Shown here one piece after another: positions 1 through 64,000 of a DNA stretch of 64,000 nucleotides. Every line of letters begins with the position of its first letter. The stretch's first letter is position 1. This DNA comes from a virus. Made by a program: the position numbers and the translations under genes. The stretch is from IMG/VR virus record IMGVR_UViG_3300005529_000024, positions 96,001-160,000 of that record. One strand, given 5' to 3'. The notes under the pieces were generated by a model. The model was not told the origin of the DNA and searched no databases. It saw nothing but the letters and a program-made list of their open reading frames with translations.

Positions 1-1
1 T

Positions 2-379
2 AAACCATTTGTCTTCAATCTGGATGCTGCCAAGAATTATAAGCACGTTATCTTGACTGAGGGTGTTATATCATCGATAGTCACTGGTCCTGATGCAGTC
101 GCTATCCTTGGTAAAGAAATATTACCAGAGCAGGTTGATAAAATTTTAGCTTGCAATTTTGAGGAGATTACTGTAGCATTAGATCCAGATGCGACTAAGT
201 ATGCTGACAAGATTGCTGATTTATTCTATAATACTGGTAAAAAAGTATCACGTATCATCTACCCAGATAAAAAGCGAGATCCAGCAGAATTGGGGCGTGA
301 GTATATGCGTCAACTTATTAATAACCGTTTGGGGCATAAATCCTATGAATATATGGCCGCAATAATAAGCCGCCTTTAA
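2..379 (+). CDS. DNA primase, C-terminal TOPRIM part (5' truncated by window edge)
   Basis: Frame open from position 2 (KPFVFNLD...HVILTEGVIS...VALDPDA); EG and DxD TOPRIM motifs. Confidence 0.8.
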   Translation, partial: KPFVFNLDAAKNYKHVILTEGVISSIVTGPDAVAILGKEILPEQVDKILACNFEEITVALDPDATKYADKIADLFYNTGKKVSRIIYPDKKRDPAELGREYMRQLINNRLGHKSYEYMAAIISRL

Positions 380-386
380 AAAGTTC

Positions 387-415
387 TTGACAAATTGCAA
401 TGTTAGTTGTATAAT
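387..415 (+). promoter_or_regulatory. sigma70-type promoter
   Basis: TTGACA-N17-TATAAT in intergenic gap. Confidence 0.85.
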
Positions 416-443
416 TTAGTCAACACTAAAGGGAGAAACGCTT

Positions 444-725
444 ATGATTAAGCGTCAGCAGTATTTCAGAATCGGCAAGTATGCAGAACATATTCACAAG
501 GGGTTTCTTACCGTGCCGGATCTTTTGACCGATGTTGACTTTATTGCTCTTGATAACGTAACAAAAGCTCAATTGCTCTCCATTTGGATGCTTTTATCCA
601 GCAAAAATAATGACTTCGAGAAACTTCCTTACGACAGTATCACGGTCAAAAAGCTTATCTCTTCTAACCGAAAGGTTAATTTGAGAAAGCTTCTTGATCG
701 TGGTTTTATTTCTCTAATTAAGTAG
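444..725 (+). CDS. hypothetical protein (possible winged helix)
   Basis: ORF with GGAG RBS downstream of promoter. Confidence 0.55.
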   Translation: MIKRQQYFRIGKYAEHIHKGFLTVPDLLTDVDFIALDNVTKAQLLSIWMLLSSKNNDFEKLPYDSITVKKLISSNRKVNLRKLLDRGFISLIK

Positions 726-742
726 ATTGGCTTAGGAATAGA

Positions 743-1474
743 ATGGATCAGCAAGAGGTTCGATTTAACGAAGCTTTGAATAAGTTTCGTGGCTTTTTTC
801 GGTTTCTTGGTCGTAAATATGAAATTATTCCTGCACTTGAACGTGAAGATATTGAGCAAATTTGTGCAGAGAAGTTATTCAAGATTGTATCTGAGTGCGA
901 TTGGGATATAAACTCCATTGCATTTACAGCTTACGTTAAAGACTCAGCTAAAAATGTGGTTTTCAGTGCGATGAGATATCACTCTTCATATAAGCGGTCA
1001 CACAATAAAGAGGTACATGATATCACAGAATCGCGTGGTAATAATGACGAGCCGAGTACTATATCTGTGTTCGACATTCTGTCAGATAAGGCTCAAGAGA
1101 ATCCTGAAAATATAACCACATATGAGGATTTAAAAGAGAAGATCTGTTCTGTGTTAACAGAGGAAGAGAGATCATTATTTTATGAGATCGATCAATCAGA
1201 TACTTCTCGTGCTTGGTCATTGCTGAGTACTAAATATGCCAATAGCTGGCCCCGTCCTACTAACGCTATTTATGCTGAAGCTCTTGGAATTACACTTGGT
1301 CATTTAAAGTCAATTAAAAAGTCAATGAGAAACAAAATTATGGCGTTGTTTTTATCCTGTCCTTATTGTGGCTCTAATAATATCGCTAAATATAAACGAC
1401 AGGATGATAAATGGTTATATGCCTGTGCTAACAAATCTTGTGAAGATAAAGTTTTTACCCCATTATTTTTATAG
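743..1474 (+). CDS. RNA polymerase sigma factor-like protein with C-terminal Zn ribbon
   Basis: Region 2-like EREDIEQ..LFK..D...FTAYV...N; region 4-like AEALGITLGHLKSIKK; CPYC...CANKSC. Confidence 0.65.
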   Translation: MDQQEVRFNEALNKFRGFFRFLGRKYEIIPALEREDIEQICAEKLFKIVSECDWDINSIAFTAYVKDSAKNVVFSAMRYHSSYKRSHNKEVHDITESRGNNDEPSTISVFDILSDKAQENPENITTYEDLKEKICSVLTEEERSLFYEIDQSDTSRAWSLLSTKYANSWPRPTNAIYAEALGITLGHLKSIKKSMRNKIMALFLSCPYCGSNNIAKYKRQDDKWLYACANKSCEDKVFTPLFL

Positions 1475-1482
1475 GAGTATTG

Positions 1483-1887
1483 ATGTATTATCGTAAGGCT
1501 CATAAGGATAAGAAAACCAACAAATGGCTTTATTGTGAAACATACCGTGAACCAGGTGCTACCAAATCGCGTTACCCAATAGGCTATTGTGCGGATCATT
1601 CTAATGATGGGCACGATACAAAATTAGATGCAGAGAAGTGCTGGCATAACTATCTTGTAGATCTGTATACTATTAACTCGTTTCCTTCTTTGAAAGATTG
1701 TTTAATTTGCAAGGAAATTTATTCAATAAAAAGAGTGGCTGAACGTGCAATATCTTTCGCAGGTTATGTTTTTCCAATCTGCGCCGAGCACATGACAAAG
1801 GAGTATGTTTCCAAGCACATAATCCTATTCTGTCCTAATATTATTGAATTGTCTTATTTATCTAGGAGTCCACAGGCTATTAAATAG
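1483..1887 (+). CDS. hypothetical Cys/His-rich protein
   Basis: AGGAG RBS; CxxH and CxxC pairs. Confidence 0.55.
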   Translation: MYYRKAHKDKKTNKWLYCETYREPGATKSRYPIGYCADHSNDGHDTKLDAEKCWHNYLVDLYTINSFPSLKDCLICKEIYSIKRVAERAISFAGYVFPICAEHMTKEYVSKHIILFCPNIIELSYLSRSPQAIK

Positions 1888-2049
1888 CAGGAGGCAAAAT
1901 GACACAGGAAGAGAAAGATTTTTTGACAAGGCTTGCTACTGTTATAGAGAATGTAGAGAGCTTAAAGCTGCGTGTCAGCAATATTCGCTCAGAATTGGAC
2001 GAACTCAAGGTCTTTTTTGAGACGGCAAAACAAAGGCTAGGAGTTGACA

Positions 2050-2646
2050 ATGAAGATAAATGAGTATCTCAAAGAAAAGGAAAAAAACTTTGTAAACGTA
2101 TTGCCGAAGACTTTTACTCGTGACTTAGAGGGTAATGATGTTGTGCAGAGTGGATATTTGATTCCTTTCGATGATTATTTTGTCATTGTAAAGCTACCTG
2201 AGTTTGAAACTGATGAATCAATCACAGAGTTTGCTTTCCCCTATAGTAACATCTGTAATCTATCTATTGCTCCCGATTGTCCCTGTCCTAATTGTATACG
2301 CGATGATGCGGAGTTCGAAGAATTCTACTTGACATATAATAAGTCTAGGCGCACATTCAAACAATATTGTGAATCTCTTCAGACTTCTTATGTTGGGTTG
2401 ATGACTACTGATCTTCATGTTAGTACTGAAGGTAAGCCATATGTCTATATTGGTACTCTAATCGTTCATGAAGATTTTGTGGTTTTCAGAAATATCGCTG
2501 GCGAGGAAAAGTTGTATCCATTCGAATCTATTTTGTCGATTACCCCGATTAAATATGATTTAATTCGTGACAGGATTGAGTTTTTTGAGAAGCGATCAGC
2601 TACACAACCCGATATACAATCATATGGAGAGAACAATGCCGATTAA
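2050..2646 (+). CDS. hypothetical protein with two related beta-rich (possibly Sm-like) domains
   Basis: Internal repeat (GYLIPFDDYFVIV / GTLIVHEDFVVF); similar to ORF 27019. Confidence 0.55.
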   Translation: MKINEYLKEKEKNFVNVLPKTFTRDLEGNDVVQSGYLIPFDDYFVIVKLPEFETDESITEFAFPYSNICNLSIAPDCPCPNCIRDDAEFEEFYLTYNKSRRTFKQYCESLQTSYVGLMTTDLHVSTEGKPYVYIGTLIVHEDFVVFRNIAGEEKLYPFESILSITPIKYDLIRDRIEFFEKRSATQPDIQSYGENNAD

Positions 2647-3820
2647 ACAAGAAATCACAAGTGGTAGAGTTCCCGTAAAAATATGGACAGATGCTGTTGA
2701 ATCTGAGGCTTACGGACAGCTTAAGAATGTGGCTAATCTACCGTTCGTCTTCCATCACGTGGCTGTGATGCCAGATTGCCATGTTGGGAAGGGCGCTGTA
2801 GTTGGATCTGTTGTCCCTACGGAAAATGCTATCTGTCCGGCTACTGTTGGTGTCGATATCGGTTGCGGGATGATTGCAGCGAAACTTGTTGGATTGTCAG
2901 CTAAAGATTTCTCTGATGATAAAGTTCTGCGTGAGATTCGTTTAGAGATTGAGAAGAATGTTCCTGTAGGATTTGACCGTCATGATAAGGCGAGCCAAGC
3001 TGCATGGAATTGGGATGGATGGAGAACTTTTTCTACCCTCACTGAAGGTGTTCAAGATCTTAAAGATAAAGCTATGAAGCAGTTAGGGACTCTTGGTGGA
3101 GGAAACCATTTTATTGAACTGTGCCTTGATCGTAATAATGATGCATGGGTTGTTCTCCATTCTGGATCTCGCAATATCGGTAAATCAGTTACTGAGGTGC
3201 ATATCAATAAGGCAAAGGGACTTATACAGGAGTTAGCAATCCATCTTCCTGATAAAGATCTTGCTTATTTTACAAGTGGTACGCCCGAATTTTCTGCCTA
3301 TTTGAACGATCTGTTTTGGGCACAGAATTATGCGCTGATGAACCGTGAGCTTATGCTGAAGAGCGTTTTATCATCGTTGGTTTCTGCGTTGCATCTTCCT
3401 TATCTCTATTTGGAGAACCGCATCAATTGTCACCATAATTATGTGGCTACGGAAGAGCATTTCGGTAAGTCTATCCTAATTACACGCAAAGGAGCTATTC
3501 GGGCTAAAGCTGGAGATCTGGGAGTTATTCCTGGATCGATGGGCACTAAATCTTATATCGTTAAGGGATTAGGTAATCCTGAATCGTTCGATTCTTGTTC
3601 CCATGGTGCTGGTCGTAGGATGAGCCGTGGCGCTGCAAAGAAAGTGTTTACTGTTCAAGACTTGGAAGCACAGACGGCTGGTGTCGAATGCCGAAAGGAT
3701 TCTGGAGTGATCGATGAGATTCCTGGTGCTTACAAGGATATCGATGAGGTCATGACTAATCAAGCTGATCTTGTTGAGGTTTGTTACGAGTTGAAGCAGT
3801 TTCTGTGCGTAAAGGGTTAA
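2636..3820 (+). CDS. rtcB: RtcB family RNA 2',3'-cyclic phosphate/5'-OH ligase
   Basis: MPDCHVG, VGVDIGCG, GTLGGGNHFIE, HSGSR, HHNY, RKGA, PGSMG, SHGAGR, DEIPGAYK; ATG 2636 has GGAG RBS. Confidence 0.96.
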   Translation: MPIKQEITSGRVPVKIWTDAVESEAYGQLKNVANLPFVFHHVAVMPDCHVGKGAVVGSVVPTENAICPATVGVDIGCGMIAAKLVGLSAKDFSDDKVLREIRLEIEKNVPVGFDRHDKASQAAWNWDGWRTFSTLTEGVQDLKDKAMKQLGTLGGGNHFIELCLDRNNDAWVVLHSGSRNIGKSVTEVHINKAKGLIQELAIHLPDKDLAYFTSGTPEFSAYLNDLFWAQNYALMNRELMLKSVLSSLVSALHLPYLYLENRINCHHNYVATEEHFGKSILITRKGAIRAKAGDLGVIPGSMGTKSYIVKGLGNPESFDSCSHGAGRRMSRGAAKKVFTVQDLEAQTAGVECRKDSGVIDEIPGAYKDIDEVMTNQADLVEVCYELKQFLCVKG

Positions 3821-4013
3821 TTGTGCGTTGCGATGGTAGAAATCATAATCTGACTGCCATATACCATGACTCTGTTGGATATGACTGTGTTCATGTTGTG
3901 CGCTGGTGTACTAGATGTGGCGCTGTAGTTATCGATCTTGATACAGATGGTAGGGTTGATCCTGGCGCTATTGCAAAGATGTTATTCCCTTCGGATATTT
4001 ATGGAGGTGAAAA

Positions 4014-4220
4014 ATGAGCCTTAAAGATCTTATTACTTCCCTCGAAATTCTCTCGAAGTATATGATAGATGAGCTTGAATCAAAAAAGTCTGTCTATCCT
4101 GTGGAGGGCATTATATACGTTTTTATTAACACTCCTATTGATAAAAACGATGATTATTACAAGCTTGTAAACTCAGAATGGGCTAACGTTGACACGTTCT
4201 GTTGGATGATTGAGCTATGA
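4014..4220 (+). CDS. hypothetical protein
   Basis: GGAGG RBS, operon context. Confidence 0.5.
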   Translation: MSLKDLITSLEILSKYMIDELESKKSVYPVEGIIYVFINTPIDKNDDYYKLVNSEWANVDTFCWMIEL

Positions 4221-4510
4221 AGACACATTGGTTATATGGTTTCGGGCCAAACAAGGAAGTCAAACTCAACGTTGAGATTGATGAAGAAACAAAATGTTCA
4301 GACTGCATTCACGTTCAAGTTTGTGATTTTAATATGCGCTGGCGTTGTTCTAACTATACGTTTGGTACTTCCGAGTATTCCCTCAGTAGTTGCCAATCCT
4401 GCATAAATAGATTTACCAGGTTTGATAAGGATAAGGTCCCTTGCTTTGTCTGTCCATTTTTTGTTAAGCGGCCAGATGATTTTAAGCTAATAGAGATTAA
4501 AAGAGATTAA
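4217..4510 (+). CDS. hypothetical Cys-rich protein
   Basis: ATGA overlap; several CxxC. Confidence 0.5.
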   Translation: MKTHWLYGFGPNKEVKLNVEIDEETKCSDCIHVQVCDFNMRWRCSNYTFGTSEYSLSSCQSCINRFTRFDKDKVPCFVCPFFVKRPDDFKLIEIKRD

Positions 4511-4529
4511 GTAATAAGAAAGGATTTGT

Positions 4530-4751
4530 ATGGAAACAGATGGTTTTACATTCCAGAATTTAAGAACAAAAGAAACTCTTCCTTTGGATAAATTTGGTCC
4601 AATGAAGGAAGAATTCTGGAACAAGCTCGTTACAGCTATGAAAATGATGTATGCGCTTAATGTGCCTTTTAAGGTTGAGTTTCAAGGCACGAAAGATCCA
4701 GATTTTGATTCAAGTGATTTCGATCCATATTCCGAGATAGAGGAATTTTAA
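4530..4751 (+). CDS. hypothetical protein
   Basis: AAGGA RBS; stop overlaps polymerase start. Confidence 0.5.
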   Translation: METDGFTFQNLRTKETLPLDKFGPMKEEFWNKLVTAMKMMYALNVPFKVEFQGTKDPDFDSSDFDPYSEIEEF

Positions 4752-7561
4752 TGAGTTCTGGTGATTTTGATCTCTTATCCAAAATATCGGATAGGGATGA
4801 TTTTGCTAAGTATAAGCATGATCAGTTTAACAAGGGTCGTGACTTTAGCGATATCCTACGAACGTATACAAGTAAATGTCATTCTTGTGATCTATGCTTT
4901 GGCGCAAAGAATATCAAACTAGATTATCGTGGCGCATCAAACCCGAAAATTCTGATAGTGGGTGACGCTCCAGGTGCTACCGAGAACGAGCGTGGTGTTT
5001 CCTTCGTTGGTACAACAAGTGATCTCCTCGTTCGTTCATTGGGTGAAGCCGGGATAGCTTCTGCTGAGGTTGCTTTTACCAATTTGGTTCGTTGTATCCC
5101 TTGGGCACAGGATCATAAGAGCAACAGACAACCAACAGAATCTGAAATAAATGCTTGCATCGGATATCTCTATGAGGAGATAAAACTTTTAGATCCTAAA
5201 GTCATAGTCACGTTAGGCAATACCGCATATACAGCATTAACAAAAGATGCTTCCCCACTTATAATTGTTAGAGGGAATAAGCGAGAGATAACCGTAGACG
5301 GAAGAGCATATCCTCTGATACCGACTTATCATCCATCGTATATCTTTCGTGGTGGTGCTAAGGTAGCCGATCTTATTGCTGATCTTCGCATTGTGGCGAA
5401 TATGTTTGATCAGCGAACCAAAGACTATGCTTTCTTTAATACGGTCGAAGAACTGGAATCCTATGTAGATCTTGTAATAGAGGAACATAAGCAGAATAAG
5501 CTCTACGCTGGTTTTATTTCGTGCGACCTTGAATGGAAGGGAGCGAAAGATGATAGCTTCAATGCCTTTAAGAAAGAATGCATCATATCATCTATCCAGC
5601 TTTGCCATGCTCCTTATTTTGGCCGCGTCATTCTCTGGGATCATGAGCAGTCTAACTTTAAGGATGAGTTAAGTAAATCCCGTATTCGCGCTGCTTTACA
5701 GAGATTATTCGATACTGTTCCAGTAGGGAACCACAACATAAAAGCTGATTATAAGATGATGAAGTATCGCGTTGGTGTGGAAATGCGTCATGTTGTATTC
5801 TGCACCATGCTTTCACATCATTATCTTGTAGTAGACTCGGAACCTAACGATATCGAATATGTCGCTGGTAAGTATGCTGGTATGCCGAAGTGGGATCATC
5901 AGTCTGCTGGCTGGAAGAGCAAGATGGATCAATGCCCACTCGATATTCTCTTGGATTACGGCTGTTGCGACGTTGACGCAGTAATACGTGTTGCCCCCCT
6001 CATCAAAAAAGAACTTATCGATAAGGGCATGTACGATTCTTATATGCGCTTGAGTAATCGAGCGATTGTTCCTGTGGCCGATCTTGAAAGCAATGGTCTC
6101 CCTGTGGATTACCAGAAGCATAGAGAGTTGGTAGAAAAATATGAGAAAAAGTTTAATGAGTTCCTGGCTCAGATGCAGGAGTATGCTGAGGTTAAACAGA
6201 CAAGCGAATTATACGGCAAGTTTATGCCTAACTATTATCAGTGGCTTCATATTCTCTATTTTGATGTTCTAAAGTTACCTGGCTTCGAATGGAATAAGTC
6301 TAAGACTCTGTATTCCACAGATGTTGATACAAGAGAGAAATTACTTGAATATTGCAAGTCTAAAGGCGTTCTAGGCAAGGAGATGGTCATTGATAAGAAA
6401 GCTCTTGATCGTGTAGTTGATTTTGATCGTGCATTTGAGATTGTGAATCTAACACACGAATATAAGAAAATGCATGGGCTTCTTACAAAGTTTCTATATC
6501 CCTTATCGCTATATTTTTCTGATGACGGGAGTGTCCATCCAGGGTATAAAATCGCTGCTGCTCGAACCGCTAGAACTCTATCGGAAGATCCATCTGCACA
6601 TACGCTACCACCTCGAACGGATATTAAGGATATGTTTGTCTCCAGGTGGGCGACTTCTGGTGGTGTCATATTAAAGGGTGACGAATCACAGCTAGAGCTT
6701 AGAATTTTGGCTGTCTTGTCTAAAGATCCTGGTCTGAATGAAGCATTCAACGCTGGTAAAGACGTTCATAGATATGTGGCGTCTCGTGTCTTTAAATGTA
6801 AAGAAGCTGAAGTTACTAAGGATCAACGGCGTCTTTCTAAGGCAATCAGTTTTGGTATCGTCTTCCAGGGTGGTCCTGGTCTCATTGCGCTGACAACTGG
6901 ATTGACATTTGATGAAGCTAAAAAGCTGATTGATGACTTTTTCACGATGTTCCCTGCCGTTCAAGCCTTTATGCATGGATGTATCGAAACAGCACGAGAA
7001 ACAGGTATCGTAAAAATACCTATGGGTCGTTTCCGTCCTATTGATAATATGAACTCTCCGGATAATGCGAAACGAACTTATGCGGAACGTCAGTGTGGCA
7101 ATACTCCTATTCAGGGAGGTGCAGCTTTACTTGTTCTTGATTGTGCTCTGAACCTATATGAGGATGTTAAAAAATCGAATTTAAAGAGTAGATGGATTGA
7201 ATATACTCATGATTCTTCTGGCTATGATGTCTATCCAGGAGAACTTTTCCCGATCATGAAGAAGATTAAATTTCACATGCAGGAGAATGTTTCTCTGACT
7301 AATCCTTGGGTTACAGTCCCAATTTTAACAGATTTTGAACTTGGTGCCGATTGTGGGTTTATGCCTGGAATTGATAAGTTCCATATCGAAAATGATTACA
7401 ATGGCATCTTAGAGATCAAAGGCTTCCCAGAAAAAGTTCATAAGTTATTGGGAGAATTGGATGTTGTCTACAATTTAGATTATAAATTTAGTGAAAAAGA
7501 TAAAGAAGGTAACATAAAGGGTGAAGTAAAAATGGAAATGCGCGAAGAATGGATATCCTAA
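4751..7561 (+). CDS. polA: family A DNA polymerase with N-terminal family-4 uracil-DNA glycosylase-like domain and 3'-5' exonuclease
   Basis: UDG: CxxC, GDAPG, FVG, TNLVRC, TYHPS; exo: CDLE, HNIKAD, YGCCD; pol: DESQLELRILA, RLSKAISFG, HDS. Confidence 0.93.
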   Translation: MSSGDFDLLSKISDRDDFAKYKHDQFNKGRDFSDILRTYTSKCHSCDLCFGAKNIKLDYRGASNPKILIVGDAPGATENERGVSFVGTTSDLLVRSLGEAGIASAEVAFTNLVRCIPWAQDHKSNRQPTESEINACIGYLYEEIKLLDPKVIVTLGNTAYTALTKDASPLIIVRGNKREITVDGRAYPLIPTYHPSYIFRGGAKVADLIADLRIVANMFDQRTKDYAFFNTVEELESYVDLVIEEHKQNKLYAGFISCDLEWKGAKDDSFNAFKKECIISSIQLCHAPYFGRVILWDHEQSNFKDELSKSRIRAALQRLFDTVPVGNHNIKADYKMMKYRVGVEMRHVVFCTMLSHHYLVVDSEPNDIEYVAGKYAGMPKWDHQSAGWKSKMDQCPLDILLDYGCCDVDAVIRVAPLIKKELIDKGMYDSYMRLSNRAIVPVADLESNGLPVDYQKHRELVEKYEKKFNEFLAQMQEYAEVKQTSELYGKFMPNYYQWLHILYFDVLKLPGFEWNKSKTLYSTDVDTREKLLEYCKSKGVLGKEMVIDKKALDRVVDFDRAFEIVNLTHEYKKMHGLLTKFLYPLSLYFSDDGSVHPGYKIAAARTARTLSEDPSAHTLPPRTDIKDMFVSRWATSGGVILKGDESQLELRILAVLSKDPGLNEAFNAGKDVHRYVASRVFKCKEAEVTKDQRRLSKAISFGIVFQGGPGLIALTTGLTFDEAKKLIDDFFTMFPAVQAFMHGCIETARETGIVKIPMGRFRPIDNMNSPDNAKRTYAERQCGNTPIQGGAALLVLDCALNLYEDVKKSNLKSRWIEYTHDSSGYDVYPGELFPIMKKIKFHMQENVSLTNPWVTVPILTDFELGADCGFMPGIDKFHIENDYNGILEIKGFPEKVHKLLGELDVVYNLDYKFSEKDKEGNIKGEVKMEMREEWIS

Positions 7562-7580
7562 CTTCTAACTTTTCGCGTCT
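7557..7580 (+). promoter_or_regulatory. putative phage-specific promoter CCTA-N14-GCGTCT
   Basis: Same bipartite motif and spacing at six gene boundaries. Confidence 0.65.
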
Positions 7581-7606
7581 TGGAAGATAAACTAGGAGTG
7601 TGTAGA

Positions 7607-8056
7607 ATGCTTAATGATATTTTAGATTTTGTTAGACATGAGGTTGTTTCCAACCCAAGTATCTCAGATGTCTCTTCAAAGAATCTGCTGAGCTTTCTTG
7701 AGTTAATTAAGATCAACGAGTTTACCAAAGATAGCTTGAATGATGTTTTGCGGACACATTCTGAATTAGTCGTTGCCACTGGATGGATTTATGATCAATG
7801 GGTTGCACGAAGAGAGAAACTTCATGCTGATCTGTATAAGAGATTTAATGTTGAACTGAGGAATAGTAACTCAGGCAGAGTTACAGAAGCAGCTATCGAA
7901 GCTGAGATCATGTCAGAAACTTCTTACGTTGAGGCGTTTTTATTGTCGCGTTTATATGATCGTTTAAAAGATGCAGTCACTGTGCGTGGAAAAATGCTCG
8001 AACAGTTGTCTAATAATACTAGACAGGAAAATAGGGACTTAGAGAAAAATGCTTGA
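7607..8056 (+). CDS. putative recombination mediator (UvsY-like helical protein)
   Basis: RVTEAAIEAEI...Y pattern; upstream of SSB/RecA; AGGAG RBS before ATG 7607. Confidence 0.45.
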   Translation: MLNDILDFVRHEVVSNPSISDVSSKNLLSFLELIKINEFTKDSLNDVLRTHSELVVATGWIYDQWVARREKLHADLYKRFNVELRNSNSGRVTEAAIEAEIMSETSYVEAFLLSRLYDRLKDAVTVRGKMLEQLSNNTRQENRDLEKNA

Positions 8057-8603
8057 TATCTTAACACTTTTAAATTGTATTAGCGATGCTGACTTAAGGT
8101 CAAAGTATGTCAAGCTTTATATGGAGAATAAGCATTTATTCACAGAGTATCCGGCATCAACCAAATATCATCATAGCTGGAAATGTGGGCTGGATGAGCA
8201 TACAAAAGAGGTAATGAACCTTTGTGTTCAGTTTTTCAAGGTGTTCAATGCTGATATGCAGTCTAAAGGCATCACAGCCGATGACGCAATTATTTGTGGA
8301 TTCATTCATGATTTGGATAAGCTAGGTAAATATGCACCTAACAGTGTCCCTCCTGAATCCGCAAAGCAAGAGTTTGTATACAACAATAATAGATTGGATG
8401 CAAGCTCAGTAGGTAGGACAGTTAATATCTTGTCAAAATATGGCATTACTCTAACTGATGCCCAATTGAATGCGTTGACTTTTACTGAGGGTGGATGGAG
8501 TGTTGAATCTAAAGCAAGATCAAACTCAAAACCCGAACCACTGGCTGTCTTAGTACACATGGCCGATTTATATTCAACTTATTTTTGGGGCTATAAAAAA
8601 TAA
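8049..8603 (+). CDS. HD-domain phosphohydrolase (YhaM-like)
   Basis: PASTKYHH..GLDEHT, HDLDK, HMAD. Confidence 0.8.
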   Translation: MLDILTLLNCISDADLRSKYVKLYMENKHLFTEYPASTKYHHSWKCGLDEHTKEVMNLCVQFFKVFNADMQSKGITADDAIICGFIHDLDKLGKYAPNSVPPESAKQEFVYNNNRLDASSVGRTVNILSKYGITLTDAQLNALTFTEGGWSVESKARSNSKPEPLAVLVHMADLYSTYFWGYKK

Positions 8604-8614
8604 CGGAGGAAATA

Positions 8615-9619
8615 ATGGAAGAATTTACTATCGATATGAACAAAGCGAAGGCGAATGCTCAGGAAATTAAAAAGAGTGAAGAGGAGCGTTCACAAGGTAA
8701 GTCTGATACTCGTTGGTATTCCTTGACACAAGGCATGCACATTCTGAGGTTTATGCCGCCTTGGTCTCGTGAGATGGCCGCTGAAGCAAAATTTGATATC
8801 CCGGTTTATCAACATGGGAATATTCCAAATCATGACGATAAGTCAACATATAAATCCTGGACCTATACCTGTCCTACTTGGACATTCCCTGATCTTCGTG
8901 TTGAGTGTCCTATTTGTAAAATTATCGAGCAATTAAAACAGCAGTCTCCAGCGGATTTTAAGCGATTTGAGGCAAGGCCAAAATATCTCGCTAATGTTTT
9001 CCCGCGTCAAGCTGAAACAAAGACTGATCTAGCAAAAAAGGGATTCGCTCTTAATTCCGGATGGTGGTATCCAGTTAATTCCCTTATTTATGTTGTCGGT
9101 TATCCTCCTACTATTCATAATGCTCTGGCGAAACTATTGGATAATCCTGCCGTAGGTAATTTCCTATCGGCTAACGAGGGTGTTGATATTGTAATCACAC
9201 GTGGCCCTGAAGGATCTAATCCTCTGTATACAGTCACCAATGCTGCTCAAAGAAGCAAACTCCATGATGACCCTGTTACCGCTTCTGCGCTGTTAAATGG
9301 CATGTATGATATTAATAAGCTCAGCATTTTGAAGAAGCCGGATGATGCTTATCTTGAAAATCTTAAGAAGGCCGCTATTAAGCTTGCAGCTATCTATTCT
9401 CTTCCTGTAGCTAATCCTCCTGGTGGTCAGCATTCTGGTACTCAGCAACCTTCTACTCAACAGGCACCTCCACCTTTGTTTCCTCCAGCTTCAGCTACCA
9501 ATACAAAGAAGTGTCCTGATGGTCAAGACAGTTTCGGCAAGTACCGTAGTGCGGGTGTTTGTATGCCTTGCCCTTGGGAAATGGAATGCAAATCTATAAC
9601 TAACGCTAATAGGAAATAA
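8615..9619 (+). CDS. single-stranded DNA-binding protein (gp32-like)
   Basis: LRFMPP, H...TCP...CPIC Zn site, G.DIVITR...Y.V; position before RecA. Confidence 0.7.
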   Translation: MEEFTIDMNKAKANAQEIKKSEEERSQGKSDTRWYSLTQGMHILRFMPPWSREMAAEAKFDIPVYQHGNIPNHDDKSTYKSWTYTCPTWTFPDLRVECPICKIIEQLKQQSPADFKRFEARPKYLANVFPRQAETKTDLAKKGFALNSGWWYPVNSLIYVVGYPPTIHNALAKLLDNPAVGNFLSANEGVDIVITRGPEGSNPLYTVTNAAQRSKLHDDPVTASALLNGMYDINKLSILKKPDDAYLENLKKAAIKLAAIYSLPVANPPGGQHSGTQQPSTQQAPPPLFPPASATNTKKCPDGQDSFGKYRSAGVCMPCPWEMECKSITNANRK

Positions 9620-9629
9620 AGGGGCGACA

Positions 9630-10673
9630 ATGGCTTTAACACCTAAAGAAGTTATTGAAGCAATTAACAAGGCAATGAAGACTGAGGTAACTCAGATCGG
9701 TACGGAGCATCTGCTTTCAGATGTTCCGTATTTTATTTCTACTAGTTCTACCCTTCTTGATCTCGCATTGGGAGGAGGTATTGCTGGTAGACGTATCGTA
9801 GAACTTTATGCGTCCGAGTCAGAAGGTAAATCCACAATAGCCACACATATTCTTGCCAATGTGCAGAAGGCCGGTGGGCTGGCTATGTTGATCGATTCCG
9901 AAACTACAATCGAGCGTAGTAGATCAGAACGTATTGGTCTGGATATGTCTCAGGTCATCATGAACTATGCTTCTACTGTGGAAGATGGTTTTGATTCAAT
10001 CCGTGTTCTTCTGGAGAAGATTGCAGCGTCACCTAAACGTGCAGAAGATCCGACACAGCCTGTTGTAATCGTGTGGGATACTATTGCTGCCGTTCCAACA
10101 ATCGCTGAAAAGGAAAAAGGTAAGTTCGGTGGTGGGCAAGCGGAACGTCCCCGTATTATTCGTGGTGGACTGCGCTTAATCAGTATGCCGTTAGCAAAAG
10201 CTAATGCTGTTCTGATCCTTAATAACCATCTGATCTCTTCTCTCAATCCTTATTCTCCGGTTACTACTCCAGGAGGTACTGGTCCTAAACTCTTTGCGAC
10301 TCATCGAATCTGGTTAAAGAGATCTGGACTATGGAAAGACCCTGTTACTGATGTTGAGAAGGGTATTATTGTCCGGGCTAAGATTATGAAAAACAAACTT
10401 GGTCCCCCGTTAAAAGAACCTGAGATCGTCATCATGTTCGAGAACGGTATTGATGATAACTGGAGTCTTTTCACTTATGCCTCTGATGATGAAGTAAAGA
10501 TCATTGAGCGTGGTGGGGCTTGGTATTCATTTAACTTCCCAGATGAGAAGGGGAACATTATTACCAAGAAGTTCCATCAAAAAGACTTTCCTAAGCTTTG
10601 TATTGATCATCCAGGATTGATTCCTCAGTTGAAGAAGAGAGTGACGGATTATTGGAATGGCAATGGAGTTTGA
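9630..10673 (+). CDS. recA: RecA/UvsX recombinase
   Basis: LDLALGGG, Walker A ASESEGKS, IDSE, VWDTIAA, TPGG, KNK..PP, GAWY. Confidence 0.93.
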   Translation: MALTPKEVIEAINKAMKTEVTQIGTEHLLSDVPYFISTSSTLLDLALGGGIAGRRIVELYASESEGKSTIATHILANVQKAGGLAMLIDSETTIERSRSERIGLDMSQVIMNYASTVEDGFDSIRVLLEKIAASPKRAEDPTQPVVIVWDTIAAVPTIAEKEKGKFGGGQAERPRIIRGGLRLISMPLAKANAVLILNNHLISSLNPYSPVTTPGGTGPKLFATHRIWLKRSGLWKDPVTDVEKGIIVRAKIMKNKLGPPLKEPEIVIMFENGIDDNWSLFTYASDDEVKIIERGGAWYSFNFPDEKGNIITKKFHQKDFPKLCIDHPGLIPQLKKRVTDYWNGNGV

Positions 10674-11715
10674 TAAGGTAGTATCTGCTTTCAGTAGTGA
10701 GCCTGCAAAGCTTCTAATATTCGACGGAAACGCTGCGTTACATCGTGTCCTGCATATTCCAGCGTTATTGGGTATGCGTGTTGAGGATGTCCCTACAGGC
10801 GGTATCAATGGCATGATGAAGGTCATAAGAAAGGAGTTATCCCTCTTTGATCCTCATCATGCCATATTCGTTTGGGATTCCAGTAGCCTGAGTAAGCGTC
10901 GTTTATCTCTTTATCCAGACTACAAAGCAACACGTCCTGGTAGGAGTGAGCCAAAGACATTAGAGGAAGCAGAAAAGCGAGCAGAATATTCAGCTTTATT
11001 TTCATGCCAGAAATCCAGGATTGATTGTATGTTAAACGATCTTGGCATTTACAGCGTATCTTTAGATGGGTACGAGGCTGACGATATAATTGCTTTTTTG
11101 GCACGTGAGTTCTCTGCCAGTATGCAGGTATGCATTGTAAGCGATGACTTTGACATGTGTATGCTGATCGATAAGAATATTTCTGTGCATAGGCCGATTA
11201 ATGAGGAGCTTATTTCTATCGATAACGCTAAGGAGAAGTTAACTGTAACCCCAGAGATGTACATGTTTATAAAGGTACTGTGTGGGGATAAATCCGATAA
11301 TCTTGATGGAGTGCCGAAGGTTGGACCAAGTACGGCTGAATATATAGTCTCAAAAATGACAGCACCTACTATTGAGAATCTTGTGTCTACTTGTAACGAT
11401 ATCATAAGCTCTTCTGTCGAGGCTACATCCCAGGTTAAAAAACGTGTCCACTCAGTTTTAGGTAATCTGGATATAGTTAAACGCAATGTTGATATGATTG
11501 ATCTATCGAAGGAGTATTTCAGCGAAGCAGATATTAATAAGATCGGATCTATACTGAGTTTTCCTGTTAAAGCAAATGAGCGCAATATAGAGATGATTTT
11601 TAATAAATATCAGTTTAATGCGCTGACACAGTTTTTCCGAAATTGGTTTACTCCTTTTCTACGTTTGAAGCCACTTGAGGTAGGGTTGATGCATGGAAGA
11701 ACATTTATCAGATAG
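10657..11715 (+). CDS. 5'-3' exonuclease / flap endonuclease (RNase H-like)
   Basis: FDGN, YKATR, EADDIIA, SDDFD, GDKSDNLDGVPKVGP. Confidence 0.92.
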   Translation: MAMEFDKVVSAFSSEPAKLLIFDGNAALHRVLHIPALLGMRVEDVPTGGINGMMKVIRKELSLFDPHHAIFVWDSSSLSKRRLSLYPDYKATRPGRSEPKTLEEAEKRAEYSALFSCQKSRIDCMLNDLGIYSVSLDGYEADDIIAFLAREFSASMQVCIVSDDFDMCMLIDKNISVHRPINEELISIDNAKEKLTVTPEMYMFIKVLCGDKSDNLDGVPKVGPSTAEYIVSKMTAPTIENLVSTCNDIISSSVEATSQVKKRVHSVLGNLDIVKRNVDMIDLSKEYFSEADINKIGSILSFPVKANERNIEMIFNKYQFNALTQFFRNWFTPFLRLKPLEVGLMHGRTFIR

Positions 11716-12397
11716 TTGTATAAATTGGGATAACGTGAACGTTCTTGTTTTCTCGGAATGTAACAATATCGATCTCTATTTTTCAAATGCTAGAAAATTT
11801 GTTGAGAATAATTATCTTGATCAATTAAATTATTTTAGGGGATTGCGCCCTGAGCATATTACAGAGAATAAATTCATAGACGAATATGTGTGGGTTGTAT
11901 ATGCAAGCGGGTTTAACGCATCTGTATTAAGTAAGAAATGGGACAAACTAAAGTCGATATATTCACAGATATACATAGATCTAGGATTTACATCGCTTTT
12001 TTCATATGATATCGAGAAATCATTAAAAGAGGCTTGCGAATTAATCAATAGGAGGGATAAGGCTGGTTCTATTGTTCGCGTTTTAACCGAGCTAGATAGT
12101 ATTGGATATGCCGCGTTTAGAAATAAATATCTCTCTAATCTTGATTCTATGATGGACTTACCATTTATTGGTCCTACTACTAAATATCATCTTGGGCGTA
12201 ATCTTGGTATAGATTGTGTGAAGCCCGATGTGCATCTAGTTAGAATGGCAGAATATTTTGGATTTTCTACACCCTTGGCAATGTGTGAATATCTAGGTAC
12301 GAATTATAATGAGCGTATTGGAGTTGTGGACTTGATCCTCTGGTATGCTGCTTCAACATTCGGTACACAGCATATGAGGAGTATGCAGTTAAAATGA
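11693..12397 (+). CDS. HhH-superfamily DNA glycosylase-like protein
   Basis: LPFIGPTTKYHL HhH followed by KPDVHLVR. Confidence 0.65.
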   Translation: MEEHLSDSCINWDNVNVLVFSECNNIDLYFSNARKFVENNYLDQLNYFRGLRPEHITENKFIDEYVWVVYASGFNASVLSKKWDKLKSIYSQIYIDLGFTSLFSYDIEKSLKEACELINRRDKAGSIVRVLTELDSIGYAAFRNKYLSNLDSMMDLPFIGPTTKYHLGRNLGIDCVKPDVHLVRMAEYFGFSTPLAMCEYLGTNYNERIGVVDLILWYAASTFGTQHMRSMQLK

Positions 12398-13428
12398 AGC
12401 TTTTAATTTATTCTGATGTGCATGTCAGTCCATATGGGGAGTTCTCAAAACCGTCTCCTAACTATTACACTCCACGGATGGGGCATCTTTTAAATACAGC
12501 ATCTTGGATTGCTGAGCGCATTATCAGTGAGAAGCCAGATTTCGTTATCAATGCTGGAGACTTCTTTAATTCAGCGCATCAACTTGATCCGCTTAGTATC
12601 TACACTGGTTGTGAGTTTATATCTCGTGTATCGGATGCTTGCTCTTCTGTAAAGGCACAGCACATAATAATATATGGGAACCATGACTCGATAGCTGATT
12701 CTGTTCACTGTCTCCATCCTTTCAAGATTCAAGCTACTGTTGTAGAGGATGCTAAACAGATAGATGACATCTTGTTTATATCAAACACACGTAATCTTGA
12801 TAATGTCCGAGAAGTTTTTAAGAAACATGGAACAGCTAGATATGCTGTAGTACACCAGGATATAAAAAATGGGTGGATGAATGCTGGCATAAAGTCATCT
12901 GGTGGATTGGATGAGTCTTATTTCGGGGATAATATAGAGCGTGTCTATTCAGGACATTATCATCATCCACAGCAGGTAGGTCGTATAACAGTAGTCGGAA
13001 GTGTAATGCATCATAACTTCAATGATGATTTCAAGATTGATCGTGGTATTGTCGTAGCTGATGATACAAAATATGAGCTTATAAAAAATCCTTGCTCTCC
13101 TTTGTATAGAAAAGTTGATATCGATGATCTATATAAACTTCAGTCATGCATTACATCTGAAAAAGCTGATGAAGAGGTTTACTATTGGATAAGGTGTTCC
13201 TCCAGCATAAAGAGAGATGTGATGGATAAACTCTCCGGTGAGGGCAACATAAGAATTACAGAGATACCAGAAGATTCTACTGTTAAGGTCATAGAGTCAG
13301 ATCATAGAACAGATCCGTATGAAGCTCTTAGGGAGAAGGTTGATCGTGACATAAACATAATCCAGGATCTAGATAAAGAAAAAGTATTATCAATAGGAAA
13401 GAGTATTATAAACTCAAGTGGGAATTAG
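12394..13428 (+). CDS. SbcD/Mre11/gp47-like nuclease
   Basis: SDVH, GDFF, GNHD, GHYH; adjacent to SMC-like ATPase. Confidence 0.88.
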   Translation: MKLLIYSDVHVSPYGEFSKPSPNYYTPRMGHLLNTASWIAERIISEKPDFVINAGDFFNSAHQLDPLSIYTGCEFISRVSDACSSVKAQHIIIYGNHDSIADSVHCLHPFKIQATVVEDAKQIDDILFISNTRNLDNVREVFKKHGTARYAVVHQDIKNGWMNAGIKSSGGLDESYFGDNIERVYSGHYHHPQQVGRITVVGSVMHHNFNDDFKIDRGIVVADDTKYELIKNPCSPLYRKVDIDDLYKLQSCITSEKADEEVYYWIRCSSSIKRDVMDKLSGEGNIRITEIPEDSTVKVIESDHRTDPYEALREKVDRDINIIQDLDKEKVLSIGKSIINSSGN

Positions 13429-13429
13429 A

Positions 13430-13579
13430 ATGTTTTTACCTAAAAACTGGTTCATATTTTTTGGTTCTCTTTCTATGTTTAGCGGATCTATTTTTGAGTT
13501 TTATCGCGGTAATTATAGACTATCCACTGTTTATTTGTGTTATTCAACAGCTAACGCAATATTATCTTATATGGATTAG
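13430..13579 (+). CDS. small hydrophobic protein (49 aa)
   Basis: MFLPKNWFIFFGSLSMFSG... fills the gap between the SbcD- and SbcC-like genes. Confidence 0.4.
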   Translation: MFLPKNWFIFFGSLSMFSGSIFEFYRGNYRLSTVYLCYSTANAILSYMD

Positions 13580-13588
13580 GATCAGGCA

Positions 13589-15325
13589 ATGTATTGTAAG
13601 ACTCTTAATGTCAAGAACTTCTTATCCATCTCTGAAGCGTCTCTTAATCTGGAAAACAGGAAGCTTGTTCTAATCGAGGGAGTGATAGAGGGTAGTAGCT
13701 CCATTGTTAGTAATGGTGCAGGGAAATCTTCTTTATTCGAAGCCATTTATTGGGTATTATTCGATACAACAAGTCGTGGCGTTAGTAAGGATCATGTTGT
13801 GAACAACGTGATCGGTAAGGATTGCGAAGTTGAACTTGTGTTCGATGAAGGGGGTAGCGAATATAAAGTAACCCGCACAAGAAAGCATGGTACAAAAGGC
13901 AATACGCTGGAGATTTATTGCGACGGTAAAAATATTTCCGGGTCTACATCATCCAATTCCCAGAAAGTTTTAAACTCTATTTTGCCATTCGACATGCTGC
14001 TTTTTGATAGTATAGTTTATCTATCACAAGGTATGCACAGTAAATTTATGTCGCGTAGTGACCTAGAAAAGAAGTCTATCATAGAGCAGATTCTTAATTC
14101 TCTTGTGTATGAAAAGTGTATAGCGATAACAAAGGAAAAGCTTTCTGCGTTCAAAAAATTTATCGATTCAAAGACGCAGGAACTTTCCAACGCGAAGAGA
14201 ACTCTGGAGCTTCGTAAGAATAACTATAACGCCAAGCTGACTGAGATTACCACAATCGAGAAGGATACACTTGAGAAAATCAAAGATGTTGAGTCTAGAA
14301 CTGTAGAACTGAATGGGCATCTCTTACAGCAAGAGGAGAAGGTTAAAAGTCTTTCCAATTCATATCAGGAGCAGTCAACCAAGCTGTCAGTAGCCAAAGA
14401 GGAATGTAAGAAAGCTTTAATTGCCTTGAAGGAATTAGAGTCTCTGGTGAAGCAGCATGAAAATAAGAAGTGTTCCGTGCATTGTCCTGAGTGTGGTGTT
14501 CATGTCTATGGTCAAAACACAGGGAGTGAAAAAGAGAATTATTGGAAGGTACAAAAGGAATATAATTTATTACGGGATAAGGAGGTCGAAGAGGATAAAT
14601 TATTTAATACAATTAGCTCTGAAATCAAACATACAAATTCACAAATAGATGCAATCAAGCGTAAGATCGTGTATCAGGATGAAATCATTGCTGGTCATAA
14701 AAAGTACATAGCACAGAGTTCAAGTATTTTAAAAGAAGCTGAGGAGGAACTGCGGTTATCAGATAACCTTTATAACTCGATTGATCAAGAGATTAGATCT
14801 TGTGAAGAGAATACAAAGTATTTCGAGTACCTAAATAAGGCATTCTTCGATATCAGGTCATTGGTATTAACTGATGCGCTTGATTGTGTGAACCAATCCT
14901 TGCAGGGTTATGTAGATGAATTATTTGGTTCTGGACTGAAGATTAAGGTACAGCCTATCAAGGAGAGCTTGACCGGCGAGATAACATCTAAGTTTTCTAT
15001 TCTCCTTATCGACAATGAGAACCGTACACGTGATTATGCATCTTTCAGCGAGGGAGAGCGGCGTAGAATAGATTTAGCTTTGCACATATCGCTGATAGAT
15101 CTATCCAGGAAATATAGTTCTTTCCGATGCAATATCCTCCTATTAGATGAAGTTTGCGAGAACTTGGACACCCAAGGAATGCTCAGTTTGGTCAATATCT
15201 TGAAACGTAAGCTTGAGCATACAGATACTATAATGCTGATAACTCATATACCATATTTAAAATCATTGATTCAAAATTCAATCACGATTGTAAAGAAAAA
15301 CGATTTATCTTATCTTAAAAATTAA
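13589..15325 (+). CDS. SbcC/Rad50/gp46-like ATPase
   Basis: KNFLS, NGAGKSS, coiled coil with CPEC hook, SEGE signature, LLLDE, ITH. Confidence 0.92.
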   Translation: MYCKTLNVKNFLSISEASLNLENRKLVLIEGVIEGSSSIVSNGAGKSSLFEAIYWVLFDTTSRGVSKDHVVNNVIGKDCEVELVFDEGGSEYKVTRTRKHGTKGNTLEIYCDGKNISGSTSSNSQKVLNSILPFDMLLFDSIVYLSQGMHSKFMSRSDLEKKSIIEQILNSLVYEKCIAITKEKLSAFKKFIDSKTQELSNAKRTLELRKNNYNAKLTEITTIEKDTLEKIKDVESRTVELNGHLLQQEEKVKSLSNSYQEQSTKLSVAKEECKKALIALKELESLVKQHENKKCSVHCPECGVHVYGQNTGSEKENYWKVQKEYNLLRDKEVEEDKLFNTISSEIKHTNSQIDAIKRKIVYQDEIIAGHKKYIAQSSSILKEAEEELRLSDNLYNSIDQEIRSCEENTKYFEYLNKAFFDIRSLVLTDALDCVNQSLQGYVDELFGSGLKIKVQPIKESLTGEITSKFSILLIDNENRTRDYASFSEGERRRIDLALHISLIDLSRKYSSFRCNILLLDEVCENLDTQGMLSLVNILKRKLEHTDTIMLITHIPYLKSLIQNSITIVKKNDLSYLKN

Positions 15326-17568
15326 TGGGGAAAGTAATGAAAGTACAGTCAGTTAGAAAACGTGATGGGAGAACAATCCCGTTCGATAAAAATAGGATTG
15401 TCAAGGCTATTACAAAATGTCTAGCAGCTACTAAAGAAGGCAATTCTGATGATGCGCTTAAATTAGCGAATAAGGTAGTGCGCGAGATCAATCAGAAGGA
15501 AGCGGAAGTTATAACCGTGGAAGAGATACAGGACATTGTAGAGAATACTCTGATCTTGTCTGATTTTGTTGTCACAGCTAAAGCCTATATCCTATACAGG
15601 CAGAAACGCGCTATCGTTCGAAAGAAGTCTAAGGATATACCTCAAAATGTCAAAGATCTTGTAAACGAAAGCAAGAAATATTTCAAGTCTCCATATTCAG
15701 AGTTTATTTATTATCGCTCTTATTCTAGGTGGATTCCCTCTGAGAACAGAAGAGAGACATGGATTGAGACGGTTGATCGGTATGTAAATTTTATGCGTCA
15801 GAATCTTGCGGATAAACTGACTGAGCAAGAGTATACCGATATCAGAAATGCAATCTTGAACCAGGAAGTAATGCCGTCTATGCGTCTTTTCTGGAGTGCT
15901 GGTGAAGCTGCTTCGAAGACTAATACTACTGTGTTCAATTGTAGTTTTACGACAGTATCCAGTATTCGAGATTTTTGCGACATCCTCTATATTCTTATGT
16001 GCGGTTGCGGAGTAGGATTTAGCGTAGAACAGCAGCATATTCACAAACTACCTCAAATTGAGTGGCAGAAGAATGGCGAGGTACAGACTCATGTGGTTGA
16101 TGATAGTAAAGAGGGATGGGCTAATGCATTTGAGGTTGGCCTAAAATGTTGGTTCTCTGGTGAGGATGTGGAATTTGATTTCTCTCAGGTAAGGCCAAAT
16201 GGGACTCGTTTGAAGACCATGGGAGGTAAGGCTTCTGGTCCTGCACCATTGAAGTCTCTATTCTCTTTCACACGTAGTAAAATCCTTTCTAAACAGGGTC
16301 GTAGATTATCGTCTCTTGATGTGCATGACATTGTGTGTAAGATTGGGGAGATTGTTGTTACTGGAGGTGTACGAAGATCTGCGCTTCTATCCCTCTCTGA
16401 TTTAGATGATCAGGAAATGCGTGTGGCGAAATCTGGTCAGTTTTATCTGACGGCGAGCCATAGATCATTTGCCAATAACTCTGTCGCATATAATTATAAA
16501 CCCTCGACTACAGAGTTCATGGATGAATGGATCGCACTTGCTAAAAGCGGTACTGGAGAGCGCGGTATTTTCAATCGTGGTAGTCTTCAAAAGCAAATGC
16601 CACAGCGTAGATGGAAGGGATTTAAAAAGGGTCTCTATAGTTCTGGTGTCAATCCTTGTGGTGAGATCATCCTAAAGTCAAAGGAAATGTGCAATCTCTC
16701 TGAGGTTGTAGCCAAGCCAGATGATACTTTTGATAGCTTACTTTATAAGATTCGCTTGGCTACCATTGTCGGTACTTATCAGAGTACTTTAACAGACTTC
16801 AAATATATCTCTCCAGAGTGGAAGAAGAACTGTGATGAAGAGCGTCTGTTGGGTGTTTCAATAACCGGACAATTCGATTGTGCTGTTCTTCGTGATGCTG
16901 AGGTTCTGAAGAATCTTCGTGAGACTGCTATTGAGGTGAACAAAGAATATGCAAAGCGTTTTGGTATTAACGAATCTGTTGCGATTACAGCCATAAAACC
17001 ATCTGGTAGCGTTAGTAGTCTTGTCGATGCGTCTTCAGGAATGCATCCACGTTACGCTAAATATTATATCCGGCGAGTTCGTATTGCTTCTACTGACAGC
17101 TTGCTTAAGATGCTCCAGGATCAGGGATTCCCTGTCTTCCCGGATGTCGGCCAGAATCCAGAGACTTGTACTACCTATGTTCTTGAGTTTCCGATGAAGG
17201 CACCAGAAGGATCTGTTACTCGTAACGATCTTACTGCTATCCAGCAGCTTGAATATTGGAAAATGCTGAAGGTTAACTATACAGAACATAATCCTAGCGT
17301 TACGATTCTCGTTTCTTCTAACGAGTGGATTGAGGTTGCTAATTGGGTGTATAATAATTGGGATATTATTGGTGGGGTGTCTTTCCTACCACGAGAGGAG
17401 CATAACTATATCCTTGCTCCCTATGAGGAAATTACAGAGGAGAAGTATAATGAGATGCTTCAGACTCTTCCTCAAGTAGATTTTTCCCAGATTCTGTTAT
17501 ATGAACAGGAAGATGAGACAGAAGGTCATAGAGAATTAGCCTGTGTCTCCGGTGTTTGTGAACTTTAA
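15325..17568 (+). CDS. nrdJ: class II (AdoCbl-dependent) ribonucleotide reductase with ATP cone
   Basis: VRKRDG ATP cone; RRETW; FNC; GVRRSA; NPCGE; CNLSE; KPSG; C-terminal CVSGVC. Confidence 0.92.
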   Translation: MGKVMKVQSVRKRDGRTIPFDKNRIVKAITKCLAATKEGNSDDALKLANKVVREINQKEAEVITVEEIQDIVENTLILSDFVVTAKAYILYRQKRAIVRKKSKDIPQNVKDLVNESKKYFKSPYSEFIYYRSYSRWIPSENRRETWIETVDRYVNFMRQNLADKLTEQEYTDIRNAILNQEVMPSMRLFWSAGEAASKTNTTVFNCSFTTVSSIRDFCDILYILMCGCGVGFSVEQQHIHKLPQIEWQKNGEVQTHVVDDSKEGWANAFEVGLKCWFSGEDVEFDFSQVRPNGTRLKTMGGKASGPAPLKSLFSFTRSKILSKQGRRLSSLDVHDIVCKIGEIVVTGGVRRSALLSLSDLDDQEMRVAKSGQFYLTASHRSFANNSVAYNYKPSTTEFMDEWIALAKSGTGERGIFNRGSLQKQMPQRRWKGFKKGLYSSGVNPCGEIILKSKEMCNLSEVVAKPDDTFDSLLYKIRLATIVGTYQSTLTDFKYISPEWKKNCDEERLLGVSITGQFDCAVLRDAEVLKNLRETAIEVNKEYAKRFGINESVAITAIKPSGSVSSLVDASSGMHPRYAKYYIRRVRIASTDSLLKMLQDQGFPVFPDVGQNPETCTTYVLEFPMKAPEGSVTRNDLTAIQQLEYWKMLKVNYTEHNPSVTILVSSNEWIEVANWVYNNWDIIGGVSFLPREEHNYILAPYEEITEEKYNEMLQTLPQVDFSQILLYEQEDETEGHRELACVSGVCEL

Positions 17569-17580
17569 AACGAGGCAGAT

Positions 17581-18456
17581 ATGTACAGTGTGAAGATTTT
17601 AGCAGACAGTATAGCACCAAACGGTCAACGTCTTACAACTTGGGAACTTACTTATCCTAGATTTGTTCATTCAGAGCTTATGACGCATAGGCTATTTAGT
17701 CGTAATTCGGCAAGTAGTCGTGCGATTCCTACTGCTAAGCTCATCAATCGTGTAATGACTGATCCTGCATTGCCGGTTTGGTGGGGCAAGAATCAGACGG
17801 GTATGCAAGCCCTTGAGGAATTAGATCCTGATGCAAAGGAGAAGGCTATTGAGGTCTGGCTCAAGGCAAGAGATACAATGGTAGGAGTTGCTGAGGAGCT
17901 AAACAAGATCGGGCTTCATAAGCAGATTGCTAATCGTGTGATCGAACCTTGGATGTTCATTACCGTCATCGTATCAGCTACATGTTATGAAAATTTCTTC
18001 CATTTAAGATGTCATCCTGACGCTCAGCCTGAAATTGGTAAAATTGCTAAAATGATGTTCGAAACATACATCTCGCATGTACCAACACCTTTAGCTTCTG
18101 GAGAATGGCATGTGCCTCTAATTGACAACGAGGATATCGTTAGATGTTTCGTCAAGGCAAATGGTATCTCTCCTGATGGGATGTCCACAAAAGAGGAATG
18201 GGCTAATGCAACATATCTAATCAGGAAGGTTTCTGTAGGTCGTTGTGCTCGTGTATCTTATTTGACACATGATGGTATTCGTGATATCAATCAAGATATT
18301 GAGTTGCATGATAAGCTTAAAAACAGCGGTCACTGGTCTCCATTTGAGCATGTTGCTATGGCTTTGGATCAACCAGACCGGATTGGAAACTTCATTGGAT
18401 GGCTTCAATATCGCAAGTGTTTTGAGAATGAGCATTACGGCGGGTTAATGCCATAA
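17581..18456 (+). CDS. thyX: flavin-dependent thymidylate synthase
   Basis: ELMTHRLFSRNSASSRAIP, HKQIANR, AQPEI, HWSPFEH. Confidence 0.9.
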   Translation: MYSVKILADSIAPNGQRLTTWELTYPRFVHSELMTHRLFSRNSASSRAIPTAKLINRVMTDPALPVWWGKNQTGMQALEELDPDAKEKAIEVWLKARDTMVGVAEELNKIGLHKQIANRVIEPWMFITVIVSATCYENFFHLRCHPDAQPEIGKIAKMMFETYISHVPTPLASGEWHVPLIDNEDIVRCFVKANGISPDGMSTKEEWANATYLIRKVSVGRCARVSYLTHDGIRDINQDIELHDKLKNSGHWSPFEHVAMALDQPDRIGNFIGWLQYRKCFENEHYGGLMP

Positions 18457-18465
18457 TCTATTAAG

Positions 18466-18508
18466 ATAGCCAATAATTTGTCTTAAATGACGATTATTGG
18501 CTATTTTT
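18466..18508 (+). terminator. intrinsic terminator
   Basis: ATAGCCAATAAT...ATTATTGGCTAT stem followed by T-run. Confidence 0.8.
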
Positions 18509-18524
18509 ATGCCTACATTTGATC

Positions 18525-18553
18525 TTGACAAATATACTGTTAAAAGGTATAAT
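18525..18553 (+). promoter_or_regulatory. sigma70-type promoter for the tRNA
   Basis: TTGACA-N17-TATAAT, ending 6 nt before the tRNA. Confidence 0.85.
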
Positions 18554-18559
18554 ACTTAT

Positions 18560-18651
18560 AGGCCCTTAGTTTAACGGCAAAATCCTGGACTTATAATCCA
18601 GAAGCTCTAGATTGGAGCGCGATACGGGTTCGAATCCCGTAGGGCCTACCA
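18560..18651 (+). tRNA. tRNA-Ile(UAU) with long variable arm, encoded CCA
   Basis: AGGCCCT/AGGGCCT acceptor; CTGGA-CTTATAA-TCCAG anticodon arm (TAT 18592-18594); 22-nt variable region; ACGGG-TTCGAAT-CCCGT; ends ACCA. Confidence 0.9.
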
Positions 18652-18844
18652 ATTTTAAACACAAGGATCTAAAATGACTAAAGAGGAATACGAGAAAAGC
18701 GTTAAGGAAACTATGATCCGTGACATGCTTTGTATGTATCAAAATGAGAAACTTGGTTATACTCCAGCTTGGATCTCTATGCTTGTTGATCGTCTCTATA
18801 ATGAAGGGTGGAGAAAGACTAACGAACGACCATAGGAGGTGGAT

Positions 18845-19210
18845 ATGGAGTTTTCAGTCGGTGATTTCGTAAAAGTGAAAGAGATCAGCTATCTTAAGAA
18901 GGATCTCCATGGGAAGATCGGTAAAGTTGTTGGATCTCATGAAAACGATATTTATAGTGTTGAAATCGATGGTATACAGTATGGCTTGCTGGTAGACATG
19001 ATCGAGCTTGCCAATGTGAGCACAATGAAGTTAGAGGTTCTTCCTCCTATTCCAGCAGGAGAGAGTCCATTTATTCATGATGCGTATCACATGGGAGCAC
19101 AGGTCGCTTCCAATGTGTATATCATGCATGAGACGCATAAAACCCAGAAAGCGAAATATATCATCGTTGTGAATACAGAGACAGGTGAGCGTTCAAGAAT
19201 CTGGCTCTAA
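18845..19210 (+). CDS. hypothetical protein (N-terminal SH3/KOW-like)
   Basis: FSVGDFVKV..GKIGKVV; AGGAGG RBS. Confidence 0.5.
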   Translation: MEFSVGDFVKVKEISYLKKDLHGKIGKVVGSHENDIYSVEIDGIQYGLLVDMIELANVSTMKLEVLPPIPAGESPFIHDAYHMGAQVASNVYIMHETHKTQKAKYIIVVNTETGERSRIWL

Positions 19211-19226
19211 AGGAGAGGAGGTTGAT

Positions 19227-19463
19227 ATGAATGCAATCAAAGGTGATGTTCTCTTGACAAGGGAATTGATCGATGTTCTGACTCCTGAGCATGATCGTAC
19301 AAGCTGTGATGATACCGATCTTGCCAATGCATATGTGGTCTCAAATTCATACGTCCGATGTGTACGTTGCCATCTGCTGGATAATGTCGGGATGTATGTT
19401 CGTGATCTCGGTATCCAACTTGTTGTTTCACAAGAAGCTAAACCAGACACCCCGACTCCATAA
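19227..19463 (+). CDS. hypothetical protein
   Basis: GGAGG RBS; H...C...CxxC. Confidence 0.5.
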   Translation: MNAIKGDVLLTRELIDVLTPEHDRTSCDDTDLANAYVVSNSYVRCVRCHLLDNVGMYVRDLGIQLVVSQEAKPDTPTP

Positions 19464-19472
19464 GGAGATAGA

Positions 19473-20417
19473 ATGAACATTTTGATTAAAATGATTTTTG
19501 GTAGTTACCTTTATGGAACTGCAATTGAGGGCGTGAGCGATAAAGACTTCAAGGGCGTGTTCATGCCAGAGTTCTCTGATATCCTGCTGGCTAGGGTTAG
19601 CAAATCATATCAGACTTCTACCAAGAATGGCGACGGCAAGAATACTACCTCAGATGTCGATTCTGAGTTTTATTCCTTGCATTATTTTATCGAACTGGCT
19701 TGTCAAGGGCAGACTGTTGCCTTGGATATGCTTCACGCTCCAGAGTCCATGTGTTTAATATCGAGCCATATCTGGAGGGATATCGTTGCCCAAAGACATC
19801 TGTTTTATACTCGTAATCTGGACTCTTTTATCGGATATGCGCGTAGGCAAGCATCTAAGTATGGCATTAAGGGTAGCCGTCTTTCCGCTGCCAGTAGCGT
19901 TATCGATTTCCTTAAGAGGTGCTCTCCCTTTGAAACATTGGGCTACTATTGGGAGGAGCTTCCTCTTAGTGAGCATATCTTTAAGCATCCAGGGCAGGCT
20001 ACCAATAACAATCTGAGGGAGTATGAAGTCTGCGGTAGAAAGTTCCAGGAAACCGCTTCTATTTCCTATGTCTTGCCGATCATCGAAAAGTTTTATGCCA
20101 ATTATGGGGATAGGGCAAGACAAGCAGCGGAAAATAAAAATATTGACTGGAAAGCGATTAGCCATGCATACAGAGCAGCATTGCAGGTTAAGCAAATTCT
20201 GACTGAAAAGACGATTACTTTCCCCTTGCCACAGGCCGCTTATCTGAGGGATATCAAGACCGGAAAGCTGGATTATTCTACTGTGGTTGCCCCTGAGCTT
20301 GAAAAATTAATGGCTGAGGTAGAGGCGTTATCATTGAAAAGTGATTTGCCGGAAAGAGTTGATCGGGCTTATTGGGATTATTTTATCAAGGAAGCTATCA
20401 GGCGTTATTACTGGTAG
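19473..20417 (+). CDS. DNA polymerase beta superfamily nucleotidyltransferase (RlaP/NrdC.11-like)
   Basis: FGSYLYGT...SDKDFKGVF; KAISHAYR; IKTG. Confidence 0.82.
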   Translation: MNILIKMIFGSYLYGTAIEGVSDKDFKGVFMPEFSDILLARVSKSYQTSTKNGDGKNTTSDVDSEFYSLHYFIELACQGQTVALDMLHAPESMCLISSHIWRDIVAQRHLFYTRNLDSFIGYARRQASKYGIKGSRLSAASSVIDFLKRCSPFETLGYYWEELPLSEHIFKHPGQATNNNLREYEVCGRKFQETASISYVLPIIEKFYANYGDRARQAAENKNIDWKAISHAYRAALQVKQILTEKTITFPLPQAAYLRDIKTGKLDYSTVVAPELEKLMAEVEALSLKSDLPERVDRAYWDYFIKEAIRRYYW

Positions 20418-20426
20418 AATCAATCC

Positions 20427-20455
20427 TTGACATGAGTATTAAATAATGGTATACT
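20427..20455 (+). promoter_or_regulatory. sigma70-type promoter
   Basis: TTGACA-N17-TATACT with TG extension. Confidence 0.8.
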
Positions 20456-20476
20456 CATATGTAGGGAGGATCTCAA

Positions 20477-20992
20477 ATGGCTAAATATGAAGACATACGG
20501 CAAATCTCCAATGCGAATTATGTTGTTAATATACCTTGGGATTATTTAGAAGAATGGCTTGATACCAATGAGCATAGATCTTATGGTATCGAGGTTGAGC
20601 CTGATTTTCAGAGAGCGCATGTCTGGGATGATGCCAAGCGTATCAAATATGTTGAGTTTTGTCTTCGTGGTGGAAGATCCAGCCTGAATATCTATTGGAA
20701 TTGTCCAGGTTGGATGATCGACTTTAAAGGCCCTTTGCAATTGGTTGATGGGCTGCAAAGGTTGACCGCTGTGAGGAAATTTTTGAGCAATGAAATTCCT
20801 GCATTCGGACATTTTCATGATGAGTATACAGATAAGCTGAGTATGACTCGTTGTTATTTCCTTTTTTATATAAACGATCTTGCTTCACGAAAAGATATCC
20901 TTCAGTGGTACTTAGATCTTAATGATGGTGGTGTTGTCCACACCACGGAGGAGCTTGAAAGGGTTAAGAAGCTATTGAGTGAAGCAAAGTAA
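20477..20992 (+). CDS. DUF262 (ParB/GmrSD N-terminal-like) domain protein
   Basis: PDFQRAHVW, VDGLQRLTA, LNDGG. Confidence 0.82.
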   Translation: MAKYEDIRQISNANYVVNIPWDYLEEWLDTNEHRSYGIEVEPDFQRAHVWDDAKRIKYVEFCLRGGRSSLNIYWNCPGWMIDFKGPLQLVDGLQRLTAVRKFLSNEIPAFGHFHDEYTDKLSMTRCYFLFYINDLASRKDILQWYLDLNDGGVVHTTEELERVKKLLSEAK

Positions 20993-21006
20993 CAAAAGGA
21001 GGCTTT

Positions 21007-21600
21007 ATGAAGAAGCTTTTACTTCTTTTTGTTTTATTTATTGCTCTTGGTCAGTCTCTTATGTTTTTAAAGCAGCAATGGATGGACAGGATTATCGCTG
21101 AGTGTGAAGTTCGGGAAGCAGCATTGCGTTCTGAATATAACTCTCGAATTGAGAATTTGACTCGTGTTCACAAACTGTCTAATAAGATCAAGACTGTTAA
21201 TGCTGAATTGAGCGATGAGTATGCCTTGTATCTCGCTTCCATTATCAATAATCGGGCTAAAGATCCAGAGCTTATTGTCGCTTTGACGACAGTTGAGAGC
21301 CGGTTCGTTTCTGATCTTGTTGGGCGACATCAGGATACGGGGTATATGCAGATTCTTCCCTCAACAGCCAAAGCATTGGGCTATGAGGATGCTGATTTGC
21401 GTGATCCAGAAGATAATTTCTCAATCGGTATCCCGTACCTTGAATCGTTAATTGCTAAATATGGTCTGGAAGAAGGTGTTTCACGTTACCGCTGCGGTCA
21501 GAAGAAAGATTGTGTTAAAACCAAGCTTTCTAAGACTTATGTACAGCGTGTTATGAGTCTTTATTCTAAGCTGCAAGAAAACAAAAACAGTAAAATGTAA
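21007..21600 (+). CDS. lytic transglycosylase (SLT) with N-terminal anchor
   Basis: VESRF, GYMQILPSTA, NFSIGIPYL, Y..V; hydrophobic N-terminus. Confidence 0.85.
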   Translation: MKKLLLLFVLFIALGQSLMFLKQQWMDRIIAECEVREAALRSEYNSRIENLTRVHKLSNKIKTVNAELSDEYALYLASIINNRAKDPELIVALTTVESRFVSDLVGRHQDTGYMQILPSTAKALGYEDADLRDPEDNFSIGIPYLESLIAKYGLEEGVSRYRCGQKKDCVKTKLSKTYVQRVMSLYSKLQENKNSKM

Positions 21601-21609
21601 GGAGAAAGA

Positions 21610-22212
21610 ATGGAAAAGATTGTGTTGGAAAGTATCCGGCGTGTTGATGCTGCAATAAACACTCATTATGAGGAAGACTTTAAGCAGCGTATAATAGCTT
21701 ATGCTACTCCGAAAGGATATCATTTAATCGAGCCGTTAATTGATATATTTAATAATGACGGTGTTGACGCACTTCTGGAGGCAGTTAAACCTTTACAGAG
21801 GGATCGATCTTTTGCTCCAGGTATTTATCGTGAACTGCTTGTGTTAGAGTCTCGCGTTCATGCTGATTATAAAAATCAATTTCTGACTGAGAAGAAGGAG
21901 CCTAAAAAGCGAAAGAAGAAACGTGCTCCAGAAGGTCAAGAGCGGGAGCCGTTATCCCAGAAGAATCCTTTCGCCTCACATACACAGGGGCACGTGTTTC
22001 ACGCAATTTTTGAGAAGGGACCGTATTCTGTCGAGGAAGCTGTAAAGATAGCAGCAGAGTCTGGTCTCAAGCTTACTTTTGCTCGTGCGAAGCAATTACC
22101 GTATGAATATCAACGTGGTGATATCGCCGGATTTACAATTGAACAGTCTTATGATGGCGACGTACTGAAATGGAAAGTTGTGCCTGCTCAATCTACAGTG
22201 GGTGTGTCTTAA
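21610..22212 (+). CDS. hypothetical protein
   Basis: AAGGAG RBS; basic linker. Confidence 0.55.
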   Translation: MEKIVLESIRRVDAAINTHYEEDFKQRIIAYATPKGYHLIEPLIDIFNNDGVDALLEAVKPLQRDRSFAPGIYRELLVLESRVHADYKNQFLTEKKEPKKRKKKRAPEGQEREPLSQKNPFASHTQGHVFHAIFEKGPYSVEEAVKIAAESGLKLTFARAKQLPYEYQRGDIAGFTIEQSYDGDVLKWKVVPAQSTVGVS

Positions 22213-22213
22213 G

Positions 22214-22450
22214 ATGGAATCAAAACGTGGTTTAGAATCCATTCCAGAGCTACAGTTTATTACGAACTGTGATAAGGATCATGAGATGCCACATGTAGCA
22301 ATCTGGACTAAGGAAGGTCCATTGCACTTCTTCTGGTGTCATAAATGTAAGCAGGCAAAATTTGTTATTGAACCAGACAGAGTGAAATGGGAAAAGCATA
22401 AATCCAGACTTATCGTAAGATTCTTTGATTGGCTTTTTAATGTCTGGTGA
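22214..22450 (+). CDS. hypothetical protein
   Basis: Operon context. Confidence 0.45.
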   Translation: MESKRGLESIPELQFITNCDKDHEMPHVAIWTKEGPLHFFWCHKCKQAKFVIEPDRVKWEKHKSRLIVRFFDWLFNVW

Positions 22451-22459
22451 GGAGGAAGT

Positions 22460-22666
22460 ATGAGAGGATACAGCACGAGCGAGACAAAAAGGATGGTAAG
22501 AAAGATATTCTTTGGTCGTGCTACCAAAGAGGAAGTATATAAGTTCAAATCTTTCTGTCTCTGCATGGTCAAAAAGGAGTTTCATCCAGTTAAGAGGGAT
22601 TTGTATAATCAGGTTGTCTCAGATAACCTTGAGGTCGCTTATTCCCTTCAGAAGGAACTGCGATGA
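22460..22666 (+). CDS. hypothetical protein
   Basis: GGAGG RBS. Confidence 0.45.
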   Translation: MRGYSTSETKRMVRKIFFGRATKEEVYKFKSFCLCMVKKEFHPVKRDLYNQVVSDNLEVAYSLQKELR

Positions 22667-23193
22667 TATTCTTTACGAGCGATACACATTTTTATCATAA
22701 GAATGTAATCAGATACTCTAATCGTCCGTTTTCCTCAGTAGAAGAGATGAATGAGGCACTGATCGAAAAGTGGAACTCTACTGTATCTGTTAAGGATGAA
22801 GTGTATCACCTTGGCGATGTGTCTTTCTCCAGTCTAGGTAATACTCTTTCTATCTTGGATAGATTGAATGGTAGAAAGAAACTGATCCTGGGCAACCATG
22901 ATAGAACTCTTTCAAAGAAATCTGATTTCAAGTCGAGGTTCGAGTGGATCAAAGATTATTATCTTCTTAAAGTCAATGATCCGGATGCGCCTGATGGCGT
23001 TCAGCAAATAGTTCTTTTCCACTATGCGCTTAGGACTTGGGAAAAGATACACTATGGATCTTGGAATCTTTTTGGTCATAGCCATGGTACTCTACCCGAT
23101 AATATATACCTTAAGGCTATGGATGTTGGCGTAGATTGTAATAATTATAAACCTATAAGCTATGAGAGAGTAAAAGATATTATGCGTGTGTGA
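22663..23193 (+). CDS. calcineurin-like metallophosphoesterase
   Basis: SDTHF.H, LGD, GNHD, HY, GHSH, DVGVD. Confidence 0.88.
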   Translation: MIFFTSDTHFYHKNVIRYSNRPFSSVEEMNEALIEKWNSTVSVKDEVYHLGDVSFSSLGNTLSILDRLNGRKKLILGNHDRTLSKKSDFKSRFEWIKDYYLLKVNDPDAPDGVQQIVLFHYALRTWEKIHYGSWNLFGHSHGTLPDNIYLKAMDVGVDCNNYKPISYERVKDIMRV

Positions 23194-23339
23194 GTCTCCT
23201 GGGCTACAGGACAGTGCATTACGAAATAGAAGTAATGAGCACACTAGTCCAAAGTAAGGATAAAGACAAGAGGCGTTATTGTTGGCCTAGCTACGGCAGA
23301 GCGTAAGAGGCCCTTGAGGGTAGCGCGTCCCTCTCACAC
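23188..23339 (+). ncRNA. candidate structured RNA, family unknown
   Basis: GC-richer intergenic stretch closed by GTGTGAG/CTCACAC with several internal hairpins. Confidence 0.4.
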
Positions 23340-23368
23340 TTATATATAAGCAAAATAGGAGATTAAAG

Positions 23369-23611
23369 ATGAAATTTATTCTTGAGGAAGATAAAGAAGA
23401 TCAGATTCTTTTAAAGCTTGTGAGGTATGGTGATAGTATTGGACTTGTAGCTTCTAGAAAGGGTGATTTGGACTGGTATATCCTTTTCATCAGTAATGAT
23501 GGTACTCTATTTCTTCCTAAAGAGCTTGATGAGGGTTTAGGATTCCGGCTTGACGAAAAAGGCCGTATTAAGGTAGTTGATAAGTGGAGTGAGACGAAAA
23601 CTAATCCTTGA
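23369..23611 (+). CDS. hypothetical protein
   Basis: AGGAG RBS. Confidence 0.55.
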   Translation: MKFILEEDKEDQILLKLVRYGDSIGLVASRKGDLDWYILFISNDGTLFLPKELDEGLGFRLDEKGRIKVVDKWSETKTNP

Positions 23612-23635
23612 CAAAATAAATAATACTGCTATAAT
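23608..23635 (+). promoter_or_regulatory. conserved early-type sigma70 promoter
   Basis: TTGACA AAATAAATAATACTGC TATAAT. Confidence 0.8.
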
Positions 23636-23684
23636 TATCTATGAATAGGGTGAACAGGTTTAAACTCTAAACATGGAGGTTAAA

Positions 23685-24083
23685 ATGCTGGTATCTTATA
23701 CGATTAAACTCAATAGAGATGGTCTCAGCAAAGACGATTTTATTCTAGCTATCAAACATTTACGTAACTATATTACTGGTCTGTCTCTTGCGGTTTCTAA
23801 ACAGGCTGTTGAAGAGGTTCTTCAGAATGGTCAAACTGTTATCACCAATGAAGAATCTCCGGTTCTCTTCGACAATACCGATTATGGCAAGAGGAATCGT
23901 GATACTCTGCGTGGTTCTGCGCTTGCTGCTCTGGAACTTATGGGCTTTTCAATCGCATCCCATAATCCGAAGCTTACCGATACTATTGATTCTCTTAAGC
24001 GCACTGTCCATACAGCGATTGAAAATGGAGAATATTCATTGGCGATTTCATTAATCAACGTTCTTATCGAGAATTCCAAATGA
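23685..24083 (+). CDS. protein with ribosomal bL12 C-terminal-like motif
   Basis: ILAIKHLRNYITGLSLAVSKQAVE resembles IxxIKxVRxxTGLGLKEAKxLVE. Confidence 0.5.
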   Translation: MLVSYTIKLNRDGLSKDDFILAIKHLRNYITGLSLAVSKQAVEEVLQNGQTVITNEESPVLFDNTDYGKRNRDTLRGSALAALELMGFSIASHNPKLTDTIDSLKRTVHTAIENGEYSLAISLINVLIENSK

Positions 24084-24451
24084 TTACAAGGGTTTCTATA
24101 CCTGTAACTGGCTGTTACGATGACGAATTAGTGTTTTTTAGCTTATATTTTGAGGGTCATCGATCCCCTTGTAAAAAGGATGTCTTGGATGTCCTCAAAG
24201 ATACCATTGATACTTATTCAGATCTTCCAGAAGCTGTTGTTTCTTTCGAGATGAGTAAGGAAGCTTATGAAATCACACAGTCTGTACATGACTGGCAATA
24301 TGTCAACGATCATTCCATTGTTGAGACAAACACATTTGTAGAACATCCTAAATGGGGTCGTCAACCCTATTCCTGGCGTATTCTCGATATCCATAATCTA
24401 GACAGGCTCACAATTCGTCGTCTCAACAAGGAGTTGGGCCGGGAAGATTAG
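24080..24451 (+). CDS. hypothetical protein
   Basis: ATGA overlap. Confidence 0.5.
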   Translation: MITRVSIPVTGCYDDELVFFSLYFEGHRSPCKKDVLDVLKDTIDTYSDLPEAVVSFEMSKEAYEITQSVHDWQYVNDHSIVETNTFVEHPKWGRQPYSWRILDIHNLDRLTIRRLNKELGRED

Positions 24452-24461
24452 AAATCCTTAT

Positions 24462-24485
24462 CCTACCTTTTGCTTTTTCGCGTCT
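24462..24485 (+). promoter_or_regulatory. putative phage-specific promoter CCTA-N14-GCGTCT
   Basis: Intergenic exact match. Confidence 0.65.
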
Positions 24486-24528
24486 TGCCTACTAAAGATC
24501 CAAATTAATAAAAACTAAGGAAAATAAT

Positions 24529-24885
24529 ATGAAATCCTGCATCTTTACTGATAATGATGCTGTTAACTCTCTGTTTTCATTAGAGAATCAGAAATTGTGC
24601 CCATGTGATGGTATGATTATGTTCCGAAGGCGTAATTATCTGGCTACCCGTCCGGATGTACGAGCTAAGTATGGGTTTGATTTACTGGTCTGTAACGCAC
24701 ATTCTAACCTTCTCAAGGAAATTGAGCCACAGCTTACTCTTGAGCAGTTTATACGACAAATTGGGCCAAATTACGAGGCTTTATGCCCATCCTGCAATAT
24801 GTGGGTGGTTCTGGACCATTTTAAGTTTAATACCCATGGTACAGGTCGTAGTGGTATTTGTCGATTGAGCGACAACGATGTTTAA
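24529..24885 (+). CDS. hypothetical Cys-rich protein
   Basis: AAGGA RBS. Confidence 0.5.
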   Translation: MKSCIFTDNDAVNSLFSLENQKLCPCDGMIMFRRRNYLATRPDVRAKYGFDLLVCNAHSNLLKEIEPQLTLEQFIRQIGPNYEALCPSCNMWVVLDHFKFNTHGTGRSGICRLSDNDV

Positions 24886-24917
24886 TCCTGCCTTTATTCC
24901 TGTTTTTATCGGTGAGT

Positions 24918-26519
24918 ATGAAAAATAAATTAACAAAGTCTCAGAAAAGAATTTTATCCATATACATAAAGCTTTCTAAAAAGAATGGCGTCTATCCATC
25001 CAGATCTGAACTTCTGCGCGAGGGTGTGAGCCGTGATCAAGTACGTTCTGCATTCGGGTCTTTGTCTCAATTAAAGAACGTGGCGTTTACTACATATCCG
25101 GATGTCTTTAAGGGCATTATCGATGAAACCTTGGTATCAGATGATGCGATCCAAAATTTAAAACAAGAAGTAAGGGGTTATAATAAATTTGTTATAACCA
25201 CAGCAATTGGTGGTGGTAAAGTTCATTCCAAGTTTCATTCGAGTCTGAAAAAGTATTGCGAGTTAAACAATGCAAAGCTCTTGATTCTGATGGCTGAAGA
25301 TCCGGCATCGATCAGGAAATTTAAGATTCCAAATGGTCTTGAAGAAGAGCAGTTTGTTTTCTCTGATATCAAATTAAATTCAAATATCTTCATCTCTACA
25401 ATTAAATTATCTGCTAAGCAAATCGATCCTATGACTGGATTGTCCAGGTTAGGAAAGCGCGAGGGATCGTTTATTTATGCATCTCCGAAGCAACGATTAG
25501 TCTTCGTCCCGATAGGCTCTACTCTTCCTCACGCGATCATGACTACAGGAGCTATCACTCTCCCTGATTATCAGACTGAGCATTACATGAGCGAGCGTAC
25601 AGCTTGGATTGCAAAACAAGACCATGTAATGGGCGCTGTAATTGTCGAGGTCGAGGATGAGGAGATCTACCACTTTAGACAGATTCAAGCAGAAAAGAAT
25701 GGATCTTTTATAGATCTTGGGAAACAATACACAGAGAATGGCGTTATTGATGTAAGACCATCTGCGTTCATTCTTGGTGATTGGCATTCTGGTGAAACCG
25801 ATCCAACAGCGAAAACTTCTTGGAAAGAAGTTGTTGATGCTGTAAAACCCAGAATCCTCGTTCTTCATGATGCTTTCAATGGTAAATCAATAAATCATCA
25901 TGAGAAGGGTCGTAAGATCAAGCGAGCGAAATTTTATCGTGATAATTTACTGTCGCTTAAAGATGAACTTAAAAAGTTTGCTGAAGATTTAAACGAACTG
26001 TCAACATGGGCTGATCAGGTAGTGATAGTTAAATCAAATCATGATGAGTTCTTAGAAGAGATTCTAGAAGATGGTCGGTATATAAACGATCCGATAAACT
26101 TCGAAATTTGTACGAAACTAGCTTTAGCTATGCTGAATGGTTCATCACCATTACGAATTGGTGCTGAGATATCAGGCTTGTCAGCGACTAATATAGTGTG
26201 GCTCAAAAGGGATGATGATTTTGAAATCGCTCGTATCCAGTTAGGGGCACATGGAGATAAGGGGCCAAATGGAGCGAGAGGGAGTATAAAGAATCTTGAG
26301 TCATCCTATGGTAATTGTGTAATTGGTCACTCACATTCTCCTGGTATTCTAAGAGGATGCTGGCAAGTTGGAACAAGTAGTCTTTTTAATTTGGGATATA
26401 ACGTTGGTCCGTCATCCTGGTTGCATACAAGCTGTCTGTTGTACCATACAGGAGCACGTCAGTTAATACATTCTATTGAAGGTAGATGGAGATCTAAAAA
26501 TGGAAATAAAGCTAGTTAA
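24918..26519 (+). CDS. T5 A1-like metallophosphoesterase-fold nuclease
   Basis: GDWH, HD...NHH, SNHD, HGDKGPNGARG, GHSHSPG, GPSSW. Confidence 0.65.
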   Translation: MKNKLTKSQKRILSIYIKLSKKNGVYPSRSELLREGVSRDQVRSAFGSLSQLKNVAFTTYPDVFKGIIDETLVSDDAIQNLKQEVRGYNKFVITTAIGGGKVHSKFHSSLKKYCELNNAKLLILMAEDPASIRKFKIPNGLEEEQFVFSDIKLNSNIFISTIKLSAKQIDPMTGLSRLGKREGSFIYASPKQRLVFVPIGSTLPHAIMTTGAITLPDYQTEHYMSERTAWIAKQDHVMGAVIVEVEDEEIYHFRQIQAEKNGSFIDLGKQYTENGVIDVRPSAFILGDWHSGETDPTAKTSWKEVVDAVKPRILVLHDAFNGKSINHHEKGRKIKRAKFYRDNLLSLKDELKKFAEDLNELSTWADQVVIVKSNHDEFLEEILEDGRYINDPINFEICTKLALAMLNGSSPLRIGAEISGLSATNIVWLKRDDDFEIARIQLGAHGDKGPNGARGSIKNLESSYGNCVIGHSHSPGILRGCWQVGTSSLFNLGYNVGPSSWLHTSCLLYHTGARQLIHSIEGRWRSKNGNKAS

Positions 26520-26820
26520 GCAGTTTAAGCGAGGTCCGTATATCATAAAGCACGAAATCTGGAGCTTAGATGGTAATCCGGATACATTTATGAAGGCCGC
26601 GTATTCAGTTGATGGCGTATATATTGGTCTTACAAAAGATGCACATCATCTTTATAAAACTTTTGGCATAGAAGAGTTTTATGGGCGCACACCTCAATCT
26701 GTAGTATGTACCATCGGCTATTCACCTAAAAATAAGAAATGGTATGGGTGGAGCCATAGAGCTATTCATGGATTCAAGACAAAACGTGCGGCTATAAATT
26801 TTGCAGAGAAGGTATCTTAG
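26500..26820 (+). CDS. hypothetical phage protein
   Basis: GGAG RBS; IGYS..KKWYGWSHRA. Confidence 0.55.
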   Translation: MEIKLVKQFKRGPYIIKHEIWSLDGNPDTFMKAAYSVDGVYIGLTKDAHHLYKTFGIEEFYGRTPQSVVCTIGYSPKNKKWYGWSHRAIHGFKTKRAAINFAEKVS

Positions 26821-26830
26821 GAGAATACGG

Positions 26831-27022
26831 ATGTTAGATGATAGCGAGGGCGAGTATCCTCCAGGACATCCTAAAGCTCAAGTTTTGGGGTGTATGTGTG
26901 ATCCAATAAAGAATCGTTGTGGCGTTGGAAGTAGATTATTTCCAGGAGCATTTTTTCGGGTCACAACATGGATAATATCAAAAGATTGTCCAATTCATCG
27001 TTTAAGTAAGGAAGAAGTATGA
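26831..27022 (+). CDS. hypothetical protein
   Basis: AGGAG RBS; GCxCxP...CPxH. Confidence 0.5.
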   Translation: MLDDSEGEYPPGHPKAQVLGCMCDPIKNRCGVGSRLFPGAFFRVTTWIISKDCPIHRLSKEEV

Positions 27023-27267
27023 CGTTTCATGAATATCTGAAAAATCTAGAAACATGCTATGCTCTTTTATTTTTGCGCCGATCTGGTCCTGAAGAAGCTC
27101 CTCTTTGTGTGCTTGGTACAATCATAGTACACGATGACTTCGTTTTAATTCGGGATGTGGACAACAAAGAGTGTGCATATCTATGTACAGAGATTGTCGG
27201 TGTCGCTCGAATGAGTGCGGAAGAATATGAATTAGCTAAAGCAGAAACAGAGGCTTTAGAAGAGTGA
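27019..27267 (+). CDS. hypothetical protein, paralog of the 2050 domains
   Basis: TFHEYLKNL...GTIIVHDDFVLIRD matches TFKQYCESL...GTLIVHEDFVVFRN. Confidence 0.55.
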   Translation: MTFHEYLKNLETCYALLFLRRSGPEEAPLCVLGTIIVHDDFVLIRDVDNKECAYLCTEIVGVARMSAEEYELAKAETEALEE

Positions 27268-27860
27268 AGAAATCATCTCGTTCCGGCAAACGTAAATGTA
27301 AGCGATGTAAGGAGCTTTTTCTCAGGAAGAAGGGTGATCCATTACTCTGTGAGAGATGTAGATTCCATTGCTCCAGATGTGATTCCTTATTAACGCTGGA
27401 TGAGATAAAAGATAAACAGACTCATTGTAATAACTGTTCTCAAGAAGTCGCCATAAACAAAGAGAACAATGTCCACAATAAGGATTACGCCTTATTAAGA
27501 ACATACGGCATTACATACAATGAATACCTAAAGTTACTCGAAGATCAAAATGGCCTTTGCTGGATATGCCGAAAACCTCCAATGAATATCTCATTGAGTG
27601 TTGACCATAAGCATGAAGCAGGGGAGAACAAGAAGAATCCTAGAAGAAAGAGACATCGCGTAAGGGGTCTTTTATGCTGGCTGTGCAATACAGCGTTAAG
27701 ACATTATTTCGATGATCCAATTCTCCTAAGAAGAGCAGCAGAATATTTGGAAGTTCTACCAGCACAAAAAGTCTTATATCCGGAACACAGAATATTAGTA
27801 GACAATGGTGGATCTATTCTGCCGAATATTAACCAGAAGGAAAACAGGGATTGTACTTAA
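27264..27860 (+). CDS. endonuclease VII family protein
   Basis: YGIT..EY..L...Q.G.CxIC, VDHKH, VRGLLCxxCN. Confidence 0.88.
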   Translation: MKKSSRSGKRKCKRCKELFLRKKGDPLLCERCRFHCSRCDSLLTLDEIKDKQTHCNNCSQEVAINKENNVHNKDYALLRTYGITYNEYLKLLEDQNGLCWICRKPPMNISLSVDHKHEAGENKKNPRRKRHRVRGLLCWLCNTALRHYFDDPILLRRAAEYLEVLPAQKVLYPEHRILVDNGGSILPNINQKENRDCT

Positions 27861-27866
27861 CTTAAG

Positions 27867-28592
27867 ATGTCGAAGAACGTGAAAGAAAAAATTATACCTA
27901 TTGACTCGCATACCCAAGAAAGTTTTAATGCTCGCGTATTACCGTTGTATTTAGCGCGGCGTTCAGGTGTTGATAACTCTATCGAGCTATTTGATTTACT
28001 AAGTCATATCGTTAATATCGTAGCTCCCAGATCGTTTCCATCTGTATCAGAATTTGATGCAGACGATTTGAAATCAAGAGGTAGAGAGTACCTGTGGAAG
28101 AAGATTAAGAATAATGATCTTCCAGATATAGAATCAGGGTTCTTCAATTATTTCTATGAATGTATTAAGAATGAAATGCTTCGTGAGTTAAAGGGTATCA
28201 ATCAGCAGATATTCGAGTCTGGTAACGCTTCTGTTGAATGCCCGTCTATGTCAAAGCTATACACGGTTGATAATGTCGAGAATTACATTACAGCTTACGA
28301 GGTATTGCAGAACCTGTATATGGAGATCGTTGCTGAGATTAGATTCGGGGATAATGAGTTCCTTCTTTGCAAATATATTCTATCTCGCATATTGATTTCT
28401 GAGGTCATCTCTCCACGTCATATAAAACGTGCTTATGGTATACAAAATTACAAATTCTACGTGGATTATATCCAAGTAAAAATAAAGTCTAAGCTTTATA
28501 AATATAGAGACATATTAACCAAGATGGGTTGCAACATAGCAGAGATCTCCCAACAATATTTATTGGAGCCAGAAAATAATGCGGATCTATGA
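27867..28592 (+). CDS. sigma factor-like protein (region 2-like)
   Basis: DADDLKSRG..YLWKKI...FFNYFYECIKNEMLREL. Confidence 0.45.
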   Translation: MSKNVKEKIIPIDSHTQESFNARVLPLYLARRSGVDNSIELFDLLSHIVNIVAPRSFPSVSEFDADDLKSRGREYLWKKIKNNDLPDIESGFFNYFYECIKNEMLRELKGINQQIFESGNASVECPSMSKLYTVDNVENYITAYEVLQNLYMEIVAEIRFGDNEFLLCKYILSRILISEVISPRHIKRAYGIQNYKFYVDYIQVKIKSKLYKYRDILTKMGCNIAEISQQYLLEPENNADL

Positions 28593-28950
28593 TGACGTAA
28601 AGATATTCGAAAAATATTCTGGTGGAATTATTGATCCTGTTGAGCTTCTATTGCTGTATTCTTCCCGGATGACTTTACTACCTGAGCTATATGATGCTTT
28701 GGGTAGAGAGTATGCACTTAGATTCCTGGACATATTCTCTGGTCGTACTATCAGTATCCCGTCTCAGGAAGCGATGAATCGTGATTTACGCGATGTTGCT
28801 ATCTTTCTGAGAATTCATAAGAACGATACGCCAGAGCGTAGAAAAGAGATTGCTCAGAAATATGACATCACGTTAGAGAACCTTGATCGTATTTACAAGG
28901 CAGTAAATGATGTTGTTTCTAATGTTGCTAAATTCAAGTTTAATGGTTAG
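28579..28950 (+). CDS. Mor/C family transcription activator-like protein
   Basis: ALGREYAL.F...FSGRTISIP...RD..I...EIAQKYDIT...I..I. Confidence 0.65.
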   Translation: MRIYDDVKIFEKYSGGIIDPVELLLLYSSRMTLLPELYDALGREYALRFLDIFSGRTISIPSQEAMNRDLRDVAIFLRIHKNDTPERRKEIAQKYDITLENLDRIYKAVNDVVSNVAKFKFNG

Positions 28951-28956
28951 AGGTTT

Positions 28957-29457
28957 ATGGAAGACGATACTACGCGAGATCTAGATAAAGCTTTAGATAC
29001 GATACGAGCTATATGTACAACGAAAGCGACAGAAGCATTAGCCAAAGAAGAAGTTGAGAAGATCCTATCTGACCATCAACTAAAGTTAAAGTTATTCATG
29101 GCTGCGTTTTCTCTTAAGCGCGTTAATAGTATTATCCGTGTCGCTAAGATGCAGGATTTCATCGAAGAGAAGCTACTTGATCCTGAACGTTGGAAAAATG
29201 CCAGTAATAAAGATTTGCTCAAGCTTCTTGTTAAGCTTAATGACATTGTTGCTCAGAATATGGATTACTTCAGTCAGATTCTTGGCGGTGACACACAGTT
29301 TGATCCGAATCTATTAGTTGTTCTTCTCGGTGACAAATCCAAAGCAGAGGATAAGGAAAAGACAGTCAAGAGGTTGGAAGATCTTTCTCCTGAATCACGA
29401 GAGAAGATTCGATCTAAATTTTCTGATTTGCTTGGCTCATTAAAGAATGATGGATGA
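28957..29457 (+). CDS. putative terminase small subunit
   Basis: Helical 166 aa protein overlapping the terL start. Confidence 0.45.
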   Translation: MEDDTTRDLDKALDTIRAICTTKATEALAKEEVEKILSDHQLKLKLFMAAFSLKRVNSIIRVAKMQDFIEEKLLDPERWKNASNKDLLKLLVKLNDIVAQNMDYFSQILGGDTQFDPNLLVVLLGDKSKAEDKEKTVKRLEDLSPESREKIRSKFSDLLGSLKNDG

Positions 29458-31462
29458 TAAAAAACTAACGAAAGAAGAAGAGAACTTACTTAAAAAATTA
29501 AGCGATGACTCTAATAATGACACGAGAGAATTTTTCGATTCGTTATCTCTTCATGAACGTGAAGTTGCCTTACAGATTATCAAAGAGATGGAGAGTACTG
29601 GAAAGTCTGATACCTATGACCTTCTTTGGGAAACAGACTTTGTGCGGAAACCAGCTACTCCAAAAGAGTTTTTAGAAGATCATGCTTATCTAGGTAAGGA
29701 TATCACGAGCAAGCTCTATGATCCTTGGAAGGAAGTCTTATGCACAGCGTTGGATGCCAAGAATGAGATCAATGAGTTAGTGTTATCTGGGGCTATCGGT
29801 ATCGGTAAGTCTACTGTGGCGAATGTGGCTATGATGTATAAGCTATATTCGTTGTCTTGTCTTAAAAACCCACAGAAGTACTACCATAAGATGGAGCACA
29901 TAACAATCACCTTTGCCTTGTTCAGTGCCACATTGCAGGTGATCTCCAATACAACATTCTCCGATCTTCTCGGTATGTTCAATGCAAGTCCATATTTTAA
30001 CGAGTTCTATAACTCCAAAGACGCAAAGAAAATCGTACTCCAGGATAAGCGCGTTGACGTGAAACTCGGTAGCCAAGAGTTGCACGAACAGGGATTGCAT
30101 GTCTTTGCTTGCGTATTGGATGAAACAAACTACATGCGTCAAGCTGGAGAATATCAGCGAGCATTCAACATCTATAGTCAGTTGATGTCTCGTATGAAGT
30201 CCCGGTTCATGTACAAAGGTAAAATACCTGGACTCCTCTGTCTCGTTTCGTCTTCGAAGAGTACAGCCGACTATATCGATGACCATATTTCTAAGGTTAA
30301 AAACAATAAGAATGCTTTGGTAAAGAGCTTTCCTATTTGGGTTGTTCGTGGATTTAAGAAGGGCGTTTCATCTGAAGTTTATTGCGGGGATACATTCAAG
30401 GTTGATTCTGGTGATCAGTTTCATTCACCAAAGATTATTACAGAAGATTCTCCTAGTGTGTCTGGAGAAGAGAATGTAATTGAGATTCCTGTTGAATACC
30501 ATTCTGAGTTTGAACGTGATATCTATACGGCTTTAAGGGATGTTGCTGGTCGATCCAGTCAACCTAATAATCCTCTTATCCCGAATAAACTATTGATAGC
30601 AGCTTGTAGGGATATCACACGTAAACATCCATTTAGTGTTGAATCAGCTATCATCGATATGTCCGATGAGAGTAAGACCATCCAAGATTATTTCCTGGTG
30701 GATGAACTCTTCGTCCGGGAGTTTGGCAATTATCGGTTAAAAGTCAATCCTAGTACGTTTAGGTACGCTCACATAGATATCGGGTTGAGGGGTCCAAGTA
30801 ATGATGGGGACCCTGCTGCTATGTCTGTCGGGCATTATGCTGGTACGAAATCAGTTATAAGATACTTGCCTGATGGTCGGCCTTATAGCATTCCTGCTGT
30901 GCAGATCTATATTGACTTTATGATCCAGATGAAGCCACAGAAGGGATCTAAACTTGATATCTCTAAGATCCTGGAATTCATCTTTTTCCTTGAGAACATG
31001 GGCATGAATTTCGCTCGTGTTACATATGATACTTTCCAATCTGAGAGCAGTCTACAGACATTACAGAAGCTTAAGATTGAATCAGGGATTCTATCAACGG
31101 TAAGAGATGACCATGCATATCTAGAGCTACGAAGTTGTTATACGGAACAGCGTATAAGCGTTTATGAATATCCTCTGTATGAGGAGGAGTTAGCAAGGCT
31201 TGAGCATACTCCAGCCAAGAAGAAAGTTGACCATCCTCCCAGAGGTAGTAAGGATATAACCGATACCGTTGCTGGTGTCGTTGAAAACATAATCATGCAC
31301 GAGAATACAAGTATTACTGAACGAGAAATTATTGATTCTGAAGAGATGTTAAAACTTCAAGACCTTCAGAACAGAAGAGATAATGAAGACATGTTCATTC
31401 TAAACGATTACGAGCGGAATCTAGGCGAATTCGATGATCGTGAGATGACAGATTTGATATAA
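29447..31462 (+). CDS. terL: terminase large subunit
   Basis: Walker A GAIGIGKS, Walker B CVLDE, VSS, HIDIG, TYDTFQS, DHPPRGSKDITD. Confidence 0.9.
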   Translation: MMDDKKLTKEEENLLKKLSDDSNNDTREFFDSLSLHEREVALQIIKEMESTGKSDTYDLLWETDFVRKPATPKEFLEDHAYLGKDITSKLYDPWKEVLCTALDAKNEINELVLSGAIGIGKSTVANVAMMYKLYSLSCLKNPQKYYHKMEHITITFALFSATLQVISNTTFSDLLGMFNASPYFNEFYNSKDAKKIVLQDKRVDVKLGSQELHEQGLHVFACVLDETNYMRQAGEYQRAFNIYSQLMSRMKSRFMYKGKIPGLLCLVSSSKSTADYIDDHISKVKNNKNALVKSFPIWVVRGFKKGVSSEVYCGDTFKVDSGDQFHSPKIITEDSPSVSGEENVIEIPVEYHSEFERDIYTALRDVAGRSSQPNNPLIPNKLLIAACRDITRKHPFSVESAIIDMSDESKTIQDYFLVDELFVREFGNYRLKVNPSTFRYAHIDIGLRGPSNDGDPAAMSVGHYAGTKSVIRYLPDGRPYSIPAVQIYIDFMIQMKPQKGSKLDISKILEFIFFLENMGMNFARVTYDTFQSESSLQTLQKLKIESGILSTVRDDHAYLELRSCYTEQRISVYEYPLYEEELARLEHTPAKKKVDHPPRGSKDITDTVAGVVENIIMHENTSITEREIIDSEEMLKLQDLQNRRDNEDMFILNDYERNLGEFDDREMTDLI

Positions 31463-31477
31463 ACAAAAGGGATCAAA

Positions 31478-33088
31478 ATGGGAATTAGGGCTAGTGTTTC
31501 TGAATTAGTACAAAAATATTTTGGGTACTCCTTACCAAGCTATGTGACTTCTGATCAGACTTCAAAGGAAGATTGGCAGACACCTACATATGAATGGTAT
31601 TTGGATGCTATTAAGATCGGGCATTCAAGGCAATTACTCTATACTGATGTCGAGGAAATGGATAACTACTCTGACATTTGCGCTGCTTTGGATATTTACT
31701 CCGATGATGCCTGTCAACATGACTACCAGACAAGTAGAACAATATGGGTGGATTCTGCGGATAATTTTATTTCTGACACCTTAAATGAGATGTTTGATAA
31801 TCTTCAATTCGAGGATTATATCTGGGGCTTCTCTCGTTCTCTTGCCAAATATGGCGATCTCTTCTTGAGAAACTATATTAAGGAAGATGACGGCATTGTT
31901 CATCTGGAATGGTGTGATCCTAAGATTGTCTCCAGGGATGAGGATAAGTTCAGGGTCCTGCGTGGATATCAGATCTCTTCTAAGACTTCATCAAAGAATC
32001 CCGCTGACTCTATGTTCCAGCCTTGGGAGATTACTCACTTTAAAGTTCCAGGTCGATATATCCAAGCGAGCTATGGTGAGAGCATGTTGAATGGTGCTCG
32101 TTTGACATGGAAGCAATTGAAGCTGATGGAAGACGCTGTTCTTTTATATCGGTTGCGCCATGCTCCTGATCGTATGATCTTTAAGATTGATATCGGGGCT
32201 ATGCCTATTGAAGAGGGTTTCGATCTTCTAAATCGGTATAAGGCACTTAACCGGAAGCATCGTTTTGTTGATCCATCAAGCAAGGAATTTAGAACTCGCA
32301 ATAATCCTCTTGGGTCTGATTCGGATATCTATTTTCCGACACGGCCAAATTCAAATAGCGATGTGACAAAGATTCCTGGTTCAGCAAACGTATCCCAGAT
32401 CTATGATATCGAGTACATGATGATGAAGCTTTATGGTTCTCTTAAGATTCCTAAAGCTTATATGAGCCAAGAGAAAGATTCCGGATGGAAGTCTGGTGCT
32501 GCATTGTCTCAGCAGGATCTTCGTTATGCTCGTACAGTTAGACGGTTGCAACGAGGTATGATCTTAGGTGCGCGTCGTCTTTGCAATATCCATCTTGCTG
32601 CTAAGGGTATCGATCCTTATAAGCATGAGTTTGCTGTTAGAATGACTAATGTGTCTAATCTTGACGAACTCCAGGAAGTTACTATCCTGAAGGAAAAGCT
32701 CGAAGCTGCTAAAGGTCTAGCTGAGGTTGCTGAGTCTCTTGGCGTAAATAAACAGGCTATGATCGATTTCGTGTTTGAATCTTTGCTGTCCCTTCCTGAA
32801 GAGACGGTTAAGAAACTTCGGTTAATCAAAGCCGAGAAAGAGGGTAGCGAAGAAGAGTCTAAAAAGGTGCTGGATAACCTGGATGTCATTAATGAGGCTG
32901 TCCAACACTATATCGGTAAGAAGCCATTATTAAAAGAAGCTATCATAAACGATATCGATAAGGCACAACTTGAAGCTGCTTCTAGAGGTGGTTATCTTAA
33001 TAATAAGGCGTTCAGGAAAATAGGCGCTGACGCTTTGCCGAGTAAGGGTCAAAAATCGTTACGAGATCAAAATGAAACCCAATCTTAG
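31478..33088 (+). CDS. portal protein (T4 gp20-like)
   Basis: KYGD, YGES.L..AR..WKQL.LMEDA..LYRL..AP.R..F.ID.G, L.IP. Confidence 0.9.
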   Translation: MGIRASVSELVQKYFGYSLPSYVTSDQTSKEDWQTPTYEWYLDAIKIGHSRQLLYTDVEEMDNYSDICAALDIYSDDACQHDYQTSRTIWVDSADNFISDTLNEMFDNLQFEDYIWGFSRSLAKYGDLFLRNYIKEDDGIVHLEWCDPKIVSRDEDKFRVLRGYQISSKTSSKNPADSMFQPWEITHFKVPGRYIQASYGESMLNGARLTWKQLKLMEDAVLLYRLRHAPDRMIFKIDIGAMPIEEGFDLLNRYKALNRKHRFVDPSSKEFRTRNNPLGSDSDIYFPTRPNSNSDVTKIPGSANVSQIYDIEYMMMKLYGSLKIPKAYMSQEKDSGWKSGAALSQQDLRYARTVRRLQRGMILGARRLCNIHLAAKGIDPYKHEFAVRMTNVSNLDELQEVTILKEKLEAAKGLAEVAESLGVNKQAMIDFVFESLLSLPEETVKKLRLIKAEKEGSEEESKKVLDNLDVINEAVQHYIGKKPLLKEAIINDIDKAQLEAASRGGYLNNKAFRKIGADALPSKGQKSLRDQNETQS

Positions 33089-33234
33089 AAAGAAAATGGA
33101 AGATGTAGATAGAAAGTTACTCTTTGTTCTATCTAGCTATGAAGAGGTAAAGGATCAGGTTGTATTTCCTGCCTCTATTTTGGATACACTATATTCGTTG
33201 CAAAGGGAGTTGCAAGAGATTCAAAAAATATTAA

Positions 33235-33258
33235 CCTAAATTCGAAGTCTTTGCGTCT
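33235..33258 (+). promoter_or_regulatory. putative phage-specific promoter CCTA-N14-GCGTCT
   Basis: Exact match at gene boundary. Confidence 0.65.
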
Positions 33259-33266
33259 TGCAAAAT

Positions 33267-33569
33267 ATGAATGAGATAAATGTAAATCGACAATATATTG
33301 AATCGCTTTATAAAGAGTATTTATCTAGGCTCAAACATGGCGAAGCGGCTATTCGTGTTGCTGCTGATCTGTTTGAGAATGTTAATGATCTTCTTGGATA
33401 TTCCGCTAAGCGTGTTGATGACGAATCAATTAAAGTCCTCAAAAACGATGGCACAGAATATACTTTATCAATAAAGGAAGATACGGTTACATGTAACTGT
33501 ATTGGATTCCAACATCGCAATCGGTGTAAACATACCGCGTTTGCGAAAATACTAACAAAGGAGAAATAA
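33267..33569 (+). CDS. SWIM zinc finger protein
   Basis: CNCIGF..RNRCKH. Confidence 0.75.
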   Translation: MNEINVNRQYIESLYKEYLSRLKHGEAAIRVAADLFENVNDLLGYSAKRVDDESIKVLKNDGTEYTLSIKEDTVTCNCIGFQHRNRCKHTAFAKILTKEK

Positions 33570-33570
33570 T

Positions 33571-33729
33571 ATGTTTTCAAAGGTAGTGTCGTTTCTTACA
33601 AGTCGTCCGGCTTGGCAGGTGTTCGTTGGTGGTATTCTTATGGGATATCTTACTCGGTTCTGTCACTCTTGGATCTTGACTGTAGCCAGCATTGCTCTTG
33701 CTGCGTTTCTTGCTAAGAAGGCAAAATAG
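33571..33729 (+). CDS. small membrane protein (52 aa, holin-like architecture)
   Basis: AAGGAG RBS; two hydrophobic segments and basic tail AKKAK. Confidence 0.5.
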   Translation: MFSKVVSFLTSRPAWQVFVGGILMGYLTRFCHSWILTVASIALAAFLAKKAK

Positions 33730-33757
33730 GATCTAATTCGGAAAGAAAGGGAGCCAG

Positions 33758-34066
33758 ATGTCAGAACATTCTGTAGAGACCTTGCAATTGGCAAGGTTGA
33801 TTCTTGATGCAGCAAAGTTGATGGTAGATCTTCCAGAAGAGACAAAAGTAAATATTCTAACCGAGCGCAATATTACAGTCTTCCAGATTGAAACCAATAA
33901 AAAGGATATCGGGAAGCTGATCGGTAAGGGAGGTCGTAATATCCAGTCTCTTCGTCGTATTGTTAGCTCAATTGGCGCGAAATTGAGTTGTAACTGCATG
34001 GTCGAGATCAAAGATGACCATAGCTTGACTTATCGTAAAAACAAGTCGGCATCAACTGAAGAGTAA
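33758..34066 (+). CDS. khpA: KH-domain RNA-binding protein (KhpA-like)
   Basis: LMVDLPEE; DIGKLIGKGGRNIQSLRRIV. Confidence 0.8.
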   Translation: MSEHSVETLQLARLILDAAKLMVDLPEETKVNILTERNITVFQIETNKKDIGKLIGKGGRNIQSLRRIVSSIGAKLSCNCMVEIKDDHSLTYRKNKSASTEE

Positions 34067-34080
34067 GCTTAATTTAAAGG

Positions 34081-34119
34081 TGCAAGGTGATGGTTAATTC
34101 TGTCACCTTGCATTTTTTT
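34081..34119 (+). terminator. intrinsic terminator
   Basis: TGCAAGGTGA...TCACCTTGCA plus T7. Confidence 0.85.
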
Positions 34120-34157
34120 GTCTTTATTTTTTACAGGTAATATTAAACATTTACTTA

Positions 34158-34186
34158 TTGACAAAATAGATAGTGCAGTTTATAAT
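34158..34186 (+). promoter_or_regulatory. sigma70-type promoter
   Basis: TTGACA-N17-TATAAT. Confidence 0.8.
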
Positions 34187-34248
34187 AACAGTTGACAGTG
34201 TGATTAGGGGATCAAAATCATACTGAATTTTGGGCAGGAGGAACAAAA

Positions 34249-34455
34249 ATGGACAGATACGCTCACTTTCTCTTTGATGATGGTGAATCGATTATCGAGT
34301 CCCTTATTAAGGGCGTAGATGAGGATTTAGAGGCTATTATCAAACTTCCGAATACGGATGACCGTAAGGAGCGGATTGCCTTTCTTGAGGGGAAGAGGGC
34401 GGCATATAGGCTGATTCTGTCTACTTGTAATCATGAACCAAAGGTTTTGCGTTAA
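34249..34455 (+). CDS. hypothetical protein
   Basis: AGGAGG RBS. Confidence 0.55.
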   Translation: MDRYAHFLFDDGESIIESLIKGVDEDLEAIIKLPNTDDRKERIAFLEGKRAAYRLILSTCNHEPKVLR

Positions 34456-34486
34456 AGGGCAGTTAAACCTTAAATTGGAGGCTACA

Positions 34487-34675
34487 ATGAATGTTCACTT
34501 AAATGTGTATATCATCATGTCCACCTTAGTTTTCATGTTTCTGGGTATGATCTGGAAGACGAGTGATTGGGTTAATCTCTTCCTAAAGTTTGTGTTTATC
34601 ATTATGGTTCTCTTTGGCATTTTTATGTATCTGTCTACAAATGGATACATAATTAATGTGGTCGAAGTTCAATAA
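34487..34675 (+). CDS. small membrane protein
   Basis: GGAGG RBS; two hydrophobic segments. Confidence 0.5.
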   Translation: MNVHLNVYIIMSTLVFMFLGMIWKTSDWVNLFLKFVFIIMVLFGIFMYLSTNGYIINVVEVQ

Positions 34676-34682
34676 AAAGTAC

Positions 34683-34711
34683 TTGACAAGTTTATAAAGT
34701 ACGGCTATAAT
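34683..34711 (+). promoter_or_regulatory. sigma70-type promoter
   Basis: TTGACA-N17-TATAAT. Confidence 0.8.
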
Positions 34712-34976
34712 ATCAGTGTGGGAAATACTAGTGTCGAAAGCCTAGTACGCCCGTCAAAGGGTGGATAAGAAGGGTTCACCTATTCCGCGACCTTTTTAAA
34801 TGAGGCGACAAATGGATAAGATTAGCCGAGAGATTATCAGATCGTTAGTTGATGATACGATAAAGCGATTTGAGGCTGAACTACGGGATCTACTTCTCCC
34901 TTCTCTCATCGAGGAAGGGGAGTTAACCAGAGAGGTTCAAAATTTCCGGGAAAAGATCATCGGGGCAATTTGATTG

Positions 34977-35098
34977 AAGGGGCGGTGTAATAGGCAGGCG
35001 CAAAATAAACGGTGAACTAGCGTGGCGGTCGAAAGGCTTCTTGATACTACCTATTACCCGACAGGGGTTAATAAGCCTGTGTTTCCGGCCCCCTTTTT
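34977..35098 (+). ncRNA. candidate structured RNA
   Basis: GGGGCGG/CCGGCCCC closing stem, GTAATAGGCAG/CTACCTATTAC, ACAGG/CCTGT, then T-run. Confidence 0.4.
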
Positions 35099-35118
35099 AA
35101 TCCGACTTGGAGGGCAGA

Positions 35119-35292
35119 ATGAGAGAAAAACCAGAATACGCCAAAGAAGAGCACTTCGAATTTCTGAATGAGCTTAGACTTTCAGGCAAAGTCAACATGT
35201 TTGGTGCTCGCCCTAACCTGATGCGGAAGTTTCCCTATCTCAACGGGGATCAAGCCCTTGACATTCTGACTTACTGGATGGAAACCTTTTAA
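35119..35292 (+). CDS. hypothetical phage protein
   Basis: GGAGG RBS; FLNELR.SG.VNMFGA. Confidence 0.55.
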   Translation: MREKPEYAKEEHFEFLNELRLSGKVNMFGARPNLMRKFPYLNGDQALDILTYWMETF

Positions 35293-35449
35293 CTCGATTG
35301 GAGGTATCCAATGTATCATGAAGAAAAGGTGATCTGTGGGGTTTTGCATTGGCGTGGAACTCCAGATGGAGAATGGCATGTCTATTCTGCTGAGCAGTTG
35401 ACATCAAGGATCTTGGAACTTAAAAAGGAGCTTGCGAGTAAGGAGGAAC

Positions 35450-35689
35450 ATGAAAACTCTTATGTTGTATGAATCTTTTTTAGAATCAGCTAGATTCTAT
35501 CTCCTTGATGGCGATTACTCCAGATTCGATAAGATCTACATCAACGATTCTGGCTGTGATGAAGCTCTCTGCGATGAACTGAGCAACTTTATGTTTGATG
35601 ATGTCCTGATTGAAGAGAATCACAAGCCTATTCAGTTTGGTCCGGATGTTAAGTTTGATATCTTCGTACAGTGTGGCATTCTACCTTAA
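35450..35689 (+). CDS. hypothetical protein
   Basis: AAGGAGG RBS. Confidence 0.55.
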   Translation: MKTLMLYESFLESARFYLLDGDYSRFDKIYINDSGCDEALCDELSNFMFDDVLIEENHKPIQFGPDVKFDIFVQCGILP

Positions 35690-35714
35690 TGATAAAGATT
35701 TTTTAAAAAAGTAC

Positions 35715-35743
35715 TTGACAAATTTATAAGATCCTGCTATACT
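35715..35743 (+). promoter_or_regulatory. sigma70-type promoter for the Y-RNA-like array
   Basis: TTGACA-N17-TATACT with TG extension, 16 nt upstream of unit 1. Confidence 0.85.
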
Positions 35744-35759
35744 ATAAAAAGTTTAAGAT

Positions 35760-35823
35760 TTGGTGGGTCGGAGTCAATGGGTTATCTTGGATAATACCCC
35801 ATGACGAAAAAATTATCCACCAA
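35760..35823 (+). ncRNA. Y-RNA-like unit 1 (minimal)
   Basis: TTGGTGGGT/ATCCACCAA terminal stem; GGGTCG...TTATCC motif; inner stem then TTATC. Confidence 0.72.
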
Positions 35824-35829
35824 TAGGTT

Positions 35830-35904
35830 AGATGGGTCGCTGTTGATGGGTTATCAAACATATTATATTGATTAATCTCCCATTGACGACAAAATTATCC
35901 ATCT
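35830..35904 (+). ncRNA. Y-RNA-like unit 2
   Basis: AGATGGGT/ATCCATCT; GTTGATGGG/CCCATTGAC; same motifs. Confidence 0.72.
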
Positions 35905-35910
35905 TTAAAT

Positions 35911-36039
35911 ATGTGGGTCGATTTTCAGTTGGTTATCGAATTTGAATCGAGAGACATGGGTTCGAATCCCATACGCTAGTTATGCTGGCGTTAGCTTAGT
36001 GGATAGAGCACTTTCCGACTGATACTAACTTATCCACAT
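35911..36039 (+). ncRNA. yrlA: YrlA-like Y RNA with circularly permuted tRNA module
   Basis: ATGTGGGT/ATCCACAT; TCAGTTGG/CCGACTGA; T-arm, loop-closed acceptor stem, then D-arm. Confidence 0.85.
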
Positions 36040-36053
36040 TTAATTTAACAATT

Positions 36054-36119
36054 TAGCGGGTCGCCATTAGTCGATTATCGCCTGGAAAAATATTTCGATT
36101 AATACATACTAATCCGCTA
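36054..36119 (+). ncRNA. Y-RNA-like unit 4
   Basis: TAGCGGGT/ATCCGCTA; ATTAGTCGA/TCGATTAAT; GGGTCG and TTATC motifs. Confidence 0.7.
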
Positions 36120-36236
36120 TTAAAAATCCCTAAGCTCAGTCGCTAAGCGTCTGAGAGGGTCGCCAAGCGTCCCGTCTTAGGTGAGATCCCGCATCCATGA
36201 TAATATCTGCCCATATTGTCTGGATACCACCTCCTC

Positions 36237-36277
36237 AAAATGGCATGATGGCCTATAAAGCTGTCATGCCATTTTTC
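36237..36277 (+). terminator. intrinsic terminator closing the ncRNA operon (possibly bidirectional)
   Basis: AAAATGGCATGATGGC...GCTGTCATGCCATTTTT. Confidence 0.85.
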
Positions 36278-36362
36278 TGTCTTTTTTCCGAAATTCTTAT
36301 AAAAATCTTTATTCTTTACCAATTAATTTACCAAATAAGCTGGTTTTTAGTCTCCTTCTCTA

Positions 36363-36390
36363 TTGACAAAATAAATAATACTGATATAAT
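36363..36390 (+). promoter_or_regulatory. conserved early-type promoter
   Basis: TTGACA AAATAAATAATACTGA TATAAT. Confidence 0.82.
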
Positions 36391-36423
36391 AATAGTTAAT
36401 TAGACAATAAGCGGAGGGAGAAA

Positions 36424-36648
36424 ATGAAAAAATACTGGCCGAGTCAATTAAAACCTGGAGATTCCTTTGATTATGATGGGGCGCGGTTCATTGTAATCAG
36501 CACACACCAACGCCCCTTCAATTTTTGGGAGGTCGTTGTCACGAATCGTTTAATGGGCGGTACTAAGTCGGTTTGGCTGAAAACGACTGAACAAGTTGTG
36601 GATGAGCATTATGATGAAGTTACCAAAGCTCCTTCACAGGGTAGATAA
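36424..36648 (+). CDS. hypothetical protein
   Basis: GGAGG RBS after promoter. Confidence 0.55.
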   Translation: MKKYWPSQLKPGDSFDYDGARFIVISTHQRPFNFWEVVVTNRLMGGTKSVWLKTTEQVVDEHYDEVTKAPSQGR

Positions 36649-36811
36649 AAATGATTGCATATCTGACAGATGGCAAAGAGATTTTCAAAGCAGAAATAAT
36701 TAAATCCATAGATGAACTAAAGGAATTAAATAAACATTCTAAAAAGTCTACTGATGGAAATCTTTTTTGGGTAACAAGGAAGGATTTCAAATAATAATGG
36801 AGGGTTCGAAC

Positions 36812-37027
36812 ATGAAATTCTGTGAGACAAATCCATCTGGAAAAGTCTGTGATATCTGCAAGGGAAATAGAAATCAAATGGATATGCACCTCGAACCTTT
36901 CTGTAACTTTTGTGCAATCGCAATCTGGGACTTTTATTACAATCATGGTGGAAACATTGCTGATGCCGTAGAAGCTATCTACCAACAACGATATAACCTG
37001 TACAGTGATGGCATTATAAACTTTTAA
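36812..37027 (+). CDS. hypothetical Cys-rich protein
   Basis: GGAGG RBS; CxxC pairs. Confidence 0.5.
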   Translation: MKFCETNPSGKVCDICKGNRNQMDMHLEPFCNFCAIAIWDFYYNHGGNIADAVEAIYQQRYNLYSDGIINF

Positions 37028-37041
37028 AAGCGGAGGGAGAG

Positions 37042-37260
37042 ATGATTACTCAAGGTAAAAATGAAAGCCGGTTACTGTATCTTCTGCGGGTTGCTACCGT
37101 CTATATTGAGGCGCACCCGGACTACGAAGTTGATTATGATGAGACAACTTGTGATGGGTATTGTCTGGCTGATGAGCTTCGTAACGAAATTGGGGAATTG
37201 CAGAGAAAGTCTGACACAATGCAATGTCCAGAATGTTTCTTTACGTTCAAACAAAGTTAA
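37042..37260 (+). CDS. hypothetical protein
   Basis: GGAGG RBS. Confidence 0.5.
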   Translation: MITQGKNESRLLYLLRVATVYIEAHPDYEVDYDETTCDGYCLADELRNEIGELQRKSDTMQCPECFFTFKQS

Positions 37261-37274
37261 GGAAGGGGTATGCC

Positions 37275-37568
37275 ATGGCAGAGCCAATTAAAAACGAGGA
37301 ATCAAGCCTGTATCAACGATGTAACTTTCAGGAGACCACATACTTTAAATCCGTTGATGCTCTCACTATTATAGAGGTCCTTATCAAGGAAGTTGAGAAT
37401 CTCCCAACCGAAATGAAGAGGGCAACTGAATATTATGAGCATGCTGAGCCGGATGAACGTGAGGGAAAGCATCCTTATTTCGATGCAGAAGAAAAGATTG
37501 ATCAGTTGACCATGAAGCTTAAGGAAGCTAAAAAAGAGATACAAATCCTGCGGATCTGTGGAGATTAA
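37275..37568 (+). CDS. hypothetical protein
   Basis: Operon context. Confidence 0.5.
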   Translation: MAEPIKNEESSLYQRCNFQETTYFKSVDALTIIEVLIKEVENLPTEMKRATEYYEHAEPDEREGKHPYFDAEEKIDQLTMKLKEAKKEIQILRICGD

Positions 37569-37578
37569 GGGGGTTGAG

Positions 37579-37749
37579 ATGACTGAAAATGAGGCATACG
37601 AGGAGAAGCGCCGACAAGCTATTGACAATCTTAAGAAGTTAGGGTTAAAATCAATCCCACTTTCTGTTGCAGCTACTGTGCTTCCAATCATCCCAGAATG
37701 GGAAAAATTCCAGAAAAAGAGGAAAAGAAAGAAGAAAAAGACTAAGTAA
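37579..37749 (+). CDS. small basic protein
   Basis: Lys/Arg-rich tail. Confidence 0.45.
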   Translation: MTENEAYEEKRRQAIDNLKKLGLKSIPLSVAATVLPIIPEWEKFQKKRKRKKKKTK

Positions 37750-37763
37750 TATCCCTTTGGCTA

Positions 37764-37791
37764 TTGACAAAACAGATAATACTGATATACT
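37764..37791 (+). promoter_or_regulatory. conserved early-type promoter
   Basis: TTGACA AAACAGATAATACTGA TATACT. Confidence 0.82.
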
Positions 37792-37816
37792 ATAGTTAAA
37801 ACAACGAGGGCTTAAT

Positions 37817-38041
37817 ATGGGTTACAACTTCGAAAAATCAGATTGTGACAACTGCGGGGTTACTCAGAAGGAGCTTGATAAGGAGCCGTCGAAATATGGG
37901 GTTTGTCCTGATCGGCAGAATTATCTGACCGAGAGAACTGGAGGATATGATACTTCTTTACATTTGTCCGCTGATGGTGGGGTCTTATGTCCTAAGTGTC
38001 ATCGTGAGAAGGAAATTGGCCGTATTTTCTCTAGCAGATAG
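37817..38041 (+). CDS. hypothetical Zn-finger protein
   Basis: CDNC...CPKCH. Confidence 0.5.
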   Translation: MGYNFEKSDCDNCGVTQKELDKEPSKYGVCPDRQNYLTERTGGYDTSLHLSADGGVLCPKCHREKEIGRIFSSR

Positions 38042-38049
38042 GAGACACA

Positions 38050-38280
38050 ATGAACACCGATTATGTGCTATTCGGAGATGTCGCTAGAAAGCAACTAGGA
38101 ATGCAAGCTCAGTATGCTTCCCGTTATGTCGATGGCAGATTCGGTTGTGCAAATCTAGGAAAAGATCTTAGATTCCTAGGTGATGTAGATGACTATCATT
38201 CTCTTCAAATCCATAAAGATGACGTGTCTGAATTCGTTAAGAGATTCAAAGGAATAAGGAGATCAACCAATGGACATTAA
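38050..38280 (+). CDS. hypothetical protein
   Basis: AGGAG RBS. Confidence 0.55.
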   Translation: MNTDYVLFGDVARKQLGMQAQYASRYVDGRFGCANLGKDLRFLGDVDDYHSLQIHKDDVSEFVKRFKGIRRSTNGH

Positions 38281-38605
38281 AGGAGAAAGCGCATACTGCC
38301 CTTCATGCAACGAAGAATTTTATGATCGTTACGATCTCCGCATGCATGAAAGATTTCACTGGAACCATGAGTTATTCCCGACATGGGAAGCGTACATTAA
38401 TCAGATGCTGCCACACAAAGATGCAAAAGCCCTTGTTAACAATCTGGTGTTGTTAACTCGTAAGCAATGGTTTCTCTGCTTCCTTCCTGAGAAGCGTAAA
38501 TATGCTGCCTGCAAAGCTTCCATGAAGCAGGAATACTTGCAAAAAGGATATGTCTTCTTTCTCCCCTCTGAAGACAAAATGCAATCTCTTTTTACTTATG
38601 CCTAA
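38270..38605 (+). CDS. C2H2 Zn-finger-like protein
   Basis: YCPSCNEEF....LRMHERFH. Confidence 0.55.
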   Translation: MDIKGESAYCPSCNEEFYDRYDLRMHERFHWNHELFPTWEAYINQMLPHKDAKALVNNLVLLTRKQWFLCFLPEKRKYAACKASMKQEYLQKGYVFFLPSEDKMQSLFTYA

Positions 38606-38624
38606 AATAACTGGAGGATAATGT

Positions 38625-38972
38625 ATGTGTGATTATCGTGAAGCATGGAGTGGGAAATGTAAGAATGATGATGCACAGCGATGTTTTACCCACCAGGATA
38701 AGGTATGTATAGTCTGTGGTAATACCGCTACACATGACTGCGAGGAGACAGTCTGGGTTGTCTGTGGCTTTCCTTTGTGTGATGATTGCGAGCATAGGAT
38801 CTCTCCAGAGGGTGATAATGGTGGTACTGCTTATCTTGGAAAAAATGGGCATTGCCGAAAGAAGGAGCAGAAATATCTTCCATGGTATATGCGTGAAGAT
38901 CCAGAAAAACCCTTTTCTGATATGTTGAAACTTCTGGTTGAGAAATGGAAGCGTGAACGAGGGATGGTCTAA
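38625..38972 (+). CDS. hypothetical Cys-rich protein
   Basis: GGAGG RBS; multiple Cys/His. Confidence 0.55.
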   Translation: MCDYREAWSGKCKNDDAQRCFTHQDKVCIVCGNTATHDCEETVWVVCGFPLCDDCEHRISPEGDNGGTAYLGKNGHCRKKEQKYLPWYMREDPEKPFSDMLKLLVEKWKRERGMV

Positions 38973-38995
38973 CTGAAACGACAAGGAGGAATATT

Positions 38996-39208
38996 ATGGA
39001 TAAAAAATGGCGCGACTCGGAAATTGCGATGGTGTTGTCCTCGATACAGATTGATTTGGAGCGGGAATTATTTCAAGCTTTCGTTGATTCAAACGAACTT
39101 ATGAAAGACATCCCGGCTTCCGACTTCCAGAAGGATGGTGTTATCAAGAAAGCACTGTCTTTGGCATTAAAGAGGGCATATCCAGATAGAGAGATCAAGT
39201 TTGTCTAG
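38996..39208 (+). CDS. hypothetical protein
   Basis: AAGGAGG RBS. Confidence 0.55.
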   Translation: MDKKWRDSEIAMVLSSIQIDLERELFQAFVDSNELMKDIPASDFQKDGVIKKALSLALKRAYPDREIKFV

Positions 39209-39223
39209 ACATCCAAGGAGGGA

Positions 39224-39529
39224 ATGACAATGGCGATGGAGGCATACGGCGGGTTCAATATTTATGATGACTGTGATCAATGTAAGAGGAAATCAGAATT
39301 GTTTACTACACACTCTGACAACATATATCTCTGTCATGATTGTTTGGAAGATGTTTCTTGTGTAGCTCTCTCTAAGAGGGAGATCAGTACGATATTTGCT
39401 GCACTTTCGTATTGGCAAAGTGGTATTGAAGTTGATGAAGAGGGGGTTTTAGATGTGTCTGTGCCTGAAGCACACGCACCTATTACCCTCAAAGAAATTA
39501 ACCATCTTTATGAGAGGTTGATGCCATGA
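39224..39529 (+). CDS. hypothetical protein
   Basis: AAGGAGG RBS; CxxC pairs. Confidence 0.5.
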   Translation: MTMAMEAYGGFNIYDDCDQCKRKSELFTTHSDNIYLCHDCLEDVSCVALSKREISTIFAALSYWQSGIEVDEEGVLDVSVPEAHAPITLKEINHLYERLMP

Positions 39530-39783
39530 GAGAGATCTTAACTCCACCCGGATATCCGAGATGTTATATTTGCAGGGGACAATGCAGAACTCACAGGTAT
39601 AATCCTTGTTTTAAATGCCAAGGATTGGGATTCCTGTTAGCCAAACAGCTTAAAAAGAGGATCGATGCAGTTTTTTACGCGCAACTGTTAAAGGATCAAG
39701 CGCCAATTATTGCTGCAATAAGACTTGCAAAAGCCAACAAACGGGCGTTAAAAAAGGTGCAACATGAAAAATACAGAAGCTGA
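39526..39783 (+). CDS. hypothetical protein with DnaJ-type CxxCxG motifs
   Basis: CYICRG...CFKCQGLG. Confidence 0.5.
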   Translation: MREILTPPGYPRCYICRGQCRTHRYNPCFKCQGLGFLLAKQLKKRIDAVFYAQLLKDQAPIIAAIRLAKANKRALKKVQHEKYRS

Positions 39784-39906
39784 ATTCGAGAGTAATATAG
39801 TTTATTTCCTGCTTGGAATGTTTGATCCAGAATATCAGAAAGAGTTTGGATCAAAATATAGTAAAAAGATTGACGATTATTTGGAAAGAAGGAGAAATCT
39901 AAAAAC

Positions 39907-40104
39907 ATGAAACGTGCGAGCTATAGAGAGGGTATCGAGATTATTGCTTTAAATGATGAGCCTACAATTTTGGATGTTGAAGAGATGATCGGCTTTCCAT
40001 CTGTTATGCTGCTGGCTGAGTTATTCGGTGTAACTCAGGAGAAAGTTGCCGGAGATATTATCAAGTTTCGGAGGAGACAGTCAGATGATTCTGAAAGAAG
40101 CTGA
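39907..40104 (+). CDS. hypothetical protein
   Basis: AAGGAG upstream. Confidence 0.5.
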   Translation: MKRASYREGIEIIALNDEPTILDVEEMIGFPSVMLLAELFGVTQEKVAGDIIKFRRRQSDDSERS

Positions 40105-40540
40105 GTATTTGGCTTTGGACCTGTTAATTAAACATCAATTAAACATGAAGGGCTGGCGCTTTAAATTTGACCGGGCAAAGAATCGCATGGGTCTATGTCG
40201 ATACGGTCATAAGTGTATCTCCCTTTCCAGAGTCTTAACCTTTAAAGCTTCTGAAAAAGAGGTGGAGGATACATTATTGCATGAAATAGCGCATGCATTA
40301 GTGGGTCCTGGATTCGGTCATGGAAAAGTGTGGAAGCAAATGGCGCGTAAAATTGGCTGTTCTGCTGAAAGATGTCATAACGTTAAAATTACATACAAGT
40401 ATATTCTTCGTTGTGAAAAATGTGGGAAAGTAACAGGTAAGCGTAATAGAAGGAAGAACCTTGTTCATATATCTTGCGGTGGGCGTATTTTGTACTTTCC
40501 TTATATTCCAGACAGTGAAGAAAATGTGTTGACAAAATAA
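40085..40540 (+). CDS. SprT-like zinc metalloprotease
   Basis: MGLC, TLLHEIAHAL, HGKVWK, YILRCEKC. Confidence 0.85.
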   Translation: MILKEAEYLALDLLIKHQLNMKGWRFKFDRAKNRMGLCRYGHKCISLSRVLTFKASEKEVEDTLLHEIAHALVGPGFGHGKVWKQMARKIGCSAERCHNVKITYKYILRCEKCGKVTGKRNRRKNLVHISCGGRILYFPYIPDSEENVLTK

Positions 40541-40556
40541 ACAATGCTGCTATACT
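40529..40556 (+). promoter_or_regulatory. conserved early-type promoter
   Basis: TTGACA AAATAAACAATGCTGC TATACT. Confidence 0.82.
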
Positions 40557-40583
40557 TATAGTTAATTAAATAGGGAGGTTACA

Positions 40584-40910
40584 ATGATCCTGGCAATTGT
40601 CGATAGTCTTAGGTTCAAAGAGAATAAACTCACTCAGACAGTCCATTATTACGAGAACTGTAAAAGGCTTGAGTTTACCTATTTTCTAGAAAGACAAGGC
40701 TCTCTTCCAGCAGTAATAGCAGATACAAAGGAAGAAGCTATCGAAAAGCTGAGGGAAGCTATCAAGAATTATCTATCAACTTGCGTGTGGGGTAAACCAA
40801 ATGCAAAAGATTTCGTGTTCTCTATCAGGTATGATTTTACATTAAAGAATCTTATCAACTTTCCACCTTCCTGCGTATCGCCTGAGATCGAACTCGAACC
40901 TGTTGAATAA
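40584..40910 (+). CDS. hypothetical protein (HicB-like motif possible)
   Basis: LPAVIADTKEEAIEKLREAI. Confidence 0.5.
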   Translation: MILAIVDSLRFKENKLTQTVHYYENCKRLEFTYFLERQGSLPAVIADTKEEAIEKLREAIKNYLSTCVWGKPNAKDFVFSIRYDFTLKNLINFPPSCVSPEIELEPVE

Positions 40911-41299
40911 TGGAGTTAACAAAATTGGACATCTACCTTGACGATACAAGAGAACCTTTGGGAGAAGGTGTTGTATGGGTGACAAATTTTAGACAAGCTG
41001 CACGATTATTGTCTACTGGTAATGTCGAGTCCATATCATTAGATTATGACTTGAGCTACCAACCACTCTGTAGGGTTTGTCTCGTTAAATGTAGCTTTGA
41101 ATGCGATTGTGACTGTCACAGTGAGCCGGGAACTGGTCTTGACGTAGTAGAACACATGATAAAGACTAATATCTGGCCATTAAGAATCTATATCCATTCT
41201 AGCTCCCCAAAAGGTAGGGATCTCATGTTTGATAAGATCCTGTTACACGGACCATATAAAAAACATGATAGATTAAGGATGTATTTCGAATGCCCTTGA
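40910..41299 (+). CDS. cyclic-phosphate-processing receiver-like domain protein
   Basis: YLDDTR, SLDYDL, GTGLDV, IHSSSP.G...M. Confidence 0.75.
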   Translation: MELTKLDIYLDDTREPLGEGVVWVTNFRQAARLLSTGNVESISLDYDLSYQPLCRVCLVKCSFECDCDCHSEPGTGLDVVEHMIKTNIWPLRIYIHSSSPKGRDLMFDKILLHGPYKKHDRLRMYFECP

Positions 41300-41323
41300 C
41301 AAAACAAATAATACTGGTATACT
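41296..41323 (+). promoter_or_regulatory. conserved early-type promoter
   Basis: TTGACA AAACAAATAATACTGG TATACT. Confidence 0.82.
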
Positions 41324-41358
41324 AATAGTTAATTAGACAACAAACCAGGGAGTGGACA

Positions 41359-41547
41359 ATGGATAACCTGAATGATTTAGAGAAAGCGTTAGCTGGCGGT
41401 AGAGGAGATGTCGATTTTTATCTTGGGAACGTCACTGTCGATGAATTTATTAAACACATCGAAGAGATCAAAAAGAAAGCTGCATTAACTACCGATGCAG
41501 GTGTTCTTAAGGCGAAGATTTTAGAATTATTTAACAACGAAAAATAA
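41359..41547 (+). CDS. hypothetical protein
   Basis: GGAG RBS. Confidence 0.5.
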   Translation: MDNLNDLEKALAGGRGDVDFYLGNVTVDEFIKHIEEIKKKAALTTDAGVLKAKILELFNNEK

Positions 41548-41584
41548 TCGGTAGTAAAAGATCTGCTACAGGGGATAACGAAAA

Positions 41585-41830
41585 ATGGATAACTTCCAGG
41601 AAAAGTTTTTTAAAACCTTCAAAGGTGAATGTTTCGGTATCGGGCTATATGAGGATGATGGCTATATCCTCTTTAAAGTGATCGTGGAAGATGATGGTAA
41701 CTGGTTTGAATCAACAAATGGTGGGAGCGGTTACTGGCTAGAAGATTTGATGGAGGAAATGTCTGCTGCTCAGCGATATCTAGCACTCGAATGTATCAGG
41801 GATGATGGTGGATTTAAAAGAAAACAATAA
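41585..41830 (+). CDS. hypothetical protein
   Basis: Operon context. Confidence 0.5.
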   Translation: MDNFQEKFFKTFKGECFGIGLYEDDGYILFKVIVEDDGNWFESTNGGSGYWLEDLMEEMSAAQRYLALECIRDDGGFKRKQ

Positions 41831-41847
41831 ACACTGGAGATGACAAA

Positions 41848-42036
41848 ATGAAGAATTTTAAATGGACCATCGAAATTGAAGTCTCTGAGACTTGGGTTCG
41901 GGATGGATTCAACCTTGATAAGGGCGGCATCACTCACATGTTATCAAGTCTCTTACCGTTTGCTTATGAACATGAGTTTAGCGGCAAAATAATCTCTGCT
42001 CCAGATCCGAAAGAAATCGAAAAAGCACAGTCATAG
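41848..42036 (+). CDS. hypothetical phage protein
   Basis: GGAG RBS. Confidence 0.55.
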   Translation: MKNFKWTIEIEVSETWVRDGFNLDKGGITHMLSSLLPFAYEHEFSGKIISAPDPKEIEKAQS

Positions 42037-42048
42037 GAGGGTTTACAG

Positions 42049-42483
42049 ATGAAACCAATTATGCTGATGATTCTTGTGATCTTGGTATCAGGTTGTGGAA
42101 ATGATTCCAATAATGCGCCTGCAACTGCTGTGTCGGCAGGTGGAGCATATTTCGATTCCTCTGTATACACAATGCTGGACAACGTTTTCGAAGATGTCAA
42201 GAAATGCATGGCTGATGAGGGTTTTCCTTCCGACAAGGGAAGCACAGCAGATTTGACTATTGTTATGATGTGGGGTGATACCTTTGATTGTGTTGATCCA
42301 GTTACGAATAAACCAACTAGATGTACTGGAGAGTTTATTTCACAAGGCGCGATAATCAAAGTCACTCACACATTTGAATCTGTCCGGCATGAGTACATTC
42401 ACTTCTTGCTGGAGAAGAATACAGGAGATCTAGATCCGGCGCACAAACATGCTACTCTCTTTCAGCATTGTCAGGTAAGGTAG
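42049..42483 (+). CDS. lipoprotein with HExxH motif
   Basis: Lipobox VSGC; HEYIH. Confidence 0.65.
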   Translation: MKPIMLMILVILVSGCGNDSNNAPATAVSAGGAYFDSSVYTMLDNVFEDVKKCMADEGFPSDKGSTADLTIVMMWGDTFDCVDPVTNKPTRCTGEFISQGAIIKVTHTFESVRHEYIHFLLEKNTGDLDPAHKHATLFQHCQVR

Positions 42484-42516
42484 CATAAAATATTTTCAAA
42501 AATTCTAACTTTACTA

Positions 42517-42545
42517 TTGACAAACCAGATTCACCCTGGTATATT
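42517..42545 (+). promoter_or_regulatory. sigma70-type promoter
   Basis: TTGACA-N17-TATATT. Confidence 0.6.
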
Positions 42546-42556
42546 GGAGGTCAATA

Positions 42557-42745
42557 ATGAATGTATCAGAAAAGAGTTATCCAGGATTAAAGAGGTATAT
42601 CACAGATAAATGTTACTGCTCCCATGAAAGACAGATGCATGGTGTTGTTGGTTCTATAGTTAATGGGACCAAGTGTAACATATCAAACTGTTACTGCAAT
42701 AATTTCAAGCTGAAGGAGAATCATGCCGTACATAGCACAAGATAG
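42557..42745 (+). CDS. small Cys/His-rich protein
   Basis: GGAGG RBS; CxCxH...H...C...CxC. Confidence 0.5.
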   Translation: MNVSEKSYPGLKRYITDKCYCSHERQMHGVVGSIVNGTKCNISNCYCNNFKLKENHAVHSTR

Positions 42746-43010
42746 AAGAAGGGCGATTGTCAAGAAAGCCTACCTTGATATGACAGAGATTGATAAGGCA
42801 GGAGAGTTGAACTATGCCATTACTATATTGATTCAGCAGTATAGTCATAACAAAGGTAAACTGTCGTATCAAACTATCAATGATATCATCGGTGCTCTCG
42901 AAGGGGTGAAGCAGGAATTTTATAGGCGTGTCGCTGTTCCTTACGAGGAAGCGAAGATCAAAGAGAATGGAGAAGTCTACTGGAACACGTATTCCCCTGA
43001 TGAGGAATAA
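42723..43010 (+). CDS. conserved hypothetical phage protein
   Basis: MPYI...GELNYAIT...EFYRR...PYE..K...NG.VY. Confidence 0.6.
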   Translation: MPYIAQDRRRAIVKKAYLDMTEIDKAGELNYAITILIQQYSHNKGKLSYQTINDIIGALEGVKQEFYRRVAVPYEEAKIKENGEVYWNTYSPDEE

Positions 43011-43016
43011 GGTCAA

Positions 43017-43202
43017 ATGACCAAACTTAGCAACAATCATTGGATTTTAGAAGACTATGTACAGCGTATGCCTGTGTGTGACTGGAAGAAGCTTTTAATG
43101 CAGGGGCAAGACCGCATAATTTTTTATGGTAGGATGCGTACCCTTAAAGCTAAAAATGTGGGGTACGGTATTGTGGATGTTTATAAAAGCAAGGAGGAGT
43201 GA
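43017..43202 (+). CDS. hypothetical protein
   Basis: Operon context. Confidence 0.5.
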   Translation: MTKLSNNHWILEDYVQRMPVCDWKKLLMQGQDRIIFYGRMRTLKAKNVGYGIVDVYKSKEE

Positions 43203-43354
43203 TTATGAAGATCGGATTTCGCACCTTTAAACTCATTCACATGCGTTCTTTTAGCTTTGATGTCTTTCATTTCGATGATATGACGATACTTTCAGCAATA
43301 TTTTGGAACCGTAGTTTTAGCATTGACATTGGACTTAAATAGGAGAAATAAAAA

Positions 43355-43636
43355 ATGAAGGGACCCAAGAAGTTAAAAAAGCGTTCTGAACGGTCATTTA
43401 ACAATCGCAAACGTGAGCAGGATCGGCTTAAGAAACTACTCCGAAAGGCTTTGAAGCGTAAACGTGTTCTTCAGGCGCAAAGCAATACAGAGCTTTTAGA
43501 TAAGACTCTTAACCAGATTCAGCACCTTGAGAACCAGCTTCGATTTAGTAAGTCTGTCTCGGACGATAAGACAGTCACGCTCTTTGATCATGAAGAGGCG
43601 CTTCCATTAGCATTAGCGTTAGCGGGTAAACTGTGA
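43355..43636 (+). CDS. hypothetical basic protein
   Basis: AGGAG RBS. Confidence 0.5.
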   Translation: MKGPKKLKKRSERSFNNRKREQDRLKKLLRKALKRKRVLQAQSNTELLDKTLNQIQHLENQLRFSKSVSDDKTVTLFDHEEALPLALALAGKL

Positions 43637-43637
43637 G

Positions 43638-43910
43638 ATGGCAACATACTGGTGCGGTGAGCATTTCAGACCTTTTGAGAATGATTTAAATATTGACGCA
43701 TTACGGGCAACTGAAATGCTTGTTGCGAAGGTATTAACAAATGAAAAATTTCTCACTACTTTCAATCTGGAGATTGAGCATTTAAAAAGTATACCAATCC
43801 TTACTGTTAGGGAGAAGCTTATACAGGTAACACCTATATGCTGTTTTGTTGGTGATGATATTGTAAGAAGTGTGTTCGAAGCGTGTAAATCTGAATATAA
43901 ACAGGAGTGA
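43638..43910 (+). CDS. hypothetical protein
   Basis: Operon context. Confidence 0.5.
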   Translation: MATYWCGEHFRPFENDLNIDALRATEMLVAKVLTNEKFLTTFNLEIEHLKSIPILTVREKLIQVTPICCFVGDDIVRSVFEACKSEYKQE

Positions 43911-43914
43911 CAAC

Positions 43915-44334
43915 ATGAAATTAAAAACTTTTTTATTCGCAGTTTTAACCGTTCTTTTCTTCCTGACACCTTTAGCTCATAGTAAGGATCTTCCTGAAAC
44001 TGTCGAGATCCGAGATCTTTTAGATCATAGCGAACGGTATGATGGGAAGCGTGTAATTGTCTTCGGTACTCTGCGTGGTCTTCCCGTTCGTAAGAGTCGG
44101 TCTGGTATACCATTGTATGAATTCGAGGTTCGAGATCCAAAGGATACATCATCTGAACATAGCGGCATTACAATTGTGTTAAATGATGATTCAAACACGG
44201 ATAAGAAATTTAAAGTAGATGAGAATGTTATCGTGCAGGGTGTCTTTCATAGCAACTTGTTCCAAGGCGGTCTTCCTTTTTATTCTGCCATTCTCGTTGA
44301 AATCTTGTCAAAAGATGTTGGGGCTTCCAAATGA
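43915..44334 (+). CDS. exported OB-fold-like protein
   Basis: Signal peptide; YDGKRVIVFG...Y.F.VRD...V.VQGVF. Confidence 0.55.
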   Translation: MKLKTFLFAVLTVLFFLTPLAHSKDLPETVEIRDLLDHSERYDGKRVIVFGTLRGLPVRKSRSGIPLYEFEVRDPKDTSSEHSGITIVLNDDSNTDKKFKVDENVIVQGVFHSNLFQGGLPFYSAILVEILSKDVGASK

Positions 44335-44786
44335 AGAACTTTATAATCGCTTGTTTAATTTTGTTGGTTACTACAGCAACGAGTTTTGCTTCTCCAATTC
44401 CAGGTGTCACGGATGAGGCATTCGATCTCGCACGTAGCGGATTTGGCCGTACACTTAAAAATCTGGATGAGTTTACCAGTAATAAAGAAAAGATGGTAGA
44501 TACTCCATTGATTCTAAATGATGTTAAACTTGAATTCAAAAGTGTGAATGTAGAGTTTATCAAAGGTGAAGTTGCTTATGAGTTTACGATTATAAATGTC
44601 GTAACTTTAACGAAAGAATCAATGGAGGTCGTAGCTACAACTCGAACACCAGAATATGGCGCTATGCCATTTCCTTTTAGTTCATTGAAGAATAGGTTAA
44701 CCACAATTATCTTCGTCTATAGCTCGCTCGATAAGAAGATACATTTGGCTGGTGTTTCTCCATCAAGAAATGAAGGTAGCCTGTAA
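44331..44786 (+). CDS. exported hypothetical protein
   Basis: Signal peptide ending SFA. Confidence 0.55.
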   Translation: MKNFIIACLILLVTTATSFASPIPGVTDEAFDLARSGFGRTLKNLDEFTSNKEKMVDTPLILNDVKLEFKSVNVEFIKGEVAYEFTIINVVTLTKESMEVVATTRTPEYGAMPFPFSSLKNRLTTIIFVYSSLDKKIHLAGVSPSRNEGSL

Positions 44787-45043
44787 TGTTGGCAACATTA
44801 ACAGATGGTCCATTAGTTGACAAAAAGATTGTTTTAGGTAATACTGTATCAGATCCACCAGTTGTTCTTGAATTCATAGCTGAGAATCAAGAGCGTGATG
44901 GTCATGGGAATGTGAGGTCAATAGGCGAGATTATCACATTGATCTATAAATTCATGTCTTTGGATTCTGAGATAACAGAGGATGGAGTATTAAAAGTTTG
45001 CAAGTATAGTTTCGAGACTTATGGTAGGCACGATATTTCTTAA
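44786..45043 (+). CDS. hypothetical protein
   Basis: TAATG overlap. Confidence 0.5.
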   Translation: MLATLTDGPLVDKKIVLGNTVSDPPVVLEFIAENQERDGHGNVRSIGEIITLIYKFMSLDSEITEDGVLKVCKYSFETYGRHDIS

Positions 45044-45053
45044 GATATTTTAT

Positions 45054-45077
45054 CCTACCATATTGGATTAAGCGTCT
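45054..45077 (+). promoter_or_regulatory. putative phage-specific promoter CCTA-N14-GCGTCT upstream of Ro60
   Basis: Exact intergenic match. Confidence 0.65.
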
Positions 45078-45086
45078 TGCGGGTGA

Positions 45087-45107
45087 AAGTGGGTCAATTA
45101 TCTACTT
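45087..45107 (+). promoter_or_regulatory. mini Y-RNA-like hairpin in the Ro60 leader (putative operator)
   Basis: AAGTGGGTC-AA-TTATCTACTT, next to the AAGGAG RBS. Confidence 0.55.
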
Positions 45108-45125
45108 AATAAAAGGAGAGATCAA

Positions 45126-46712
45126 ATGGCGAAATACACAAAGCATTTCCAAACGAAGCAGACCAAACAAACTGAACCGATTCCCGGTAAGAACCAGGTG
45201 AAAAATAATGCTGGTGGTTATACGTTCAAGATTACCCCAGAGGCGCAGTTTAAGCGATTCTTGATTCTTGGTAGTGATGGTGGTAGTTATTATCAGACCG
45301 AGAATGACTTGACTGTTGAAAATGCTGAGAATGCAGTTGAGTTTATTAAGCAGGATGGCGTTATGGCAGTAAAGCTTATTGCTGAAATCTCAGATCAGGG
45401 TAGAGCAGCTAAGAATTCACCGGCTATCTTTGCTCTGGCTCTTGTTTGTACATTCGGTAGCCCTGAAGCAAAAGCTTGCGCGTATAAGGCGATTCCTGTT
45501 GTGTGCCGTATCGGTACTCATATCTTTGAGTTTTGCCAGTACATTCAAGATCTTCGTGGGTGGAGCCGTGGGCTTAGAAAGGGTGTTGCTTCTTACTTTG
45601 AGAAAAAGGTTGCTGATTCCAATCTGGCGCTTGACGTTATCAAGTATCGTCAGCGTGATGGTTGGACACATAAGGATGTTCTTCGTTTGTCTCATCCTTC
45701 AATCAGCGGTAATGATGTCAACTCGGTTTTAAAGTGGGCTGTTGGTAAAGAGGTTACAGAGAAAAACGCGCTCATCAGTGCATTTGAACAGATTCAGAAG
45801 ACGACCAATGTTAATGAGGCTGTTAAGCTGATTGAGGAGAATAACCTCCCTCGTGAAGCTGTTCCTACGGATCTGCTTAATTCTGCGGATATCTGGAATG
45901 CTTTGCTTGTTAAAATGCCGATGAAAGCCATGATCCGCAATCTTGGAAAAATGACTTCCATTAACCTTCTTAAGTCTAACTTTGGTGAACAGGAGAAGAG
46001 AGTTATTGCTTCTCTTACTAATGTAGAGGCTTTGAGCAAGGCACGTATCCATCCTCTGGATATCCTTGTTGCTCTTAAGATCTACAGTCAGGGTCATAGT
46101 GAAAGAGGATCTCTCTCATGGCGTCCTGTTCCTGGTATTGTTGAAGCTTTGAATGAGGCTTTCTATCTTTCTTTCAAGAATGTAGCTCCACTTGGTAAGA
46201 ACTTCCTTATCGGACTTGATGTCTCTGGGTCTATGTCTAGCCGTATTTCAGACAGCAATTCATTGACTTCACGTGAAGCAACTTCAGCTATTTCTCTGTT
46301 GCTGGCCCGGACTGAGAAGTCGGCAGAGGTGTTTGCTTTCTCTAACTCGTTCATGCCGTTGACTGTTCACAAGAATCTGAGCCTTGAGGGATTGATGCGT
46401 AAGACAGAAAGTCTCCCATTCCAGGGTACTGATTGTGCTCTTCCAATGTTGCATGCTACCCGTAATAAGATTGACAACATTGATTGTTTCATCGTGTTAA
46501 CCGATAGTGAAACGTGGGCTGGAAATATTCATCCTAGCCAAGCTTTACTTGATTATCGGAGACAGTTTAATCCGGAAGCCAAATTGATTGTTTTGGCAAC
46601 TGTTCCTTCTGCTTTCACGATTGCTGATCCGACCGATGCAGGCTATTTGGATATCGCTGGATTCGATTCAAGCGTGTATTCGGTCATGCAAGAATTCCTG
46701 AAAGGATGGTGA
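45126..46712 (+). CDS. rsr: Ro60/TROVE domain ribonucleoprotein (Rsr ortholog)
   Basis: NNAGGY, RFLILGS.GG.YY, GWSRGLR, KYRQR.GWTHKDVLRLSHP, AMIRNLG, RIHP, vWA DVSGSM, GTDCALPM, TDSETW, GFD. Confidence 0.96.
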   Translation: MAKYTKHFQTKQTKQTEPIPGKNQVKNNAGGYTFKITPEAQFKRFLILGSDGGSYYQTENDLTVENAENAVEFIKQDGVMAVKLIAEISDQGRAAKNSPAIFALALVCTFGSPEAKACAYKAIPVVCRIGTHIFEFCQYIQDLRGWSRGLRKGVASYFEKKVADSNLALDVIKYRQRDGWTHKDVLRLSHPSISGNDVNSVLKWAVGKEVTEKNALISAFEQIQKTTNVNEAVKLIEENNLPREAVPTDLLNSADIWNALLVKMPMKAMIRNLGKMTSINLLKSNFGEQEKRVIASLTNVEALSKARIHPLDILVALKIYSQGHSERGSLSWRPVPGIVEALNEAFYLSFKNVAPLGKNFLIGLDVSGSMSSRISDSNSLTSREATSAISLLLARTEKSAEVFAFSNSFMPLTVHKNLSLEGLMRKTESLPFQGTDCALPMLHATRNKIDNIDCFIVLTDSETWAGNIHPSQALLDYRRQFNPEAKLIVLATVPSAFTIADPTDAGYLDIAGFDSSVYSVMQEFLKGW

Positions 46713-46716
46713 TCAT

Positions 46717-47826
46717 ATGAGCACATTAAAAGTAGAGATCTGTAGAATTGATGGTGTGGAAAAGCATCCTAATGCCGATAGGCTGGATATTGTCAAGATT
46801 GCCGGTTGGCAATGTGTCACACAGAAAGATGCTTTTAAGGTAGGGGATTCCTGCGTCTACATACCGATTGACTCGATATTGCCCCTCGAAGTTGAGAGTA
46901 AGATCTTTGGTCCTGATTCTAAGATTAAGCTTGATAAATCTAGGGTCAGATCAATTAAACTTCGTGGTGCCATTTCACAGGGTATGGCTGTAAGACCATC
47001 TACTCTCGGTATTCCTGATGATCAGGATGTTGGTACAGATGTTTCTGAGATTCTTGGCATTAAGAAATATGAACCGCCTACCAGGGAGGTGTCTCATAAC
47101 AGTCAGCTTAATCCTAAACCAAAGCGAAGCTGTAATCCTAATTTCAAGAAGTATACTGGTATCGAGAACTGGAAATGGTATCCAACACTTTTCGATAGCA
47201 CAGAAGAGGTCGTAGTTACAGAGAAGATTCATGGTACAAACTTCCGCTGTGGCTATATTCCTTACTGTGCAAATACTTGGTGGAAGAAGGTTCTGAAGTT
47301 TCTTCACCTTACACCTCAGTATGAGTTTGTGTATGGTAGCCACAATGTTCAGTTGCAGAATAAACTGCGCTATAAAGGCTACTACAGCAATAACGTGTAT
47401 CTTAAAATCGCTAAGCAATATAACCTTGAGTCTGTTCTGAAGAACTTTCCTGGTTTTGTTGTATACGGGGAAATCTACGGTGATAGGATACAGAAGGGAT
47501 ATAATTACGGGTGTGGTACAGGAGAGCATAAGCTCGTTGTTTTTGATGTCATGCACGATGGCAGTTATCTAGACTTTCCTGTCTTTAGTGTTTTTTGTAA
47601 TTTGAGACGGCTACCTATGGCCCCTGTTGTTTATCATGGCCCGTATGATGGCGATAAGATTCTGTCCCTTACCAAAGGCAATTCTGTTCTCTGTCCTGAG
47701 CAGAGGGTTCGTGAGGGAGTCGTTGTGAAACCATTAAAAGAACAGATAACATTTATGGGTAGAAAGATTTTAAAAGTCATCTCTGATGATTATCTGTTGA
47801 ACAACGATAACACTGACTTTCATTAA
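46717..47826 (+). CDS. ATP-dependent RNA ligase (Rnl2/DRB0094-like) with N-terminal OB domain
   Basis: HPNADRL; LRG..SQG; TEKIHGTN; YGEIYG; VFD; REGVVVK; LKVIS..YL. Confidence 0.92.
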   Translation: MSTLKVEICRIDGVEKHPNADRLDIVKIAGWQCVTQKDAFKVGDSCVYIPIDSILPLEVESKIFGPDSKIKLDKSRVRSIKLRGAISQGMAVRPSTLGIPDDQDVGTDVSEILGIKKYEPPTREVSHNSQLNPKPKRSCNPNFKKYTGIENWKWYPTLFDSTEEVVVTEKIHGTNFRCGYIPYCANTWWKKVLKFLHLTPQYEFVYGSHNVQLQNKLRYKGYYSNNVYLKIAKQYNLESVLKNFPGFVVYGEIYGDRIQKGYNYGCGTGEHKLVVFDVMHDGSYLDFPVFSVFCNLRRLPMAPVVYHGPYDGDKILSLTKGNSVLCPEQRVREGVVVKPLKEQITFMGRKILKVISDDYLLNNDNTDFH

Positions 47827-48020
47827 TATTTAGGGGAGTATATGTTAAAGGATGTACACACAATAGTAGCTTGCTTTAGCTGTGATTTAGACAAAGAAGT
47901 AAGGGAGTATCTTTCCAGGGGTTGGCATCTTGGTGATCTCTCTGTTACGGAACTTAATGGTGAACTTAAGTTTGTGCAACAAATGTTGTTTTATGATGAG
48001 ACTTATTAAGGAGAATAAAA

Positions 48021-48455
48021 ATGATCGATCAATCTAAAATGGAACAAGTAAGAGAATTCGGTGAATTGTTTGAGCAATATTCACGTAATAAAATTATGGC
48101 CTATTTCCTCAGTAGCGGTGATCTGCTTATTGGTATGGTAGCAGAGGAACAAGCCGATCAGGATTGCATAACAAAGGTTCTGCTGATTAAACACGCTACT
48201 GCAATTTTCCCAATGGAGAGTAACCTTGCCGTTCCTGGTCAACAGGTTGCGAACATGACTCCTTTTGCGATGCCGACTAATATCAAGGTCCCGATTAACC
48301 GTTTCTTTGTCAACACAAAGGCTGTAGTTGGGAGTGCCGTACTTAATAGTACCGAACCTCTCTTCGGTCATTATCTCGGTGTCATAGTAAGATCTGAGTT
48401 TGAAAAGCGTATGAAAAAGGAAGAAAAAGAGCCGTCAAGAATTATTCATCCATAG
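48021..48455 (+). CDS. hypothetical protein (possible Sm-like fold)
   Basis: AAGGAG RBS; YFLSSGDLLIG. Confidence 0.5.
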   Translation: MIDQSKMEQVREFGELFEQYSRNKIMAYFLSSGDLLIGMVAEEQADQDCITKVLLIKHATAIFPMESNLAVPGQQVANMTPFAMPTNIKVPINRFFVNTKAVVGSAVLNSTEPLFGHYLGVIVRSEFEKRMKKEEKEPSRIIHP

Positions 48456-48462
48456 GATCGTC

Positions 48463-48696
48463 ATGAAGAAGTTTTTTCAAAAGCTGATATCTCTATTTCG
48501 TCAGCGCAACGATGTAAGACTAAAGTTTGTTTATTTCTATCGTGAGGATGGATTCATAATGGCTATCGACAGCAACTTAGTCATTTGGTACTACGATACA
48601 AAACAGCAAACTTGGTATATGCGTTGGGGTAATAAGGTTAGCTTGGATAATCCTTATTCTGTTATTAATCCTTATACAAAAAGGTCTGGTAAATGA
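48463..48696 (+). CDS. hypothetical protein
   Basis: Operon context. Confidence 0.45.
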   Translation: MKKFFQKLISLFRQRNDVRLKFVYFYREDGFIMAIDSNLVIWYYDTKQQTWYMRWGNKVSLDNPYSVINPYTKRSGK

Positions 48697-49067
48697 CACC
48701 GGAAGAGTATATTGCACAGGTTAAGATTACAGAGTCAACTGATTGGGACGTTATCTCTGGTAGATTGAATAACATAGAAACATTGCGACTCCTTCATTCT
48801 GCTGTTGGTTCGTCAACAGAGGCTGGAGAAGTATTGGATATTATCAAAAAGCATGTCTTCTATGGGAAACCGCTCGATAGGGAGCACCTTAAAGAAGAAT
48901 TTGGGGATCTCCTTTGGTACGCTGCTATCGGTATGGACATCTTGGATTTTTCATTTGAAGAGGTAATGAAATCTAATATTGATAAGCTGCGGGTTCGATA
49001 TGGTAAGAAGTTTAGCGAACACGCTGCATTGAACCGTATAGAGCATAAGGATGAATCTTTAGAATGA
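48693..49067 (+). CDS. MazG-like nucleotide pyrophosphohydrolase
   Basis: G..TEAGEV.D..KK...EEFGDLLWY...N..KL..RY. Confidence 0.88.
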   Translation: MTPEEYIAQVKITESTDWDVISGRLNNIETLRLLHSAVGSSTEAGEVLDIIKKHVFYGKPLDREHLKEEFGDLLWYAAIGMDILDFSFEEVMKSNIDKLRVRYGKKFSEHAALNRIEHKDESLE

Positions 49068-49162
49068 CAGTTTTCATTATTTTATTAGTGTCAATTATCA
49101 TTGGATCTCTCATTGATTGGTTAATAGGTCTTTTTATAGATCGATTTTAACGGAGTATAAAG

Positions 49163-49330
49163 ATGGCAAAAGATAAAGAGTCTCATTCAGGGAAAAAGCA
49201 TGGTACAAGAATTATCTCATGTACCTGTACAAATGCTTTCCAGGATAAACAACACGGCCATGGAAAGCGTGTTGGTAACTATACAAGTAAACAGACTGCC
49301 CGTTGTACAGTGTGCGGGAAAGAGCATTAA
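49163..49330 (+). CDS. small Zn-binding protein (55 aa)
   Basis: GGAG RBS; CTC...FQD...G.GKRV.N...RCTVCG. Confidence 0.5.
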   Translation: MAKDKESHSGKKHGTRIISCTCTNAFQDKQHGHGKRVGNYTSKQTARCTVCGKEH

Positions 49331-50404
49331 ATGGGCTATTTACTCGCGTTATTACTATTCCCAATAATCTGGCCTTTCATAGCTAAAGCTATATGGTCAA
49401 GGGATATTACTATTAAGGAAATGCTCCTTAATATCGTAATAGTAATAGTCCTGATTATTCTAGCATGGGAAACAACATCCTATGTAAGCATGCTAGATAC
49501 CGAAATCTGGAATGGCGAGATTCTATCTAAACATAGGGTTCATGGTTCATATGTTCGTTCTTATAGCTGCAATTGTACAACTGATTCAAAAGGCAATCAG
49601 ACTTGTCAGACTTGTTACGAAGATCATTACACAGTCAATTGGTACGCCAAGTCTAACATAAATGATATTCAATTTGATTATGCAGATTGGACTTCCAGGG
49701 GCGTATATAGTCTTCCTGATCCAGCTTCATACTCCTCTTGCAAAATTGGTGATCCTGTTTCATTGGAGCGTAGATTTAAAAACTATGTAAAGGTCGCCTC
49801 TAAGAGTTTATTTCATCTAGATCCAAATCTTGCTGTCTTTGAGAAGAGTATTCCTAACTATCCAAAAGTTTTCTCTTTCTATAAAATAAATAGAGTGCTC
49901 AACACAAATTCTTCCATATCTCAAGATCAGATCAATTTACTAAACGATAATCTAAACCATGGATTAAAGGAGCTTGGTCCGAAGAAGCAGGCTAACATAG
50001 TAGTTATATTAACAGGTATTAATGATCATAACTATAAATCTGCTGTCGAATCTAATTGGCTTGGTGGTAAGAAAAATGATATCTTGGTTTTTATAGGTAC
50101 AGATGCAGACAAGAATATAACATGGGCTGATGCAAGTACTTGGGCATTTAATTCAGGTAATGAGATGCTTCAGGTTAAACTTCGTGATTCTTTATTGGAA
50201 TCCAAGACGTTTGATGCTGAGACAATTTCTAAGATTATTTTAGATTCGACTAATAATTATTACAAGCGTCCGCACATGAAAGATTTTAAGTATCTACTGG
50301 ATGATATTGAACCGCCTATGTGGGTGTTTATCACGCTTTTAATCATTGGGATAGCAGGTAGTATTGGGCTAAGTATCTTTTTTATAAAGGAGAATGTACT
50401 ATGA
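49331..50404 (+). CDS. membrane protein
   Basis: N- and C-terminal hydrophobic segments; YSCNC..CQTC; W.GGKKND. Confidence 0.65.
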   Translation: MGYLLALLLFPIIWPFIAKAIWSRDITIKEMLLNIVIVIVLIILAWETTSYVSMLDTEIWNGEILSKHRVHGSYVRSYSCNCTTDSKGNQTCQTCYEDHYTVNWYAKSNINDIQFDYADWTSRGVYSLPDPASYSSCKIGDPVSLERRFKNYVKVASKSLFHLDPNLAVFEKSIPNYPKVFSFYKINRVLNTNSSISQDQINLLNDNLNHGLKELGPKKQANIVVILTGINDHNYKSAVESNWLGGKKNDILVFIGTDADKNITWADASTWAFNSGNEMLQVKLRDSLLESKTFDAETISKIILDSTNNYYKRPHMKDFKYLLDDIEPPMWVFITLLIIGIAGSIGLSIFFIKENVL

Positions 50405-50958
50405 AAACAGCCATGATTTCTTTAGCAGCAGTTTTAGGTATCTTTGTTTTGGTTGCAGTTTTTTGTGTAGGCTCATATATAAACGCTTACAACTATGGAA
50501 ACAGCACTGAAGCTCAGATTAAGGCAGAGTATTCCAACATGGAGAATATCCTTGGTCAATACTCGCTTAAAGTAGCGGAAGCGGCACAAGTACCTGCTGC
50601 TTATCGGGATGATCTTAAGACCGTTGTATCTGCTGCCATGACAGGCCGATATGGTCAGGATGGAAGCAAAGCAGTTTTCCAGTTTATCAAAGAGCAGAAT
50701 GTACAGGTTGATTCGTCTGTGTATAAACAGCTTCAACAGACTATTGAGGGTGGGCGTAATCAATTTGAGAATTCCCAGACTAAGTTTATTGATGTCAAAC
50801 GAGTGTATGAGACGAATCTTGGATCTTTCTGGACTGGAACATGGCTTAAGGTCGCCGGTTATCCAAAGATTAATCTTGCTGAGTTTAAACTGATCTCTAG
50901 TGAACATGCTCAGGATACTTTCAAGACTGGTGTTGACAAAGGATTAAAGATAAGATAA
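50401..50958 (+). CDS. membrane-anchored protein (LemA-like)
   Basis: N-terminal hydrophobic segment; GRYG..GS....FIKE; paired with 49331. Confidence 0.55.
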   Translation: MKTAMISLAAVLGIFVLVAVFCVGSYINAYNYGNSTEAQIKAEYSNMENILGQYSLKVAEAAQVPAAYRDDLKTVVSAAMTGRYGQDGSKAVFQFIKEQNVQVDSSVYKQLQQTIEGGRNQFENSQTKFIDVKRVYETNLGSFWTGTWLKVAGYPKINLAEFKLISSEHAQDTFKTGVDKGLKIR

Positions 50959-51122
50959 TGGCTAAGAAAATTATATTCCAATGGAAATGGGGATCTGGTA
51001 TCCTGGAAGCAACGGTGTTAGAAGAAGTTGACACCTATTACTATGTTCAGTTTGATAATGGCACCAGAACTATGTGTTTAAAAGACAAAATAAAAGTCAT
51101 AGAGACCAAAGGAGAATAAGAA

Positions 51123-52190
51123 ATGAAACTGCAAGATTTGGATTTAGCGGCTGTTGAGGAAACAAAAGTAGAAAGTTTTATTTGTATGCTGGCAGATATC
51201 AAGCTGCTTGATGCTGGTGTGGTTCATTGCGTGGACAAGGATTATAAACTCGATATTACCTCTATCGAGGATCTCTGTAAACTCCTTGACGTGCCTGTAC
51301 GATTCCAGAAGCGTGTGGCTAGCATTAGCGCCTATCTTTGGGTTGAAATTGCGGCTAAGCTTCAGGTTGCACATAACCATGATGTTAGGGTGTATTTTAA
51401 GGGTGACACTATTAAATCAATTGTTCATGTCGATTCTCCTGATGTTTCAAACGGACAGATGTTAGATGCTCTTCTGAATAACCCCGTCATCCAGAATCTT
51501 GATGTCACTCGATATTCTATAGACGATGACGGCATCCTCGTTACCTTTACTGATCCGGCAAGGGACTTCTCAACTGGTAGCTGGTCTGACCTTGGTAATG
51601 ATATCTTCCGCGTGGGCATCTCCTTCCAGGGTAATCAACTCGGTCATAACAGACCTAGACTAACAGAAGGTGTTGAACGTCTCATTTGTACAAACATGAC
51701 TTATATGATGATGCGGCGTCACTCATATGCGCTCAACGTTAAGCGTCGTTCTTTAGATGTTCTTCTAGAAGAGCGTTTTGGAACATGGTCTCAGAATAAC
51801 ACTATTATCAACCTTGTTAATGACAGAGTTAATTTACTTAAAAATACATCTGCGTCTTATCTTGAGGTTGAAACTGTTTTCTACTCTCTGGCGAGTTTAA
51901 TTGATGACAGTGAGTGTGCGCTTGTTCCTGATCTCTATGACCGCATTCCAGTGCATTCTATCGCCATGGCTTATGGTGGAGAGCATCCCCTGAAGCGTTC
52001 GAACAAGTTTAAGGCCACAGCAAAGACACCGATCAACCTGTATGATCTCTACAATCATCTTACTGATGTTGGATCAAACAATAAGAAATTGAGCACTGAA
52101 GATAGTTTGAGTCTCGGTATCTTGGGTGGTAAGTTCCTCATGAAGACTCCTGATCTCGTGGATGTAGCCCCACAGACTGTGATCTTCTAA
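51123..52190 (+). CDS. DUF932-like protein (divergent)
   Basis: GISF..N..G...RLICTN; NLYDLYNHLT. Confidence 0.55.
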   Translation: MKLQDLDLAAVEETKVESFICMLADIKLLDAGVVHCVDKDYKLDITSIEDLCKLLDVPVRFQKRVASISAYLWVEIAAKLQVAHNHDVRVYFKGDTIKSIVHVDSPDVSNGQMLDALLNNPVIQNLDVTRYSIDDDGILVTFTDPARDFSTGSWSDLGNDIFRVGISFQGNQLGHNRPRLTEGVERLICTNMTYMMMRRHSYALNVKRRSLDVLLEERFGTWSQNNTIINLVNDRVNLLKNTSASYLEVETVFYSLASLIDDSECALVPDLYDRIPVHSIAMAYGGEHPLKRSNKFKATAKTPINLYDLYNHLTDVGSNNKKLSTEDSLSLGILGGKFLMKTPDLVDVAPQTVIF

Positions 52191-52202
52191 CGAAGGTATA
52201 AG

Positions 52203-52403
52203 ATGGAGTTGTCTCGTTTCAAAGAAATAAAGCGTTGTATTAAGTGTGATTTCTTCACTGAAAATATACAGCGGATACACTGTAAAGGAAATAGGAACAG
52301 TACAGAGATCTGCGCTGACATTACTTACGAGCATATGCATCTTACTTGTAAGGGGTGTGGATTTGAGATGTTAGAGCATACTAAGGATTCTAATGTCGTA
52401 TAA
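52203..52403 (+). CDS. small Zn-ribbon protein
   Basis: CIKC...EHMH..C..CGF. Confidence 0.5.
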   Translation: MELSRFKEIKRCIKCDFFTENIQRIHCKGNRNSTEICADITYEHMHLTCKGCGFEMLEHTKDSNVV

Positions 52404-52773
52404 GTTTTTGATACAACTGGCTATCAAGAATGTACACTTGGTCAGTGTCCACAAATCCAAGCACTTCTGCTTTATATTTAAAAATGGAAGTCTATGCACG
52501 TTTGGTCTGAACTGTCGCATATTCTTCCAGACTAAAGATGGAAAAACAAAGTACTCTAAACATGCAGAGGAAGTGGCTATCGACAGATTGAAAGCTTTAA
52601 CACGTAATACTCGATTCAATCCAAGGCATTATTCAATAGTGAATATTCGAATCAACAGTAAGGGAGAATTAAGAAATTCCAAACCATGTAGCGGGTGTAA
52701 GTCTATTATTGATGAGATCGGCATCAAGAAAGTCTATGCGAGTACTGATGCAGGGAACATAATAAAAGTATAG
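52393..52773 (+). CDS. zinc-dependent deaminase-fold protein
   Basis: HAEEVAI and SKPCSGC; GIKKVY. Confidence 0.78.
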   Translation: MSYKFLIQLAIKNVHLVSVHKSKHFCFIFKNGSLCTFGLNCRIFFQTKDGKTKYSKHAEEVAIDRLKALTRNTRFNPRHYSIVNIRINSKGELRNSKPCSGCKSIIDEIGIKKVYASTDAGNIIKV

Positions 52774-52781
52774 GAGGGATC

Positions 52782-53000
52782 ATGAGTTTTGATTCAGAAT
52801 ATGGGGACAGTCAAAATGATATCAGCAGAGACGATATTCTCTCAGCATTATCTGAGGTCACAGACTTTGTGACCGAGGGTCAATATGAACTAGCCCATGA
52901 GAAGCTTTTGGATATCACGGATATGATAGAAAATATCCAAGAAGCTGAAGATTACGATGATCGTGAAGTTGATGAGGAATTCAACGAACATGAATTCTAA
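52782..53000 (+). CDS. small acidic protein
   Basis: AGGAGG RBS; Asp/Glu-rich. Confidence 0.55.
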   Translation: MSFDSEYGDSQNDISRDDILSALSEVTDFVTEGQYELAHEKLLDITDMIENIQEAEDYDDREVDEEFNEHEF

Positions 53001-53241
53001 AAGTCTTATTGACGAATTTCTGAAAAATAAAGGCAACACGATTAAGTCAGCAGATCAAGTCGTTAAGTCTGGATTTTATAAGAACATACATAAAAACAGA
53101 TGGGAAGCTTGGCTTGTTACTCCTGATGGCAAGAAGCTTTTAGGTTTTCAACCGTATAACAGTCAGGAATATTTTCTCATAGAATGGAAGGCAAGATTAT
53201 CAACAACTTACCCGGAACTTAAAAATGATCAATCCAAATAA
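52990..53241 (+). CDS. hypothetical protein
   Basis: Operon context. Confidence 0.45.
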   Translation: MNSKSLIDEFLKNKGNTIKSADQVVKSGFYKNIHKNRWEAWLVTPDGKKLLGFQPYNSQEYFLIEWKARLSTTYPELKNDQSK

Positions 53242-53530
53242 GACGCTGTATGAATGTCATATCACTGTGCTGATACAGCCAGATAGAATAAAGGAGTATG
53301 AGGTACTTGGTAAAGAGATGAAGTGGAAGACATCCTATATTGCAGGTGATCCTGTTATGGGAGACAATATGACATACTTCTATTTCACAAGACATCATAC
53401 AGATTATAACGAGCTTTATTCCGAAATGCAGGCTGCATCTAGAATGATTAATATCGGTGTGGTTAGGGAGAAGATTGAGGCAATTGTTTACGATACAAAG
53501 TTAGGGATAAAGCCAAAGGAGAATAAATAA
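53225..53530 (+). CDS. hypothetical protein
   Basis: YECHIT...REKIE..VYD. Confidence 0.55.
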   Translation: MINPNKTLYECHITVLIQPDRIKEYEVLGKEMKWKTSYIAGDPVMGDNMTYFYFTRHHTDYNELYSEMQAASRMINIGVVREKIEAIVYDTKLGIKPKENK

Positions 53531-53534
53531 GTTC

Positions 53535-54185
53535 ATGAAACTCGTTGCTCTTTCTGACACTCACAACCAGCATAATAATATAGAGGTCCCGAATGGAGAC
53601 ATACTCGTTCATGCTGGCGATATCAGCTATCAGGGTAGATTCCAAGAGATAGCAGTATTCATAAAATGGTTTGCTGCTCAACCTCATCCTATCAAGATTC
53701 TCGTACCAGGTAATCATGATTTCCTGTTCGAACGTGATATGCCTACCGCGAGAAAACTGTGTGAGGAGAATAAGATTACGCTCTTGGTAAATGAAGGAGC
53801 GACAATTAGAGATCTCTTTGTTTGGGGTAGTCCTGCTGTGCCCTTCTTTATGAATTGGGCTTTTAATTATCAGCGTGGTGAAGATATCAAACGGTTTTGG
53901 AACCTCATCCCTTCTGATATCGATTTACTTATTACTCATGGTCCACCAAAAGGAATCCTTGATGAGATTGATGGACAGGAAGTAGGCTGTTGGGATCTTC
54001 TGGAAGAGGTCCTTAATAGGATTAAACCAAAAGTTCATTTGTTTGGGCATATACATAAAAATGGAGGGCTGTCACTTACAATTGATGGAACGACATTTTA
54101 TAATGTGGCTATTTGTGACGAAACGTATAAAACAACAAATCCAGTAACTGTGATTGATATAGGGAGAGAAAAACATGGTGCGTAA
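53535..54185 (+). CDS. metallophosphoesterase (MPPED/239FB-like)
   Basis: SDTH, HAGD, PGNHD, THGPP, FGHIH. Confidence 0.9.
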   Translation: MKLVALSDTHNQHNNIEVPNGDILVHAGDISYQGRFQEIAVFIKWFAAQPHPIKILVPGNHDFLFERDMPTARKLCEENKITLLVNEGATIRDLFVWGSPAVPFFMNWAFNYQRGEDIKRFWNLIPSDIDLLITHGPPKGILDEIDGQEVGCWDLLEEVLNRIKPKVHLFGHIHKNGGLSLTIDGTTFYNVAICDETYKTTNPVTVIDIGREKHGA

Positions 54186-54810
54186 TGTTGAAGGGTTAAA
54201 ATTTTTCTTAAAGAATACGATCTTTGATGTGGTTCTTTATGATACGGATGATCATAAGAAATATGCTGTCGCTGGTGGTGCTGTACGCGATTACCTGTCT
54301 AACAATCCGATTAAAGACATCGATATTTTCTGTGAAGATATTGAGGCAGAAGAATATATCCTGGATAGGCTTCAATCGTTAGCTGATTTCGGTCATCCAG
54401 ATATCGTCTACGTAAACCATAATGATTTCCTTTCTAACTATCGTATTGGGGAATATGCTGTTCAGATTATCCGGAACAAGTATTTCCCGCTTACTAATGA
54501 TCCTAGTTTTCTAATTGAAGCATTTGACTTCACCATTTGTGGCGGTATGGTTCGTTTCGATGGTGAAGCATTCTTCCTTCCTACATTCTTCCAAGACTGT
54601 CTCGCAAAACATCTTCGCATTCAAGTTATTACCTTCCCCTTGTCAACACTCGAACGTATGCAAAAATATATTCAACGAGGTTACACAGCATGCAATGGTA
54701 CTCTCCTGAGTATTGCAAAGAGTCTTCAAGGCTTGGATTACGATAATCCAGATGTCAACACTCTTGTCTTTTATCCGGATGGTACGCCTAGATTTTTCTC
54801 ATACGATTAA
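54175..54810 (+). CDS. CCA-adding/poly(A) polymerase head-like nucleotidyltransferase
   Basis: AGGAVRD...KDIDIF; FDFTIC; R..KY..RGY. Confidence 0.78.
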   Translation: MVRNVEGLKFFLKNTIFDVVLYDTDDHKKYAVAGGAVRDYLSNNPIKDIDIFCEDIEAEEYILDRLQSLADFGHPDIVYVNHNDFLSNYRIGEYAVQIIRNKYFPLTNDPSFLIEAFDFTICGGMVRFDGEAFFLPTFFQDCLAKHLRIQVITFPLSTLERMQKYIQRGYTACNGTLLSIAKSLQGLDYDNPDVNTLVFYPDGTPRFFSYD

Positions 54811-54848
54811 ACTGTTTTTTATTTGTGAAAACAAACAAGGAGGATAAC

Positions 54849-55190
54849 ATGAGCTTTACAGTCAATGTAAACCAGAAGAATCTTTCTGATGAGGAAATTG
54901 ATCTCGTTAATATAATCACGTACCTTTATCATGAATTTGACGAAGAAAATTTTGCTTGCATGGAAGACATTGAGGAGATGGCTGGTAATCTAGGGTATCC
55001 AAAGACTATCGCTAGAGTCACTCTCAGAATGCTCCAGAACAAGGGATTGGTCGAATGTGATCCTTATGGCCGTGGTTACAAGTTATCTGATGTTGGCGTT
55101 GCTGTATCAGATGAATGTGGTTTTTGGAAAAACTCAAGAGCAGCATATTATTCAGTTTTAGAAAGTAAAGATGTAAAGGAGGAGATTTAA
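54849..55190 (+). CDS. winged-helix protein
   Basis: L..LQNKGLV...GYKLSD.G. Confidence 0.55.
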   Translation: MSFTVNVNQKNLSDEEIDLVNIITYLYHEFDEENFACMEDIEEMAGNLGYPKTIARVTLRMLQNKGLVECDPYGRGYKLSDVGVAVSDECGFWKNSRAAYYSVLESKDVKEEI

Positions 55191-55465
55191 TGAGTAAAGT
55201 ATATGTCATGGTATCGGGTGAGCCTAGTTCCGGTAAGTCAACAATCGCTCGCGTCATTAAGGAAGCATTACATGATAAGGGTATCGAGGTTGGGACATTC
55301 GCTGATGGCAAACCTATTCTTGTCGCGCATCCATCTGAGATAGATGATCGTGTCAATACGTTGGTGAAGGATGGACTGACTATCGATCTCATCGTTATGC
55401 AGATGACGAAGCAAGCACCTCCTGTTAACAAATCGCCTAATCAACCTTTCAAAGGAACAGAATAG
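55190..55465 (+). CDS. small P-loop-containing protein
   Basis: VSGEPSSGKST. Confidence 0.55.
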   Translation: MSKVYVMVSGEPSSGKSTIARVIKEALHDKGIEVGTFADGKPILVAHPSEIDDRVNTLVKDGLTIDLIVMQMTKQAPPVNKSPNQPFKGTE

Positions 55466-55571
55466 ATGTATGAACTCACAATCGTATTGGTATCAATCGG
55501 TTTCTTTTGCCTTACATGGGCTGCTTTTAGTCAAATAACTCATCCTCCATTAAGTGAAAAGGAGAAACGAG

Positions 55572-56012
55572 ATGAACAAGACAGTAGAAAGCCTCTTTAA
55601 ATTGCAGGCTCATATTGCTCAGTCTGCTCCTCAGAATCCTCCCAATCTTCTCGAACTAAGGCTCTTAGAGCTACGTTCGAAATTAAAATCCTACCAGGAT
55701 GATGCGTTCATGGTGAAGATCGCTATCGGTATGTTAACCTTCGTTAGTTTGTCCGCATTAATTCTATCACTCTTCAGTCTCCGATATGGTATAATGTCTC
55801 TGATGCTGGTGATCCCTTCTATCATAATCATCTCGTTCAATATCCTTCTTACAATGTGGTTGATCGTTAGTCGAAGACTCCAGATGTCTGATTTCGTAGC
55901 GGAAAGGCAAGCCATTCTTCGTGATCTTTCGAATCCGAATCAACAGCAATCCATGTTCGATATGGATACCAGGAAGGCTCTTTTCGATGATCTTTGCAAA
56001 CTGTATACATAA
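55572..56012 (+). CDS. membrane protein
   Basis: AAGGAG RBS; two hydrophobic segments. Confidence 0.55.
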   Translation: MNKTVESLFKLQAHIAQSAPQNPPNLLELRLLELRSKLKSYQDDAFMVKIAIGMLTFVSLSALILSLFSLRYGIMSLMLVIPSIIIISFNILLTMWLIVSRRLQMSDFVAERQAILRDLSNPNQQQSMFDMDTRKALFDDLCKLYT

Positions 56013-56072
56013 TACTATATACTGTTTTACATGAAAAATATTTAAATCTTTAATATTTTCTTGAAAAAGTCC

Positions 56073-56101
56073 TTGACAAAATACCATTCCGGCGCTAGAC
56101 T
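56073..56101 (+). promoter_or_regulatory. sigma70-type promoter
   Basis: TTGACA-N17-TAGACT with A-tract upstream. Confidence 0.65.
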
Positions 56102-56180
56102 ATGGTACGTACAAATGTAAGCGTTATTGCAACTCATTGCAATTATACCTTGGATGGGATCATAAAAAGGAGAGAAGCGC

Positions 56181-56573
56181 ATGAACATTAGTAACGGAAG
56201 GGCGGTCAAGAAGTCTGATGAACGGTACAATAACTGGCTGTTTAATAAGTTTCCAATGCTCTTCCTGGAGCGGGAAGCTAAAAACAGCAACGCTTGGAAG
56301 CAACCAGCTTCGGCTACTTATTGGACCGATGACATTCTTCATATCGATGTCAACTTCACCGGGATCAAGAGAGAAGATGTCAACCTTATCCTGGAGGAGA
56401 ATTTTCTTTGTCTTGAAATCGTCAACCAAGGAGGTGAATGGCCTAAACGAAGACTTGCTGATTTCGTTCTTCCCCTCTCACTTGATTTTTCCTCCCTTCG
56501 ATCAGCATATGATGGCAATACTTTAAAAATTGAAATAAAAAAGAAAGAAACAAAGATCTTAAAACCAAATTAG
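56181..56573 (+). CDS. Hsp20/alpha-crystallin-like small heat shock protein
   Basis: GIKREDVNL.L....L; F.LP..LD.....AY....LKIEI.K. Confidence 0.7.
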   Translation: MNISNGRAVKKSDERYNNWLFNKFPMLFLEREAKNSNAWKQPASATYWTDDILHIDVNFTGIKREDVNLILEENFLCLEIVNQGGEWPKRRLADFVLPLSLDFSSLRSAYDGNTLKIEIKKKETKILKPN

Positions 56574-56576
56574 AAG

Positions 56577-56620
56577 TCCCCCTATTTGCTATCCGTTCTT
56601 GCAGATAGGGGGATTTTTTT
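56577..56620 (+). terminator. intrinsic terminator
   Basis: TCCCCCTATTTGC...GCAGATAGGGGGA plus T7. Confidence 0.85.
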
Positions 56621-56632
56621 GTCTAAAATATG

Positions 56633-56661
56633 TTGACAAAATAGACAATACCTGCTATAAT
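56633..56661 (+). promoter_or_regulatory. conserved early-type promoter
   Basis: TTGACA AAATAGACAATACCTGC TATAAT. Confidence 0.8.
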
Positions 56662-56797
56662 TTGGTTTGGATAAAGGAGGATACCAATGTGCGACAATAA
56701 GATTCATCCATGGGACCTAACAATCGGTAAAGGCTGGCTACTTGTCATTTTCCTTATCATATTATTAAAAATCCTCTTATAGAGGGCGAGGTAGGTA

Positions 56798-57334
56798 ATG
56801 ACACACACCAATTTTACGTATAAGGCTTTCCTGTTCGCTAAAAAGGCGCACGAGGGCGTAAAACAGACGAGGAAGTACACAGGAGAGGATTACATCGTTC
56901 ACCCTGTCGCTGTGGCTGAATTAGTGGCTTCCGTTCGCCCTACAGACGAAAATTTAATTGCTGCTGCCTTTCTCCATGACACTGTGGAAGACACTCATGT
57001 TACGCTTGAGCAGATCCTTGCGGAGTTCGGAGAGGATGTCGCCAACCTTGTTTCTGAGGTTACAGATGTCTCGAAGCCGAGCGATGGAAATAGAAAAGCT
57101 AGGAAGTATATTGATTTTTTACACATCGCTAGGGCTTCCAAACGTGCGAAGATCCTTAAACTCGCGGATCTGATTGATAATACTAAGACTATCTCTAAAC
57201 ATGATCCTGAGTTTGCACGAACTTATATCGAGGAAAAAGAAAGGCTTCTCACTGTTTTGAACGAAGCAAATGATGTTTTGTTTGAAAGGGCGCTGGATTC
57301 GATCAAGGAATATTACAAAAACAAGCCGGAGTAA
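56798..57334 (+). CDS. HD-domain hydrolase, RelA/SpoT hydrolase (Mesh1/SAH)-like
   Basis: AH..Q.RK..G..YI.HP, LHDTVEDT, FG..VA.LV..VT, KLAD.IDN. Confidence 0.85.
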   Translation: MTHTNFTYKAFLFAKKAHEGVKQTRKYTGEDYIVHPVAVAELVASVRPTDENLIAAAFLHDTVEDTHVTLEQILAEFGEDVANLVSEVTDVSKPSDGNRKARKYIDFLHIARASKRAKILKLADLIDNTKTISKHDPEFARTYIEEKERLLTVLNEANDVLFERALDSIKEYYKNKPE

Positions 57335-57337
57335 ACT

Positions 57338-57724
57338 ATGAAATGCCATATAACAAGAGCATACGCAGGGATAGGATATAGGTTTTGCAATACCAAGGAT
57401 TATTTCCTGGTGCGTGTAGACCCAGATACGATTGGAATTAGTAGTTTCACTAAGCTATTCAAATATCTTGGTCTAGAAGAAAATGGATGTTATTTGGCTG
57501 ATTTGAAAATAACTCGTGATAAGCGCAACTTTAATTTTAAATTAAAGAAGATTGATAATGGACATTTCTTTGACTTATACAATGTCAGGAATAAGCCTCT
57601 TCTATGTTTTTGTGGAAAAGAGTTTAAGAAGTATTTTCCTGGGCTATCTAAGAATATGAATCCCAAAGTGCTGTATTGTGTACGTGTTTCTATTAGGATT
57701 ATAAAGAAGGTGAGGGCACAATGA
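57338..57724 (+). CDS. hypothetical protein
   Basis: GGAG RBS. Confidence 0.5.
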   Translation: MKCHITRAYAGIGYRFCNTKDYFLVRVDPDTIGISSFTKLFKYLGLEENGCYLADLKITRDKRNFNFKLKKIDNGHFFDLYNVRNKPLLCFCGKEFKKYFPGLSKNMNPKVLYCVRVSIRIIKKVRAQ

Positions 57725-58092
57725 GAAAACTTGCTATTGATGATAAAAGGAATTACACAGATGTTAATCTCGTAGCTCGTGATTTCGAGCATGGCATCAA
57801 GGCATTGGATTTAATGGGGCCTTGGGATCTCCTGTTCCTTGATCATGACTTGGGAGGAGAGAAAACAGGCTACGATATATTAACCTTTATCAACTTCCTG
57901 TCAAACGATGAGCATCCCGTAAGCAAGCCAACGAAGATTAAGCTTGTCACAAGTAATCCTGTTGGCAGAGAAAACATGGAATTCGCGCTTAAGAGTATGG
58001 GATATGTTCTTAATATAAGAGAGCAGGTTTGGGTATTGGTGAACGTTGAACCAGAGATAAGGGAGGATTATGACAAATCAGGAATTTTTTGA
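57721..58092 (+). CDS. cyclic-phosphate-processing receiver-like domain protein (second copy)
   Basis: IDDKR, LDHDLG, TGYD, TSNPVGR..M. Confidence 0.8.
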   Translation: MRKLAIDDKRNYTDVNLVARDFEHGIKALDLMGPWDLLFLDHDLGGEKTGYDILTFINFLSNDEHPVSKPTKIKLVTSNPVGRENMEFALKSMGYVLNIREQVWVLVNVEPEIREDYDKSGIF

Positions 58093-58408
58093 TAAGGTCA
58101 AAGACCATCTGTTAACACAGAAAAGAAAAAGTCTCGGTAAAGATCGAAGTTGCAAGTATAGGGGGATCGATAATCTTAAATGTTCTATAGGTAGTGTAAT
58201 TCCCGATGAACTCTATGATCCTGATATGGAGGGTAGACTGCCAGGGAATTTAATAACTAAATTTCCTAAGATCGCTGAATTGTTTGCTGGCGTGGATTTT
58301 AGCCTGATAACAGATCTCCAATTAGTACACGATTGTACTCCCGCCTTAATATGGGAGAATGAGCTTAAAAAAGTGGCATGTAAGTATGGATTAAAATTTA
58401 AAGTATAG
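58070..58408 (+). CDS. conserved hypothetical phage protein
   Basis: C.YR....KC.IG..IPD..Y...EG; LQ.VHD. Confidence 0.6.
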   Translation: MTNQEFFDKVKDHLLTQKRKSLGKDRSCKYRGIDNLKCSIGSVIPDELYDPDMEGRLPGNLITKFPKIAELFAGVDFSLITDLQLVHDCTPALIWENELKKVACKYGLKFKV

Positions 58409-58410
58409 TC

Positions 58411-58710
58411 ATGGACTTCAACCTTCGATTTCTTTATAAACGATATGATTATAGCGAAGTCCAGGGATATATTATTGATGCTCTGCTGATGGCTCAAGAT
58501 TATGACCAGATTGAAAAATTAATAGTAGATTGGGGATTTAAGAAAAAGGAGTATGTAAGCGTCAGTAAGTTTGATCCAGGTGAGCATTATCACTGTTTAG
58601 GAGTGAAGTTCAACACTCTCGAAGATGCTAAAAAATTTATAGAAGAAGAGGGTTGTGTCTATAATGGTCTCAAGATAGTATATGTTCGTGATGCTCTCAA
58701 TGGAGACTGA
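58411..58710 (+). CDS. hypothetical protein
   Basis: Operon context. Confidence 0.5.
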   Translation: MDFNLRFLYKRYDYSEVQGYIIDALLMAQDYDQIEKLIVDWGFKKKEYVSVSKFDPGEHYHCLGVKFNTLEDAKKFIEEEGCVYNGLKIVYVRDALNGD

Positions 58711-58762
58711 AATAAGCAAGTACTGTGCCAAAAGATTAATAAAGAAATAGCAATAAAATCTC

Positions 58763-58790
58763 TTGACAAAATAAACAATGCTGCTATACT
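58763..58790 (+). promoter_or_regulatory. conserved early-type promoter
   Basis: TTGACA AAATAAACAATGCTGC TATACT, identical to 40529. Confidence 0.82.
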
Positions 58791-58828
58791 GTTTATATAA
58801 ACAACACTAACCTAACATGGAGGTCAGC

Positions 58829-59710
58829 ATGAAAGTTGATGTGACAGCAGCAAAGAATATCAGCGAAGTTTTGGGGATGGCAAAGCTGGATTACAACGTT
58901 GTTACGAGACCTGTCTATGACAACGAGGGAAGACGGATCGATGGTTATCAGGCCGTAACTCGTGAGAGTGACTCCCATATCTTCTCGATTATGGGAGATC
59001 GATATGTTCCAATGCAGAACATCGAAGCTTTCTCCTCCCTGGATGAGCTTGGACTTCGGTATGTGTCTGCTGGCAGTTTTGGCGGTAAGACGTTCGTTCA
59101 AGCCCAACTTCCTGGAGAGATCAAGGTTGCCGGGATGGATACCATCAATAAGCTGTTGACTTTTGTGAACTCTTATGATGGATCTGTCTCAATCTCCTTG
59201 TTCTTAACCCTGGTCCGAATCGTCTGCCAGAACACCCTGATGATGGCCCTTCAAAGAGGGGAATACCTCATCCGGGCGAAACATACCCAGACCGCCAAAC
59301 TGAAGTTCAAAAACGCGAAGGAACTGTTCGAGGTCGTCAACCTGCAAGTCGAGGGTGTTACGAAGGTTTATGATACCCTCATCAAGACCCCGATGAAGCT
59401 TGCCACTGTCGATGAATTCCTGAAGGAATTGTTTATCGGTGAGAAAGTGGTGGAAGCGAACATCCCCACCAAAACTCTCAACAAGATGGACCGGATCAAG
59501 TTTCTCTTCGAAAACGGCAAGGGTGCGGATATGCATCGTGGAACTGCATGGGGTCTCTACAATGCTATCTCTGAGTACACCGATCATGAAGCCAACACGC
59601 GGGGTAGCGAGTCAAAAGAAGAATCCCGTCTCGTGTCGAGCATGTTCGGATCTGGAGCGAAACTGAAAGAGGAATCCTTCAGCAAGCTCCTGGAACTCGT
59701 GAACGTTTAA
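58829..59710 (+). CDS. DUF932 family protein
   Basis: Y.PMQN.EAF, NSYDGS, RIVCQNT, KHT, TAWGLYNA..EY.DH. Confidence 0.85.
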   Translation: MKVDVTAAKNISEVLGMAKLDYNVVTRPVYDNEGRRIDGYQAVTRESDSHIFSIMGDRYVPMQNIEAFSSLDELGLRYVSAGSFGGKTFVQAQLPGEIKVAGMDTINKLLTFVNSYDGSVSISLFLTLVRIVCQNTLMMALQRGEYLIRAKHTQTAKLKFKNAKELFEVVNLQVEGVTKVYDTLIKTPMKLATVDEFLKELFIGEKVVEANIPTKTLNKMDRIKFLFENGKGADMHRGTAWGLYNAISEYTDHEANTRGSESKEESRLVSSMFGSGAKLKEESFSKLLELVNV

Positions 59711-59778
59711 AATGTTTAAATCGGCTCTCCCTCGAAAGAGGGGGAGCTTATTAAGCACTTTAGGCGAGGAGAAAGGAA

Positions 59779-60642
59779 ATGTTCTGGAAAGATGCCTGTT
59801 CAGCTAGTAGTACAGGTTTAGCGGTTAGGCGAACAAAAAATGGCAACACCATGCTCTGCTACCCTGATGGGACTATAGAGGTCCAATGTTCTGGTGATCC
59901 TTCTCTTAATGATCAAGAGGCATTGGATGATTTGTTTGATGAGTCCAACCATGACTGGCTACCACAGCTTGTAACCCAGAAAGTTATTCAACATCCTCTC
60001 ATTGGTATAGAGTGGGAAGTACAGTTGAGCTTTCCGAAGTTAGGAAAAAGACAAGTATCTGCTGATTGGATACAATATATACCTTGCTCGTTTGAGTTTC
60101 TTGGCGAGCGCGTATCTTTAAAAATAGACTCATCTCTGATTTCAAAGTATGTTGATCTTGATCAAGGGAATATAGAGTTTCGTTCTGAACCTGTTGCAAT
60201 CTCTGATCTTGACCAAGAGATAAAGCGAGTAGAGAAGATACTGGCAAACACTATTACCCAGATAAGTAAAGACACAAAACAAGATATCGGTGTCTTTCTC
60301 CCAAGTACCATGAGATGGGATTATTTTCCAAAAGTTACAAAACATGTTTCGATTTCAATCCCTAATCATTATGATTATCCGGACTTTATTTTTGAAGCTA
60401 TTGCTGCTAAGATGGTTAATATCAAAGAAGGGGATTATCATCGCTGTAGGCTTCATGTCCGAGTACCATATACTTTCTGTGATTATGAGGAGCTTTTTAA
60501 CAAAACGATTGACTTCATTAAGCACAATACGAAAAAGCAGTATATGGATTACATCAAATCTTTATACGCAGAGGATCAGCCAATCAGGTTTGTCGGTTAT
60601 GTGAAGAACAAAAATTGGGTGAGGGTAAGGGGATTAATCTGA
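59779..60642 (+). CDS. paralog family member 1, possible COOH-NH2 ligase fold
   Basis: HPLIGIEWEVQLS, GNIEFRSEP, TKHVSIS, RLHVRVPY. Confidence 0.55.
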   Translation: MFWKDACSASSTGLAVRRTKNGNTMLCYPDGTIEVQCSGDPSLNDQEALDDLFDESNHDWLPQLVTQKVIQHPLIGIEWEVQLSFPKLGKRQVSADWIQYIPCSFEFLGERVSLKIDSSLISKYVDLDQGNIEFRSEPVAISDLDQEIKRVEKILANTITQISKDTKQDIGVFLPSTMRWDYFPKVTKHVSISIPNHYDYPDFIFEAIAAKMVNIKEGDYHRCRLHVRVPYTFCDYEELFNKTIDFIKHNTKKQYMDYIKSLYAEDQPIRFVGYVKNKNWVRVRGLI

Positions 60643-60644
60643 TT

Positions 60645-61526
60645 ATGGATAACGTAGATAATACGCCAACTGTAGAGTTTATCAGAACCGGACCTGATAG
60701 CTATGTTCTTCTACATACGGGGCAGGAGATTACTTTTGATCTTTCAGATGTATTCCCCACTGATAATGACTTTAAGCATGTTAGACCTGGTAGGCAAGAA
60801 GTTAAACATCCATTGATTGGTGTGGAATGGGAGGTACAGCTAAGCTTACCAAAATCAGGAAATAAACAAGTATACGCGCTGAGAACAAAATCTTCTCAAT
60901 GTATTGTAAGCGAGCACGTTCCTTCTGATAAAGATAAAAGCTTGTTTATACTCACGATACCAGAAGCTTTGCTGAAAGAGTATAATGCATTGCCGGATTT
61001 AGGGAATATAGAGATTCGTTCCAATCCAGTCAAGATCTCAGATTTGCCGAAAGAAATAAAGAGATCTGAAACGAACTTGGCTAATATTATTAATAAAATA
61101 CATGCAGATATTCAGCAACCGATAGGTGTCTTTCTTCCAGGTACTAAGAAATTTAGTAGCGAGTATAGTAATTTTCTTGAGGCTAATTTATACTCAGGAC
61201 TGACAAAGCATGTGAATATCTCGATTCCATCAGCAGATCTACCTTTGTCAACATATGATGTGGATACTATTCTTCCTTCGCTCGTAATGGCAAAAGATGG
61301 TGATTATCACTCTGTTAGAGTTCATATTCGTGTGCCATATACATTCTGTGATTACAGAGAATTGTTTAATAAAACAGTTGCCCTTCTTGAAGATGGAATG
61401 TGTGATAAACTACTGAGAAGTCAATATAGGGAATATATTCAATCCATGTTTGAAGAGGATCATCCAATTCGTTTTGTTGGTTATTTAAAGAGCCAGAGTT
61501 GGGTAAGAGTGAAGGGATTAATATAA
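60645..61526 (+). CDS. paralog family member 2
   Basis: HPLIGVEWEVQLS, GNIEIRSNP, TKHVNIS, RVHIRVPY. Confidence 0.55.
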   Translation: MDNVDNTPTVEFIRTGPDSYVLLHTGQEITFDLSDVFPTDNDFKHVRPGRQEVKHPLIGVEWEVQLSLPKSGNKQVYALRTKSSQCIVSEHVPSDKDKSLFILTIPEALLKEYNALPDLGNIEIRSNPVKISDLPKEIKRSETNLANIINKIHADIQQPIGVFLPGTKKFSSEYSNFLEANLYSGLTKHVNISIPSADLPLSTYDVDTILPSLVMAKDGDYHSVRVHIRVPYTFCDYRELFNKTVALLEDGMCDKLLRSQYREYIQSMFEEDHPIRFVGYLKSQSWVRVKGLI

Positions 61527-61541
61527 CTAGGAGGTATCACC

Positions 61542-61727
61542 ATGGAAAGCATGAAGTCTTTGATTCTGGAAGCACAAAATGAATCCACAGTTGACGGCAA
61601 GCTTGAAGCTGCTCAGAAAGCACTTAAGACCATGGGGTTTGACATCGCTAATGGTGACATGGCGAGTGTAGAAGTCACAGAGAATGGTTGTATCATCTTT
61701 ACATTTTATCCGGAGGAAGGAGAGTAA
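61542..61727 (+). CDS. hypothetical protein
   Basis: AGGAGG RBS. Confidence 0.55.
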   Translation: MESMKSLILEAQNESTVDGKLEAAQKALKTMGFDIANGDMASVEVTENGCIIFTFYPEEGE

Positions 61728-61728
61728 G

Positions 61729-62361
61729 ATGGCTCGAATCGGTTTGTCTTTTTCGAAACGCATTGAACTGCTCAAGACTTTGCGTGAGTCGTTGCCGAAA
61801 GATAGGGTCTTGGAAGCTTATAAAAACATCCTTCCTAAATTTGAGAAGCGTGTTGATAAGCAAGACTTTACTTCCGTATTAAAGCTCGCATTAAGAGAAC
61901 AAAAGAAATACCGCAAACCATGTGGCGGTTGTTTTTCCCTTAAAGACATAGAAGATCTTTCAGGGGGATCTTACGGTGCGCCGGAGAGTATCAGCATACT
62001 TGTTTCCAGAATAAGAATAGCTTGTATGAAACTGACGTATCCTCTCCTTGCCAATCTGCCAAGTGAAGCTAAACGAGGTGACGAAGAAGAACCAGAATAT
62101 GAAGATTCTGAGTTTATACGTGCTGCTGAGCTTCAGAGTAGAAAGGTATTGCAGTTAGTCGGTAAGCACTTTAGATGTTTATCTAAACCAATACCCATTT
62201 CGATTGAAAGTACAGAGGACGCTCAAACCTACTCTGAATATGTTTCTGAGCTTCTTAGAGCATTTGATCTGGCTTATTCTGAAATGAAAGAGGATATCAT
62301 CATGAATAAGATTAATGAAGGTCATGACTTAAAGCCTGTTGTAACATCGGATTATAGATAA
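61729..62361 (+). CDS. hypothetical protein
   Basis: AAGGAG RBS before ATG 61729. Confidence 0.55.
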   Translation: MARIGLSFSKRIELLKTLRESLPKDRVLEAYKNILPKFEKRVDKQDFTSVLKLALREQKKYRKPCGGCFSLKDIEDLSGGSYGAPESISILVSRIRIACMKLTYPLLANLPSEAKRGDEEEPEYEDSEFIRAAELQSRKVLQLVGKHFRCLSKPIPISIESTEDAQTYSEYVSELLRAFDLAYSEMKEDIIMNKINEGHDLKPVVTSDYR

Positions 62362-62388
62362 ACAAAATTATCAACATGGAGGTGTCAC

Positions 62389-62829
62389 ATGGATGACTTT
62401 GATAAGTATACTATGAAGATGGAGCTTCCGGGTAAGAGTGACTTCACCACATGGTATGTCTATAGAAACGGTGTTATGCTTGCTAAAGGTAAGACGGTAG
62501 CTGATTGTGTAACTGAATTGAATAATCTTAAGTGGGATGATATAAAAATATTGCCCTCTACTATAAAGAGTAAGTTGGATCTTGAGGGACTTGGCTTTAC
62601 TGTCGGCAGAGAAGTTAATGAAGAGCAATATAAAGCTGCACGAATCAAATTCTATGATGAGCAGAATAGGCTTCATGACCTGTTTAGGAAAGATCTCTTT
62701 GAGGAGTTCGGTGTCGAGGATAATCCGAAATCAAACTATGCTTTTGGTATAGCTTGGGATAGAGGGCATAGCTCTGGACTTCATGAGGTGTATCAGCATT
62801 TTGCTGAGCTTGCTCCGTTGCTCCAGTAA
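62389..62829 (+). CDS. conserved hypothetical phage protein
   Basis: F..DL..E.G...NPK....F..AW..GHS.G..EV. Confidence 0.6.
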   Translation: MDDFDKYTMKMELPGKSDFTTWYVYRNGVMLAKGKTVADCVTELNNLKWDDIKILPSTIKSKLDLEGLGFTVGREVNEEQYKAARIKFYDEQNRLHDLFRKDLFEEFGVEDNPKSNYAFGIAWDRGHSSGLHEVYQHFAELAPLLQ

Positions 62830-62860
62830 GAGGATGGAAACATTACATATGAAAGATTAC

Positions 62861-62884
62861 CCTAACTTCACATTTTTTGCGTCT
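62861..62884 (+). promoter_or_regulatory. putative phage-specific promoter CCTA-N14-GCGTCT
   Basis: Exact intergenic match. Confidence 0.6.
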
Positions 62885-63034
62885 AATCTTTTAAATTTTT
62901 AATTTAAATTTAAAGAATGAAGATTTAAAAATTAGTATAGATTTAAAATAAAAAATTAGTAATAAAAAAATTACAAAAGATCTAAATTAGCCGGTCTTTT
63001 CAAAGCTCTTTTAAAATTTTAAGGAATAAAAGAT

Positions 63035-64000
63035 ATGCTGGAAGTAGATTATATTTCGTTAGAAGATATTGAACAAATAATTAATAATGCAAATAGCTGG
63101 AATAGTAGTCTAAAGACAACAGCAGAAAATTTTCTTGTTAAAACAACTAAACCAAAAGTTCTTGGTGAAGATTATTATCTTCATACATTAGAACCTTTCC
63201 CTCATCCCGATTATCCGTTAATCGGATTAGAATGGGAAGTGCAGTTATCACTTCCTTCTCATGGTACGTATCCCGTCATTTGTTATGTCACATCAAAAAA
63301 TAAACCACAACTTTTCTTTGTAGACAGAAAGGATGAAGAGACTTACTTTGATACTTTTACTCGATATCCTCGTTTACATTCTTTTGTTCTAGGTATACCA
63401 TATGATTTAATGGAAAAGTACTGTATGTTTATTGATATGGGTAACATTGAGATATCAACTTATCCTTGTGGTAAAAGTGATTTTAAAAATGCAGTTAAGG
63501 AGGCAGAAGGAAGATTATTTTCTCTTATTGAAGAGTTAGCTAAGGAAGTTGGTCCTATTGGTGTATTACTACCTATTCCCGAACATTTACTTCATAATAA
63601 TCCATTGAGTGCTCATCTTAGGCCAACTAAGCATATTAATATTTCTTCGAAGAAGATTTCCAAGTATGTCATTGTAAACAATGTGAGTTATGATGGACTC
63701 TATCATAGTTGTAAGATTGATTATAAGATAGGCTTTTATGGAGTAAGATGTCATATCTTTCTTCCATATAACTTCAAGAACTATGATGATTTGTTTGTTA
63801 TCTTCGAAGACAATACTCCTCTTACTACTCCATTGGATTCATATAATTTCGATGAGATCTCTAGACTGGAGAATTATTATCTTGAGGATTATTTGAAGCC
63901 ACAGATTGAGAAAGCTGCATTGAGGAGCTTGGCGAAGGAAGGCCAAATGAAAGATCCGATCTTGGTTGGATACTGCAAACACGAAAAATTTTTTAGGGTT
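63035..64000 (+). CDS. paralog family member 3 (3' truncated; absent from the ORF track)
   Basis: MLEVDYIS...YPLIGLEWEVQLSLP...DMGNIEISTYP...TKHINIS...RCHIFLPY...VGY. Confidence 0.65.
   Translation, partial: MLEVDYISLEDIEQIINNANSWNSSLKTTAENFLVKTTKPKVLGEDYYLHTLEPFPHPDYPLIGLEWEVQLSLPSHGTYPVICYVTSKNKPQLFFVDRKDEETYFDTFTRYPRLHSFVLGIPYDLMEKYCMFIDMGNIEISTYPCGKSDFKNAVKEAEGRLFSLIEELAKEVGPIGVLLPIPEHLLHNNPLSAHLRPTKHINISSKKISKYVIVNNVSYDGLYHSCKIDYKIGFYGVRCHIFLPYNFKNYDDLFVIFEDNTPLTTPLDSYNFDEISRLENYYLEDYLKPQIEKAALRSLAKEGQMKDPILVGYCKHEKFFRV

What the first reader, a model, noticed from the sequence alone, without database searches (positions are those of the whole stretch)
35715..36119. Phage-encoded tandem array of four Y-RNA-like ncRNAs paired with a phage Ro60
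Seen: behind its own sigma70 promoter lie four back-to-back hairpin units (35760-35823, 35830-35904, 35911-36039, 36054-36119). They share a terminal stem carrying GGGTCG on the 5' side and TTATCC (TAATCC in unit 4) on the 3' side, an A-rich internal loop, an 8-9 bp inner stem and a second TTATC. Stem sequences differ between units but keep complementarity, which indicates selection on RNA structure. The apical parts are completely variable. Known: bacterial Ro60 (Rsr) binds Y RNAs through a conserved terminal stem, the rest of the RNA is an effector module, and Y RNA genes usually sit next to rsr. Inference: this phage makes a set of constant-scaffold, variable-module RNAs loaded onto its own Ro60 (45126-46712), which is encoded 9 kb away. 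This would be a modular Ro60 RNP system with more RNA partners than usually described.
Basis: partly seen in the sequence, partly recalled or inferred. Interest (0 to 1): 0.92.

Follow-up and report, generated by a model that had tools for sequence, protein, structure and literature searches.

The report
Phage operon of four Y RNAs
An uncultured soil phage carries a small operon of four Y RNAs, the partner RNAs of the ring protein Ro60 that it also encodes; phage Ro60 with Y RNAs is known, but this RNA scaffold in rows of 2 to at least 10 beside phage Ro60 genes is in no paper I could find.

Summary
Four back-to-back structured units lie at 35759-36121, between a near-consensus promoter and a strong terminator, in non-coding DNA. 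A covariance model built only from 28 units of other phages finds exactly these four in the 64-kb window (E 1e-10 to 2e-6).

All units share a closing helix (GGGUCG with UUAUCC), an 8-9 bp covarying upper stem, an invariant (G)GUUAUC and a variable top. Unit 3 carries a permuted tRNA-like module, as YrlA RNAs do.

The phage encodes a canonical Ro60 (TROVE plus vWA; E about 1e-116 to frog and other Ro60 structures), followed by an Rnl5-type RNA ligase.

In public viral contigs the same RNA family forms rows of 2 to at least 10 units within 2.8 kb of a TROVE gene, on the same strand. All 17 records with two or more units encode TROVE. The 9 records without TROVE hold one unit each.

Four RNAs is ordinary for this class, not exceptional. 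The unusual feature here is that the operon sits 9 kb from Ro60.

Ro60 binding and expression are untested. This scan has noted comparable arrays on other phage DNA before. I rate it a new variant of a known kind.

The parts
35715..35743 (+). Sigma-70-type promoter-like site (TTGACA, 17 nt, TATACT, with TG extension). The predicted start is about 35750, roughly 9 nt before unit 1.
   Evidence: 11 of 12 consensus positions
35759..35824 (+). Y RNA unit 1, short class, 66 nt. Lower stem 35760-35768 with 35815-35823. Upper stem 35773-35781 with 35798-35805, with one bulged A. UUAUC pairs with GAUAA in a small apical hairpin.
   Evidence: model R1 54.7 bits, E 1.1e-10
35828..35906 (+). Y RNA unit 2, short class, 79 nt. 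It has an 8-bp lower stem, a 9-bp upper stem and an AU-rich apical stem-loop.
   Evidence: R1 51.1 bits, E 7.8e-10
35909..36041 (+). Y RNA unit 3, long YrlA-like class, 133 nt. It has the same handle and upper stem (35925-35932 with 36015-36022). These enclose a permuted tRNA-like module: T-arm 35956-35972 with a UUCGAAU loop, acceptor-like stem-loop 35974-35990, and D-arm 35994-36009.
   Evidence: R1 42.3 bits, E 8.8e-8, with a 69-nt insertion at the apex. Rfam YrlA RF02553 gives 29.2 bits (below the gathering score of 69) but aligns full length with high posterior through the three arms. Base positions come from my reading.
36052..36121 (+). Y RNA unit 4, short class, 70 nt. It is the most divergent unit: GAUUAUC instead of GGUUAUC, and UAAUCC instead of UUAUCC.
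   Evidence: R1 36.8 bits, E 1.6e-6
36129..36225 (+). Strongly structured 3' tail of the same predicted transcript: a branched element at 36129-36181 that holds another GGGUCG, then a hairpin at 36193-36225. It does not match the Y RNA model and its role is unknown.
   Evidence: fold of 36120-36290, which also holds the terminator hairpin: z = -6.3, 0 of 200 shuffles as stable; not reported by R1
36237..36285 (+). Intrinsic terminator: a 16-bp hairpin followed by a T-rich run. It closes a transcription unit of about 530 nt.
45088..45106 (+). Short hairpin in the Ro60 leader that repeats the closing part of the Y RNA handle (GUGGGUC, short loop, UAUCUAC), just upstream of the ribosome-binding site. 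It may be a Ro60 autoregulatory site.
45126..46712 (+). Phage Ro60 (Rsr) gene, 528 aa, with TROVE and Ro60-type vWA domains.
   Evidence: PF05731 5e-44, PF25045 4e-55; 1yvp and 9nen E about 1e-116, Deinococcus Rsr 2nvo 2e-106, each over nearly the full length
46717..47826 (+). ATP-dependent RNA ligase with an N-terminal OB domain (Naegleria Rnl5-like). It starts 4 nt after Ro60 and is probably co-transcribed with it.
   Evidence: PF09414 5e-23, PF21189 5e-21; Naegleria gruberi RNA ligase 5cot, 6.5e-12
40910..41299 (+). Context gene between the array and Ro60: a cyclic-phosphate-processing receiver (cREC) domain protein. The family's name links it to cyclic-phosphate processing.
   Evidence: PF20274, 1.5e-19

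Best explanation
The stretch is a self-contained operon of four Y RNA genes, the non-coding partner RNAs of the phage's own Ro60. One host-type promoter probably drives a transcript of about 530 nt that ends at the terminator at 36237-36285. Host RNases probably cut it in the 3-10 nt AU-rich spacers. Each released RNA is a hairpin whose paired 5' and 3' ends form a constant handle: GGGU paired with AUCC, then a probably bulged C, then G-U and A-U pairs. This geometry matches the Ro60-binding helix of animal Y RNAs and nematode sbRNAs. Above the handle sit a sequence-variable but always paired upper stem and an invariant (G)GUUAUC. Ro60 most likely docks on the handle. The variable tops then act as different adaptor modules: three short stem-loops, and one tRNA-like module in unit 3. 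They would tether Ro60 to different host or phage partners, such as PNPase or tRNA-binding enzymes, or gate access to its central hole. Together with the RNA ligase fused to the Ro60 operon, the system most likely serves RNA quality control or repair during infection. Shown here: the four units, their covarying structure, their membership of a TROVE-linked phage RNA family, and the canonical Ro60. Inferred: transcription, processing, Ro60 binding and the partners recruited.
For: (1) A model built only from other phages' units finds all four units and nothing else significant in 64 kb. (2) Across 72 distinct units, 90.7% of cells pair against 46% or less when partners are slid. All 16 pairs show changes on both sides, and 0 of 500 shuffles reach the observed values. 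(3) The link with Ro60 is strong. 18 of 27 structured pattern hits lie in TROVE-bearing records against 1 of 21 unstructured hits. Units lie on the same strand as TROVE and within 2.8 kb in all 18 other TROVE records. All 17 records with two or more units encode TROVE. For comparison, only 373 of 50,697 cultured phage records match Ro60. (4) Unit 3 aligns to Rfam YrlA through the T-arm, stem-loop and D-arm. Long units in other arrays score 35-46 bits against YrlA, and most carry a T-loop motif. (5) The short units resemble nematode sbRNAs, which are Y RNA homologues. RF01656 scores 30.8 bits in the window, and 40.2 and 38.4 bits (gathering score 38) in two relatives. The aligned handle, GGGUUAUC and 3' strand show this. 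(6) The window's Ro60 is canonical. (7) There is published precedent: Rsr binds YrlA and YrlB, which are processed from one precursor (PMC4201824), and phage phiLo Ro60 binds two phage-encoded Y-like RNAs and host PNPase (PMC12135203).
Against: There is no expression or binding data, and no RNA run holding the stretch was listed. The array lies 9.0 kb from Ro60, outside the 4-kb rule used to call YrlA genes (PMC4201824), whereas every relative found has them within 2.8 kb. Window units score below the Rfam gathering thresholds for both YrlA and the sbRNA family. Unit 4 departs from two otherwise near-invariant motifs. Nine records hold a single unit but no TROVE gene; CheckV estimates three of them (G013, G014, G033) as 100% complete, and G014, G030 and G033 have terminal repeats, so the scaffold is not strictly dependent on a phage-encoded Ro60. 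The structured set was chosen partly by stem complementarity, and the large alignment is fitted to the model, which inflates the pairing statistics somewhat.
Confidence: 0.85

Rival explanations
1. The RNAs act mainly on the host's Ro60 (Rsr). As decoys or sponges they would titrate or redirect the host's Rsr-PNPase machinery, rather than serve as cofactors of the phage protein.
For: Nine viral records carry one unit of the family and no detectable TROVE gene; three are estimated 100% complete (G013, G014, G033) and G014, G030 and G033 have terminal repeats. The handle can therefore be useful without a phage Ro60. In the window the array is transcriptionally separate from Ro60 and lies behind an early-type host promoter.
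Against: Every multi-unit array found lies in a record with its own TROVE gene, nearly always adjacent to it and on the same strand. The window's Ro60 leader carries a miniature copy of the same handle, which points to recognition by the phage protein. The host and whether it has Rsr are unknown.
Confidence: 0.08
2. The units are Ro60-independent structured RNAs of the phage tRNA world, for example processing substrates or mimics aimed at tRNA enzymes. On this view their co-occurrence with TROVE reflects only shared residence in tRNA-rich regions of large phages.
For: In relatives, tRNA genes are interleaved with or abut the units: L045 tRNA-Ser, L065 tRNA-Leu, L059 tRNA-Ser, L027 tRNA-Met. 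Ro60 genes of cultured phages often sit in tRNA clusters. Long units contain tRNA-like parts.
Against: The constant part is not tRNA-like. It reproduces the Ro60-binding helix of Y and sbRNAs. Distances to TROVE are typically 85-300 nt, far tighter than shared neighbourhood would give. The window's array has no tRNA beside it.
Confidence: 0.05
3. The units are chance hairpins or recently duplicated repeat DNA without function.
For: Single-unit folding z-scores are only -1.8 to -3.5.
Against: Independent model E-values are 1e-10 to 2e-6. The units are only about 52% identical, with identity confined to motif positions and compensatory changes in the stems. The family is conserved in dozens of unrelated viral contigs.
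Confidence: 0.01

Closest known systems
Thermus phage phiLo Ro60 with Yrl1 and Yrl2 (PMC12135203)
   Same: A phage encodes its own Ro60 and more than one Y-like RNA. In phiLo the RNAs bind the phage protein and, together with it, host PNPase. This is the nearest experimentally supported model for what the window's system does.
   Different: phiLo has two RNAs directly upstream of the gene, recognised through a CGAA motif. Its Ro60 is very divergent from the window's (9kop E 6e-5 against 1e-116 for frog Ro60). The window has four RNAs in a separate operon 9 kb away, with a GGGUCG / GGUUAUC / UUAUCC scaffold.
Bacterial Rsr with YrlA/YrlB (Salmonella, Mycobacterium smegmatis) and Deinococcus Yrn1/Yrn2 (PMC4201824; Rfam RF02553)
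   Same: There is at least one tRNA-like Y RNA plus shorter hairpin Y RNAs per genome. The RNAs are processed from a common precursor in M. smegmatis. A GNCGAA-type motif lies near the 5' end, and the phage family consensus reads GUCGAAG. The genes are linked with RNA repair genes (rtcBA in Salmonella, an Rnl5-type ligase here).
   Different: Unit 3 reaches only 29 of the 69 bits needed for RF02553. The invariant GGUUAUC and UUAUCC are not part of the YrlA consensus shown by Rfam. The array is four units, and up to at least ten in relatives, instead of two. It lies beyond the 4-kb neighbourhood criterion.
Animal Y RNAs and nematode stem-bulge RNAs (Rfam RF01656 ceN72-3_ceN74-2)
   Same: The layout is the same: a terminal helix with a bulged C followed by G-U, a short internal loop, an upper stem ending in GGGUUAUC, and a 3' strand ending in CAACUU-N2-CCG. 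Two relatives pass the family's gathering score. The window's Ro60 is as close to vertebrate Ro60 as to bacterial Rsr.
   Different: The window units score below threshold (30.8 bits for a chimeric match across units 1 and 2, 17.2 bits for unit 1 alone). Two pairs of the handle are swapped relative to sbRNAs. The genes are bacterial-type, with a sigma-70 promoter and an intrinsic terminator, and they are polycistronic. Whether the likeness is common descent or convergence on the same Ro60 surface is open.

Membership tests
Y RNA (Ro60-associated non-coding RNA) | Bound and stabilised by Ro60 | not testable with these tools
   No binding or expression data. No RNA sequencing run holding the stretch was listed.
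Y RNA (Ro60-associated non-coding RNA) | The 5' and 3' ends pair into a terminal helix that carries a conserved Ro60-binding motif (GGUCCGA-like) | tested here: met
   GGGUCG is 94-100% conserved and pairs with AUCC. The alignments to the sbRNA model place it on the GGUCCG helix. All four window units have it.
Y RNA (Ro60-associated non-coding RNA) | A Ro60 gene in the same genome, usually adjacent and on the same strand | tested here: met
   TROVE plus vWA gene at 45126-46712 on the same strand, although 9.0 kb away. In 18 other records the units are within 2.8 kb of TROVE and on the same strand.
YrlA (Rfam RF02553) | Score at or above the curated gathering threshold (69 bits) | tested here: not met
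   Unit 3 scores 29.2 bits, E 3.7e-4 in 751 nt. Long units of relatives score 35-46 bits.
YrlA (Rfam RF02553) | Permuted tRNA-like domain (T-arm, then a closed acceptor-like stem-loop, then D-arm) inside a closing stem | tested here: met
   Unit 3 only. The full-length alignment has high posterior through all three arms. The T-loop reads UUCGAAU and the D-loop AGUGGAUA.
YrlA (Rfam RF02553) | GNCGAA(N0-1)G motif near the 5' end (PMC4201824) | tested here: inconclusive
   The family consensus GUCGAAG fits (A 56%, A 61%, G 50% after the invariant CG). The window units read GUCGGAG, GUCGCUG, GUCGAUU and GUCGCCA, each with one or two departures.
YrlA (Rfam RF02553) | Encoded within 4 kb of Ro60 on the same strand (search criterion of PMC4201824) | tested here: not met
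   Same strand, but 9.0 kb separate unit 4 (which ends at 36121) from the Ro60 start at 45126.
Nematode sbRNA / animal Y RNA (Rfam RF01656) | Score at or above the gathering threshold (38 bits) | tested here: not met
   Window: 30.8 bits (chimeric, units 1 and 2) and 17.2 bits (unit 1 alone). Relatives L072 and L059 reach 40.2 and 38.4 bits. Rfam Y_RNA itself gave no match at E up to 10.
Nematode sbRNA / animal Y RNA (Rfam RF01656) | UUAUC motif directly after the upper stem | tested here: met
   UUAUC is 92-100% conserved at that place in 72 units and is present in all four window units.
Ro60 / TROVE protein | TROVE domain plus C-terminal Ro60-type vWA domain, full length | tested here: met
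   PF05731 151.6 bits and PF25045 186.7 bits. Residues 13-524 align to chains 9nen, 1yvp and 2nvo.

The most novel reading that the evidence does not exclude
Large phages carry a so far undescribed, widespread Y RNA family whose Ro60-binding handle and GGUUAUC box are homologous to those of animal Y RNAs and nematode sbRNAs. Phages expand it into arrays of 4 to at least 10 plug-in adaptor RNAs, some with tRNA mimics. Each RNA would send one Ro60 ring to a different host target, such as PNPase, tRNA enzymes or damaged RNAs, giving a programmable RNA-surveillance or counter-defence toolkit. The window's unlinked, separately promoted operon would then allow the RNAs to be made early and in excess over the protein.
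Probability: 0.3. Interest if true: 0.8.

Novelty: new variant of a known kind. Interest (0 to 1): 0.62.

Why it matters
What Y RNAs do beyond tethering Ro60 to PNPase is still an open question, in bacteria and in animals. A phage family that keeps one constant handle and swaps the tops, in arrays of up to ten or more, is a natural experiment on that adaptor function. Each module can be tested for its partner. The handle's close likeness to the animal Ro60-binding helix would make phage Ro60 particles a simple bacterial model for the autoantigen particle. The association with RNA ligases also suggests a role in the phage-host contest over RNA damage.

Tried and rejected
- A blastn search of the array against 50,697 cultured phage records found no match.
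- Rfam at gathering thresholds reported only the tRNA-Ile at 18560, so the units are in no curated family at threshold.
- Sequencing-run search: no RNA holder was listed. The only holder is a soil metagenome DNA run that may be the source of the contig. Expression could therefore not be examined.
- A simple motif search in the one Ro60 relative first fetched (L002) found nothing. The covariance model later found one unit there, 2 kb upstream of Ro60.
- I tried to learn whether bacteria carry the same scaffold next to rsr, without result. The genome-collection scan with Ro60 returned only one 3.3-kb low-coverage contig of a Nitrospirae MAG with no model match. It was the only TROVE hit among 301 genomes of that phylum, so it is probably binned viral DNA. 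The bacterial question stays open.
- Two review articles on bacterial Y RNAs were not held.
- I considered and rejected three other readings. Degenerate tRNA genes: ARAGORN finds none in the array. Terminator or attenuator hairpins for the downstream genes: a terminator and a fresh consensus promoter follow the array. Recent DNA duplication: the units are about 52% identical, with identity confined to the motifs.

Full report
**What is there.** The window is bases 96001-160000 of a 174-kb IMG/VR virus record. Its portal protein is T4-type but only about 30% identical to that of any cultured phage. The only sequencing run that holds the stretch is a soil metagenome.

Between the last small ORF (ends 35689) and the next (starts 36424) lies about 730 nt without any ORF of 50 aa or more over the units. 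It opens with a promoter-like site, TTGACA-17-TATACT with a TG extension, at 35715-35743. It closes with a 16-bp hairpin plus T run at 36237-36285. A perfect consensus promoter at 36363-36390 then restarts transcription for the downstream genes.

**The four units.** Each unit starts with 4-5 variable bases followed by GGGUCG. It ends with UUAUCC (UAAUCC in unit 4) followed by the complement of those variable bases. This gives 8-9 bp lower stems whose outer halves differ between the units while staying paired.

Two to four bases after GGGUCG comes an 8-9 bp upper stem, different in each unit and again complementary. It is followed at once by UUAUC. A 7-nt A-rich linker joins the 3' strand of the upper stem to UUAUCC.

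GGGTCG followed by TTATC occurs four times in 64 kb, only here, against 0.24 expected. Spacers between units are 3-10 nt.

**Independent test.** I scanned IMG/VR for the exact motif GGGTCG, 9-13 nt, GGTTATC, 15-45 nt, TTATCC, and found 53 stretches.

The hits split cleanly. In one group the flanks continue the lower stem and an upper stem exists. In the other group there is no complementarity at all. I aligned 28 structured, non-redundant units from other phages and built covariance model R1 without any window sequence.

R1 finds exactly the four window units, at 54.7, 51.1, 42.3 and 36.8 bits (E 1e-10 to 2e-6). This includes unit 3 with its 69-nt apical insertion, and unit 4, which the motif scan could not have matched. 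Nothing else in the window reaches E 0.5, and no further unit was found in the whole 174-kb record.

**Structure is under selection.** R1 matches in the window and 30 other loci gave 85 units, 72 of them distinct.
- 90.7% of cells form standard pairs, against 35-46% when the 3' partners are slid.
- All 16 pairs show changes on both sides.
- No shuffle out of 500 reaches the observed values.

Two caveats apply. The alignment is fitted to the model, and the seed set was chosen partly by complementarity. The invariant positions are GGGUCG, GG-UUAUC and UU-AUCC (92-100%).

**Link with Ro60.** The ORF at 45126-46712 is a full TROVE plus Ro60-vWA protein. It aligns end to end with Ro60 chains 9nen and 1yvp (Xenopus Ro60) at E about 1e-116, and with Deinococcus Rsr at 2e-106. 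It is much closer to these than to the divergent Ro60 of Thermus phage phiLo (6e-5).
- Of the 48 viral records behind the motif hits, 19 encode TROVE: 18 of the 27 with structured units, and 1 of the 21 with unstructured chance hits (Fisher p = 1.4e-5).
- The background among cultured phages is 373 of 50,697 records.
- In every other TROVE record the units lie on the TROVE strand and within 2.8 kb, usually 85-300 nt from the gene.
- All 17 records with two or more units encode TROVE. The nine TROVE-less records hold exactly one unit each. CheckV estimates three of them as 100% complete, and three have terminal repeats.

**Array sizes and unit classes.** Related arrays hold at least 10 (L045), 6 (L084), 5 (L065, L063), 4 (L067, L069, L013, L058) or 2-3 units. 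Four is therefore typical for this class.

Unit lengths are bimodal: 63-95 nt and 116-138 nt. Fourteen of the 20 long units carry a T-loop motif. Units and neighbouring stretches of these arrays score 35-46 bits against Rfam YrlA, and some hold a near-complete tRNA.

Unit 3 (133 nt) belongs to the long class. Rfam YrlA aligns it at full length through the T-arm, a closed stem-loop and the D-arm. The arms read as a tRNA opened at the anticodon loop, with the acceptor stem closed by a short loop. The Y RNA upper stem takes the place of the anticodon stem. This is the YrlA design of Chen et al. (PMC4201824).

tRNA genes are interleaved with some arrays. This suggests processing by tRNA-maturing enzymes. 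The window's array has no tRNA in it.

**Likeness to animal Y RNAs.** The best Rfam match of the short units is RF01656, a nematode sRNA family (ceN72-3_ceN74-2). From my own knowledge these are stem-bulge RNAs, the nematode homologues of Y RNAs. It scores 30.8 bits in the window, and 40.2 and 38.4 bits (gathering score 38) in two relatives.

The alignments put the phage CGGGUCG on the sbRNA CGGUCCG, GGGUUAUC on GGGUUAUC, and CAACUUAUCCG on CAACUUGACCG. Read as a helix, both give five pairs, a bulged C, then a G-U pair. Two pairs are exchanged in a compensatory way. That last step is my inference from those alignments and from the published Xenopus Ro60-Y RNA structure, in which Ro60 reads the 5' strand GGUCCGA (as cited in PMC4201824).

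**How it most likely works.** A single early transcript would be cut into four RNAs. Each would dock on Ro60 by the handle. The tops would act as adaptors or gates.

The precedents are direct. In Deinococcus and Salmonella the Y RNA tethers Rsr to PNPase, and M. smegmatis YrlA and YrlB come from one precursor (PMC4201824). Phage phiLo Ro60 binds two phage Y-like RNAs and forms a ternary complex with host PNPase (PMC12135203).

In the window, Ro60 is followed after 4 nt by an Rnl5-type RNA ligase. A cyclic-phosphate-processing receiver domain protein lies between the array and Ro60. Together these point to an RNA quality-control or repair role during infection, with possible feedback on Ro60 synthesis. 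None of this is shown experimentally.

**What is new and what is not.** Phage-encoded Ro60 with Y RNAs is established: 22 phages in PMC4201824, and phiLo in PMC12135203. Several Y RNAs per genome is also established.

I did not find the following in the papers I could search or in Rfam:
- this scaffold family;
- its expansion into long arrays;
- its near-identity of layout with animal Y and sbRNAs.

No record I fetched annotates such RNAs. This includes Streptomyces phage Beuffert, which has three weak matches among its tRNAs. Notes from this scan describe comparable arrays beside Ro60-like genes on other phage DNA, with a different handle. The theme therefore recurs within the project.

The window's own peculiarity is that the array is a free-standing operon 9 kb from Ro60.

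Noticed in passing
window 36129-36225: The tail of the predicted Y RNA transcript is very strongly structured (z = -6.3 for the fold of 36120-36290, which also holds the terminator hairpin). It forms a branched element with two near-identical small hairpins and another GGGUCG, then a long hairpin, just before the terminator. It is not a member of the Y RNA model and I did not look for it in relatives.
   Followed up: partly
G013, G014, G033 (loci L016:8476-8542, L017:5358-5438, L038:461-538): Three viral genomes estimated 100% complete (two of them with terminal repeats) carry a single, high-scoring unit of the same Y RNA family but no detectable TROVE gene. These may be orphan Y RNAs that use the host's Rsr.
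   Followed up: partly
L045:774-3071 (record G039): This is the largest array seen: at least 10 model matches plus two further YrlA-like matches in 2.3 kb. A tRNA-Ser is interleaved, and the array ends 94 nt before a TROVE gene.
   Followed up: partly
L002:9798-9919: Directly upstream of the Ro60 gene of a 143-kb tRNA-rich phage, after an HNH-like ORF, lies a 122-nt element with a 7-bp acceptor stem and a T-arm but a long insertion. Rfam tmRNA scores 27.7 bits, below threshold. It may be a tRNA-like Y RNA or a tRNA with an insertion.
   Followed up: no
window 40046-41299 and 53535-54810: Other genes nearby may handle RNA or nucleic-acid ends: SprT-like (40046-40540), cREC receiver domain (40910-41299), a metallophosphoesterase (53535-54185) and a nucleotidyltransferase-like ORF that overlaps it (54175-54810; weak PolyA_pol head match, PHROG nucleotidyltransferase).
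   Followed up: partly
L089:388-465, 542-610, 1540-1607 (Streptomyces phage Beuffert, MT952852.1): Three unannotated weak matches to the Y RNA model lie among the tRNA genes, 1.3-2.5 kb upstream of the annotated Ro-like protein. None of the five cultured phage records I fetched annotates a Y RNA.
   Followed up: partly
L091 (Nitrospirae MAG contig JAKAHZ010000200.1): A 3.3-kb contig at coverage about 0.9 encodes a Ro60 that is 44% identical to the window's. It is the only TROVE hit among 301 genomes of the phylum, so it is probably viral DNA binned into the MAG.
   Followed up: partly
window 36363-36390: A perfect consensus promoter (TTGACA, 16 nt, TATAAT, with TG) lies immediately after the Y RNA terminator. 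It heads the run of small ORFs that separates the array from Ro60.
   Followed up: no

What the first reader, a model, noticed from the sequence alone, without database searches (positions are those of the whole stretch)
35911..36039. Unit 3 contains a complete circularly permuted tRNA, apparently keeping an anticodon arm
Seen, in order: TCGA-ATTTGAA-TCGA (35936-35950; 7-nt loop with TTG central, preceded by T and followed by AA); short variable loop; T-arm ATGGG-TTCGAAT-CCCAT; acceptor-like stem ACGCTAGT/GCTGGCGT closed by a TAT loop; TA; D-arm GCTT-AGTGGATA-GAGC. The permutation point lies between the D-arm and the anticodon arm. Known: YrlA RNAs mimic the tRNA elbow in T/acceptor/D order. 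Inference: the extra anticodon-like (Gln UUG) hairpin could be a decoy for host anticodon nucleases. Alternatively it is a permuted tRNA precursor that the phage ligases and nucleotidyltransferase could mature.
Basis: partly seen in the sequence, partly recalled or inferred. Interest (0 to 1): 0.8.

Follow-up and report, generated by a model that had tools for sequence, protein, structure and literature searches.

The report
Phage Y RNA mimicking whole tRNA
One of four small RNAs that this phage encodes for its Ro60 protein is a tRNA written in rotated order that keeps even an anticodon-like arm, a part that published descriptions of this RNA class call a variable arm or say is missing.

Summary
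Window 35912-36038 (+) is the third of four tandem Y RNA genes (promoter 35715, terminator 36237). The 174-kb phage encodes Ro60 9 kb downstream. Unit 3 is a YrlA-type Y RNA: a Ro60-binding stem, then T arm, closed 7-bp acceptor stem, UA and D arm. A model built from 14 homologues, without the window, scores it 86 bits (E 2e-16). Rfam's YrlA model gives only 29 bits (cut-off 69).

The TCGA hairpin corresponds to the 'V stem-loop' of Chen et al. 2014. Its geometry is that of an anticodon arm, not a variable arm. One nucleotide after the D stem, C36011 can pair with G35951. That completes a 5-bp stem over the 7-nt loop AUUUGAA, 4 nt before the T stem.

The same composite arm fits 55/71 phage and metagenome relatives and 38/70 bacterial relatives, against 3-6 expected by chance. 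The loop keeps U33, a purine at 37 and A38, while the triplet varies. The Y stem is therefore inserted into the 5' strand of the anticodon stem.

The decoy and maturation ideas remain untested. This scan has noted anticodon arms on Y RNAs before, on other DNA.

The parts
35715..35743 (+). Sigma-70-type promoter of the Y RNA operon (TTGACA, 17 nt, TATACT, TG before the -10)
   Evidence: 11 of 12 consensus matches
35762..35821 (+). Y RNA unit 1 (simple stem, GGGUCG ... UUAUC ... UUAUCC)
   Evidence: (24.7 bits to R1 through its Y stem), fold, (sbRNA model RF01656)
35831..35903 (+). Y RNA unit 2 (simple stem)
   Evidence: (27.0 bits)
35912..36038 (+). Y RNA unit 3: YrlA-type Y RNA with a complete tRNA-like module
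   Evidence: 86.4 bits, E 2e-16, full model; RF02553 29.2 bits
35912..35932 (+). 5' strand of the Y stem. Terminal helix 35912-16 pairs with 36034-38. It carries the Ro60-type motif GGGUCGA (35915-21). Upper helix 35926-32 pairs with 36015-21.
   Evidence: P of upper helix 0.8-0.99; motif shared by all four units and by more than 100 homologues
35933..35937 (+). UUAUC motif. UUA is the 5' tether; UC opens the local strand of the anticodon-like stem.
   Evidence: UUAUC or UUACC precedes the local stem in 24 of 35 bacterial cases
35936..35950 (+). Anticodon-arm-like hairpin: 4 bp (tRNA positions 28-31/39-42) and the 7-nt loop AUUUGAA (U33, triplet UUG, A37, A38)
35951..35955 (+). G35951 (position 43, partner of C36011), then the 4-nt variable loop AGAC ending in C48
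   Evidence: window row: k=4, vl=4
35956..35972 (+). T arm, 5 bp, loop UUCGAAU
35973..35991 (+). Acceptor-stem equivalent, 7 bp, closed by a loop instead of free ends
35992..36009 (+). U8-A9 and the D arm (4 bp, 8-nt loop with A14, G15, G18-G19, A21)
36010..36014 (+). A36010 = position 26; C36011 = position 27 (pairs with G35951); UUU is the 3' tether to the Y stem
36015..36038 (+). 3' strand of the Y stem, ending in UUAUCCACA
36055..36118 (+). Y RNA unit 4 (simple stem)
   Evidence: (26.6 bits)
36237..36275 (+). Intrinsic terminator of the operon (16-pair hairpin followed by a T run)
45126..46712 (+). Phage Ro60 (TROVE and Ro60 vWA domains), the presumed protein partner, 9.1 kb downstream on the same strand
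46717..47826 (+). ATP-dependent RNA ligase gene, 4 nt after Ro60

Best explanation
Unit 3 is the tRNA-mimicking (YrlA-type) member of a four-gene Y RNA operon, and the phage's own Ro60 is its presumed partner.

Shown from sequence and comparison:
- The 5' and 3' ends pair into a Y stem carrying the Ro60-type motif GGGUCGA.
- The stem encloses a full tRNA cloverleaf written in rotated order: anticodon-like arm, variable loop, T arm, a closed 7-bp acceptor stem, U8-A9, D arm, position 26.
- The hairpin after UUAUC is not a variable arm. With C36011-G35951 it completes a 5-bp anticodon-type stem under the D stem. It carries a 7-nt loop with U33, A37 and A38.
- The Y stem therefore leaves the cloverleaf through the 5' strand of the anticodon stem, between positions 27 and 28, on short tethers (UUA and UUU).
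- In relatives the exit point slides along that strand. It ranges from 26/27 to the anticodon loop itself; the latter is the published Salmonella form.

Inferred:
- Ro60 holds the Y stem.
- The tRNA-shaped module is presented to proteins that recognise tRNA. The complete anticodon loop extends the mimicry to proteins that read or cut anticodon loops.
- The likely setting is the phage's RNA repair and surveillance gene set: an RNA ligase fused in an operon with Ro60, a phosphoesterase and nucleotidyltransferases.
- It is not a decoding tRNA.
For: Identity as a Y RNA of the YrlA kind:
- Model R1, built from homologues only, scores unit 3 at 86.4 bits, E 2e-16, over the full model.
- Rfam RF02553 aligns T, acceptor and D arms.
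- Ro60 is in the same genome on the same strand.
- The unit sits in a promoter-to-terminator array of four units sharing GGGUCG...UUAUC.
- Similar arrays occur in other phages (L035) and beside bacterial Ro60 genes.

The hairpin forms. With T, acceptor and D arms enforced it is part of the minimum-energy fold, with pair probability 0.86-0.94. The rival pairing has probability 0.01.

Anticodon-arm geometry in relatives:
- 12/67 non-redundant hairpin regions fit, against 1.6 in shuffles. A larger sample gives 33/117 against 4.1.
- The strict composite model requires 1 nt after the D stem, a 5-bp stem split between the post-D strand and a local strand, a 7-nt loop and a 4-5 nt variable loop. It fits 55/71 phage and metagenome RNAs, against 3.2 +/- 1.7.
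- In a sample chosen only by Ro60 protein, it fits 38/70 bacterial RNAs, against 6.0 +/- 2.4.
- Counts peak sharply at loop 7, offset 1, stem 5 and variable loop 5.
- The loop has U at position 2 in 42/46 and 31/35 cases, and a purine at position 6 in 46/46 and 33/35. The middle triplet is variable.
- Every stem position shows 3-6 canonical pair types.
- After the D stem, RNAs with a local hairpin have 5-11 unpaired nucleotides before the Y stem. The Y stem therefore cannot stack directly under the D stem.

Repair context.
Against: - There is no expression, end-mapping, Ro60-binding or probing data.
- Rfam's curated YrlA cut-off is not reached (29.2 against 69 bits).
- Ro60 is 9 kb away, not adjacent.
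- The local stem is only 4 bp (-1.8 kcal/mol alone). The fifth pair, C36011-G35951, is a lone long-range pair that energy models do not credit.
- The unconstrained minimum-energy fold is different and equally stable. It pairs UCGAUU 35918-23 with AAUCGA 35945-50.
- Unit 3 departs from the family consensus in three ways: A rather than a pyrimidine at loop position 1, a 4-nt rather than 5-nt variable loop, and a UUU rather than A-rich tether.
- The phage and metagenome sample was drawn with a pattern that fixes UUAUC and the length of the region. This inflates the share of closed hairpins there. The bacterial sample does not have that bias.
- Which helix stacks on the D stem cannot be settled from sequence.
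Confidence: 0.7

Rival explanations
1. Published model. The hairpin is the equivalent of a tRNA variable arm (the 'V' of Chen et al. 2014). The Y stem itself plays the anticodon stem, as in the Salmonella YrlA crystal structure, so the RNA has no anticodon arm.
For: PMC4201824 models V as the variable arm. In Salmonella YrlA the stem leading to the Ro60 module stacks as the anticodon stem (10.1101/312249). The hairpin lies between the Y stem and the T arm, where a class II extra arm would lie.
Against: - Unit 3 has 5 nt between the D stem and the Y stem, and relatives have 5-11. tRNA and Salmonella YrlA have 0-1.
- The hairpin-to-T-stem connector is 4-5 nt, the length of a class I variable loop.
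- The loop is 7 nt with U33, R37 and A38, not the 3-5 nt loop usual for extra arms (the extra-arm figure is my own knowledge).
- In many relatives the 3' strand of the hairpin runs on without a break into the strand that pairs with the nucleotides right after position 26. This gives exactly 5 bp.
Confidence: 0.15
2. Functional version of the reader's idea. The anticodon-like loop makes the RNA a bait or competitive inhibitor for host anticodon nucleases, or a platform on which the phage ligase acts, protecting host or phage tRNAs during infection.
For: - U33, R37 and A38 are conserved without any decoding role, which implies that something reads the loop shape.
- Ro60 is followed at 4 nt by an RNA ligase. 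The phage also carries a phosphoesterase and nucleotidyltransferases.
- The inhibitor idea is in print for Salmonella YrlA (PMC7790460).
- The phage has only one tRNA gene of its own.
Against: - There is no direct evidence.
- Salmonella YrlA was not cut by the damage-induced nuclease.
- The triplets differ widely between relatives, with no link shown to any nuclease's target.
- The host and its defences are unknown.
Confidence: 0.2
3. Permuted tRNA precursor. The acceptor loop is opened, CCA is added and the two halves act as a decoding tRNA-Gln(UUG).
For: M. smegmatis YrlA is cut by RNase P and receives CCA. ARAGORN calls the re-permuted sequence tRNA-Gln(ttg). The phage lacks a tRNA-Gln gene.
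Against: - The ARAGORN call is non-specific: 62-68% of shuffled controls are also called.
- The Y stem would remain inserted in the anticodon stem.
- The D and T arm sequences are those conserved in all YrlA RNAs whatever the triplet.
- Relatives carry many different triplets on the same body.
- A32, U73 and the C1-G72 pair do not match what I recall of GlnRS identity elements (own knowledge).
Confidence: 0.03
4. The hairpin in unit 3 is an evolutionary relic or a chance pairing with no role of its own.
For: The stem is only 4 bp. The region is the least conserved part of YrlA RNAs. Many relatives lack a closed hairpin: k = 0-1 in 9 of 55 fitted RNAs and 3 of 38.
Against: A shuffled sequence gives a hairpin of this geometry with k of 4 or more in about 1.7% of trials (null). 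The family-wide loop signature and compensatory changes argue for selection.
Confidence: 0.1

Closest known systems
YrlA RNAs of bacteria and actinophages (Rfam RF02553; Chen et al. 2014, PMC4201824; Wang et al. 2018, 10.1101/312249)
   Same: - Ro60-binding stem formed by the two ends, with a GNCGA-type motif
- T arm, closed acceptor-like stem, UA and D arm in that order
- tRNA tertiary-contact nucleotides kept
- encoded with Ro60, often beside further Y RNAs
- an optional 'V' stem-loop upstream of the T arm
   Different: - It scores below Rfam's cut-off.
- It belongs to a UUAUC-bearing subgroup.
- It lies 9 kb from Ro60, in its own four-gene operon.
- The V element here has anticodon-arm geometry with a closed 7-nt loop. 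The solved Salmonella RNA 'lacks the anticodon loop', and the literature assigns V to the variable arm.
Deinococcus radiodurans Yrn1
   Same: It is a Y RNA with tRNA-like features. Chen et al. note a potential 'anticodon arm' with a 5-bp stem.
   Different: In Yrn1 the Y stem takes the place of the acceptor stem. Its loop is 6 nt and it lacks a full D arm. Here the acceptor stem is a closed hairpin and the Y stem leaves through the anticodon stem.
Thermus phage phiLo Ro60 with Yrl1/Yrl2 (PMC12135203)
   Same: A phage-encoded Ro60 with phage-encoded Y-like RNAs. Binding is shown in vitro, and host PNPase is recruited.
   Different: As far as the text I read says, those RNAs are not described as tRNA-like. 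They lie next to the Ro60 gene.
tRNA-shaped Y RNAs in normal tRNA order (L004 7976-8103, 8374-8501, 9798-9919; earlier notes e1-5529253, e1-5466571)
   Same: They have the same parts: a tRNA body, an A-rich tether, a Y helix and UUAUC. They lie beside a phage Ro60 that is 41% identical.
   Different: They are the circular permutation of unit 3. The acceptor stem is open, and the Y helix is a capped hairpin placed in the anticodon region.
Circularly permuted tRNA genes of the red alga Cyanidioschyzon (own knowledge, not checked here)
   Same: The gene order of the tRNA halves is rotated.
   Different: Those are processed through a circular intermediate into ordinary decoding tRNAs. They carry no Ro60-binding stem.

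Membership tests
YrlA-type Y RNA | Ro60 orthologue encoded in the same genome, near the RNA and on the same strand | tested here: inconclusive
   The Ro60 gene (TROVE and vWA domains) lies at 45126-46712 on the same strand. It is 9.1 kb away, outside the adjacency criterion of PMC4201824.
YrlA-type Y RNA | The 5' and 3' ends pair into a stem carrying the Ro60-type motif (GNCGAA, N0-1, G) near the 5' end | tested here: met
   Helices 35912-16/36034-38 and 35926-32/36015-21. The motif is GUCGAU, one departure from GNCGAA. The other three units share it.
YrlA-type Y RNA | T arm, closed acceptor-like stem and D arm in that order, with the tRNA tertiary-contact nucleotides | tested here: met
   Present are U8, A9, A14, G15/C48, G18-G19, and T54-A58 in UUCGAAU.
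YrlA-type Y RNA | Reaches the gathering score of Rfam RF02553 (69 bits) | tested here: not met
   29.2 bits, E 3e-4. The model mis-aligns the longer 5' part.
YrlA-type Y RNA | Significant match to a model of undoubted relatives built without it | tested here: met
   R1 gives 86.4 bits, E 2e-16. The same model finds 130 hits beside 80 bacterial Ro60 genes.
YrlA-type Y RNA | Bound by Ro60; carries tRNA modifications (D, pseudouridine) in vivo | not testable with these tools
   Needs immunoprecipitation and modification mapping.
Genuine tRNA gene | Contiguous cloverleaf with an open acceptor stem, recognised by tRNA finders in native order | tested here: not met
   ARAGORN and Rfam tRNA call only the tRNA-Ile at 18560 in the window. 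Unit 3 is called only after manual re-permutation, and so are 62-68% of shuffled controls.
Anticodon arm (as a structural element) | One nt after the D stem, a 5-bp stem, a 7-nt loop with U33 and purine 37, and a 4-5 nt variable loop before the T stem | tested here: met
   Unit 3 has A36010, then C36011-G35951 plus 4 local bp, loop AUUUGAA and connector AGAC. The geometry is specific within the family.
Class II tRNA variable arm | An extra hairpin on a body whose anticodon stem follows position 26 directly; short loop; 1-2 nt before position 48 (own knowledge of tRNA) | tested here: not met
   There are 5 nt between the D stem and the Y stem, the loop is 7 nt, and the 3' connector is 4-5 nt.

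The most novel reading that the evidence does not exclude
YrlA-type Y RNAs in general, including this phage's, are full-length tRNA mimics. Their 'V stem-loop' is a selected anticodon stem-loop with U33, R37, A38 and a lineage-specific triplet, here UUG. The Ro60-binding stem is grafted into the 5' strand of the anticodon stem. The loop is the working end: it baits, inhibits or reports on enzymes that cut, modify or reseal anticodon loops. Phages would use it against tRNA-cleaving defences.
Probability: 0.2. Interest if true: 0.8.

Novelty: new variant of a known kind. Interest (0 to 1): 0.58.

Why it matters
Y RNAs tether Ro60 to other proteins, and the partner of the tRNA-like YrlA class is still unknown. 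The published view is that the mimicry stops at the tRNA elbow: T, D and acceptor, with no anticodon loop.

If most members also display a proper anticodon stem-loop, as here, the list of candidate partners widens. It would then include anticodon nucleases, anticodon-loop modification enzymes and tRNA repair ligases. That ties Ro60 particles more directly to the tRNA-damage pathway already linked to the rsr-yrlBA-rtcBA operon.

For phages, it suggests a testable way of coping with tRNA-cleaving defence systems.

The sliding graft point also gives a simple rule for annotating these RNAs, which Rfam's model misses here.

Tried and rejected
1. blastn of the array against 50,697 phage records found no match.

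2. ARAGORN on the re-permuted sequence gave a positive call, but shuffled and random controls were also called in 62-68% of cases. I rejected it as evidence for the anticodon arm.

3. Unconstrained folding gives a different, equally stable fold that breaks the Ro60 motif helix. I kept it only as a possible alternative state.

4. A Salmonella-like anticodon stem, GAGAG 35949-53 with CUUUC 36011-15, has pair probability about 0.01 and leaves a 2-nt variable loop. Rejected.

5. In the first small sample the loops looked like CUGUNAA, the GUN or queuosine-family anticodon loops. That suggested a link to tRNA-guanine transglycosylase or colicin E5-type nucleases. With 117 and then 70 further sequences the triplets proved diverse, so I dropped the idea.

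6. My first heuristic hairpin picker, which scored on stem length, mis-chose hairpins. I replaced it with fixed-geometry tests and shuffles.

7. Two reviews (PMC10870794, PMC6047535) are not held. I cannot exclude that they comment on the V element.

8. I did not build a structure-aware alignment for the count of structure pairs. The pair statistics come from my scripts.

Full report
WHAT IS THERE

The window is bases 96001-160000 of a 174-kb phage record (GC 38.9%) with a single tRNA gene. Between a strong sigma-70-type promoter (35715-35743) and an intrinsic terminator (36237-36275) lie four tandem units. Each has its ends paired into a stem that carries GGGUCG near the 5' end. Each has UUAUC after the upper helix and UUAUCC-type sequence at the 3' end. 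Rfam's nematode stem-bulge (Y RNA) model and its YrlA model both give sub-threshold hits here.

A Ro60 gene with TROVE and Ro60-vWA domains lies 9.1 kb downstream on the same strand. An RNA ligase gene follows it after 4 nt. No other Y-like unit exists in the genome.

CHECK OF THE OBSERVATION

Rfam YrlA aligns the T arm, closed acceptor stem, UA and D arm correctly. It scores only 29.2 bits against a cut-off of 69, because it cannot place the longer 5' part.

I collected relatives with two pattern scans of viral contigs and one of metagenome contigs. I aligned 14 of them without the window. I built a covariance model with pairs only in the terminal stem and the T, acceptor and D arms. In the 64-kb window that model finds unit 3 over its full length at 86.4 bits, E 2e-16. 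It finds the other three units at 25-27 bits through their Y stems. Unit 3 is thus a clear member of a family of YrlA-like RNAs.

With T, acceptor and D arms enforced, the cloverleaf plus Y stem plus TCGA hairpin is the minimum-energy fold (-39.5 kcal/mol). The hairpin pairs have probability 0.86-0.94. The unconstrained optimum (-39.8) is a different fold that sacrifices the Ro60 motif helix.

WHAT IS ALREADY KNOWN

Chen et al. 2014 (PMC4201824) described YrlA RNAs in more than 250 bacteria and 22 phages. [quoted passage not shown] They also showed RNase P cleavage and CCA addition for M. smegmatis YrlA.

The crystal structure of Salmonella YrlA shows the stem leading to the Ro60 module acting as the anticodon stem. 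The authors state that YrlA lacks the anticodon loop (10.1101/312249).

Hughes et al. 2020 (PMC7790460) suggest that the tRNA-like domain might competitively inhibit an anticodon nuclease.

The hairpin is therefore not a new element. The question is what it corresponds to.

THE HAIRPIN HAS ANTICODON-ARM GEOMETRY

In 67 non-redundant relatives from the least restrictive scan, 12 have a stem of 4 or more bp starting at the UC of UUAUC. That stem carries a 7-nt loop and a 3-6 nt connector to the T stem. Shuffles give 1.6 +/- 1.3, and none of 2000 reached 12. With the metagenome sample the count is 33 of 117 against 4.1 +/- 2.0.

Looking at what follows the D arm showed two apparent classes. In some RNAs the strand just upstream of the T stem pairs with the nucleotides right after the D stem, as in Salmonella. 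In others it pairs locally.

These are ends of one series. In the general rule:
- One nucleotide (position 26) follows the D stem.
- The next m nucleotides and k local nucleotides after UUAUC (k + m = 5) together pair with one continuous 5-nt strand.
- That strand lies 4-5 nt before the T stem and encloses a 7-nt loop.

This strict model fits 55 of 71 non-redundant phage and metagenome RNAs, against 3.2 +/- 1.7 in shuffles (maximum 9 in 1000). The values of k run from 5 to 0.

That sample was drawn with a pattern fixing UUAUC and the region's length. I therefore took a second sample chosen only by Ro60 protein similarity: 80 loci from many bacterial phyla. It holds 89 modules in T, closed-acceptor, D order, 70 of them non-redundant. 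Of these, 38 fit, against 6.0 +/- 2.4 (maximum 13 in 500).

Varying one parameter at a time, the counts peak at the tRNA values:
- loop of 7 nt: 35, against 5-13 for other sizes
- one nucleotide after the D stem: 30, against 2-5
- stem of 5 bp: 35, against 3-19
- variable loop of 5 nt: 32

The loop keeps the anticodon-loop hallmarks:
- Position 2 is U in 42/46 and 31/35.
- Position 6 is a purine in 46/46 and 33/35.
- Position 7 is A in 39/46 and 24/35.
- Position 1 is a pyrimidine in 35/35 of the bacterial set.
- The three middle positions vary.

Each of the five stem positions shows three to six canonical pair types.

UNIT 3 UNDER THIS RULE

For unit 3, k = 4. A36010 is position 26 and C36011 pairs with G35951 (27-43). 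The local hairpin 35936-39/35947-50 gives pairs 28-31/39-42. The loop is AUUUGAA (U33, triplet UUG, A37, A38). AGAC is the variable loop, ending in C48, which can pair with G15 of the D loop. The Y stem leaves between positions 27 and 28 on the tethers UUU and UUA.

Unit 3 is a slightly atypical member. It has A at loop position 1 (12 of 46 do), a 4-nt rather than 5-nt variable loop, and a U-rich rather than A-rich tether.

WHY NOT A VARIABLE ARM

If the Y stem were the anticodon stem, 5 nt would separate it from the D stem in unit 3, and 5-11 nt in relatives with a local hairpin. The extra arm would carry a 7-nt loop and a 4-5 nt 3' connector. In the k = 2-3 relatives the hairpin's 3' strand runs straight on into the strand that pairs with positions 27-29. 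This makes the hairpin the lower part of the anticodon stem by construction. Sequence alone cannot prove the stacking, so I keep the published model as a rival at 0.15.

ARAGORN calls the re-permuted sequence tRNA-Gln(ttg) at its default threshold. It also calls a tRNA in 624 of 1000 constructs with the hairpin region shuffled, and in 682 of 1000 with random window 21-mers. The other arms are so good that the test says nothing about the anticodon arm.

FUNCTION

Nothing here shows function. The loop signature is conserved without decoding. The T and D arm sequences are the same across RNAs with different triplets. These facts argue that the loop's shape is read by some protein, and that these are not tRNAs of different identities. 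The gene neighbourhood points to RNA repair and surveillance: a Ro60-ligase operon, a phosphoesterase and nucleotidyltransferases.

My best reading is a Ro60-held, whole-tRNA mimic offered to tRNA-binding proteins. The bait or inhibitor version is a plausible sub-hypothesis (0.2). Maturation to a decoding tRNA is unlikely (0.03).

NOVELTY

The object is a member of a known kind, and phage Y RNAs with Ro60 are known. Three things appear not to be in the papers I could search:
- the assignment of the V element to the anticodon arm
- the composite stem
- the sliding graft point

Two reviews were not available.

Earlier notes of this scan report anticodon-like arms on Y RNAs in other genomes, and the reverse permutation (tRNA order with a Y hairpin). 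I saw the reverse permutation myself in L004, beside a phage Ro60. Those notes are leads, not evidence. The counts above are my own.

Noticed in passing
L004 7976-8103, 8374-8501, 9798-9919 (Ro60 gene at 10001-11686): There are three tRNA-shaped RNAs in normal tRNA order, scoring 46-48 bits to Rfam tRNA, or to tmRNA for the third. A roughly 55-nt insert replaces the anticodon loop. The insert consists of an A-rich tether, a capped helix with CUUGACCGG-CAA-CGGUACG, and then GUUAUC. This is the circular permutation of YrlA, lying just upstream of a phage Ro60.
   Followed up: partly
window 18560-18651: The phage's only tRNA gene is tRNA-Ile(UAU), with an unusual extra arm of about 19 nt (62.8 bits to Rfam tRNA).
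   Followed up: no
window 36126-36185: A fifth structured element lies between Y unit 4 and the terminator. It has two small hairpins inside a closing helix (-25.8 kcal/mol, z -2.7) and contains another GGGUCG.
   Followed up: no
window 35762-35903 (units 1-2) and all four units: The motif (U)GGGUUAUC after the upper helix matches the consensus of the nematode stem-bulge (Y RNA) model RF01656 (30.8 bits, E 2.7e-4). From memory it also occurs in some human Y RNAs. The UA is probably the conserved 'kink' UA of Salmonella YrlA.
   Followed up: partly
window 35918-35923 with 35945-35950: In the unconstrained fold the 3' strand of the anticodon-like hairpin (AAUCGA) pairs with the Ro60 motif (UCGAUU). 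This could be a mutually exclusive state of the free RNA.
   Followed up: partly
L280 486-1016; also L290, L288, L281, L307, L300: Bacterial Ro60 loci (Verrucomicrobiota, Chloroflexota and others) carry up to four or five tandem tRNA-like Y RNAs, not just one YrlA plus simple Y RNAs. Model R1 gives 130 hits in 80 loci.
   Followed up: partly
L277, L282, L329, L287, L212 and others (bacterial and metagenome YrlA-like RNAs): Many loops are letter-for-letter those I recall from real anticodon loops with U36-A37-A38: CUCAUAA, CUUUUAA, CUGUUAA, CUGAUAA. As I recall, these belong to the tRNAs that receive t6A37. CAU is the commonest triplet (7 of 35).
   Followed up: no
window 53535-54810 and 19473-20417: A metallophosphoesterase gene overlaps a nucleotidyltransferase-like gene. 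A separate RlaP-family ('RNA repair pathway') nucleotidyltransferase gene lies elsewhere. Together with the Ro60-ligase pair they look like an RNA end-healing and sealing set.
   Followed up: partly
L035 2950-3400 (minus strand): The closest relative of unit 3 (loop AUUGAAA) also sits in a promoter-led array of several Y-like units in an 80-kb phage contig.
   Followed up: partly

What the first reader, a model, noticed from the sequence alone, without database searches (positions are those of the whole stretch)
45054..45128. Miniature Y-RNA motif in the Ro60 leader suggests translational autoregulation
Seen: AAGTGGGTC-AA-TTATCTACTT (45087-45107) forms a hairpin with the same GGGTC/TTATC pairing as the ends of the array units. 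It lies just after the putative promoter and a few nt before the AAGGAG RBS of the Ro60 gene. Inference: free Ro60 binds its own mRNA to match its level to the Y-RNA pool, as ribosomal proteins do. The motif also links the distant array to this gene independently.
Basis: partly seen in the sequence, partly recalled or inferred. Interest (0 to 1): 0.78.

Follow-up and report, generated by a model that had tools for sequence, protein, structure and literature searches.

The report
Mini Y-RNA hairpin before phage Ro60
Just ahead of a phage's Ro60 gene sits a 21-base hairpin that copies the Ro60-docking stem of the phage's own Y RNAs; similar copies precede Ro60 genes in unrelated phages and bacteria, so Ro60 probably controls its own production through it.

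Summary
Window 45087-45107 folds into an 8-bp hairpin with a 5-nt loop. It reproduces the closing stem of the four Y RNAs at 35759-36121 and ends 5 nt before the Shine-Dalgarno sequence of a genuine Ro60 gene (45126-46712). A pattern built from the array's invariant bases finds only the four Y RNAs and this hairpin in the whole 174-kb genome. The chance of such a match falling in the 82-nt leader is about 4e-4.

No close relative exists, so I examined 243 other rsr loci.
- In at least 25 of the 83 viral loci (the window included) a full Y RNA ends 6-45 nt before the rsr start, mostly 15-26 nt. That is where this hairpin sits (18 nt).
- Three unrelated loci (L034, L093, L147/L149) carry the same direct miniature next to their Shine-Dalgarno sequence. 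Each matches its own Y RNAs, including a U:A to C:G switch.
- Other rsr leaders carry rearranged or family-specific versions.

The best reading is a Ro60 operator in the rsr leader that gives negative translational feedback. Binding and repression are untested. The hairpin lacks the G of the CGAA motif, so it is probably a weaker site than a Y RNA. Ro60 autoregulation of this kind appears not to have been described.

The parts
45051..45084 (+). Phage-specific promoter-like motif directly upstream of the hairpin
   Evidence: Repeat family D2. There are 12 copies in the genome, all on the + strand and each ahead of a gene. Promoter function is inferred.
45087..45094 (+). 5' arm of the miniature Y stem: four variable bases, then GGGU
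45095..45099 (+). Five-base loop: the C that is bulged in Y RNAs, followed by AAUU, which repeats the bases preceding the 3' strand of units 1 and 2
45100..45107 (+). 3' arm (AUCU, then four variable bases). The G-U pair at the outer conserved position also occurs in 4 of 28 genuine Y RNAs
45113..45118 (+). Shine-Dalgarno sequence of rsr, 5 nt after the hairpin and 7 nt before the ATG
45126..46712 (+). rsr, a 528-aa Ro60 orthologue
46717..47826 (+). RNA ligase gene beginning 4 nt after the rsr stop codon, probably in the same transcript
35706..35745 (+). Sigma-70-type promoter of the Y-RNA array
35759..35824 (+). Y RNA unit 1, the primary Ro60 ligand whose stem the hairpin copies
   Evidence: 56.3 bits
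35828..35906 (+). Y RNA unit 2
   Evidence: 46.7 bits
35909..36041 (+). Y RNA unit 3, with a tRNA-like module. Its 5' strand shares seven bases exactly with the leader hairpin
   Evidence: 39.8 bits
36052..36121 (+). Y RNA unit 4
   Evidence: 56.6 bits

Best explanation
The hairpin is a cis-acting Ro60 operator. It is a stripped-down copy of the Ro60-docking stem of the phage's Y RNAs, placed 5 nt upstream of the rsr Shine-Dalgarno sequence. The Y RNAs are made from their own strong promoter 9 kb upstream and offer the complete, higher-affinity site, so they bind newly made Ro60 first. Once Ro60 exceeds the Y-RNA pool, free protein binds the weaker leader site. The 60-kDa ring then blocks 30S access to the Shine-Dalgarno sequence and start codon, and Ro60 synthesis falls. 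Shown here: the hairpin and its match to the cognate Y stems, its uniqueness in the genome, its position, and the recurrence of cognate miniatures at the rsr Shine-Dalgarno sequence in unrelated genomes. Inferred: binding by Ro60, competition with Y RNAs, steric repression, and a transcription start upstream of the hairpin.
For: 1. The hairpin keeps the conserved G:C/G:U, G:C, G:U and U:A pairs and the following C of the Y-RNA family. Covariation in 28 Y RNAs defines these positions.
2. It is the only miniature in the genome, with P about 3.5e-4 for the leader.
3. It ends 18 nt before the ATG. In other phages full Y RNAs mostly end 15-26 nt before rsr, and 25 of 83 viral loci have one within 45 nt.
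4. Direct miniatures occur at the rsr Shine-Dalgarno sequence in L034/G001, L093 and L147/L149. None of these loci shares any gene with this genome except rsr. Each copies its own Y RNAs: the variable pair is U:A in the window and L093 but C:G in G001 and L149, and the loop repeats the bases that precede the cognate 3' strand.
5. The miniature stays with rsr wherever the Y RNAs lie: next to rsr in L093, 9 kb away here, and 12-16 kb away in G001.
6. A rule fixed before the last 160 loci were fetched finds 3 of 154 rsr leaders against 1 of 817 other gene leaders, p = 0.014. The first set gave 2 of 83 against 0 of 891.
7. In L034 the stem overlaps the Shine-Dalgarno sequence.
8. Other D2-type leaders in this genome have no such hairpin.
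9. A minimal stem-bulge-stem RNA binds a phage Ro60 with a KD of 17 nM (PMC12135203, read).
Against: There is no binding or expression data. The hairpin lacks the G after the bulged C and has no inner helix, so it carries only part of the GNCGAA / GGUCCGA motif thought to be contacted by Ro60 (PMC4201824; alignment). It is small and only moderately stable (-6 kcal/mol). Direct miniatures are rare, in about 2% of rsr leaders. With the looser a priori pattern the enrichment is modest, P = 0.014, and the 126-fold figure comes from a pattern tuned after the examples had been seen. No close relative exists to show nucleotide-level conservation in this lineage. The transcription start is unknown.
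Confidence: 0.5

Rival explanations
1. The hairpin is a Ro60-independent RNA element, either a 5' stabiliser or a processing site. In this reading it protects the 5' end of the rsr mRNA or marks where a host nuclease cuts. It resembles Y stems only because it derives from one or uses the same maturation enzyme.
For: It lies 7 nt after the promoter-like motif, so it may sit at the extreme 5' end of the transcript. In most phages rsr lies directly downstream of Y RNAs on the same strand, so the precursors must be processed at these stems.
Against: A generic stabiliser would have no need to keep the conserved GGGNC and N'UCC bases, or to follow the cognate Y RNA variant in four unrelated genomes. 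The other 11 leaders with the same promoter-like motif lack it.
Confidence: 0.2
2. Ro60 does bind the hairpin, but the effect is positive or organisational. Binding could shield the mRNA from exonucleases, or it could load nascent Ro60 near its mRNA.
For: The sequence evidence for Ro60 recognition is the same as for the best explanation. A phage Ro60-Y RNA complex attenuates PNPase activity in vitro (PMC12135203).
Against: A bulky protein 5 nt from, or overlapping, the Shine-Dalgarno sequence is the classical arrangement for repression. No known example has this arrangement with a positive effect.
Confidence: 0.12
3. The hairpin is a non-functional relic. A Y RNA once stood directly before rsr, as in many phages, and lost its interior by deletion.
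For: A Y RNA ending 15-26 nt before rsr is the commonest arrangement, and the hairpin occupies that place.
Against: In L093 the miniature stands between an intact adjacent Y array and the Shine-Dalgarno sequence, so there it is an extra element and not a leftover. The same architecture, with a 5-6-nt loop, recurs in unrelated genomes and tracks their own Y variants. The stem is fully paired.
Confidence: 0.1
4. The resemblance is due to chance.
For: About 1.5 such miniatures are expected somewhere in a genome of this size. Eight loose matches in IMG/VR are unrelated to rsr.
Against: The probability of a hit in this leader is about 3.5e-4, and there are independent replicates in other rsr leaders.
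Confidence: 0.03

Closest known systems
Ro60-binding stem of Y RNAs (bacterial/phage YrlA-type RNAs, nematode sbRNAs, vertebrate Y RNAs)
   Same: The closing helix has the same conserved pairs and the same following C as the cognate Y RNAs. Units 1-3 of the array give sub-threshold Rfam hits to sbRNA and YrlA models.
   Different: The hairpin is 21 nt instead of 60-140 nt. It has no inner stem, internal loop or effector-binding module, and it lacks the G of the CGAA motif. The Y-RNA covariance model does not detect it. It lies inside an mRNA leader and is not a separate small RNA.
Autogenous translational operators that mimic the protein's main RNA ligand, such as E. coli thrS operator/tRNA-Thr, ribosomal-protein operators (S8, L1, S15, L20) and phage MS2 coat or T4 RegA operators (from established knowledge)
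   Same: A small hairpin in the protein's own 5' leader, at or beside the Shine-Dalgarno sequence, copies the binding site of the primary RNA partner in a reduced and probably weaker form.
   Different: No member of this class involves Ro60 or Y RNAs. Binding and repression have not been demonstrated here.
Y RNA genes placed directly upstream of rsr (Thermus phage phiLo Yrl1/Yrl2, PMC12135203; many loci in Chen et al. 2014, PMC4201824)
   Same: A Ro60-binding stem lies on the same strand just ahead of rsr. I measured the gap to the ATG at mostly 15-26 nt.
   Different: Those are complete Y RNAs. Here the complete Y RNAs are 9 kb away and only the stem remains at rsr.

Membership tests
Y RNA (Ro60 ligand) | Closing helix with conserved G-C, G-C, G-U and N-N' pairs followed by an unpaired C | tested here: met
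   The first pair is G-U, as in 4 of 28 genuine members.
Y RNA (Ro60 ligand) | The G (CGAA / GNCGAA motif) after the unpaired C | tested here: not met
   The G is invariant in the 28 seed sequences and kept by nearly all of the 148 model matches. The leader has A at this position.
Y RNA (Ro60 ligand) | Inner stem, internal loop and a total length of 60-140 nt; detected by a Y-RNA covariance model | tested here: not met
   Model R1 finds only units 1-4 in the window. Rfam finds nothing at the leader at gathering thresholds.
Autoregulatory operator by ligand mimicry | Lies in the regulator's own mRNA leader, at or next to the ribosome-binding site | tested here: met
   5 nt before the Shine-Dalgarno sequence. 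It overlaps the Shine-Dalgarno sequence in L034.
Autoregulatory operator by ligand mimicry | Resembles the binding site on the primary RNA ligand | tested here: met
Autoregulatory operator by ligand mimicry | Recurs in leaders of orthologous genes | tested here: met
   Found in L034, L093 and L147/L149, but only in about 2% of leaders in this direct form. Other forms are seen.
Autoregulatory operator by ligand mimicry | The protein binds the operator and represses translation | not testable with these tools
   Needs EMSA, toeprinting and reporter assays.
Intrinsic terminator or attenuator | G+C-rich stem followed by a run of U | tested here: not met
   The tail after the stem is A-rich, and no terminator-like site is reported there.
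5'-terminal mRNA stabiliser hairpin | Stem within a few nt of the transcript's 5' end | not testable with these tools
   The transcription start is unknown. The hairpin starts 7 nt after the promoter-like motif.

The most novel reading that the evidence does not exclude
Ro60 synthesis is generally tied to Y-RNA availability by Ro-stem mimics built into rsr leaders. The mimics come in several interchangeable designs: a whole Y RNA abutting the Shine-Dalgarno sequence, direct miniatures as here, rearranged miniatures in which the 3' strand comes first and the CGAA motif runs into the Shine-Dalgarno sequence, and a conserved Verrucomicrobia-type hairpin. This would be a widespread autoregulatory circuit of the Ro60/Y RNA system in phages and bacteria that has not been described.
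Probability: 0.4. Interest if true: 0.8.

Novelty: new variant of a known kind. Interest (0 to 1): 0.7.

Why it matters
Ro60 and Y RNAs are conserved from bacteria and phages to humans, where Ro60 is a major autoantigen. How cells or viruses balance the protein against its RNA partners is not known. My full-text searches found no report of Ro60 acting on its own mRNA. A leader operator that copies the Y-RNA docking stem would provide a simple feedback mechanism. It would also define a minimal Ro60 recognition element. The comparative data give ready test systems, because the cultured phages Beuffert, Big4, Phosso and FuzzBuster carry related elements at their rsr Shine-Dalgarno sequence. The work also suggests that the usual position of Y RNAs directly before rsr may be regulatory and not accidental.

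Tried and rejected
- Close relatives. blastn of the region against the phage collection found nothing. The best protein matches were 41% identical in phages, 41-50% in IMG/VR and 54-56% among 5.8 billion proteins. Two of the three best contigs had no DNA available. Nucleotide-level conservation of this leader could therefore not be tested.
- Exact-motif scan of IMG/VR. It gave 8 matches. None is beside an rsr gene and none has complementary flanks, so they are chance hits.
- Whole-leader fold. It is not better than shuffles; only the isolated hairpin stands out.
- Rfam at gathering thresholds found nothing at the leader.
- Very loose patterns were uninformative: the first scan, a generic 'stem-C-x-UU-stem' with only 2-fold enrichment, and the rearranged form without a Shine-Dalgarno requirement, p = 0.08.
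- Candidates dropped after inspection: L038 3811-3837, and L005, L007 and L033. L019 is a weak candidate. L075 may hold a shortened Y RNA, but the fold is ambiguous.
- Terminator or attenuator reading: rejected because there is no U run.
- Shared ancestry of the whole locus with L034 or L093: rejected because no other genes are shared.

Full report

It folds into an 8-bp stem with a 5-nt loop at -6.0 kcal/mol. Only 2 of 200 shuffles fold as well. The whole leader is not unusually structured, z = 0.28. The Shine-Dalgarno sequence AAGGAG is at 45113-45118 and the ATG at 45126. The hairpin therefore ends 5 nt before the Shine-Dalgarno sequence and 18 nt before the start codon.

The ORF 45126-46712 is a genuine Ro60. 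It has TROVE and Ro60 vWA domains. It matches the solved chains 9nen_A (named RNA-binding protein RO60) and 1yvp_A (60-kDa SS-A/Ro ribonucleoprotein) at E about 1e-116, and 2nvo_A (Ro sixty-related protein, RSR) at 2e-106. An RNA ligase gene follows 4 nt after its stop codon. An RtcB ligase gene lies at window 2567-3820.

CONTEXT

The window is part of a 174,395-bp IMG/VR virus record. Four Y RNAs lie at 35759-36121 behind their own sigma-70-type promoter. This is 9 kb upstream of rsr and on the same strand. Unit 3 carries a tRNA-like module. Units 1-3 give sub-threshold Rfam hits to the nematode sbRNA and YrlA models.

The sequence just before the hairpin belongs to a 12-copy motif. All copies are on the + strand and each stands ahead of a gene. 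It is probably a phage-specific promoter. None of the other 11 copies is followed by a Y-like hairpin.

IS IT MORE THAN CHANCE?

I turned the array's invariant features into a strict pattern: four flanking pairs, GGGNC, then N'UC(C/U) with N and N' complementary. On both strands of the whole genome this pattern finds the four Y RNAs and exactly one short-gap version, the rsr leader. Markov-shuffled genomes give 1.5 short versions per genome. The expectation for the 82-nt leader on the correct strand is therefore about 3.5e-4.

WHAT THE HAIRPIN KEEPS AND WHAT IT LACKS

I aligned 28 short Y RNAs from this and other phages. The fold shows strong covariation:
- The outer five pairs vary freely.
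- Next come G-C (G-U in 4 of 28), G-C, an invariant G-U, and a U-A or C-G pair that co-varies.
- Then come an invariant C and an invariant G.

The leader keeps all of this up to and including the C. Its G-U variant occurs in genuine members. It has A where the invariant G stands, and it has no inner helix. Its loop repeats the bases that precede the 3' strand in units 1 and 2.

A covariance model built from the alignment finds 136 Y RNAs in 83 sources. All are on the rsr strand. In the window it finds only units 1-4. The hairpin is therefore not a Y RNA. It is a fusion of the two strands of the docking stem.

The published Ro60 recognition motif is GNCGAA in bacteria and GGUCCGA in vertebrates, and Ro60 contacts mainly the 5' strand (PMC4201824). 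A minimal stem-bulge-stem RNA binds a phage Ro60 with a KD of 17 nM (PMC12135203). The leader site is thus plausible but probably weaker than a Y RNA, as expected for a feedback operator.

COMPARATIVE TEST

There are no close relatives. I therefore collected:
- 82 viral rsr loci;
- 80 metagenomic loci;
- 80 loci from bacterial genomes;
- six cultured phages.

I then located the start codons.

First result. In at least 25 of the 83 viral loci (the window included) a complete Y RNA ends within 45 nt of the rsr start. The gaps are mostly 15-26 nt. The window's hairpin, at 18 nt, stands exactly where the closing stem of a 'leader Y RNA' stands elsewhere.

Second result. Three unrelated loci carry the same direct miniature.
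- L034 lies in a 171-kb, G+C-rich phage (G001) whose Ro60 is 40% identical. Its miniature is at 3969-3989 and overlaps the Shine-Dalgarno sequence. Its Y RNAs lie 12-16 kb upstream on the same strand. They carry the C:G version of the variable pair, and so does the miniature.
- L093 is the best metagenomic Ro60 match, at 48% identity. Its miniature stands between an intact adjacent Y array and the Shine-Dalgarno sequence.
- L147 and L149 carry a C:G version 17 nt before the ATG. The loop repeats the bases preceding the 3' strand of the local Y RNA.

None of these loci shares any gene with the window's genome except rsr.

STATISTICS AND THEIR LIMITS

- A gene-leader rule was written after L034 had been seen but before the last 160 loci were fetched. 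It finds 3 of 154 rsr leaders against 1 of 817 other gene leaders, p = 0.014. In the first set it found 2 of 83 against 0 of 891.
- The original array-derived pattern, with flanks relaxed and the window excluded, gives 4 leader hits against 0.9 expected, P = 0.014.
- A pattern refined after all examples had been seen gives 126-fold enrichment. That figure is post hoc.

The direct form is specific to rsr leaders but rare, at about 2%.

OTHER DESIGNS ON THE SAME THEME

These were noticed in passing.
- Rearranged form. Several leaders carry the 3' strand, a short loop, and then the 5' strand, with the CGAA motif running into the Shine-Dalgarno sequence. Examples are L011, L028, L059, L074 and L148, and the cultured phages Beuffert and Big4, with Phosso similar. 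With a Shine-Dalgarno adjacency requirement this form is found in 7 of 243 rsr leaders against 10 of 1713 others, p = 0.003. Without that requirement p = 0.08.
- Verrucomicrobia-type hairpin. By a narrow pattern, at least 58 of 154 metagenomic and bacterial loci, many of which carry Verrucomicrobia record titles, have a conserved hairpin about 25 nt before the ATG. It lies between the last Y RNA and the Shine-Dalgarno sequence. Its 5' half matches the GNCGAA-type motif. The stem is 96.6% paired, and 4 of 6 pairs show compensatory changes.
- L236 has a 38-nt short Y RNA abutting the Shine-Dalgarno sequence.

MECHANISM

The most economical reading is negative translational feedback by mimicry. 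The Y RNAs come from a separate strong promoter and carry the full site, so they capture Ro60 first. Surplus Ro60 then binds the reduced site beside the Shine-Dalgarno sequence and blocks initiation. The sequence facts and the comparative pattern are shown here. Binding, competition, the sign of the effect and the transcription start are inferred.

Rival readings:
- A Ro60-independent stabiliser or processing signal. This is disfavoured because the conserved bases follow the cognate Y variant in four genomes.
- Ro60 binding with a positive effect. This is possible.
- A relic of a deleted leader Y RNA. This is disfavoured by L093, where the miniature coexists with an adjacent array.
- Chance.

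COMPARISON WITH WHAT IS KNOWN

In logic the element resembles the classical operators that mimic a protein's main RNA ligand, such as the thrS operator, ribosomal-protein operators and phage coat-protein or RegA operators (from established knowledge). It fails membership as a Y RNA because it lacks the G of the motif, the inner stem and the required length. I found no paper describing Ro60 control of its own mRNA. I therefore rate it a new variant of a known kind of regulation. It has moderate-to-good comparative support and no experimental support.

Noticed in passing
L004, L006, L008, L014, L017, L022, L030, L031, L044, L055-L057, L065, L069, L080, L081 (ends of the Y RNAs just before rsr): In many phages the last Y RNA ends only 15-26 nt before the rsr start codon on the same strand, so the Ro60-docking stem directly abuts the Shine-Dalgarno sequence. 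In L052 the 3' strand overlaps it.
   Followed up: partly
Alignment A4 (for example L102:2946-2970, L094:1683-1707): Many metagenomic and bacterial rsr loci, a large share with Verrucomicrobia record titles, have a conserved 6-bp hairpin with an 8-nt loop about 25 nt before the rsr ATG. It carries a GNCGAA-like 5' half. The stem is 96.6% paired, and 4 of 6 pairs show compensatory changes.
   Followed up: partly
L254 about 480-525 (Streptomyces phage Beuffert), L258 about 470-522 (Microbacterium phage Big4), L257 about 525-567 (Sinorhizobium phage Phosso): These cultured phages carry a rearranged Ro-stem mimic (3' strand, loop, 5' strand, then the CGAA or CGGA motif) a few bases before the rsr Shine-Dalgarno sequence. 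They would serve as test systems.
   Followed up: partly
window 35759-35905: Y units 1 and 2 score best against the nematode stem-bulge RNA family RF01656 (30.8 bits, below the gathering score). They carry the GGUUAUC upper-stem motif, so they look more like animal Y/sbRNAs than like YrlA.
   Followed up: no
window 7554, 24459, 33232, 45051, 62858, and seven more in the genome: A motif of about 34 nt has 12 copies, all on the + strand and each ahead of a gene. It is probably the promoter of a phage-specific transcription class. The Y array instead uses a sigma-70-type promoter.
   Followed up: partly
window 2567-3820 and 46717-47826: The phage encodes RtcB (E 5e-122) and a second RNA ligase beside Ro60 and the Y RNAs, a full RNA-repair kit. 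RtcB homologues also flank rsr in many of the bacterial loci.
   Followed up: no
L044, L017, L030, L031, L059 (3' ends of the Y RNAs before rsr): Several leader Y RNAs end in their closing stem followed by a run of U, like intrinsic terminators. Read-through into rsr might therefore also be regulated.
   Followed up: no
window 18560-18651: ARAGORN calls a 92-nt tRNA-Ile with anticodon UAU, unusually long for this tRNA type.
   Followed up: no
L039 about 3975-3997: A Y-type 5' strand motif (GGGUCGA) lies between the Shine-Dalgarno-like sequence and the rsr ATG. I did not look for a partner strand.
   Followed up: no
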